DNA of 24,147 bases. It comes from Acidobacteriaceae bacterium (GTDB lineage Bacteria; Acidobacteriota; Terriglobia; Terriglobales; Acidobacteriaceae). The stretch spans positions 1 to 24,147 of the forward strand of contig DASSKX010000344.1 in the NCBI GenBank assembly GCA_035689925.1. Direction: 5' to 3'. The notes beneath the pieces are model-generated. The model was not told the DNA's origin. It did not search any database and saw nothing but the letters and a program-made list of their open reading frames with translations. Both the position numbers and the translations under genes were made by a program. This document shows, piece by piece, positions 1-24,147 of this stretch (position 1 is the stretch's first letter; every line of letters starts with the position of its first letter).

Positions 1-786
1 CGCGAGGGAACGCTGACCGCCGCCGGCGAGCTGCTGCGCGGCTACGCCGAACGGCTGCTGCGCCTGCGGGGCGAGGCAGCGACCGCTCTCCAGGAATTGC
101 GCTCGCTGCAACGCGGCCAGCTCACCATCACCGCGAACGAATACACCTGTCTGTGGCTGCTGCCGGTGCTGGACAGCTTCCGCCGCGGCTATCCGCAGAT
201 CGGCGTCACGGTGCAGCGGTCGCTCGCGAGCCAGATCCCGGATCAGCTGCTCGAGCGTGCCATTGAGTTCGGCATTCTCTCGTTTCGTCCCGACAACGAG
301 CGGCTGAACGCGATCGAGGTGTACACGGACAGCGTCGCGTTCGTCGTCGATCCCCGGCATCCGCTGGCGAAGCGTGCGTCGGTGTCCATTCGCGATCTGG
401 GGCAGGAGAATTTCGTGGCGCACATCGTAGCGTCTCCGCTGCGGCGCCGCGTGATCGAAACCTTCGCCAGCCACGCAACGCCGTTGAACATGAGCGTGGA
501 GCTGCCCAGCCTGGAGGCGATCAAGCGCTTCGTGATGCTCGGCAACGGCGTGGCGCTGGTGCCCGGCCTCACCGTGCAGCCGGAACTCGCGCGCGGCGAT
601 CTGGTGCAGGTTGAAGTCCCGGAGCTGAAAATCGCGCGCCGCCTTTGGCTCGTGCACCGCAAGCCGGCGAGCCTGTCGCATGCGGGCGAAGCGTTTCTCA
701 GCGTCGTGAGAAATCTTGCCGTCGAACGAGGACATCCGTTCGCCTTTCGCGTCGAACAGGCGGAGGGCGCTTCGGCGCGCGAGTAA
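1..786 (+). CDS. LysR-family transcriptional regulator (5'-truncated by window edge)
   Basis: Frame is open from base 1 (REGTLTAAGELLRGYAERLL = end of LysR HTH and linker helix), followed by a substrate-binding domain with typical segments (LLPVLDSFRRGYPQI, SLEAIKRFVMLGNGVALVP); stop TAA 784-786. Confidence 0.9.
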   Translation, partial: REGTLTAAGELLRGYAERLLRLRGEAATALQELRSLQRGQLTITANEYTCLWLLPVLDSFRRGYPQIGVTVQRSLASQIPDQLLERAIEFGILSFRPDNERLNAIEVYTDSVAFVVDPRHPLAKRASVSIRDLGQENFVAHIVASPLRRRVIETFASHATPLNMSVELPSLEAIKRFVMLGNGVALVPGLTVQPELARGDLVQVEVPELKIARRLWLVHRKPASLSHAGEAFLSVVRNLAVERGHPFAFRVEQAEGASARE

Positions 787-934
787 CGACCTGCGGAACG
801 CTGTAGAAATGGCTCGCGGCAGGTACAATGACACGGTAGACATCCCATTGATGTTTGCTACTTCACGGAGCCTGGGAATGAACTGCCCGGGAGGGCGAAA
901 TCCCGCAGGGCGTTGTAAAGAGGTTGACCACCGA

Positions 935-1546
935 ATGAAGAAATCGCTGTTCGTGTTTGCTCTGCTGCTGCCGCTCGTCGCGGCGCCGTCTTTTGCGCAG
1001 GAAGCCCGTCAGGACATCAGCATCAGCGGGTCGATGCTCAACGCACCCTTCGCCTCCGGAAATGCGGTGCAGCTTCATGCGACGCCTGGTTACGGCGCGC
1101 TCGTGAGCTACCGCTACGACATCACCCCGCACGGCGCTCTCGAGCTGAATTACGCCTACCACCAGAACGTGCAGTACTACTCGTATCCCGCCGGCAAATA
1201 CCACATCCACGATCGGGCTCAGGAAATCTCCGGCGCGTACGTGTATTCCTTCTACTTCCGCAACCTGAATCCCTTCCTAGAGGCGGGGCCGGCTGCGATC
1301 ATGTTTTCACCCATTGACGATGCGAAGACCAACATCTTCGCCACTGACCTGAAGCGCAACACCGCAGTCGGCCTGCTGTACGGCGGCGGCATCGCCTACG
1401 AGATCAGTCCGAGCTTCGACATCCGGGCGGAGGTCCGCAGCCTGGTCGTGAAGACGCCCAGCTTCGGATACTCGGGGAACACGCTGCGCACCGGCGTCTA
1501 CTACAACATCGTCGATCCGACGATCGGCATCGCCTATCACTTCTGA
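935..1546 (+). CDS. Small outer-membrane beta-barrel protein (OmpA/OmpW-like, about 8 strands)
   Basis: ATG 935 after GAGG; signal peptide MKKSLFVFALLLPLVAAPSFA-Q; alternating aromatic strands (GALVSYRYD, LELNYAY, PFLEAG, GGGIAYEI); C-terminal Phe (GIAYHF), typical BAM signal. Confidence 0.8.
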   Translation: MKKSLFVFALLLPLVAAPSFAQEARQDISISGSMLNAPFASGNAVQLHATPGYGALVSYRYDITPHGALELNYAYHQNVQYYSYPAGKYHIHDRAQEISGAYVYSFYFRNLNPFLEAGPAAIMFSPIDDAKTNIFATDLKRNTAVGLLYGGGIAYEISPSFDIRAEVRSLVVKTPSFGYSGNTLRTGVYYNIVDPTIGIAYHF

Positions 1547-1562
1547 GCGCGGGCAGAAACAC

Positions 1563-1591
1563 AAAGGCCGGGCAGATTTGCCCGGCCTTTT
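1563..1591. terminator. Bidirectional intrinsic terminator
   Basis: Perfect 12-bp stem AAAGGCCGGGCA-gatt-TGCCCGGCCTTT with A/T tracts on both sides, between two convergent genes. Confidence 0.85.
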
Positions 1592-1612
1592 CTATTGCGC
1601 TCGAAGCTTGTC

Positions 1613-2230
1613 TTAATATCCCAGGAGTCTCCATGCGACGCCGATGCTGAAGCCGTTCGGAGTGAGACCGCTGCCGTGCGTGACGACCTGGCCTGTTGAG
1701 CTGAACGTTGGCGGCCCGGTAAAGGACGGCAGGAACTCGTAATCGTATTCGGCGCGAACCATCAGCCGATCGCTGAGGCGATAGTCCAGATCCGCACCGG
1801 GAGCGACAGCAAAATAGCTGCCCTTGAGGGTGCCGGCCTGCGGATAGCCCGGCGTCTGCAGCCACATGCCGCCCAGATTGAGTTTGCCGTGCAGCGACCA
1901 CGGCTCGTGGTGCCACAGGCGGTAGCGCGGCCCGACCGTGTAGCTGGATTCTTTCTGGCCCCCAACTCCGTGCCAGACCAGCCAGCGGGCATCGCCTTCG
2001 AGGCTGAGCTTATTCGTAAAACCAAGGTCAAAAAAGGCCGTGGGACCGTACAGGGTGTCGTGCCAGCACGTGAAGACGATGTTGGTGGAGCAGCCAAAGT
2101 CCGGGTTGTAAATCGAAACCTCACCGCCGGCCCAGAGTTTTCCCTGACCTCCAACGGCCGATCGCGGACTCTGTGCTGTCAGCAGGGTGGGAAGAAGGAA
2201 GAATGCCAAAAGCCCGATAGATTTCTTCAC
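1613..2230 (-). CDS. Small outer-membrane beta-barrel protein
   Basis: GTG start with GGAG upstream; signal peptide; amphipathic strands (LSLEGDARW, YTVGPRYRL, PGADLDYRL, VRAEYDYEF, GFSIGVAWR); Cys pair CSTNIVFTC. Confidence 0.75.
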   Translation of the reverse strand: MKKSIGLLAFFLLPTLLTAQSPRSAVGGQGKLWAGGEVSIYNPDFGCSTNIVFTCWHDTLYGPTAFFDLGFTNKLSLEGDARWLVWHGVGGQKESSYTVGPRYRLWHHEPWSLHGKLNLGGMWLQTPGYPQAGTLKGSYFAVAPGADLDYRLSDRLMVRAEYDYEFLPSFTGPPTFSSTGQVVTHGSGLTPNGFSIGVAWRLLGY

Positions 2231-2378
2231 TTTCAGATCTCCGGTACAGACAAAATGCGAACGTCGGCCGTTTGAGAAGACGCCCGCTTCATAAAACCCA
2301 CTGCGTGCGGGCGGGATGTGGCGAGCGAATCATTTTTGTCCGATCACCCGGTCACTTCCCGTCCATAATCGACCCCGG

Positions 2379-4163
2379 CTATTGCGGCTGGGGCTGAGCC
2401 TGCGGCTGAGACTGAGCATTGTTCGAAGGCTGCGCCGGACCGGCATCCGCGGAGGGCGGAGGTGCGGCGTTTCCGGCCGCCGGCGTCGCGTTCGCCGGTG
2501 CGGTGCCCGGCTGCTGATAACGCTCCAGCTTGTAGTAGACCGGCGTGATCTCCAGAGGCATCTTGTCGCGGGCATTCAGCAGGACCGGAGCCGTGAAATG
2601 CAGCTGGGTAACCTTGTCGTCCCAGGGATCAATCTTCAGGCGGCTGTTGAGCGGAAGCGCGGCGATCTGCTGCATGTTATCCATGTCCAGCTTCGGCGCT
2701 CCCTGCGTGAGGGCAGCGAGCCAGGGGGTACCGTCGGGGCGCATGATGGGATCGCCCAGGCGCGGGGTGAAGAGCGCAGGCAGGTCCTTTTCGCGGGCCT
2801 GCAGCTGTTCAAAGAAGAGGCCCACACCGGCGGCCTTGTCCTTGATGTAGGAGTGCTGGAAGAGCTCAACGCCCTTCTTCGCGGCGGACTCGTCATCCGG
2901 TATGGAGTGGTCCATCGTGATGCGCTGGAAGCTGGCTGAATCCGGGAAGAGCAGCCGGTCGTTGAAGGCGTAGCGCGTGTCGATGTGGTGGCCGAGCGCG
3001 ATGTGCGCCAGCTGGAACGAGAGCACCGCAACGAGCGATTCTTCGTTGGGGAGCACGTCGATCAGGCCTTTGCTCAGCAGGATGGTGTTCCCCACAGCCA
3101 GCGATTCCAGCGGTGCGGTCAGAATGACGCGGCAGTGCACTTCGCCGGGAAGCTGCAGGTTGTTGCTGATGATGATGTTGTTGGTGACCGTTTCGAGCAG
3201 CTTGTCGTAGTCGCTGACCGGGGCCACCAGACCTGCCTGGGTCAGGCGATCGAGCACATTGTTCTCAGCCTGAGAGATCCATTCGCGCTCGGCCTGGAGC
3301 GGACTCACGTCGCTGGAGTTCTCGCTTTGATCCTGCGCGTTTTCCACCATGATGGATTCGGAATCGGTCTCGCTGACCGGAAGCTTGAGCGAGTAGCCCC
3401 AGTAGAGCGTCTGGCCGCGGAAGCTCTGCGCCTTGCCCGTCGCGCCATGCAGCGTGTCTTCGATGTAGACCGCAGCCGGGGCCCACAGGCCGGGCTGCAG
3501 GTTCATGCGCCAGCTGTCGAAGTGGAAATAGTGCGAGGTGTCGTTGTTCGGGTTGTTGATATAGGTGCCGTTGAAGCGGACCAGATTGCCGTCCTGATCT
3601 TCAATCCAGATGCGCCCGATGAACCGGCCCACGCCGTTCTGCTTCGGCCGGACGTCAAACACCCAGGTACGCACCGTGCCGAGGAACTCGCGGCGGACGA
3701 ACTGGAAGTTGTAGTGCTGCTCGTCGTAGCTCGTCGGATCGAGAAACATCATCGACATGAAACCGGTCGGGGAGTTCTCGAGGTGAAAGGCCTTGGTCAG
3801 CTGAGAGACGAACTTCATGGAGCCGCCGAAGAAGCTGGTGTGCTCCTGCCGCATCGAGTACTCATCGGCAACAAAGGCTTTGCCGAAATCGACGCGCCCC
3901 ACCATGAACTGGTCCGACACCGGGATCTGATACAGGTGCGGATCGGGCCGCATGTTCTGGATATAGGTCTGCACAACCGGCGTGCTCTTCTCGATCTGGC
4001 GAATGACCGTCTTCTCGTGGGTCATCGATTCGTCGACCAGATGCTTCTGTTCCGGAGTAAGCGGGTGCAGAGGGAAGACTTCCCTGGGACGGTTCTTTTT
4101 GGCCTGAGCTGCAGGTATGGCGAGCACCAGGGCAATGCCGAAGATCATGCACTTACGAAACAT
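2379..4163 (-). CDS. Secreted protein: N-terminal LolA/MucB-like beta domain + M48 peptidase-like domain with degenerate zinc motif + Pro/Gln/Ala tail
   Basis: ATG 4163 preceded by AGGAG; signal peptide ending AAQA; M48-like segments (VILTAPLESLAVGNTILLSKGLIDVLPNEESLVAVLS-FQLAH-IALGH); beta-rich segment REFLGTVRTWVFDVRPK..GRFIGRIWIEDQDGNLVRFNG resembling lipoprotein-sorting (LolA-like) proteins. Confidence 0.7.
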   Translation of the reverse strand: MFRKCMIFGIALVLAIPAAQAKKNRPREVFPLHPLTPEQKHLVDESMTHEKTVIRQIEKSTPVVQTYIQNMRPDPHLYQIPVSDQFMVGRVDFGKAFVADEYSMRQEHTSFFGGSMKFVSQLTKAFHLENSPTGFMSMMFLDPTSYDEQHYNFQFVRREFLGTVRTWVFDVRPKQNGVGRFIGRIWIEDQDGNLVRFNGTYINNPNNDTSHYFHFDSWRMNLQPGLWAPAAVYIEDTLHGATGKAQSFRGQTLYWGYSLKLPVSETDSESIMVENAQDQSENSSDVSPLQAEREWISQAENNVLDRLTQAGLVAPVSDYDKLLETVTNNIIISNNLQLPGEVHCRVILTAPLESLAVGNTILLSKGLIDVLPNEESLVAVLSFQLAHIALGHHIDTRYAFNDRLLFPDSASFQRITMDHSIPDDESAAKKGVELFQHSYIKDKAAGVGLFFEQLQAREKDLPALFTPRLGDPIMRPDGTPWLAALTQGAPKLDMDNMQQIAALPLNSRLKIDPWDDKVTQLHFTAPVLLNARDKMPLEITPVYYKLERYQQPGTAPANATPAAGNAAPPPSADAGPAQPSNNAQSQPQAQPQPQ

Positions 4164-4258
4164 TCCTGACTCCTGACTTTCTTCCAGCGGGTACTGCCGG
4201 TGCCGGGATTCCCAGTGCGGTCCACGAAAAAAGCCGCACTGGGAATTGTGACCCGAGC

Positions 4259-5338
4259 TCACGCCATCTGGAAAGTGACGTGGATGATACTGACCTGATC
4301 CACGGGGTGGCCGTTCTCCGTCGCCGGCTTGAAGCGAATCCGCTCCGCTGCGACTTTGGCCTGCTCATCCAGGCCATGGCCAAGTCCGCTGACCACAGCC
4401 AGCACCTGAACCTGCCCGGACGCCAGGAAACGGACTTTGAGCGTGACGTCGCCCTCGATCCGCAGCCGGCGAGCTTCCGCCGTGTATTCCGGAAGCGGCT
4501 TCGACAGGACAACGATCGGGGTGGGGACGGACTCGGTCGGCCGCACCGGACGCGCGGTAGCGCTGCCGTACGGATCGCTGCCGAAACCGGCCTGTGCGAT
4601 CGTGCCCTTGCTGCCCGGCTTACCGGTGCCACCCACCACGCCGTCAGAGAATCCGGCGGAAGCGATGGTCCCGCGATCATGTCCTCCGGCAACGCCGTGT
4701 GCCACACCTGAACCGAACTCGACACCATGAACAGAGCCCGCGCGCGCAGCGCCCGCGCCCGTGGGACCAGATCCCGGAGCGGCATTGAAGTCACCGACTG
4801 CGGCGATCGTCGCCGGCCGGCTGGCGCTCGGGTTCGGCTTCGCGCCATTCGGATCGCCAAACCCGCCCGTCTTGATCGTCGGGTGCGACATGTTGTTCGC
4901 GACAGCGGTCGGAGTCACGCTCTTGAACAATCCAAGCTTCGGTTGCGGCGGAGGCGTGACGCGCTTCGGCGGCGCCGCTTCCATCTTCGGAAGCATCGGC
5001 GTCGGCATCTTCACTTCGGCAATCTTCGGCGGTTCCGGCTCCGGTTTCGGCAGCGAGAGCTTCGGAGTCTCGTGCATCGCGGGCGGCGGCGGAATGTATT
5101 TGATCTGCGGCGCCGGCGGTGGAATTGGCTTGGGCTGCTCGATCGGAAACACCAGTTGCGTAACGTACTTTTCCTGTTCGTGCACCTGGTGCACCTGAGC
5201 CATAGCCAGCAGCAGGGCCAGTCCTGCCACGGTGACATTCACAACCATGCTGGCGCCGAACGAGCCCATGCGCCCTTCGGGCTCGGGGAGGAGTCCAAAT
5301 CTGGCGGGTTGAGGATACGTGTAGTTATTCGTCGCCAT
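4259..5338 (-). CDS. tonB: Energy transducer TonB-family protein
   Basis: Single N-terminal TM helix, Pro-rich spacer, Gly-rich region, TonB_C domain (PEYTAEARRLRIEGDVTLKVRFLASGQV..GLGHGLDEQAKVAAERIRFKPATENGHPV). Confidence 0.9.
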   Translation of the reverse strand: MATNNYTYPQPARFGLLPEPEGRMGSFGASMVVNVTVAGLALLLAMAQVHQVHEQEKYVTQLVFPIEQPKPIPPPAPQIKYIPPPPAMHETPKLSLPKPEPEPPKIAEVKMPTPMLPKMEAAPPKRVTPPPQPKLGLFKSVTPTAVANNMSHPTIKTGGFGDPNGAKPNPSASRPATIAAVGDFNAAPGSGPTGAGAARAGSVHGVEFGSGVAHGVAGGHDRGTIASAGFSDGVVGGTGKPGSKGTIAQAGFGSDPYGSATARPVRPTESVPTPIVVLSKPLPEYTAEARRLRIEGDVTLKVRFLASGQVQVLAVVSGLGHGLDEQAKVAAERIRFKPATENGHPVDQVSIIHVTFQMA

Positions 5339-5818
5339 AATGCTTCAAAATCCCAACTGTGAGAGGTTCGACGGCTCCGCGATCATCGGCCCGGCGCAAG
5401 GATCTGCATTTGCACTTCTGAGACCAAATACCGTCTGGTCTCTCAGGCCCCTCGGGTACTGCTCCCACGCATCCGGCGAACAGGGGGCCAGGAAGAACCG
5501 GGAAATCGCGGGAGGTTACTGAATATGGTTACTTTTTAGCACACTTTGGGTACATTCTGTCCCTACAACTTTACGGTTGCTGCGCACCCTTCTTGGGTGA
5601 TTTCTTGTCTGACGCAGTTCCCGCTGCTTTCGTTTATTGAACCCTCAAAAATGAAAAAGGTGGCTCCCACAGGATAGTGTGGTTGTGCCATTCAGGCCAC
5701 CGCCGTCTGTGAAATCCTTTTGGATATATTGCAAAGGAAGGCTTCGTGTGGTTCGCCTGAGACCTGATCGGCTGAAAACAATCAGGCTGGCGGATCTGGA
5801 TTGCGGAGGAGGTACAGG

Positions 5819-6802
5819 TTGAAGATCCTCGTCACCGGGGGCGCGGGCTACGTCGGGGGCACGGTCGCAGCGATTCTTCGCGATCGCGGCCACGACGTCA
5901 CCATCTACGACAACCTTTGCCATGCGACCCGTTCCCTGGTGCCGCCCGGCACCACATTTATTGAGGGCGAACTCGCCGATCGCGACCATCTCGGGCGAAT
6001 CCTCCGCACAGGCTTTGATGGCGTGATGCACTTTGCCGCCCTCATCGAAGCGGGCGAAAGTATGGCCAAACCCGAACTTTACTTTCGTAATAACACAGCG
6101 GCGACGCTCTCGTTGCTGGAGTCCATGCTCGCGAGCGGCATTTCGAGGCTGGTGTTCTCCTCCACCGCCGCCGTTTACGGCGAGCCGGAGAGCACCCCAA
6201 TTCGCGAAGACGCGCCTCTGCGCCCGACGAATGCCTATGGCGAGTCGAAACTGCTCGTGGAAAAAATTCTCACCTGGATGTATCGCGTACACGGCCTTTC
6301 CTACGCCAGCCTGCGCTATTTCAACGTCGCCGGCGCGGCAGCCGACCGGGGAGAGGCCCATGAGCCGGAGTCGCACCTGATCCCGCTGATTCTCGACGTG
6401 GCGCTCGGACGGCGGCAGAAGATCATGATCTACGGCGACGACTACCCCACAGCGGATGGAACCTGCGTTCGCGACTACGTTCATGTGGAGGATCTGGCGG
6501 AGGCCCACCTCATGGCCTTCGAGGCCCTGGCCCAGGGCGGCCAGCGCATCTATAACCTGGGGAATGGAAGCGGCTTTACCGTGCGGCAAGTGATTGAATC
6601 GGCACGCCGCGTGACCGGACAGCCGATTCCCGTCGAGGTGGTGCCCCGGCGGCCGGGAGACCCGGCGATTCTGATTGCCAGTTCAGAAAAGATTGGCCGG
6701 GAGCTGGGGTGGAAGCCTCGCCACACCGAACTGGACGGGATTGTCGCCAGCGCCTGGGAGTGGCACCAGCGGCGTTACCTGGAAGCCCCCGCAAACGCCT
6801 AG
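5819..6802 (+). CDS. galE: UDP-glucose 4-epimerase GalE
   Basis: TTG start at 5819 after strong SD GGAGGAGG; KILVTGGAGYVG, HFAALI, FSSTAAVYG, YGESK (YxxxK), LRYFNVAGA, DGTCVRDYVHVEDLA. Confidence 0.93.
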   Translation: MKILVTGGAGYVGGTVAAILRDRGHDVTIYDNLCHATRSLVPPGTTFIEGELADRDHLGRILRTGFDGVMHFAALIEAGESMAKPELYFRNNTAATLSLLESMLASGISRLVFSSTAAVYGEPESTPIREDAPLRPTNAYGESKLLVEKILTWMYRVHGLSYASLRYFNVAGAAADRGEAHEPESHLIPLILDVALGRRQKIMIYGDDYPTADGTCVRDYVHVEDLAEAHLMAFEALAQGGQRIYNLGNGSGFTVRQVIESARRVTGQPIPVEVVPRRPGDPAILIASSEKIGRELGWKPRHTELDGIVASAWEWHQRRYLEAPANA

Positions 6803-6836
6803 CCTGCGGACAGGGCTTCCGCCATCGCCAGGCAGC

Positions 6837-7121
6837 TTACTTCTCGACCTCGACCCCGCGCCAGAAGGCGATGTGGTTCTTGATGTTACGTGCAGCAGGA
6901 TTTGGATTCGGATAGTACCAGGCGGCGTCCTGATTCTCCTGGCCGTCCACCAGCAGGCTGTAGTACCGCGCCTGTCCCTTCCACGGGCATGTTGACGTGG
7001 TGGAACTCGGTCGCAGATATTCGCGGTTCACTGCGCTTTCCGGGAAGTAGACGTTGCCCTCGACGGTCTCGTAAGTTTCACTTTCTGCAATAGTTTTTCC
7101 GTTCCAGACTGCCTTGGCCAT
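6837..7121 (-). CDS. DUF427 domain protein
   Basis: MAKAVWNGKTIAES..VEGNVYFP..STCPWKGQARYYSL..AAWYYP: characteristic DUF427 signature (CPWKG..A.YY, AAW.YP); ATG 7121. Confidence 0.88.
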   Translation of the reverse strand: MAKAVWNGKTIAESETYETVEGNVYFPESAVNREYLRPSSTTSTCPWKGQARYYSLLVDGQENQDAAWYYPNPNPAARNIKNHIAFWRGVEVEK

Positions 7122-7303
7122 CTCTCGCCTTTCAATCTCAACCTTCAACACATTAGCAGATGCGCGAACCCCTGCAAATGTCGCGGCTGCCACCCTTGCG
7201 ATGCGGACAGCCGGTTTGCGGAGTGGTTCCGGCCGCGAGCAACGTCCGGTTATGGACCCGCCCTTCTCACCTGTGCAAGGCTGGCGGCTCGGAGGTGTTT
7301 TCG

Positions 7304-7810
7304 ATGGCCACGAACGTCCAGCGGCGGACCGTTGACTTGTCCGCATTCCCCGACCTGGTAGTGATCTATCTCGGAATGCGCGTCAACCGCCTGACCGGGC
7401 TCAGGACCTTATTTGGCTTCGGGCCGCAGATCAGCAAGTCGGCGGCCGCTCGTCCCGACGGACTGCTCCGCCACGAGAACATCATGTATTCGCTCTTCCC
7501 CATGCACATCGGCATGCGGCAGTACTGGCGTGATATGGATGCGCTGCTGCGCTGGACGCGCTCCGACCCGCACCGCGTCTGGTGGCGAAACTTTCTGCGC
7601 GATTCCGGCGGCACAGGCTTCTGGCACGAAACGTACATGCGCCGCGGCGGCATGGAAGCGATCTACGACGACGTGCCGGTGCCGGTTGGCATGATGGCCT
7701 TCGCTCCGGTCATCCCGGCTCGGGGCGCGATGTTCGGGGCAACGCATCGGGCGGGCGCTGCCGCCGCCTCCGAACCTGTCCTGACGGAGCAGGACCTGTA
7801 CGGCGGCTAG
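7304..7810 (+). CDS. DUF4188 / monooxygenase af470-like (aldoxime-dehydratase-related) protein
   Basis: ATG 7304 after GGAGG; DLVVIYLGMR, RQYWRDMDALLRW, H..WW..F, GTGFWHETY..GGMEAIY match my recollection of DUF4188. Confidence 0.75.
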   Translation: MATNVQRRTVDLSAFPDLVVIYLGMRVNRLTGLRTLFGFGPQISKSAAARPDGLLRHENIMYSLFPMHIGMRQYWRDMDALLRWTRSDPHRVWWRNFLRDSGGTGFWHETYMRRGGMEAIYDDVPVPVGMMAFAPVIPARGAMFGATHRAGAAAASEPVLTEQDLYGG

Positions 7811-9184
7811 CTAACCGCGCGCGGCTTCCCCAAAGAAGCGGATGACCGACTCGATGCCGCGATGGAAGTTGGGGATGTGGAACTTCTCGTTCGGCGCGTG
7901 CAGCCCGTCATCGGGAAGGCCGAAGCCCATCATCACCGAGGGAATCTTCAGGTTGCGTTCGAAGTCGCCGACGATCGGAATCGATCCACCGGAGCGGATA
8001 AAGACGGTGTCCTTGTTCCAGACCGTCTTCATCGCGCGCGTCGCGGCCCGAATCCAGGGATTGTCTGTCGGGATCAGCGACGCCTCCCCGGAATGAATCA
8101 GGCGCACGTCGACCGAGACGCCCTCGGGACACAGTGACTGCACATATTCGCTGAACTGGCGAAACGCGGTCTGCGGCTTCATCTTCGGAACCAGGCGCAT
8201 CGAGATTTTGGCCGTCGCCTTGGCCGGAATAACCGTCTTGGCGCCCGCGCCAGTGAATCCGCCGACGATGCCGTGGACGTCGAGCGTGGGGCGCGCCCAG
8301 GTGCGCTCGAGGACGGAGTAGCCCTTTTCGCCGACTAGTTTGCTGGCGCCCACCTCGGCGGTTCGGTACTCCTCCTCGTTGAAGGGCAGGTTCTTCCAGG
8401 CTTTCAGCTCTGCCTCCGACGGCTTCTGCACGTCGGCGTAGAAACCAGGAATCAGGATACGGCCGTCACGGTCCCGGAGCCCGGCGATGATGTGGGCCAG
8501 CGCGATGAACGGATTCGGAGCCGCGCCGCCGTACATCCCGGAGTGCAGGTCGGTCTTCGCGCCGCGGACTTCGACTTCGGTGTAGATCATGCCGCGCAGC
8601 CCCACGCAGAGGGTGGGCAGTTCCGGAGCGAACATCTCGGTGTCGGAGATGAGCGCAAAATCAGCCTTCAGGCGCTCCGGGTGCTCGCGGACGAAGGCTT
8701 CGATCTGCTCGCCGCCGACTTCCTCCTCGCCCTCGTAGATCACGCGGATGTTGATCGGCAGCTTGCCGTCATGGGTCTTCAGGATCGACTCGAGGGCTTT
8801 GAGCTGGGTCACGAGCTGCCCTTTGTCGTCCACGGCCCCGCGCGCGTACAGGTTCTGGTTTCGCTCCGTCGGCTCGAATGGCGGCGTAACCCACTCGTCG
8901 AGCGGATCGGGCGGCTGCACATCGTAGTGCGCATAGCAGAGGCAGGTGGGCTTGCCGGGCACGCGAAGCCAGTCGGCGTAGACGAGCGGGTGCCCGGACC
9001 CCCGGATGACCTCAACGTGCTCCATCCCGATGCGGCGCAGGTCGGCAGCCACCCACTCGGCGGCCGCTTCGACATCTTTCTTGTGCTCGGGCAGGGTGGA
9101 GACGGAGGGGATGCGGAGCAGGGCTTTCAGGTCGTCGAGGAAACGCGCGGCATTCTCCCGCGCGTACGCAACAGCAGCATCCAT
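7811..9184 (-). CDS. M20/M25/M40 family metallo-dipeptidase
   Basis: ATG 9184 after GAGG; YAHYDVQP, LYARGAVDDKGQ, YEGEEEVGG, DLHSGMYGG, GGSIP, HAPNEKF metal-ligand motifs. Confidence 0.92.
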   Translation of the reverse strand: MDAAVAYARENAARFLDDLKALLRIPSVSTLPEHKKDVEAAAEWVAADLRRIGMEHVEVIRGSGHPLVYADWLRVPGKPTCLCYAHYDVQPPDPLDEWVTPPFEPTERNQNLYARGAVDDKGQLVTQLKALESILKTHDGKLPINIRVIYEGEEEVGGEQIEAFVREHPERLKADFALISDTEMFAPELPTLCVGLRGMIYTEVEVRGAKTDLHSGMYGGAAPNPFIALAHIIAGLRDRDGRILIPGFYADVQKPSEAELKAWKNLPFNEEEYRTAEVGASKLVGEKGYSVLERTWARPTLDVHGIVGGFTGAGAKTVIPAKATAKISMRLVPKMKPQTAFRQFSEYVQSLCPEGVSVDVRLIHSGEASLIPTDNPWIRAATRAMKTVWNKDTVFIRSGGSIPIVGDFERNLKIPSVMMGFGLPDDGLHAPNEKFHIPNFHRGIESVIRFFGEAARG

Positions 9185-9215
9185 GAACGGCACCTCAGGC
9201 GCAATGCAAACGTTG

Positions 9216-9262
9216 AGTATACGGCAGGGGTGACGGGGAGATTTTTCAGGCTTTTCTATACT
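9216..9262. promoter_or_regulatory. Back-to-back -10 hexamers (TATACT on each strand) for dipeptidase and TA operon
   Basis: AGTATA 9216-9221 (TATACT on minus) and TATACT 9257-9262 (plus) within the 89-bp divergent gap; no clear -35. Confidence 0.45.
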
Positions 9263-9273
9263 GGAGGCGGCAC

Positions 9274-9564
9274 ATGAGACCCTCGGAAGCACTCGCTCGC
9301 CATCGTGATGAAATTCGCCGCATCGTCTCCGCGAATCGGAGCGCCAACCCCCGTGTGTTCGGATCAGTCCTGCGGGGCGAGGACGAGGAAGGCAGCGATC
9401 TCGATTTGCTTGTCGATCCAACTCCGGAGACAAGCCTCATGGACGTCGCCCGGATCCAGGGTGATCTGGAAGTGCTGCTGGGAATTTCAGTGGATGTCCT
9501 CACCCCGTTGAGCCTGCCGGAATCGTACCGTAGTCGCGTGCTGGCTGAGGCCGCACCGGTATGA
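9274..9564 (+). CDS. mntA: Minimal nucleotidyltransferase (MNT) antitoxin, MntA-like
   Basis: GSVLRGEDEEGSDLDLLV = G-S-x10-D-x-D; 96 aa; SD GGAGG; ATGA overlap with the next gene. Confidence 0.9.
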   Translation: MRPSEALARHRDEIRRIVSANRSANPRVFGSVLRGEDEEGSDLDLLVDPTPETSLMDVARIQGDLEVLLGISVDVLTPLSLPESYRSRVLAEAAPV

Positions 9565-9923
9565 AGAACGACCCAGCACGAACGCCTGTATTTCTCAGGC
9601 ACATCCTTGAAGCCATTACACGTATTTCCGATTACACGCAGGGCATGAGCGCTGAGGATTTCGCGCGCAATCTGCTGGTCCAGGATGCGGTGATTCGGAA
9701 TATCGAGATCATGGGTGAGGCGGCCCGGAATATTGAGGTGCTGGACCCATCATTCGCGGCCAAGCACCCCGAAATTCCGCTTCGCGACGTATACCTGATG
9801 CGCAACCGTGTGGCGCACGGCTATTTCAGCGTTGACGTTGCGATCGTCTGGAATAGCGTCGAGACGGAGATTCCGGAGTTGGAGCGACTGATCAGGCAGG
9901 TCCTGCAGGCCGACTATCCGTAG
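9561..9923 (+). CDS. hepT: HEPN (DUF86) RNase toxin, HepT-like
   Basis: QDAVIRNIEIMGEAA and RNRVAHGY (R-x4-H-x-Y, 9801-9824); translationally coupled to the MNT gene. Confidence 0.9.
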   Translation: MKNDPARTPVFLRHILEAITRISDYTQGMSAEDFARNLLVQDAVIRNIEIMGEAARNIEVLDPSFAAKHPEIPLRDVYLMRNRVAHGYFSVDVAIVWNSVETEIPELERLIRQVLQADYP

Positions 9924-9925
9924 GC

Positions 9926-10423
9926 TTACGCCACCTGCGCGATCATCGCCGGCGGCTTGCGCCGAAAAATCCAGAGAATCGCCAGCAGCGCCAGGTGGGC
10001 AACGACGGCGCCGCAGCAGTCCAGAACAACGTCGCGGGCGGAGCTGGTTCGGCCGGGAAGAAAGCTCTGGTGCCATTCGTCCCAGCTTGCCAGGACCAGG
10101 GTACAGAGGAGCGCCAGGCTGGCCGATTGCCGGAACCGCGTCGTCCAGTCCCGGATCCGCTGCAGCAGGGTCGAGGCCCAGCCGTAATAAAAGGTAAGGC
10201 TGATGGTGCCGTAGCCGGCAAAGTGGCCGCATTTGCGAAGGTAATGGTGGATCACTGCCCAGCGGGCCGGGGTGACAGGGCCAAACAGGTGCACCCAGAT
10301 GGGATAAAGCCAGCGGCTGGTATTCGACGCCGACATCGTCAGAGTGGACTCTCCAAAAATGATCCCAATCCCAATCAGGGCGGGAATCCAGTGGAGAAAC
10401 ATCTGCATCCGAGAACTTCGCAT
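9926..10423 (-). CDS. VanZ-family membrane protein
   Basis: LRKCGHFAGYG and ASWDEWHQSFLPGRTSSARDVVLDCCG, typical VanZ motifs; start uncertain (10423, 10408 or 10402); perfect TATAAT on minus strand at 10458-10463. Confidence 0.85.
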   Translation of the reverse strand: MRSSRMQMFLHWIPALIGIGIIFGESTLTMSASNTSRWLYPIWVHLFGPVTPARWAVIHHYLRKCGHFAGYGTISLTFYYGWASTLLQRIRDWTTRFRQSASLALLCTLVLASWDEWHQSFLPGRTSSARDVVLDCCGAVVAHLALLAILWIFRRKPPAMIAQVA

Positions 10424-10554
10424 TCGCCTTCCGGACAAGAATCAGGTACCAGCCCCAATTATAGGGCGAGGACGGAAGCGGAACTCGCCGGCGGTTTGCG
10501 ATGCCGCTCTACCGTGATAAAACAAACCGTGATCTCACCTTTTGGAACGAACGC

Positions 10555-11952
<1,398 letters not shown>

Positions 11953-12090
11953 GGTCGGCGGCGCAGCGATTGTGGTTCAATAGCCATTCAGGCCTGCTGG
12001 ATCCGGGCCCTGCTGCCCTCGCTGTCTTTCTGCCCTATGGTCTTTTATAACTGAGCTCGGTAAGCAGGCTCAGAGCACCGATAAGGATCC

Positions 12091-14109
12091 ATGCGGCTGA
12101 AGACCAAACTCGTCCTTGCGATCACCAGCCTTGTCCTGGTTGTGGTGGTGGTCTTCTCGTGGATCTGGATGAGTTGGCTGCTGCAGCAGCACATCGAACA
12201 ATCCTTCACCGCAATCGATACCCTGGCCCATCAGGTGGCCAACGATGTCACCCGCGCGCTCGACACGGGCCTGAAGGGGCGCCAGTTCGATCCGCACGAT
12301 CCGGCGGCGGTGCGGCAGGCGGTCGCCGAGACGCTGCGCGAGAACCCCGACGTCGTCTACCGGCTCAACTCCATCGTTGAATACTCGCCGACCGTGCTGG
12401 ACGTCTCGATCGCCGACCACAACGGCCGTTCCCTGATCAGCGCGCCCGATGCGACGCAGGACGATCAGGTGCTGCCGGGCCGCCCCGACTTCGCCAGTCT
12501 GCGCAAGCAGTCGCTGATCACTACGCTGCGCATCGTCTTCGGTCGCCCGCAGGTGTACAACGTCACGCTGGGTCTGGACCTGAACAACCAGCCCTTCCTG
12601 ACCATTCGCATCGGCATCCGCACCACGTTCTTGCAGAATGCGCTGCGCCCGTGGCTGATCAAGTCCGGATGGTTCATCGGGCTGGCAATGCTGATCTCGA
12701 TTGTCGTCGCGGCGCTGCTGGCCAATCTGGCGCTGCAGCCGATTGAGGAGATCAGCAAACGGCTCGATTTGCTGACCACGCAGGAAGCCCTGGCCGAGGC
12801 GCAAAGCACCGGGGATCTGGCGCCGCCGGAACCCGCCGCCGAGCCCGCAGGAACGCTGGCCGCCCTGACGGAACCGATCCTCGGCCGTGGCGACGACGCT
12901 GTGGCCAAGGTCTCCGGCAAGATCGAGCGACTCGGCCAGCGTATCCGCAACGTCGAGGAGGTCTTCAGCGCGCTGCGAGAGAACCTCGACCAGATCCTTT
13001 CGAATCTGCAGGACGGCATGATGCTCTTCACCCGCGATGCGCGCGCGGTGCTGGTCTCCAGCTCGGTGGAACGTTTTCTGAACATCAGCCGCGATCGCAT
13101 CTTCGGAGCCGAGGTGCGGGAGATCTTCGACCGCAGCACGCGCCTCGGCCGGACGGTGCGGGATGCCTTCGAAGGCGGCATGTCGATCGTGCAGGAAGAG
13201 GTGACCACGGAGACGGGGCGGCGCGTCGAGGTCTCGCTCGACTTCATCCACGACACGCACTCGCGGGACCGGCACGCACTGGGCGCGCTGCTCACCTTCC
13301 ACGACCTCGAGTCGGTGCGGGAGATCGAGTCGGAGCTGGAAGTCTCCCGGCGCATGGCCGCCATCGGCCGCCTCACCGCGGGCGTCGGCCACGAGGTGAA
13401 GAACCCCATCAACGCCATCGTCGTGCATCTGGAGCTGCTGCGGAACAAGATGCAGGCGGGCGACGACGCCACGCGCCACCTGGACATCATCCAGAGCGAG
13501 ATCCGGCGGCTCGACCGCGTGGTGCAGACGCTGGTCGACTTCTCGCGCCCGGTCGAGCTGCAGCTGACCGACTGCGATCTGCGCGAGGTCGTCTCCAGCG
13601 TGATGTCCCTGGCCTCGGCGGAGATGGAAATGCGCGGCATCCGCGTGGAGACCAGCATGCCGGAGCGGCCGGTGCTGTGCCGCCTGGACACTGACCTGCT
13701 CAAGCAGGCGCTGCTGAACGTGGTGCTGAACGGGGCCCAGGCGATGGCGACCGGCGGACTGCTCGAGGTGAACCTGCTGCTGGGATCGAAGTGGGCCTCC
13801 ATCCGCGTGCGGGACCACGGCACGGGCATTCCCGATGAGATACGGCCGCGCATTTTCGACCTGTACTTCACGACCAAGAAGGAAGGCAGCGGCATCGGGT
13901 TGGCGATGACCTACCGTATCCTGCAGCTGCATCATGGCCTCATTGACGTAGAATCGAAGCCTGGGAGCGGAACTTCATTCGTACTGCGGCTCCCGCTGAT
14001 TTCTGCCGGTTCGGGACCACGGATCGCTCCGGAGCTGCCGGAGCACGCAGTCCCCGGCGAGCTTGCTCGCCAGGGCGGTGACGCCCAGCCAGAAAGGTCC
14101 GGACCATGA
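12091..14109 (+). CDS. Membrane sensor histidine kinase (TM-periplasmic-TM-HAMP-PAS-HisKA-HATPase)
   Basis: Two TM helices, PAS-like LDQILSNLQDGMMLF, H-box GHEVKNPINAI, N-box LNVVLNGAQA, G1 DHGTGI, F-box IFDLYFTTK, G2 GSGIGL. Confidence 0.93.
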   Translation: MRLKTKLVLAITSLVLVVVVVFSWIWMSWLLQQHIEQSFTAIDTLAHQVANDVTRALDTGLKGRQFDPHDPAAVRQAVAETLRENPDVVYRLNSIVEYSPTVLDVSIADHNGRSLISAPDATQDDQVLPGRPDFASLRKQSLITTLRIVFGRPQVYNVTLGLDLNNQPFLTIRIGIRTTFLQNALRPWLIKSGWFIGLAMLISIVVAALLANLALQPIEEISKRLDLLTTQEALAEAQSTGDLAPPEPAAEPAGTLAALTEPILGRGDDAVAKVSGKIERLGQRIRNVEEVFSALRENLDQILSNLQDGMMLFTRDARAVLVSSSVERFLNISRDRIFGAEVREIFDRSTRLGRTVRDAFEGGMSIVQEEVTTETGRRVEVSLDFIHDTHSRDRHALGALLTFHDLESVREIESELEVSRRMAAIGRLTAGVGHEVKNPINAIVVHLELLRNKMQAGDDATRHLDIIQSEIRRLDRVVQTLVDFSRPVELQLTDCDLREVVSSVMSLASAEMEMRGIRVETSMPERPVLCRLDTDLLKQALLNVVLNGAQAMATGGLLEVNLLLGSKWASIRVRDHGTGIPDEIRPRIFDLYFTTKKEGSGIGLAMTYRILQLHHGLIDVESKPGSGTSFVLRLPLISAGSGPRIAPELPEHAVPGELARQGGDAQPERSGP

Positions 14110-14738
14110 GATCCGGGTGGAGGATTGCGGCGTTTGGGTTGTTGCTCGCCATGGTGGCGGGCTGTAACCATCCGCTGCTGCGGACGCAGAGGACCATACC
14201 CCCGCCTCCTCCGCAGACCGAGCCCTCGAAACCTCCGACGCAAATGGCTGAACTGATGCCCGCGATGCCGGAGCTGCCGGTCGTCGTGGACGAACGGCCC
14301 ATCCGTCTCGATGCCTCAGTGCCCGAGCAGCAAGCGCCTCCGCCGCCCGCGGAACATCGCCGGATCCTGCGCCGCAAGCCGCACAACACAACGCCCGAAC
14401 CGGCGCAGGAGACCGCCAAAGCGCCCACTCCGGCTCCGCCGAATCCCGCGGTCGCCAGCGGTCCGCCACCGGACGAATCGCCGATCGGCCAGCTGTCGCC
14501 GGCGACCAGCAACGCCAATACCGCCGACCGCCAGGCGCTCACCGATGAGCTGAACACCACCGAGAAGACGCTGAACGGCATTCATCGTTCGCTCAGCTCG
14601 GAGGAGCGCAAGACCGCGGAGCTGATCCGCACCTTCATCGGCAAGGCGCGGCAGGCGCTGAAAACCGACGACCTGGACGGGGCGAAGAACTACTCGACGA
14701 AGGCAAAGATCCTGCTCGACGAACTGGTCAAGTCCTAA
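14106..14738 (+). CDS. Pro-rich lipoprotein with C-terminal helical domain, function unknown
   Basis: ATGA overlap with the kinase stop; lipobox VAG-C20; long Pro-rich linker; amphipathic helices at the C-terminus. Confidence 0.8.
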   Translation: MRSGWRIAAFGLLLAMVAGCNHPLLRTQRTIPPPPPQTEPSKPPTQMAELMPAMPELPVVVDERPIRLDASVPEQQAPPPPAEHRRILRRKPHNTTPEPAQETAKAPTPAPPNPAVASGPPPDESPIGQLSPATSNANTADRQALTDELNTTEKTLNGIHRSLSSEERKTAELIRTFIGKARQALKTDDLDGAKNYSTKAKILLDELVKS

Positions 14739-14739
14739 G

Positions 14740-14967
14740 TGCCCCCCCGGGGGTCACCCGGGATGGCAGCGCTTAAACATTTCATTCCGCAGTGTTTCTC
14801 GCCGGGAGGGTGACCTGCTGGAACCACGGCGGCAAACGCGCAAGCACTTGAAACGAAAGTGCCTGCTCTCAAGCACTCTGTTTGCAAATGCTTTCGCCTT
14901 CATCTCGGGCGGCTCTCCTGAAAGAGAAAAGGCTCAGCCGCAGGGCTGAGCCTTTTTCTTCCTATCT
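14740..14967 (-). ncRNA. Candidate structured non-coding RNA (3' part resembles, from memory, the Acido-Lenti-1 motif)
   Basis: Four stems in a row, with G-U wobbles that work only on the minus strand (14840-14866, 14871-14893), an 8-bp closing stem GGTCACCC/GGGTGACC (14752-14759/14808-14815), and an upstream extended -10. Family identity not verified. Confidence 0.45.
14921..14960. terminator. Bidirectional terminator-type hairpin
   Basis: 13-bp perfect stem AAAAGGCTCAGCC-gcag-GGCTGAGCCTTTT with pyrimidine tracts on both strands, between the convergent kinase operon and nadK. Confidence 0.75.
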
Positions 14968-14973
14968 ATATTC

Positions 14974-14982
14974 AGAATACCA
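14974..14982 (-). promoter_or_regulatory. Extended -10 promoter candidate TGGTATTCT
   Basis: TG-n-TATTCT followed by GAAT; 11/13 identical to the candidate promoter at 21735-21747. Confidence 0.5.
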
Positions 14983-15057
14983 AAGCGGAGTACAGAATCG
15001 TCTCAACTTTCCTGGGGTACACGCTGCCGGCGAAGCGGTTCCGCATCGCTCGCGGCG

Positions 15058-15915
15058 CTAGCGCTCGCCCCACTTCAGCTTCGACCGCAGGACATCGAAG
15101 AAGCCGTTGTTGCCGAGGCGCACCAGCTTCACGCAATAATCGGAGCGGCGGCAGCGCAGCTCATCGTCGATGCGCAGCTGGATGGCTTCCTGGCCATCGA
15201 CGGTGAGGTAGGTCTGTTCAGGGACGGCTTCGATCCGCACCAAAATCTTTGAGGTGCCGGGCACGACGATCGGCCGCAGCGTGAGCTGGTGCGGACAGAT
15301 CGGCGTAACGATGTGCGTATCCACGCCGGGCACGACGACGGGGCCGCCCGCTGCGAGCGAATAGGCCGTGGAGCCGGTGGGCGTCGAGACGATGATGCCG
15401 TCGGCACGGAAGCTGGCGGCCAGCTGGTCGTCGACTTCCACGCTGAACTGGCCCATGCGGGCGATGGCGCCCTTGGCGACCACAACGTCGTTGAGGACGT
15501 CGTGCTCGCGATACAGTTTGCCGCCGCGCCAGAGTTCCATGTGCAGCATGGCGCGCGATTCGGTGGTGCAGCACTTCGACGTCCACGCCTCGAGATGGGT
15601 GTAGAGATCGGCGAGGCGAACTTCGGTGAGGAATCCGAGAGCGCCGAGGTTGACGCTGAGGATGGGAACGCCACTCTTCGCGAAGACGCGGGCGGCCGCC
15701 AGCAGCGTACCGTCTCCGCCGAGCACGATGACCAGCTCCGGATTGAAGGCCGCCATATCCGGACGCGGGGCGACGTCCTCGTCCAGCACGTAGGTGGCGC
15801 TCACCGGATCGAGCAGCGGATGGTAACCGTGGCCCTTGAGCCAGAGCACCAGCTCCGGCAAGGTCTGCCGCAGTTCCTCTTTTTGTGGTTTGGAGATGAT
15901 GGCGACGCGCGGCAT
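15058..15915 (-). CDS. nadK: NAD(+) kinase
   Basis: GGDGTLL, VNLGALGFL, LNDVVV, DGIIVSTPTGSTAYSLAAGGP; start 15915 preferred (TACACT 7 nt upstream), 15921 alternative. Confidence 0.95.
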   Translation of the reverse strand: MPRVAIISKPQKEELRQTLPELVLWLKGHGYHPLLDPVSATYVLDEDVAPRPDMAAFNPELVIVLGGDGTLLAAARVFAKSGVPILSVNLGALGFLTEVRLADLYTHLEAWTSKCCTTESRAMLHMELWRGGKLYREHDVLNDVVVAKGAIARMGQFSVEVDDQLAASFRADGIIVSTPTGSTAYSLAAGGPVVVPGVDTHIVTPICPHQLTLRPIVVPGTSKILVRIEAVPEQTYLTVDGQEAIQLRIDDELRCRRSDYCVKLVRLGNNGFFDVLRSKLKWGER

Positions 15916-16032
15916 GAGCATCAGTGTAACGCCCGGGGGAACGAGGCGAGATAGAAGCGCGGAGGAGTTCGCCTCGGCTGGAGACGGATGGAAGTAATCG
16001 CGACGCGCGGAACGTCGGCCCGACCTGCGGCC

Positions 16033-18684
16033 TCAGTTCGTGCGCAGCGCAATGATGGGATCGATCCGCGACGCACGCCGTGCCGGCAAATAGCCTGCCA
16101 GCAGCGCCACGCCGAGCAACAGGACCGCCATGCCCGCGTAGGTCACCGCATCGTTCGGCTGTGTTCCAAACAGCAGCGAGGCAATCGCACGCGACACGCC
16201 GAACGAAACGGCGCTTCCCATGACGAGTCCAATCGCCACCAGCCGCATGGTTCGGAGCAGCACGCTGCGCTGCACGCGTCCGCGGCTGGCGCCCAGAGCC
16301 ATGCGGATGCCGATCTCCTGGGTTCGGCGTGTCACGGTGTACGCGATCACGCCATAGATGCCCAGCGCGGCGAGCGTCAGTCCGAGCGTGGCGAAGATGG
16401 ACACCAGCAGGGTGAGAAACCGGCGCGGTGAGGTGGCATGGTCCACGAGGGCCTGAATCGGCTTGAACTCTGTTGCGGGCTGTCCGGGATTGATCTGCCG
16501 AAGAACACGCATGACGGTCATGGCCAGCGCAGACGGAGGCAACTTCGAGCGGATGACCAGGTTGACGCCCTCCGGGCCAAATTGCTTCGTGGCCGGCAGG
16601 TATTCCTGGGTTCCCGTGCTGTCTTCCGCGCCACTCTGGCGCACATCCTCAATGACGCCGATCACGCGGGCATCAGCGCCGCCGGTATTGGCCATCCTTC
16701 CGACCGGGTCACGGCCCGGCCAAAGCTGACGCGCCACTGCCTGGTTGATGATCACGACGTTCCGGTTGTTCGCGAGGTCGTCCCAGGTCACGTCGCGGCC
16801 CCTTACCAGGCGCATTCCCATGGCCTTCAGATAGCCGGGGGAGATGATGTAGACAAATACGCCGATGTGAGGCGAATCAGGCCGCTGTGCCTCGCCTTTG
16901 GCTGCGATTCCCCAGCCTCGGTTGCGACTCATGGGCAGATTGTCTGAGATTCCCGCTGCCTCGACGCCGGGAAGCGCGGAGACGCGGCTGACCACGTTCT
17001 GCCACATCGCCGCCTGTTTTGCAGCATTCCCACCGCTGTCGACGTCTACGCTGATGGCGGCGGCTCGGCTCGGCTCGAATCCGAGGTCCACATCAAGCAC
17101 CTTGAGAAAGCTGCGCAGCAACAGTCCTGCGCCAACGAGCAGCACGCAGGCGAGAGCCACTTCTGTAATGACAAGCGCCGAGCGCAGGCGGTCGTGCTTT
17201 CTTCCTTCGCTGGCCCCATGCCCGGTGTCCTTCAGAATTTCCTGCAGGTTGCCTCCGGCTATGCGTAACCCAGGCGCTAATCCAAACAGGATTGCCGCGA
17301 CCACAGCGACCAACAGTGTCCACACGAGTACGGTGCCATCGACGCGGGCGGTGCTGAGCAGCGGCAGAGCGATCGAGCCCTGATGAGCCAGCCAGGAAGT
17401 CAGGGCATAGGCCAGTCCAAATCCGAGAAGCGCTCCGGCTCCGGACAGCACCAGCGTCTCGGTGAGCAACTGGCGCACGAGCCGGACCCGTCCCGCGCCC
17501 AGAGCGCTCCGCATGGCAAATTCTTTGCTGCGCGCTGCTGCGCGGACAAGCAGGAGGCTGGAGAGGTTCACGCAGACGATGAGCAGGATCAGGCCGACCG
17601 CGCACCACAGGATGATCAGCGAACGGCGCAGTTTGCCGCTCACGTAGTCCTTCAGAACCGTCAGCCTGGCCGTGTATTCCGGCTTGAACTCGGGGTGAGT
17701 ATGCTCGAAGAGCAGCCGCGGGAAGATTTCATCGGCTTCCCTCTGCGCGGCCGCCAGAGTTACTCCGGGCTTGAGACGGCCAACCAGCGCCAGATCGTTT
17801 CCGTCATTGCGGAAGTCATCCATGATGTATGGCGCGAAGAGATCGATCCTCGCTCCTGGCGAAAAGACCGATCCGAAATCGAAGGTGTCGGGCAACACCC
17901 CGATGACGGTCACGGAGGTGTTGTTGTAATTCACTGTTCGGCCGACGATGCTGCGATCGGAATGGAACTGGCGCTTCCAGTACGGATAGCTGAGCAGGAC
18001 CACGGGTTGAGCATGCTTCACAAATTCTTCGGGCCGGAACAGCCGACCGAGAGCCGGCTCAACAGCCAGGGTTTGAAAGAAATTCTCCGCAACCAGGATG
18101 CCGGTCGCCGGCAACGGCTGGCCATTGCCAATGAGCTTGAAGTTATCGGGGCCGGTAAAAGCGAAGTAGCCGCTCACAGACTGGAAAGAGCGGTTCTGCT
18201 GCTGGAAATCCTGGGTTGCGTCGGCGGTATACGTTTTACCCGACTCGTTCGTGCCGCCTGTTTTCTCCACGATGCGCACCAGACGGTCCGGCTGGGGGAA
18301 CGGCAAGGGTCGCAGCAGAATCGCGTTGACGACGCTGAAAACCGCGACGTTGGCGCCTATGCCCAGCGCCAGGATCAGCACTGCGACGATCGTGAACGCG
18401 AGGTCTCTGCGCAGGGTCCTGAAGGTGAAGCGCAGGTCCTGCCCCAGCACGTCGAGGAAGGGGAGTCCGCGCGCTTCCCGCTGACGCTCGCGCGCCTGCT
18501 GCACGCCGCCGAAATGGGCCAGAGCCTGCCGGCGCGCCTCTTCCGGCGTCATGCCTCTGCGGAGATTGTCCTCGATGGCCATGTCGAGATGCGAGGCCAT
18601 CTCCGCATCGAGTTCCTGATCCAGTGCGCCTCTGAGAAAGGAGGCCCGCACCCGGTTCCAGCTCTGACGGATTCGATCTTTCAT
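16033..18684 (-). CDS. ABC permease, Acidobacterial duplicated orphan permease (ADOP; MacB_PCD/FtsX duplicated)
   Basis: N-terminal prefix domain (ELDAEMASHLDM..GMTPEEARRQA..FGG), two MacB/FtsX units (KEFAMRSALGAGR; QEIGIRMALGASR), C-terminal PARRASRIDPIIALR; no ATPase gene nearby. Confidence 0.92.
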   Translation of the reverse strand: MKDRIRQSWNRVRASFLRGALDQELDAEMASHLDMAIEDNLRRGMTPEEARRQALAHFGGVQQARERQREARGLPFLDVLGQDLRFTFRTLRRDLAFTIVAVLILALGIGANVAVFSVVNAILLRPLPFPQPDRLVRIVEKTGGTNESGKTYTADATQDFQQQNRSFQSVSGYFAFTGPDNFKLIGNGQPLPATGILVAENFFQTLAVEPALGRLFRPEEFVKHAQPVVLLSYPYWKRQFHSDRSIVGRTVNYNNTSVTVIGVLPDTFDFGSVFSPGARIDLFAPYIMDDFRNDGNDLALVGRLKPGVTLAAAQREADEIFPRLLFEHTHPEFKPEYTARLTVLKDYVSGKLRRSLIILWCAVGLILLIVCVNLSSLLLVRAAARSKEFAMRSALGAGRVRLVRQLLTETLVLSGAGALLGFGLAYALTSWLAHQGSIALPLLSTARVDGTVLVWTLLVAVVAAILFGLAPGLRIAGGNLQEILKDTGHGASEGRKHDRLRSALVITEVALACVLLVGAGLLLRSFLKVLDVDLGFEPSRAAAISVDVDSGGNAAKQAAMWQNVVSRVSALPGVEAAGISDNLPMSRNRGWGIAAKGEAQRPDSPHIGVFVYIISPGYLKAMGMRLVRGRDVTWDDLANNRNVVIINQAVARQLWPGRDPVGRMANTGGADARVIGVIEDVRQSGAEDSTGTQEYLPATKQFGPEGVNLVIRSKLPPSALAMTVMRVLRQINPGQPATEFKPIQALVDHATSPRRFLTLLVSIFATLGLTLAALGIYGVIAYTVTRRTQEIGIRMALGASRGRVQRSVLLRTMRLVAIGLVMGSAVSFGVSRAIASLLFGTQPNDAVTYAGMAVLLLGVALLAGYLPARRASRIDPIIALRTN

Positions 18685-19034
18685 CGCTCGCCGCCTTCCG
18701 GTTCCATCGCCAGCACGCGCCCCATCACGGCGGAGAGTCGCTGCCAGTACGCGGCATCCTCGGCCAGTTGCTTCCGTCCTCGCCGGGTGATTGAGTAGAA
18801 CTTCGCCTTGCGGTTGTTATCGGAGGTGCCCCATTCCCCCTCAATCCAGCCTCGCTGCTGCAGGCGCACGAGCGAGGCATAGATGGTGCCCTGGTTCAGC
18901 AGCACCTCGTTGCCGCTGACCTGCTCGATGCGCCGCGCAATCCCATACCCATGCTGCGTGCCCATCGCGGCGAGCGTCTGCAGCACCATCAGATCGAGAG
19001 TTCCCTGCAGCAGGTCCAGTTTGGAATCCGGCAT
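18681..19034 (-). CDS. PadR-family transcriptional regulator (Acidobacterial type)
   Basis: LLQGTLDLMVL, HGYGIARRIEQ, QGTIYASLVRL, GTSDNNRKAKFYSIT; SD AGGAG; ATGA overlap with the permease. Confidence 0.92.
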   Translation of the reverse strand: MPDSKLDLLQGTLDLMVLQTLAAMGTQHGYGIARRIEQVSGNEVLLNQGTIYASLVRLQQRGWIEGEWGTSDNNRKAKFYSITRRGRKQLAEDAAYWQRLSAVMGRVLAMEPEGGER

Positions 19035-19042
19035 TTGTACTC

Positions 19043-19092
19043 CTGTGTTATGACCACAGCAGTATGTCACACTTCCTGTGGCTACGCCACAG
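19043..19092. promoter_or_regulatory. Two palindromic CTGTG-N7-CACAG operators flanking an extended -10 (TGACATACT, minus, 19061-19069)
   Basis: CTGTGttatgacCACAG 19043-19059 and CTGTGgctacgcCACAG 19076-19092, 33 bp apart; the proximal copy overlaps the padR SD. Confidence 0.7.
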
Positions 19093-19109
19093 AGGTCCGT
19101 CCCCTCCCA

Positions 19110-19138
19110 ATAGAAACGGCCGGCGCAGCGCCGGCCGT
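19110..19138 (-). terminator. Probable intrinsic terminator of the large lipoprotein gene
   Basis: 10-bp GC stem ACGGCCGGCG-ctg-CGCCGGCCGT followed on the minus strand by TTCTATT (weak U tract). Confidence 0.5.
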
Positions 19139-19159
19139 CTCGGTGGACTGCATTTCCGG

Positions 19160-21574
19160 TTATGTCGTCGGGCGGCTCTTCACTGCCAGGAACTGCGCGG
19201 GGACCCGGGCGCCGCTCGCGTTGCTCAGCTTCGGATCGATGGTCTGCGTGTCGGTGAGCGTCGACGTGTTCACCATGTGGACGAGATTGTCGCCGCTGGT
19301 GCTGGCGAAGAAGATCGACCCGTCGGGGGAGAAGATGCCGGCGACTGGAGCCGCCGCACCCGAAGAGAGTTGAACGGTATTCAGCGTTCCGAAGGCGCCG
19401 GTCGTCGTTCCCGGGACGTAGTAGGGCAGCGCGCCGGTGCCGCCTGCGCCCTGGTAGGTAACGAAGGCCAGGTTCGCGTAGGGCGAGCTGACGACCTGAT
19501 CGATCTCCGAAGCCGTGATCGGCAGCGCAGCGGTGTTGAAGCTGGTGCTGATGGTCAGAGGCGCGCCTTTGAAGTCGGGGCAGGCGCCGGTGGGCGGCCC
19601 AGGTGCGGTTTGGCTGGTCGCCGCATCGGTGTGCTGCAGCCAGATGTCCGAGAACGTCGTCGGATTCGCGCCGAGGATGTGGAATCCATCCGGCGTCGAT
19701 GTGATCTGGGTCGTCGCGGTCCCGGTCTCTCCGGCGGGTGGATAGTAGACGGGGTTGGAGCTGGCGTTCGGGCAGTAGCTGCGCGCGGCCGTGGTGTTGC
19801 CGCTCAGGAAGGCTCCGACTTCCGGCGTGGTGACCGCGACAGCGCCGCCGCAGAACGGGTCAAAATTGGGATTGTAGGCCGGATAAGCAGCCGAGCCGCC
19901 GGCTTCCAGCGCGCAGTTGTAGGTGGGCTGGTTCGTCAGCGGATAGCTGGTCCAGCCGCTGTTGGCGTTAAAGACAAACAGCGTGTTCTGGCCGGTCGCG
20001 GGATCCTGGCCGCTGATGTAAATCGTCTCCCCGTCCGGCGAGTACTCCGCATGATGTCCGATGCCGCCGGTGCTGGTGATGGCGCCTTTGTCGGTCGAGT
20101 ACAGATAGATGACCTGCCGCAGCTGATCGTTGACGACGACCGTGGCGCCCGTGGGGCTGACGCCGAGGACCACGCCAGGCACACCCGGCACCTCCTTCGA
20201 CAGCTGGTTGTTGGCGGCTGAGTAGATCATCAGCTCGTGATAGCTGCCGAAGTAAAGACTGTTGCCGGCGTCGTCCATCACCATGGAGTTGGGCGTGTAC
20301 GGCAACTGGATGGGAGCGCCGACGGCGCCGGTGAGCAGATCGACCTGCGAGAAGTACTGCGACTGCGACGAAGCCATCCAGATCTTGTTGCTGACGCGGC
20401 CGGGCGAGTTGACGGTGAGCACGTTCGACGCGATCGGCATGCCATTGCCCAGCAGGCCAACCAGGTTGATCGGCGACGGATTGCACGAGGGAGGCTGGCA
20501 GACCGCGCTCACGTAGGCGTGGCTCGGGAAGGTGGCGGTGATTACGCCGGTAGCGTTCACGCTCAGGTTCTGCGGCTGGCTGGAGGCGTAATTCAGCGTC
20601 AGGCCGGTGATGTTGTTGCCGGCCGTGTCCTTGATGCTCGCCTGCACAGTCTGGGGCGAGCTGGGCGTCACGTTCACGGTCGACGATCCGTTCACCGCCA
20701 GCGTGATCGTCGCCGGAGGGCAGGTCGAGAAGAAGCCCGCCGCCGAGGTCACGTCGGATGTGGTGGCAGAAATCACCGTGGAACCCGGCAGATTGGCCGT
20801 GGCGGTCCCGTTGGGGTTAGTGATGGTCTGCGTTCCGGTGACCGGATTGGGATTCGTGGGATTGGTGGTGTTGTTGATCGAAACCACATCCTTATTCACG
20901 GCCGTGTACTGGATGGTTCCGATGTTCGCGGAGGGGCTGGTGCAGGCGACGGTGGTCGGGCTGCACAGCGTGACGCCGCCCGGACCCGCGACCGTCGTCT
21001 CGGCGAGCAGCGACTGCGGCGGGGTTTGGCCGTGGGAGAGGCAGCTCGTCTGACTGGGAATGGTGATCGAAGTGATGGGCGGATGGATATAGAGGTTGAC
21101 GGGGTTGGTGGTGACCCCGCCGCCGGAGGCGGTGATCTGCGCGGTACCGCAGCTGGTGCTGGTGCAGCCTTTGAAGCCGGAGAGGACAGCGCCGGAGGGT
21201 GGCGTGCAGACGCTGAAGTTGGGGATGCCGCCGGGGCTGTTGCGGTTCCACGTGCCGGCACAGATCTGGCCGTTCGGAGAGATGTCCGCCAGCTGCAGGT
21301 TGGAGCTGGCGTAGGTCCAGTTGAGGACCGTGGCGGTGCTGCCGGTGCAGGTGTACGCGGTAGGAGCGCCCACGGTGCCCGTCTGTCCCCAGGCGAGCGA
21401 GAGGCCGGTGGCCTCAGGCTGCATCGTGGCGTAGACGGCCTGCGTATTGAGCACGCCATAGGCGTGGCCGTTCACCGTGCAGTAGTTGTTCGGGTTATGG
21501 CCGCAGCCCGCGATAGAGAGTCCAACCGGAAATGAAAAGACGACCAGGACTGCAAAAGCAAAAAACCGCCGCAT
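19160..21574 (-). CDS. Large surface lipoprotein: about three Ig-like (Big_2-type) domains + beta-propeller
   Basis: ATG 21574 with SD GGAGG; lipobox IAG-C24; Ig-like segments (WTYASSNLQLADISPNGQICA; LNYASSQPQNLSVNATGVITA); propeller blades (YSPDGETIYIS, FSPDGSIFFAS); Thr/Ser/Asn-rich. Confidence 0.8.
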   Translation of the reverse strand: MRRFFAFAVLVVFSFPVGLSIAGCGHNPNNYCTVNGHAYGVLNTQAVYATMQPEATGLSLAWGQTGTVGAPTAYTCTGSTATVLNWTYASSNLQLADISPNGQICAGTWNRNSPGGIPNFSVCTPPSGAVLSGFKGCTSTSCGTAQITASGGGVTTNPVNLYIHPPITSITIPSQTSCLSHGQTPPQSLLAETTVAGPGGVTLCSPTTVACTSPSANIGTIQYTAVNKDVVSINNTTNPTNPNPVTGTQTITNPNGTATANLPGSTVISATTSDVTSAAGFFSTCPPATITLAVNGSSTVNVTPSSPQTVQASIKDTAGNNITGLTLNYASSQPQNLSVNATGVITATFPSHAYVSAVCQPPSCNPSPINLVGLLGNGMPIASNVLTVNSPGRVSNKIWMASSQSQYFSQVDLLTGAVGAPIQLPYTPNSMVMDDAGNSLYFGSYHELMIYSAANNQLSKEVPGVPGVVLGVSPTGATVVVNDQLRQVIYLYSTDKGAITSTGGIGHHAEYSPDGETIYISGQDPATGQNTLFVFNANSGWTSYPLTNQPTYNCALEAGGSAAYPAYNPNFDPFCGGAVAVTTPEVGAFLSGNTTAARSYCPNASSNPVYYPPAGETGTATTQITSTPDGFHILGANPTTFSDIWLQHTDAATSQTAPGPPTGACPDFKGAPLTISTSFNTAALPITASEIDQVVSSPYANLAFVTYQGAGGTGALPYYVPGTTTGAFGTLNTVQLSSGAAAPVAGIFSPDGSIFFASTSGDNLVHMVNTSTLTDTQTIDPKLSNASGARVPAQFLAVKSRPTT

Positions 21575-21738
21575 GAAACCTCCCCGCCTGAGCAGTCCAG
21601 CCACCCAGACGGTCAAACAACCCCAGCCTGCCGCATTCGAACCCGGGAAATGCGCCGGTCGCGGGCGAGGCGCGAAGGCCTCTGCTGAGCCGCCGACCTG
21701 TCGATGCAGCACGCTGTCAAAATAACCGGGTGCGATTC

Positions 21739-21765
21739 AGGATAACAGAGCAGAAGTGCCGTCAA
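21739..21765 (-). promoter_or_regulatory. sigma70-type promoter candidate for the lipoprotein gene
   Basis: TTGACG-15 nt-TATCCT with the TG extension (TGTTATCCT); the spacer is short. Confidence 0.45.
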
Positions 21766-21794
21766 AAAGCGGACGGCGGCCCCTGCTGCGCACG

Positions 21795-21825
21795 AAAAAG
21801 CCGGCTGCATTGGGACGCGGCCGGC
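21795..21825 (-). terminator. Intrinsic terminator of the S9 peptidase gene
   Basis: Minus strand GCCGGCCGCG-tcccaa-TGCAGCCGGC-TTTTT, about 56 nt after the stop. Confidence 0.65.
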
Positions 21826-21881
21826 GTGATTCGGTGAGCAGAAACCCTGCCTCGAAAACCAGGAGACATGGGGCACCCCGG

Positions 21882-23963
21882 CTATTGCGTCTGTGCCGTC
21901 TGGTGCGTATCAGACTCAGGCATATACAGGTTGAACCATTCGATGGCGCGCTCCAGCACGTCGCGGCGGTGCTCGGGGCTGACGAAGCCGTGTCCCTCAT
22001 TCGGATAGACGACCAGCTGCGTGGTCACGCCGAGGTCGCGCAGCGCGTGCCAGAACTCAAAGGACTGCGGCGCGGGGCATTCGCCGTCGCGATCGCCCAC
22101 GACCACCAGGGTTGGCGTTTTCACGTTGGTGATGAAGTTGATCGCCGAGCTTTTCGCGTAGACCTTCGGGTCCTCATATACCGAGGCGCCGAAGAAGGGG
22201 ATCATCCACTGGTCGATGGAGTTCTCGCCGTAGTAGCTGAGCCAGTCCGACAGGCCGGCGCCGGAGACCGCCGCGCGGAAGCGGTGGGTCTGGGTAACGG
22301 CGAACATGGTCATGAAGCCGCCGTAGCTCCAGCCGGTGATGCCGATGCGGTGGTTGTCGATGGGGTACTGCTTCTCGACGGCATCGACCCCGGCGAGGAT
22401 GTCGCGCAGATCACCGTAGCCGAAGTCCTTGCGATTCGCCTGGGTGAAGGCCTCGCCCTGTCCGTAGCTGCCGCGCGGGTTCGGCATGAGCACGAAGTAA
22501 CCCATGGCCGAGAGAGGCTCCGGGCCGTATCCGGCGTTGGGCCAGCGCGGCATGTTCGCCGAGGAGGGGCCGCCGTGGACGTAGACAACCATCGGATACC
22601 TCTTTGCCGGATCGTAGTGCGCGGGCTCGAGGAGCCAGCCCTGGACGTGGAAGCCTTCGTTGGTCCAGTTGATGGACTTCGCCTGTCCCCAGAGGGGCCT
22701 GAGCCCGTCGTTGACGTGGGTGATCTGCTTCATGTGCATCAGGTCGCCGGCCCAGACCTCCGGCGGCTCAGAGAAGGACTCGCGGACGAAGGCAATCGTG
22801 TTGTCGTCGGCAGAGGTGGCGACGCGCATGTGCAGGCCGCCGGCGCCGATGGTGTCGGGCAGCGTGAGGCTGTCGTCGGGCGAGTCCTGGTGCGTCGCGA
22901 GGTTGTAGACGAAGAGATGCGAATCGCCGCCTTTGACCTCCGCGATGCCGAGGCGTTGATTGTCGATCCAGGTGAACCAGCCGGGCGTGGCGTTGCGGTT
23001 CGGGGTCTGGTCGACGGGGTCACCGCCGGTGGCTGGGATCGTCCAGATATCGCCGCCGGTCGAGCCCTGGTCGGACATCAGGCCGCCGATGAAGGCGATG
23101 CGGGAGCCGTCGGGCGACCAGCGCGGGACGGCAATCTGTAATCCGTGGAGCGGGCCGGGAACGGTTTGCGTGTCGAGAATGGCGGTGGGATGGCCGTCAA
23201 TGGGCTGCGTGTAGAGCTTCGCCACCCACCAGTTGTTCTCGCCCGGTGGCGGCGCGGCGACGTAGGTGAGCTTCGTCGCGTCCTTCGACCAGGAATATTC
23301 GTAGACGTAAAGATTGTCGGGGGTGATCTGGCGCAGTTGGCCGCCGGCAGCATCGACGAGCGCAATGCGTTTCACCTCCAGCCCCTCGACGCCGATGACG
23401 CCGGCGGGCGGCTTTTCCGCGGCGAGCGGGCTGGGCTCGCGCGTGGCGCCTTCTACATAAATGATGGTGAGGTATTTGCCGTCCGGCGACCAGGAAAGGT
23501 CCTCTGCGACGCCGTTCAGCTCCGCCAGCGCGTGCGGAGCGGCGCTGCCCGAAACATCCGCGAGGAAAATGGCCGTCTTGTGGTCCTGCGTGCAGTCGGA
23601 GAAGAAGGCCAGCTTCGACGAGTCGGGCGAGAAGATCGCGTCGCTTTCCTCGCCGCGCATGCCGTCGCCACAGGCGGTGATGCTCCGCGGCGACGCAGCG
23701 TCGGCGAGCGAGGCCAGCTGAATGCCATGGCCACCACTACGGCCCCGGCCGCCGCTGCTCCAGGCGATGAACTTGCCGTCGGGCGAGAGATTCACCTCGC
23801 TGATCATCTTCGCTTTGCCGAGGTCCTGCAGGAGCTGCGCGACGCGGGGGTCGTGCGGAGGATTGACGGGCGGCGCTTGCGCCTGCACCGCCGTGACAGC
23901 AACAAGCAGAGCAGCGAAGGGGAGCATCCGGAGGCAGGCCACGCGGGGAGCGTGCGTTTTCAT
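21882..23963 (-). CDS. Secreted S9 family (prolyl oligopeptidase / acylaminoacyl peptidase-like) serine peptidase
   Basis: Signal peptide; WSPDG/FSPDS propeller repeats; VHGGP, NPRGSYGQG, nucleophile GWSYGG, Asp in GDRDGEC, His in EGHGF. Confidence 0.93.
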   Translation of the reverse strand: MKTHAPRVACLRMLPFAALLVAVTAVQAQAPPVNPPHDPRVAQLLQDLGKAKMISEVNLSPDGKFIAWSSGGRGRSGGHGIQLASLADAASPRSITACGDGMRGEESDAIFSPDSSKLAFFSDCTQDHKTAIFLADVSGSAAPHALAELNGVAEDLSWSPDGKYLTIIYVEGATREPSPLAAEKPPAGVIGVEGLEVKRIALVDAAGGQLRQITPDNLYVYEYSWSKDATKLTYVAAPPPGENNWWVAKLYTQPIDGHPTAILDTQTVPGPLHGLQIAVPRWSPDGSRIAFIGGLMSDQGSTGGDIWTIPATGGDPVDQTPNRNATPGWFTWIDNQRLGIAEVKGGDSHLFVYNLATHQDSPDDSLTLPDTIGAGGLHMRVATSADDNTIAFVRESFSEPPEVWAGDLMHMKQITHVNDGLRPLWGQAKSINWTNEGFHVQGWLLEPAHYDPAKRYPMVVYVHGGPSSANMPRWPNAGYGPEPLSAMGYFVLMPNPRGSYGQGEAFTQANRKDFGYGDLRDILAGVDAVEKQYPIDNHRIGITGWSYGGFMTMFAVTQTHRFRAAVSGAGLSDWLSYYGENSIDQWMIPFFGASVYEDPKVYAKSSAINFITNVKTPTLVVVGDRDGECPAPQSFEFWHALRDLGVTTQLVVYPNEGHGFVSPEHRRDVLERAIEWFNLYMPESDTHQTAQTQ

Positions 23964-23970
23964 GGACGGA

Positions 23971-24020
23971 TTTATACCAGAGCCAACGCGCCGCTTGCCT
24001 TACCTGAAGTCGCATATCAT
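23971..24020. promoter_or_regulatory. Divergent leaderless-type -10 elements
   Basis: TGGTATAAA (minus, 23971-23979) 7 nt before ATG 23963; TATCAT (plus, 24015-24020) 6 nt before ATG 24027; neither gene has an SD. Confidence 0.55.
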
Positions 24021-24026
24021 GCGGCT

Positions 24027-24147
24027 ATGACCGAGGTGGAGATCCGGACGGCGTGGTTCGGCGGCGCCGGCGACGACACGGAGTTGTGCCGCACGCTGAT
24101 GCGCGAGTACGCCACGCATCTGAATGCGTCGGTGGGCGGCGAGCACA
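24027..24147 (+). CDS. N-terminus of a probable GNAT acetyltransferase (3'-truncated; absent from the ORF track)
   Basis: Open frame MTEVEIRTAWFGGAGDDTELCRTLMREYATHLNASVGGEH; R.L.REYA..L resembles the first helix of a common GNAT subfamily. Only 40 codons are visible. Confidence 0.5.
   Translation, partial: MTEVEIRTAWFGGAGDDTELCRTLMREYATHLNASVGGEH

Follow-up and report, generated by a model that had tools for sequence, protein, structure and literature searches.

Given a protein that carries a protease fold but whose zinc-binding motif has been overwritten, what function, if any, does it retain? The question is raised by a 594-residue protein encoded in the window analysed here, a stretch of 24,147 nucleotides from an Acidobacteriaceae bacterium (GCA_035689925.1, contig DASSKX010000344.1, positions 1 to 24,147, forward strand). 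The original prediction, made from the letters of the DNA, had described the protein as a LolA-like domain fused to an M48 metalloprotease with a dead zinc site, and as a non-catalytic chaperone or cargo carrier that automated pipelines would mislabel as a protease. Mislabelling does occur: public annotation is divided, several orthologues being named 'M48 family metalloprotease' at NCBI and others 'hypothetical protein'. The closest structural counterpart of its C-terminal domain, BepA (YfgC) of Escherichia coli, is a periplasmic M48 metalloprotease and chaperone of the BAM pathway. To our knowledge, soil Acidobacteria possess many unexplained TonB paralogues and the building of their envelope is little understood. 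Literature searches combining LolA-like with M48, TonB with M48 in Acidobacteria, and BepA with pseudoprotease returned nothing relevant.

Predicted architecture of the protein

The features of the locus are collected in Table 1. The start of the gene is well defined, with an ATG at 4163, a Shine-Dalgarno sequence (AGGAG) 5' of it and a common M-x-R-K at which all aligned orthologues begin. Residues 2-21 of the signal peptide form a helix in the structural model, the pattern is kept across orthologues, and reading of the signal peptide sequence revealed no lipobox. In the orthologue alignment D278, Q279 and S280 of the interdomain linker are invariant, and the length of the C-terminal tail differs from one orthologue to the next.

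Table 1. Coordinates of the features of the locus within the window
Feature	Residues	Position	Strand	Basis
Pseudo-protease gene (LolA-like/M48-like), 594 aa		2379..4163 (including stop codon)	-	ORF and translation, orthologue alignment
Signal peptide, MFRKCMIFGIALVLAIPAAQA, cleavage after AQA	1-21	4101..4163	-	Read from sequence
N-terminal domain, long helix and open beta half-barrel, LolA/LolB superfamily (predicted)	35-266	3366..4061	-	Predicted model, fold matches
Acidic interdomain linker, D-Q-S kept	267-287	3303..3365	-	pLDDT dip at 265-269
C-terminal domain, M48/BepA-like gluzincin fold (predicted)	288-527	2583..3302	-	Predicted model, fold matches
Edge-strand region PLESLAV-GNTILLS	348-367	3063..3122	-	Entropy scan
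FQLAH replacing HExxH	383-387	3003..3017	-	Sequence, orthologue alignments
D-E-S-A-A replacing the E-x-x-A-D third-ligand motif	424-428	2880..2894	-	Column frequencies by class, profile alignment
Pro/Ala/Gln-rich low-complexity C-terminal tail	555-594	2382..2501	-	pLDDT <50
TonB-like gene, 359 aa		4259..5338	-	PF03544, E 2.7e-13
RNA hairpin (perfect inverted repeat of 13 bp) within the 95 nt that separate the TonB-like and pseudo-protease genes		4208..4246	-	Sequence
Small outer-membrane beta-barrel gene, 205 aa		1613..2230	-	PF13505, E 1.4e-8
Hairpin resembling a terminator (12-bp stem), closing the unit of three genes		1563..1590	-	Sequence

The two domains were assigned from an AlphaFold2 model (pLDDT 85). 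When the whole model was searched, residues 35-266 matched structures of the LolA superfamily with Z-scores of 8.6-9.2 (3bk5, 9.2; 3buu, 9.1). A separate model of the N-terminal domain by itself was also compared, with no Foldseek prefilter, with 48,161 chains; the top five matches were LolB (8cm1, 9.5), 3bk5 (9.0), 3buu (8.7), DUF1329 (8.4) and LolA3 (8.3), Z-scores of 8-9.5 standing only modestly over background for the aligner used. The N-terminal domain of the query itself has no Pfam match, but its paralogue and some relatives do. A stand-alone copy of the domain in the same genome matches PF17131 (LolA_like) at 30.3 bits (cut-off 30), stand-alone homologues in the same phylum match this family too, and three of the 66 family members scanned match it weakly.

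The C-terminal domain is closest to BepA (6ait; Z 14.1, 201 residues aligned, rmsd 4.0), and also matches 6sar (Z 12.8) and 3c37 (Z 12.4); the Foldseek search gave E 2e-5. On the query, the Pfam Peptidase_M48 model (PF01435) covers residues 358-396 at 17.7 bits (E 0.0033), under its cut-off of 20.3, and an M48 match was found in 43 of the 66 family members (best E 1e-10, limit 0.01). Searches of PDB sequences, whether by the query or by family profiles, turned up no more than marginal matches to M48 chains (E 0.09-0.16); the M48 kinship rests on the fold comparison and on the Pfam matches of relatives. Beyond residue 527 the model shows no helical repeat domain; the chain continues in extended form and ends in a disordered tail. 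Together these comparisons bear out the domain order of the original prediction (Z 9.0-9.5 for the first domain, 14.1 for the second, both on the predicted model), and the protein is predicted to be a LolA/LolB-type half-barrel fused to a BepA-like M48 fold.

The zinc site is eroded throughout a clade

The open reading frame confirms the two motifs reported by the original prediction: residues 379-392 read AVLS-FQLAH-IALGH and residues 423-431 read DDESAAKKG. More distant members of the two-domain family retain both HExxH and ExxAD. In these HExxH-bearing relatives position 424 is Glu in 95%, 427 is Ala in 100% and 428 is Asp in 71% of sequences, and the ExxAD motif of their profile aligns with NEQEAD of BepA. 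This alignment identifies F383 of the query as standing in place of the first His ligand, Q384 in place of the catalytic Glu, D424 in place of the third-ligand Glu and A428 in place of the supporting Asp. As judged from these columns, two of the three zinc ligands of the M48 fold have gone, a His replaced by Phe and a Glu by Asp or Asn; Gln stands in place of the catalytic Glu and Ala in place of the supporting Asp, and proteolytic activity has presumably been lost.

The substitutions are shared by the protein's whole neighbourhood in sequence space. All 22 aligned orthologues, the most distant at 60% identity, have FQLAH; orthologues occur in the cultured Silvibacterium acidisoli and Paracidobacterium acidisoli. 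Among the 120 closest sequence clusters there are 107 with FQLAH, nine with FQLAQ, two with YQLAH and one each with FELAQ and FELAH, but none with HExxH. In a FastTree phylogeny the query falls in a clade of 46 sequences with 100% support, all of which have a degenerate site; position 383 is Met, Leu, Trp or Ile in sub-clades, and Asn occupies the place of the third ligand in about 70% of the clade's representative clusters. The absence of HExxH from the closest clusters and the uniform degeneracy of the clade show that this is not a lone decayed allele. We give virtually no credence to the view that the gene is a recently inactivated protease with no function of its own, to which loss of the catalytic residues is the sole pointer: the frame is intact, orthologues from many genera all carry the same substitutions and remain 60-87% identical, 30 of 33 other genomes searched from the window's own family contain a full-length two-domain match (of the degenerate or the HExxH type), and synteny is kept. 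Loss of the site is instead ancient and fixed across a whole clade of Acidobacteriaceae.

Could the protein still be an enzyme, a divergent protease or other hydrolase with a rebuilt metal site or another mechanism, built for example on H387, H392, H419, D423 and D424? The surroundings of the old active site are among the best-conserved parts of the protein. H419 is invariant in the degenerate clade and variable in HExxH-type relatives (Arg in 47%, His in 19%), and with H392 kept in 94% and D423 in 82% this leaves room for a non-canonical metal site. Against this, the FQ group has Gln where the general base should be, and the Asn that commonly occupies the third-ligand position is a poor zinc ligand. 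Position 383 varies among the sub-clades, and H387 is replaced by Gln in 10 of the 120 closest clusters (the FQLAQ and FELAQ forms), so no site that depends on H387 can be conserved. We consider retained hydrolase activity improbable, and the label 'M48 family metalloprotease' is almost certainly wrong for the degenerate clade.

Conservation is greatest at the edge strand

More than 7,400 homologues of the protein were scored. Within the two-domain family the zinc site seems to have eroded at least 8-13 times, a count that is approximate because the FastTree tree contains several long branches. The family forms a natural series of intact and eroded sites on one scaffold and is well suited to studying the role of an M48 fold that has ceased to cut.

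An entropy scan of the degenerate clade placed the best-conserved windows at residues 348-367 and 385-404, the former being the top 20-residue window of the protein. Residues 348-367 form the edge-strand region, with the strand itself at 353-357, and align with the strand region preceding HExxH in 3c37. In M48 proteases the edge-strand region holds the substrate as an added beta-strand. By these measures the protein is under strong purifying selection, which appears greatest at the edge-strand region. Chaperone-like activity of BepA requires its edge strand, which binds LptD (PMC8423444).

A dedicated TonB-like gene lies upstream

The gene immediately upstream encodes a TonB-like protein with a cytoplasmic FGLLPE motif, a transmembrane helix of the S-x3-N type (S-M-V-V-N, in which Asn replaces the His of S-x3-H), a Pro-rich and Gly-rich linker and a TonB_C domain. 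It is the only one of the eight TonB_C open reading frames of this genome with the FGLLPE and GFG motifs. In 41 of 48 loci, down to 28% identity, the immediate upstream neighbour on the same strand is a TonB_C gene; of the remaining seven, two are cut by contig ends and five lack the gene. The partner adjoins intact and degenerate forms alike, and its periplasmic linker carries conserved Gly-Phe motifs (TGGFGDP, VASAGF). A TonB-like gene of a distinct subtype as the regular upstream partner of this family is new here. Genes for ExbB, ExbD or a TonB-dependent receptor were found neither among the scanned open reading frames at 1-9433 of the window nor adjoining the unit in three further loci (L001, L002 and L004). 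That a special TonB paralogue accompanies the gene almost everywhere points to an envelope function tied to TonB, in which a classical TonB-dependent receptor is not involved.

Downstream, in the degenerate clade, lie one or two small outer-membrane barrel genes. In 19 loci of this clade the pseudo-protease gene is followed, on the same strand, by a barrel homologue, an arrangement seen in no HExxH-type locus among those examined. The window holds two such genes; a recent duplication was considered and rejected, since the pair show no similarity to each other. Within the unit no terminator-like site turned up between one gene and the next, the first one following the barrel gene. The hairpin in the spacer ahead of the pseudo-protease gene has a folding energy of -36.8 kcal/mol (z -6.2); it was considered as a REP-like repeated element, a candidate rejected on finding a single exact copy in the genome. 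The upstream partner, the downstream barrel gene or genes and the family-wide alternation of intact and degenerate sites had not featured in the original prediction.

Linkage to a single-pass membrane protein across the family also suggests a sensor of the RseB/MucB kind, these being periplasmic LolA-like sensors that bind the anti-sigma factors RseA and MucA. Here the LolA-like domain would sense a lipid or a mislocalised envelope component, and the dead protease domain would clamp the periplasmic linker of the TonB-like or another single-pass protein, controlling its availability or cleavage rather than chaperoning a client. PF03888 (MucB_RseB) is matched by two of the 66 relatives (best E 2.5e-6), MucB and RseB structures match the N-terminal domain at Z of about 6, and the Gly-Phe motifs of the linker could serve as docking peptides. 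These structures nevertheless match less well than those of the LolA/LolB type. Moreover, the TonB-like protein has about 25 cytoplasmic residues, too few for an anti-sigma domain, and the unit has no linked gene for a sigma factor, anti-sigma factor or regulator. We regard a regulatory role as unlikely. A complex prediction run with alignments on the mature protein (residues 22-560) and the periplasmic portion of the TonB-like protein (residues 150-359) returned a score of 0.01 and a mark of 0.32, giving no verdict either way.

A candidate non-cutting envelope binding protein

Its position after a special TonB-like gene and its conserved dead site together suggest that the protein is probably a non-cutting envelope binding protein. 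The reading that we favour, with reasonable though far from full confidence, is of a soluble periplasmic pseudo-protease kept by selection, which binds an envelope client without cutting it and works with the TonB-like protein. Such a protein would hold an extended or hydrophobic client as a holdase, adaptor or carrier, candidate clients being an unfolded outer-membrane protein, a lipoprotein or a lipid. Gene adjacency suggests that it may act jointly with the product of the gene immediately upstream, the dedicated inner-membrane TonB-like protein, and in the degenerate clade also with the small outer-membrane barrel whose gene comes next downstream. The chaperone or cargo-carrier role put forward by the original prediction is consistent with the predicted folds, the conservation of the edge strand and the precedent of BepA.

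The same genes allow us to hypothesise a more elaborate arrangement, which we think quite unlikely. The TonB-like protein, the LolA-fold/M48-fold protein and the small barrel may form a previously unrecognised trans-envelope machine, in which the dedicated TonB paralogue would tap the proton-motive force to power a periplasmic carrier or holdase. At an 8-stranded outer-membrane protein without a plug, this carrier would deliver or extract hydrophobic cargo, whether lipid, lipoprotein or nascent barrel protein. The ancestral HExxH forms would have included a proteolytic quality-control step that the degenerate clade has dispensed with. If true, this would be a TonB-dependent process without any TonB-dependent receptor.

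Comparison with known systems

Binding without cutting, as favoured here, has its nearest parallel in BepA, which gives the best structural match to the C-terminal domain and is likewise periplasmic (predicted for the query). The protease-dead laboratory form of BepA, E137Q, carries the same Glu-to-Gln change as the natural Q384 (PMC8423444). BepA differs in having intact HExxH and ExxAD motifs and binding zinc, whereas the query has neither motif; in carrying a C-terminal TPR domain for BAM docking, where the query has an N-terminal LolA-like domain instead; and in having no linked TonB-like gene. The match is limited to residues 45-299 of BepA, at about 12% identity.

With the LolA/LolB superfamily (PF17131 structures 3bk5 and 3buu, DUF1329 4z48, LolA3 and LppX/LprG) the N-terminal domain is predicted to share the long helix and open half-barrel, but the query domain is fused to a protease fold and no LolCDE partner is linked to it. 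RseB and MucB resemble the query in being two-domain periplasmic proteins with a LolA-like N-terminal domain, and they bind a single-pass membrane protein on its periplasmic side, as the query may do; their C-terminal domain is unrelated to M48, and their partner is an anti-sigma factor where the query's neighbour is TonB-like.

Coupling of a peptidase domain to TonB_C is also seen in M56 (BlaR1-type) peptidase-TonB_C fusions, such as TonB1 (BT0813) and TonB10 (BT3898) of Bacteroides thetaiotaomicron, neither of which has been characterised (PMC10350073). There an HExxH peptidase domain and TonB_C lie in one chain, here in neighbouring genes. The M56 domain is membrane-embedded and part of the same polypeptide, whereas the query is soluble, has a LolA-like domain and is apparently catalytically dead in its clade. 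TonB-fused forms were sought among the longer homologues of the present family and not found; these longer homologues did include odd fusions to DUF900 and to Poly_export/SLBB.

Conserved loss of the zinc site

The two-domain protein studied here (the query) and the surrounding features are listed in the table below. Translation of the window placed both the reading frame and its motif at exactly the coordinates of the original prediction. An AGGAG box precedes the ATG at 4163, which is the start position of every orthologue in the alignment. Orthologue N-termini follow a common pattern of M-x-R-K and a hydrophobic stretch ending in A-Q-A. The protein carries a type-I signal peptide without a lipobox and should therefore be a soluble periplasmic protein.

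Features of the window and of the related locus on contig C46 of the same genome (G000)
Feature	Location	Strand	Basis
Outer-membrane barrel gene, 205 aa	1613-2230	-	PF13505
Pseudo-protease ORF, 594 residues	2379-4163	-	
FQLAH	residues 383-387; 3003-3017	-	translation
AVLS-FQLAH-IALGH	residues 379-392		translation
DDESAAKKG	residues 423-431		translation
13-bp perfect inverted repeat, in the 95-nt spacer from TonB-like to pseudo-protease gene	4208-4246	-	
TonB-like gene, 359 aa	4259-5338	-	TonB_C, E 2.7e-13
NAD-dependent epimerase/dehydratase	5801-6802	+	
DUF427 protein	6837-7346	-	
M20 peptidase	7811-9433	-	
Stand-alone N-domain homologue, 315 aa	C46, L049:20-967	-	Pfam LolA_like

We aligned 90 full-length representatives, classed by motif (HExxH or FQxxH), and obtained the column frequencies below. 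In M48 peptidases the third zinc ligand comes from E-x-x-A-D, and the HExxH-class profile pairs this block with NEQEAD of BepA, the E. coli metalloprotease/chaperone. Judged from the column comparison and this pairing, the query thus lacks two of three zinc ligands, the catalytic base and the supporting Asp. The dead zinc site first proposed from FQLAH in place of HExxH is borne out, and the loss extends to E-x-x-A-D.

Residues at the zinc-site positions (query numbering)
Position	HExxH-type	FQxxH-type	Query
383	H	F 94%, W 5%	F
384	E	Q 100%	Q
424	E 95%	N 70%, D 29%	D
427	A 100%	A 100%	A
428	D 71%, N 19%	A 94%	A

None of the 120 nearest 90%-identity clusters (60-87% identical to the query) had HExxH; 107 read FQLAH, nine FQLAQ, two YQLAH, one FELAQ and one FELAH. 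The FQ substitution, whose conservation in orthologues had been proposed as a check, is therefore a property of the group. Ten of these clusters have Gln at 387, so that all three canonical ligands are gone, which argues against a conserved replacement site built on H387 and leaves a rebuilt catalytic site improbable. H392, the clade-invariant H419 and D423 may form an alternative metal site.

The family is large, with 7,439 of 8,000 scored candidates matching and 1,422 representatives after 50% clustering (324 at E 1e-30 or better). In a FastTree tree of 134 full-length members the query's clade comprised 46 rows with 100% support, and every row had a degenerate site (FQxxH or M/L/W/I-ExxH, plus N/D-x-x-A-A). 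A decayed allele or decaying gene is excluded, as this state is shared by all 46 rows of an old, fully supported clade. Among the remaining 88 rows, 36 retain HExxH plus E. The intact/degenerate label changes at least 13 times over the tree, 8 of these being forced by well-supported branches; the count is approximate because branches are long and the tree is not a careful search. Because active M48 enzymes share this fold by descent, intact sites came first and most of the changes are losses, for example RELAH, DELAH, SELAH, HQxxH, QELAS and LGLAR. At the level of sequence, the death of the canonical site and the conservation of that death are solid.

A survey covered 401 genomes across the phylum. 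Within the window's own family, 30 of the 33 other genomes searched had a full-length match, as did a few from other families. Beyond these the survey turned up no two-domain protein, just stand-alone N-domain homologues of about 280 aa, which are widespread. Each genome inspected held either degenerate-clade or HExxH-type copies, never both; that of L048 has a separate, highly divergent degenerate-motif copy beside its HExxH copies. G000, which is only 68% complete, encodes at least five canonical M48 genes outside the window. Two metagenomic relatives could be real architectures or gene-calling fusions: P0204 (655 aa), with a Poly_export/SLBB (Wza-like) part replacing most of the LolA-like domain ahead of a degenerate (SELAH) M48-like domain, and P0148 (891 aa), with a C-terminal DUF900 alpha/beta-hydrolase domain.

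Domain folds and selection on the former cleft

Pfam matched M48 in the query only around the motif and below threshold (E 0.0033, 17.7 bits against a cut-off of 20.3), and NCBIfam gave a faint LoiP match. With neither HExxH nor ExxAD, and a score under the Pfam cut-off, the query is not an M48 peptidase in the functional sense. A confident AlphaFold2 model built from a 66-sequence alignment (pLDDT 85, pTM 0.83) placed residues 288-527 close to the BepA protease domain (Z 14.1, 201 residues, rmsd 4.0) and the Geobacter M48 peptidase 3c37 (Z 12.4), with a Foldseek E of 2e-5. Residues 35-266 matched the LolA superfamily (3bk5, Z 9.2; 3buu, 9.1; LolA3, 8.9; DUF1329, 8.6), values only moderately above the aligner's background. 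The N-domain was therefore folded alone (pLDDT 84.6) and compared with 48,161 representative chains without the Foldseek prefilter. LolB 8cm1 ranked first (Z 9.5), ahead of 3bk5 (9.0), 3buu (8.7), DUF1329 (8.4) and LolA3 (8.3); further LolB and LppX entries came next. The LolA-like and M48-like folds originally predicted for the two halves are both upheld by these models. The query shares the LolA/LolB fold without detectable sequence membership of that superfamily; among relatives, PF17131 LolA_like matches three and MucB_RseB two (best E 2.5e-6), and the stand-alone homologue of G000 reaches the LolA_like gathering score (30.3 against 30).

Purifying selection is strong and old, and it centres on the former substrate cleft. 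In the degenerate clade, variability is lowest in the 20-residue window 348-367 (LTAPLESLAVGNTILLSKGL), the strand pair directly before the active-site helix, including the equivalent of the M48 edge strand; 385-404 is the fifth least variable window. In BepA this strand binds LptD by strand addition, and both degradation and the chaperone-like activity depend on it; the protease-dead variant in standard use is E137Q (PMC8423444). If the protein holds clients without cutting them, a naturally occurring Glu-to-Gln change combined with a retained edge strand might be expected.

Linkage to TonB-like and barrel genes

The TonB-like gene ends 95 nt upstream of the pseudo-protease gene on the same strand, and a gene of this kind occupies that position in 41 of 48 loci, a set that counts three duplicate contigs and the locus of the window itself. 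Relatives of just 28-37% identity with HExxH or HQxxH motifs also keep it. Two of the seven exceptions run into the end of their contig (L006, L031); no upstream TonB-like gene was found in the other five (L043, L046, L047, L048 and a truncated duplicate of L004). Three of these five are additional copies, their genomes having a TonB-linked copy as well. L005 carries the gene and is hence outside the exceptions. The partners have in common F-G-L-L-P-E on the cytoplasmic side, immediately ahead of the TM helix, which in this genome has S-x3-N instead of S-x3-H, and conserved Gly-Phe motifs, TGGFGDP and VASAGF, in their periplasmic linker. The TonB-like partner belongs to a distinct subtype: only one of eight TonB_C reading frames of G000, that of the window, has these motifs. 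No ExbBD or TonB-dependent receptor genes belonging to the unit were found in the stretches examined.

Downstream, 19 degenerate-clade loci have a barrel homologue on the same strand, two genera having a tandem pair there; none was found in the HExxH-type loci examined.

The window encodes a pseudo-protease of M48 origin that carries a LolA-like domain and has its own dedicated TonB-like partner. We infer that it probably serves as a non-proteolytic binding protein working with the TonB-like protein and, in the degenerate clade, with the barrel protein. Possible roles are those of holdase, adaptor or carrier, for an envelope client that would be extended or hydrophobic. An RseB/MucB-like sensor or regulator, clamping the linker of the TonB-like protein, is a rival to be taken seriously, if an unlikely one.

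The query resembles BepA in predicted fold, and perhaps in chaperone-like mode; it lacks the TPR domain of BepA. A literature search found no paper on a LolA-like/M48-like two-domain family. HExxH-peptidase/TonB_C combinations are represented by uncharacterised M56-TonB fusions in Bacteroides (PMC10350073), whose architecture differs from the present two-gene unit; together with the TonB-linked pseudo-protease they suggest a recurrent functional link. The pairing of pseudo-protease and TonB-like gene is new and testable.

The spacer repeat folds as minus-strand RNA at -36.8 kcal/mol (z -6.2) and is not a repeated element of G000. Its U-run lies in the loop and not after the stem, so it is unlike a classical terminator; it might serve in RNA processing or stability, or as an attenuator setting the ratio of both products. 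After the barrel gene, 1563-1590 holds the only terminator-like hairpin on the unit's strand.

That barrel gene converges with a second small PF13505 gene (935-1546, +), to which it has no pairwise similarity; Silvibacterium acidisoli (L001) has the same convergent arrangement, and there too the epimerase adjoins the unit. The DUF427 and M20 peptidase neighbours look unrelated. Elsewhere in G000, a 376-aa frame on contig C254 (about 2217-3350, -) joins an N-terminal zinc-finger-like anti-sigma motif (H-x3-C-x2-C) to a C-terminal TonB_C, which thus appears also to serve as the periplasmic module of a signalling protein.

Follow-up and report, generated by a model that had tools for sequence, protein, structure and literature searches.

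The window analysed here, a 24,147-nt stretch of an Acidobacteriaceae genome, contains a spacer of 319 nt (14739-15057) that separates two converging genes, nadK and the gene of a Pro-rich lipoprotein that closes a kinase operon. A first-pass annotation had placed a lone, self-contained structured RNA between this signalling operon and nadK. In fact, two dispersed repeat modules make up the stretch as a mosaic, which that annotation overlooked, as it did the insertion and the 49-aa ORF described below; the whole is one copy of a unit that occurs many times over in soil Acidobacteria and is not catalogued. Read along the minus strand, from nadK to the lipoprotein gene, its features are:

15058-15060, minus strand: stop codon (TAG) of nadK, which ends at 15058 and converges with the lipoprotein gene
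15030-15049, minus strand: small GC hairpin GCGATGCGG-AA-CCGCTTCGC, directly 3' of the nadK stop, without a U-run
14921-15010, minus strand: 5' cassette, short form, one copy of a multicopy unit of putative promoter and hairpin
14999-15010, minus strand: -35-like box AAAGTTGAGACG, with TTGAGA at 15001-15006, from family alignments and logo
14974-14982, minus strand: extended -10 TG-G-TATTCT, TGGTATTCT, the G of TG invariant and its T present in 86% of 65 copies
14962-14979, minus strand: family core TATTCTGAATATAGATAG, two mismatches from the consensus TATTCTGAAAATAGAGRG
14927-14956, both strands: 13-bp GC hairpin, AAAAGGCTCAGCC (14944-14956), loop CTGC, GGCTGAGCCTTTT (14927-14939)
14754-14918, minus strand: 49-aa ORF with SD-like GGAGAG (SD 14913-14918, ATG 14903, TGA 14754), judged fortuitous
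14740-14900, minus strand: type B box module, comprising a hairpin of anti-box and box, a further GAATCAAATGCTTRC-like box and a G/C palindrome
~14842-14892, minus strand: hairpin H1, in which the anti-box AAGCATTTGCAAAC (14880-14893) pairs with box 1, TTTCAAGTGCTTGCG (14839-14853)
14742-14815, minus strand: 3' domain, in which GGTCACCC (14808-14815) pairs with GGGTGACC (14752-14759) around box 2
14771-14788, minus strand: box 2, GGAATGAAATGTTTAAGC, which has diverged from the family box GAATCAAAYGCTTRC
14742-14753, minus strand: palindrome CCCCCGGGGGGG, the end of the unit, abutting the lipoprotein stop codon
14738, plus strand: end of the 210-aa Pro-rich lipoprotein gene, the last gene of the kinase operon

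None of the unit's sequence is present in five sister genomes, where nadK and the lipoprotein gene are separated by only ~10-25 nt; the unit was therefore inserted at this locus. Two further sister genomes have a gap of ~60-120 nt, and the nearest genome (94% identity) carries a different gene after the lipoprotein gene and no cassette. The insertion, a recent one, took place in the lineage of this species and separated nadK from the kinase-lipoprotein operon that converges with it. Because the best paralogue in the source genome is merely 81% identical, the donor copy is not in the assembly. The small hairpin at 15030-15049 is outside the cassette family: paralogues were sought in the source genome and none was found. 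In the sister species themselves (L013:1640-1665, L015, L014), the two stop codons lie ~10-25 nt apart with no terminator-shaped hairpin, so the nadK and lipoprotein transcripts must overlap there.

A unit that enters spacers in this way could be a DNA-level intergenic repeat in the style of BIME/RIP or Correia elements, selfish or architectural, any RNA made from it having no function of its own. The modules would then be palindromes that form hairpins, together with putative IHF-type protein-binding boxes; they would have spread into spacers and brought a promoter and a terminator along by chance. We hold this explanation to be less likely than not, yet it is the main and a serious rival to the reading favoured below. 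The insertion into such a short spacer speaks for it, as does the mosaic architecture of the family, in which short and long cassettes and box modules of two types, A and B, occur in varied combinations. However, we saw neither terminal inverted repeats nor target duplications, and the Y1/RAYT transposase (PF01797) had no match in the source genome, an assembly that is just 68% complete.

Paralogous copies, which the first-pass annotation had proposed to look for in the host genome, are numerous: an nhmmer profile and a covariance model (R1) together recovered ~24 cassettes in the source genome. The closest (on contigs C267 and C329) are 81% and 77% identical to the window copy, and paralogy within the genome is confined to positions 14921-15014 of the spacer. 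We define a cassette by a core, TGnTATTCTGAAAATAGAGRG, followed by an A-rich spacer and a GC hairpin with a U-run, all in a single orientation. The window copy has all of these: it scores 89.3 bits against R1 (E 4e-18), its core differs from the consensus at two positions and its hairpin is 13 bp long. The core itself joins the extended -10, TGnTATTCT, to GAAAATAGAGRG, and the logo of 65 copies reads AAannTGGCAg, ~20 nt, TGnTATTCTGAAAATAGAGrG, A-rich spacer, GC hairpin and TTTT.

Since R1 is too specific to the subfamily of the source genome for a phylum-wide survey, we followed the distribution of the cassette with pattern counts. At one mismatch or less, the 18-nt core is found in 51 of the 58 genomes of the genus, with 1-13 matches each, and its reversed control in none. 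In 300 sampled genomes from elsewhere in the phylum, six have a single one-mismatch match, a number not above that of the reversed control. When the exact core was sought in 185,000 species genomes (one per species), 48 of the 80 matches listed were Terriglobales/Acidobacteriota MAGs, with bins of Ca. Sulfotelmatobacter, Korobacter and Solibacter among them. Across genera the core is near-unchanged while its flanks drift, which argues for selection on the core and against a mere DNA repeat. In fact, the core is far better conserved than would be expected of a decaying repeat.

Most cassettes exist in a long form, with ~100 further conserved bases upstream; the window copy belongs to a subfamily without these. 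The additional blocks comprise TGTGGAAAATTCTTGTCAAG, AAGTAAY, a TTCCAC direct repeat with an 11-bp period and a small GCCAAA/TTTGGC hairpin. In the source genome, where this hairpin is CCAG/CTGG, a change that looks compensatory, long forms are found on C666, C19, C272, C335, C493, C313, C447, C338 and C613 (~100 nt upstream of the cassette); others lie at loci L039, L044, L050, L064, L071, L081, L104 and elsewhere. GTGGAA complements the TTCCAC of the direct repeat. The blocks may serve as regulator sites, or they may belong to an extended leader RNA with the core of the long-form copies inside it. Short tandem repeats (CTACCGA, CTGACTG, GCTGCAA, CCCTAYCCC) adjoin several cassettes, on C19 (~4400-4500), C579, C666 and C338.

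The first-pass annotation was right about the 13-bp hairpin at 14927-14956. It is a perfect stem with eight G-C pairs, starts 17 nt downstream of the -10 hexamer and has an A-run before it and a U-run after it, which gives it the shape of a two-way terminator: a GC stem-loop with the tail TTTTCTCTTT on the minus strand and a T-run on the plus strand too. The suggestion that it is a good bidirectional terminator, perhaps ending both nadK and the kinase operon, is thus correct as to shape. The covariation that had been proposed as a check is strong in this hairpin: across the family its sequence varies from copy to copy and its pairing is kept, with 93.7% of cells paired and 161 double-change cells, a result that 0 of 500 shuffles reached; slid controls gave at most 57%.

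Whether the box upstream of the hairpin is a promoter is a matter of motif and conservation. The extended -10 that had been noted at 14974-14982 is indeed present and is conserved family-wide: TGGTATTCT carries TG one base upstream of a TAnnnT hexamer, and in 65 copies TG and TATTCT are invariant or nearly so. A TTGAGA is found 21 nt before the hexamer (20-21 nt in the family), too far for a canonical -35, and a two-hexamer sigma-70 consensus scan reported no promoter in the spacer, so the case for a promoter is carried by the extended -10 and its conservation in the family, not by a -35. Elsewhere in the source genome TGnTATTCT occurs 32 times, against 12 for its reversed control. It lies 5 nt before a mature tRNA-Met end, there with TTGACC at the canonical 17-nt spacing, and 9-19 nt before tRNA-Arg, tRNA-Ser and tRNA-SeC genes; it also immediately precedes a sub-threshold Acido-Lenti-1-like element on C337. 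The presence of the same box before tRNA genes makes a transcription start near 14967, the position that spacing would give, plausible, and the cassette box a putative promoter. In any case, promoter-like box and hairpin form a real, conserved and oriented unit, as the copies across the genus and the covarying hairpin attest.

Two other sigma factors were considered for the conserved bases and rejected: for sigma-54, the TGGCA box is 3 nt too close to any GC element (by eye), and an ECF/sigma-E site (GGAAC...TCTGA) is ruled out by a spacing of ~30 nt. As for the tRNA genes, TATTCT or TATCCT, often with an upstream TG, stands 5-20 nt before 5 of the 35 that were found (C83:632-735, C714:5003-5093, C94, C467 and C439 of the source genome). 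These tRNA-linked hexamers can serve as a lead to the consensus of housekeeping promoters in a little-studied group, on whose promoter motifs and start-site maps our literature search found no paper.

Downstream of the cassette lies the type B module, whose contents in the family are H1, GGGGGAT and GTCAC motifs, a second box GAATCAAAYGCTTRC and a G/C-rich end. Both elements that had been described here are present: the repeat-built stem region at 14840-14893 is a long imperfect hairpin (H1, in both the MFE and the centroid folds), and the domain closed by GGTCACCC and GGGTGACC does enclose GCGGAATGAAATG. The same anti-box/box hairpin folds in copies from the source genome, G011 and G157, and as an inner stem only in the G165 copy; by eye and with no folding, a shorter GTCA/TGAC complement surrounds box 2 in C412 and L168, not in C19 or C301. 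Some copies carry 4-5 boxes, and some module ends (C301, L168) are clean terminators. The box occurs in 9 of the 58 genomes of the genus, mostly behind the same cassette, and is essentially absent from 120 other genera of the family; taken in its entirety, the module of the window has no close homologue beyond the source genome. It is conserved mainly by sequence, with little covariation. The modules are too much of a mosaic to fit a single alignment, and RNAalifold of six type B copies accordingly gave a consensus of only six pairs. The downstream module is no more than a candidate for a structured RNA, and any RNA-level function of its boxes is putative.

The conservation of the boxes in sequence also counts for the DNA-repeat explanation. 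The family box GAATCAAAYGCTTRC fits WATCARNNNNTTR, the E. coli IHF consensus; the two boxes of the window each miss it by one base, which counts against that explanation at this locus. Also in its favour is the related type A module, a separate dispersed element that looks REP/BIME-like. It is found at 60 metagenome sites (L185-L244), with at least six copies on one 1.2-Mb contig, and mostly without the cassette: at just 6 of the 60 does the core lie in the 400 nt ahead of the module. WATCARNNNNTTR recurs at one fixed position in 12 of 54 type A copies and in none of the shuffles. Type A was found neither in IMG/VR nor in Rfam. Its layout is a hairpin, GGGTAATACC-CAAAA-GGTATTACC, near-invariant and with covarying basal pairs, followed by an AATCA...TTG box and the palindromes CCCCCGGGGG and GGGGTACCCC; in the source genome it lies at L006:1815-1925 and 12 other sites.

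Folding was next weighed on both strands. The whole spacer reaches -141.2 kcal/mol on the minus strand (z -5.3, 0 of 100 shuffles) and -139.4 kcal/mol on the plus strand (z -5.4); both fold equally well, so that the energy of the whole spacer picks no strand. The first-pass annotation had taken the G-U pairs as pointing to function on the minus strand. Locally this stands, as the segment 14765-14895 folds to -52.1 on the minus and -39.4 on the plus strand, a minus-strand advantage of 12.7 kcal/mol. Across the family it does not: in 11 related modules the mean difference between sense and antisense is -1.0 kcal/mol, and this lack of a family-wide strand bias suits a DNA repeat.

Expression was judged from assembled RNA contigs, which give neither start, end nor strand. 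In a sediment metatranscriptome (X19), a 175-nt contig matches 14747-14921 with 0 differences; the lipoprotein gene has no cover there, and nadK is covered by a variant strain only. The end of this contig at 14921 coincides with a 30-nt palindrome and may be an assembly break. In other RNA libraries (X17, X18, X20), cover is low and even over genes and spacer alike, which speaks neither way; two such libraries may contain DNA. We take the X19 contig as a hint of an independent transcript, a trace that gives no strand or ends. Its restriction to the module, together with the constant orientation of box modules to the cassette, argues against a DNA repeat; constant orientation, terminator-like ends in some copies, the contig and the local minus-strand advantage all count for an RNA.

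A further explanation is that only the hairpin matters, as a two-way terminator, the remainder being a decaying inserted repeat. We consider this unlikely. The A-run and U-run could stop both converging transcripts, and the two mismatches in the core, the divergence of the boxes and the 81% identity of the nearest paralogue also count for it. However, sister species do without a terminator in their ~10-25 nt spacers, the extended -10 and H1 are intact, and the RNA contig covers 14747-14921.

What follows the cassettes elsewhere bears on whether the module here could encode a protein. In the source genome, cassettes are followed, always in one constant orientation, by an SD and an ORF or by box modules. 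Box modules of G007, G154 and G002 likewise have a cassette-like element ahead of them (E 5e-8 to 0.011); in G157, the order is cassette-like element, ORF and box module, and in G165 such an element is ahead of a type A module. The ORFs encode Cys-rich proteins of 110-160 aa, a 109-aa family (MNIFKQLG...), a protein of 106 aa that weakly matches a terminase small subunit (E 2e-4, PHROG) and giant tail-fibre-like proteins with a moderate PHROG match (E 3.5e-9).

The Cys-rich proteins carry repeated C-x(5-9)-G-x2-C-x(7-10)-C-x2-H motifs; they match no Pfam family above its cut-off (zf-C3Hc3H is weak, E 0.015), and one of them gave uninformative scores of at most 0.80 in the ESM Atlas. Their sites include L005:266-745 (C231), C338, C313, C506, L105:779-1105 and L171/L184 (G157), and a type B box module follows homologous Cys-rich genes in the source genome (C231) and in G157 (L171). 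In other Terriglobales MAGs, cassettes precede the giant tail-fibre-like proteins (phrog_16641, E 3.5e-9) and an operon that encodes, besides a terS-like protein of 107 aa, a dual-specificity phosphatase, an orphan of 1342 aa and a beta-helix/polysaccharide-deacetylase protein (L074:1-849, L043:384-5573, L081:1180-8000). A prophage origin of the cassette was rejected: the exact core has five chance-like matches in IMG/VR and type A has none, and the terS-like operon, with its phosphatase, orphan and beta-helix protein, has no head module.

Could the window copy, then, express the 49-aa ORF (14754-14903, minus strand) as a basic, Cys-containing micro-protein by read-through of the cassette? GGAGAG stands 9 nt before its ATG, the TTTCAGGAG after the hairpin resembles that of ORF-bearing copies such as the one on C338, and other cassettes do precede small Cys-rich proteins. 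However, the ORF matches nothing in Pfam, and a search of 5.8 billion protein clusters yielded no homologue; in C611, C301, L165 and L168 each of the three frames of the homologous module is broken by stops, and in C231 the homologous nucleotides end an ORF in another frame. We therefore give this explanation very little credence: the ORF is almost certainly fortuitous and the module, by the pattern of its frames, non-coding.

On balance, then, we lean towards a different account of the locus, in which a promoter would run into a terminator to yield a ~46-nt RNA, with a ~220-nt box RNA made by read-through and a terminator that works in both directions. Thus, the extended -10 TGGTATTCT and an AT-rich discriminator would start an RNA near 14967. 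Most polymerases would stop at the hairpin and U-run, 20-45 nt downstream, releasing a ~46-nt RNA with a purine/A-rich 5' tail, and those that read through would make a ~220-nt RNA with H1, box 2 and the G/C-rich end, in which the repetition of boxes hints at a platform to which a protein or a complementary RNA could bind. On the minus strand the same hairpin would end nadK, and on the plus strand it would end the kinase-lipoprotein operon. The first-pass annotation had raised a ~50-nt RNA with conditional read-through; a ~46-nt product with read-through is the best current reading, and the structured RNA beyond the hairpin is a candidate only.

More speculatively, the cassettes could together form a genetic switch specific to the Terriglobales lineage: a constitutive extended -10 promoter and an invariant initial transcribed sequence would lead into an immediate terminator, to be overcome by a dedicated antitermination or activation factor. 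Such a switch would co-regulate dispersed units that comprise box RNAs, small zinc-finger-like and terS-like proteins and giant tail-fibre-like surface proteins, and the ~24 short terminated RNAs of each genome, with their shared purine/A-rich 5' tail, would be a regulatory pool. We consider this rather improbable, and offer it as a conjecture.

Acidobacteria are among the most abundant soil bacteria, and to our knowledge almost nothing is known of their promoters, small RNAs and mobile non-coding DNA. The highly conserved 18-nt core and the hairpin provide a searchable marker for dozens of transcription units per genome across the genus; the core turns up in other Terriglobales MAGs too, and it is now tied to a group of orphan genes and of modules that do not code for protein. 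The window adds a datable case of a unit inserted between converging operons that otherwise have no terminator. If the cassettes are a regulated switch, they would be a new regulon-wide control device; if they are selfish repeats, a new class of promoter-carrying intergenic elements that rewire neighbouring transcription.

How does the unit compare with known RNAs and repeats? Rfam 15 has no match at gathering score in the whole window or at 19 related loci, and at E<=10 the matches in 14600-15150 are all below threshold, at chance level and to unrelated families, most of them falling on the terminator hairpin. The first-pass annotation had likened the last domain to Acido-Lenti-1 (RF01687), and it had proposed a covariance-model search for this family and for Acido-1 (RF01686). 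Neither matched 14600-15150, even at E<=10 and with lax filters, and the best matches in the genome are on other contigs: 29.2 bits on C337 for RF01687 and 18.8 bits on C210 for RF01686, both short of the gathering cut-offs of 37 and 50 bits. Acido-Lenti-1 is a motif of 46 positions with two hairpins (Weinberg et al. 2010, PMC2864571). Like the module, it is a small non-coding motif of Acidobacteria; the module differs in being ~160 nt long with other conserved boxes. Membership of either family, for which there is the resemblance proposed in that annotation and the sub-threshold match on C337 after TTTGGTATTCTG, is refuted by the covariance-model search, and we give it next to no probability. 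The C337 element (C337:4-62, minus strand; L245:1-70) starts a few bases after the TTTGGTATTCTG box and appears to be a small RNA gene with a cassette-type -10.

BIME-1/RIP of enterobacteria and the Correia elements of Neisseria are dispersed modular intergenic repeats with palindromic hairpins around an IHF-type site; those of the Correia type, which insert between genes, carry promoters and terminators as well. The unit is likewise dispersed, modular, intergenic and hairpin-forming; it differs in that no RAYT, inverted repeats or target duplication were seen and the IHF fit is partial. Judged by structure, the closest analogues would be the PeSL cassettes of T4-type phages, in which the stem-loop is within or upstream of the promoter and is not transcribed from it (PMC2839356). 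Both are short repeats with a strong sigma-70-type promoter (putative here) and a GC stem-loop terminator, placed ahead of small ORFs without assigned function and tied to modular gain and loss of DNA. However, the cassette hairpin is downstream of the presumed start, and the cassette resides in a bacterial chromosome rather than in a phage. Judged by function, the closest analogue appears to be the lambdoid late promoter PR' with its immediate terminator tR', the source of the 6S RNA of lambda and of the StxS sRNA of Shiga-toxin phages (PMC7547250). Lambdoid phages use the Q antiterminator, and no Q-like one was identified here; PR'/tR' is present once per prophage, whereas there are ~24 chromosomal cassettes per genome; and, unlike tR', the cassette terminator is merely ~20-45 nt from the presumed start. 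In both, a promoter (in the cassette, a predicted one) leads into a near terminator, so that a short RNA would be the default product and whatever lies downstream would be reached by read-through.
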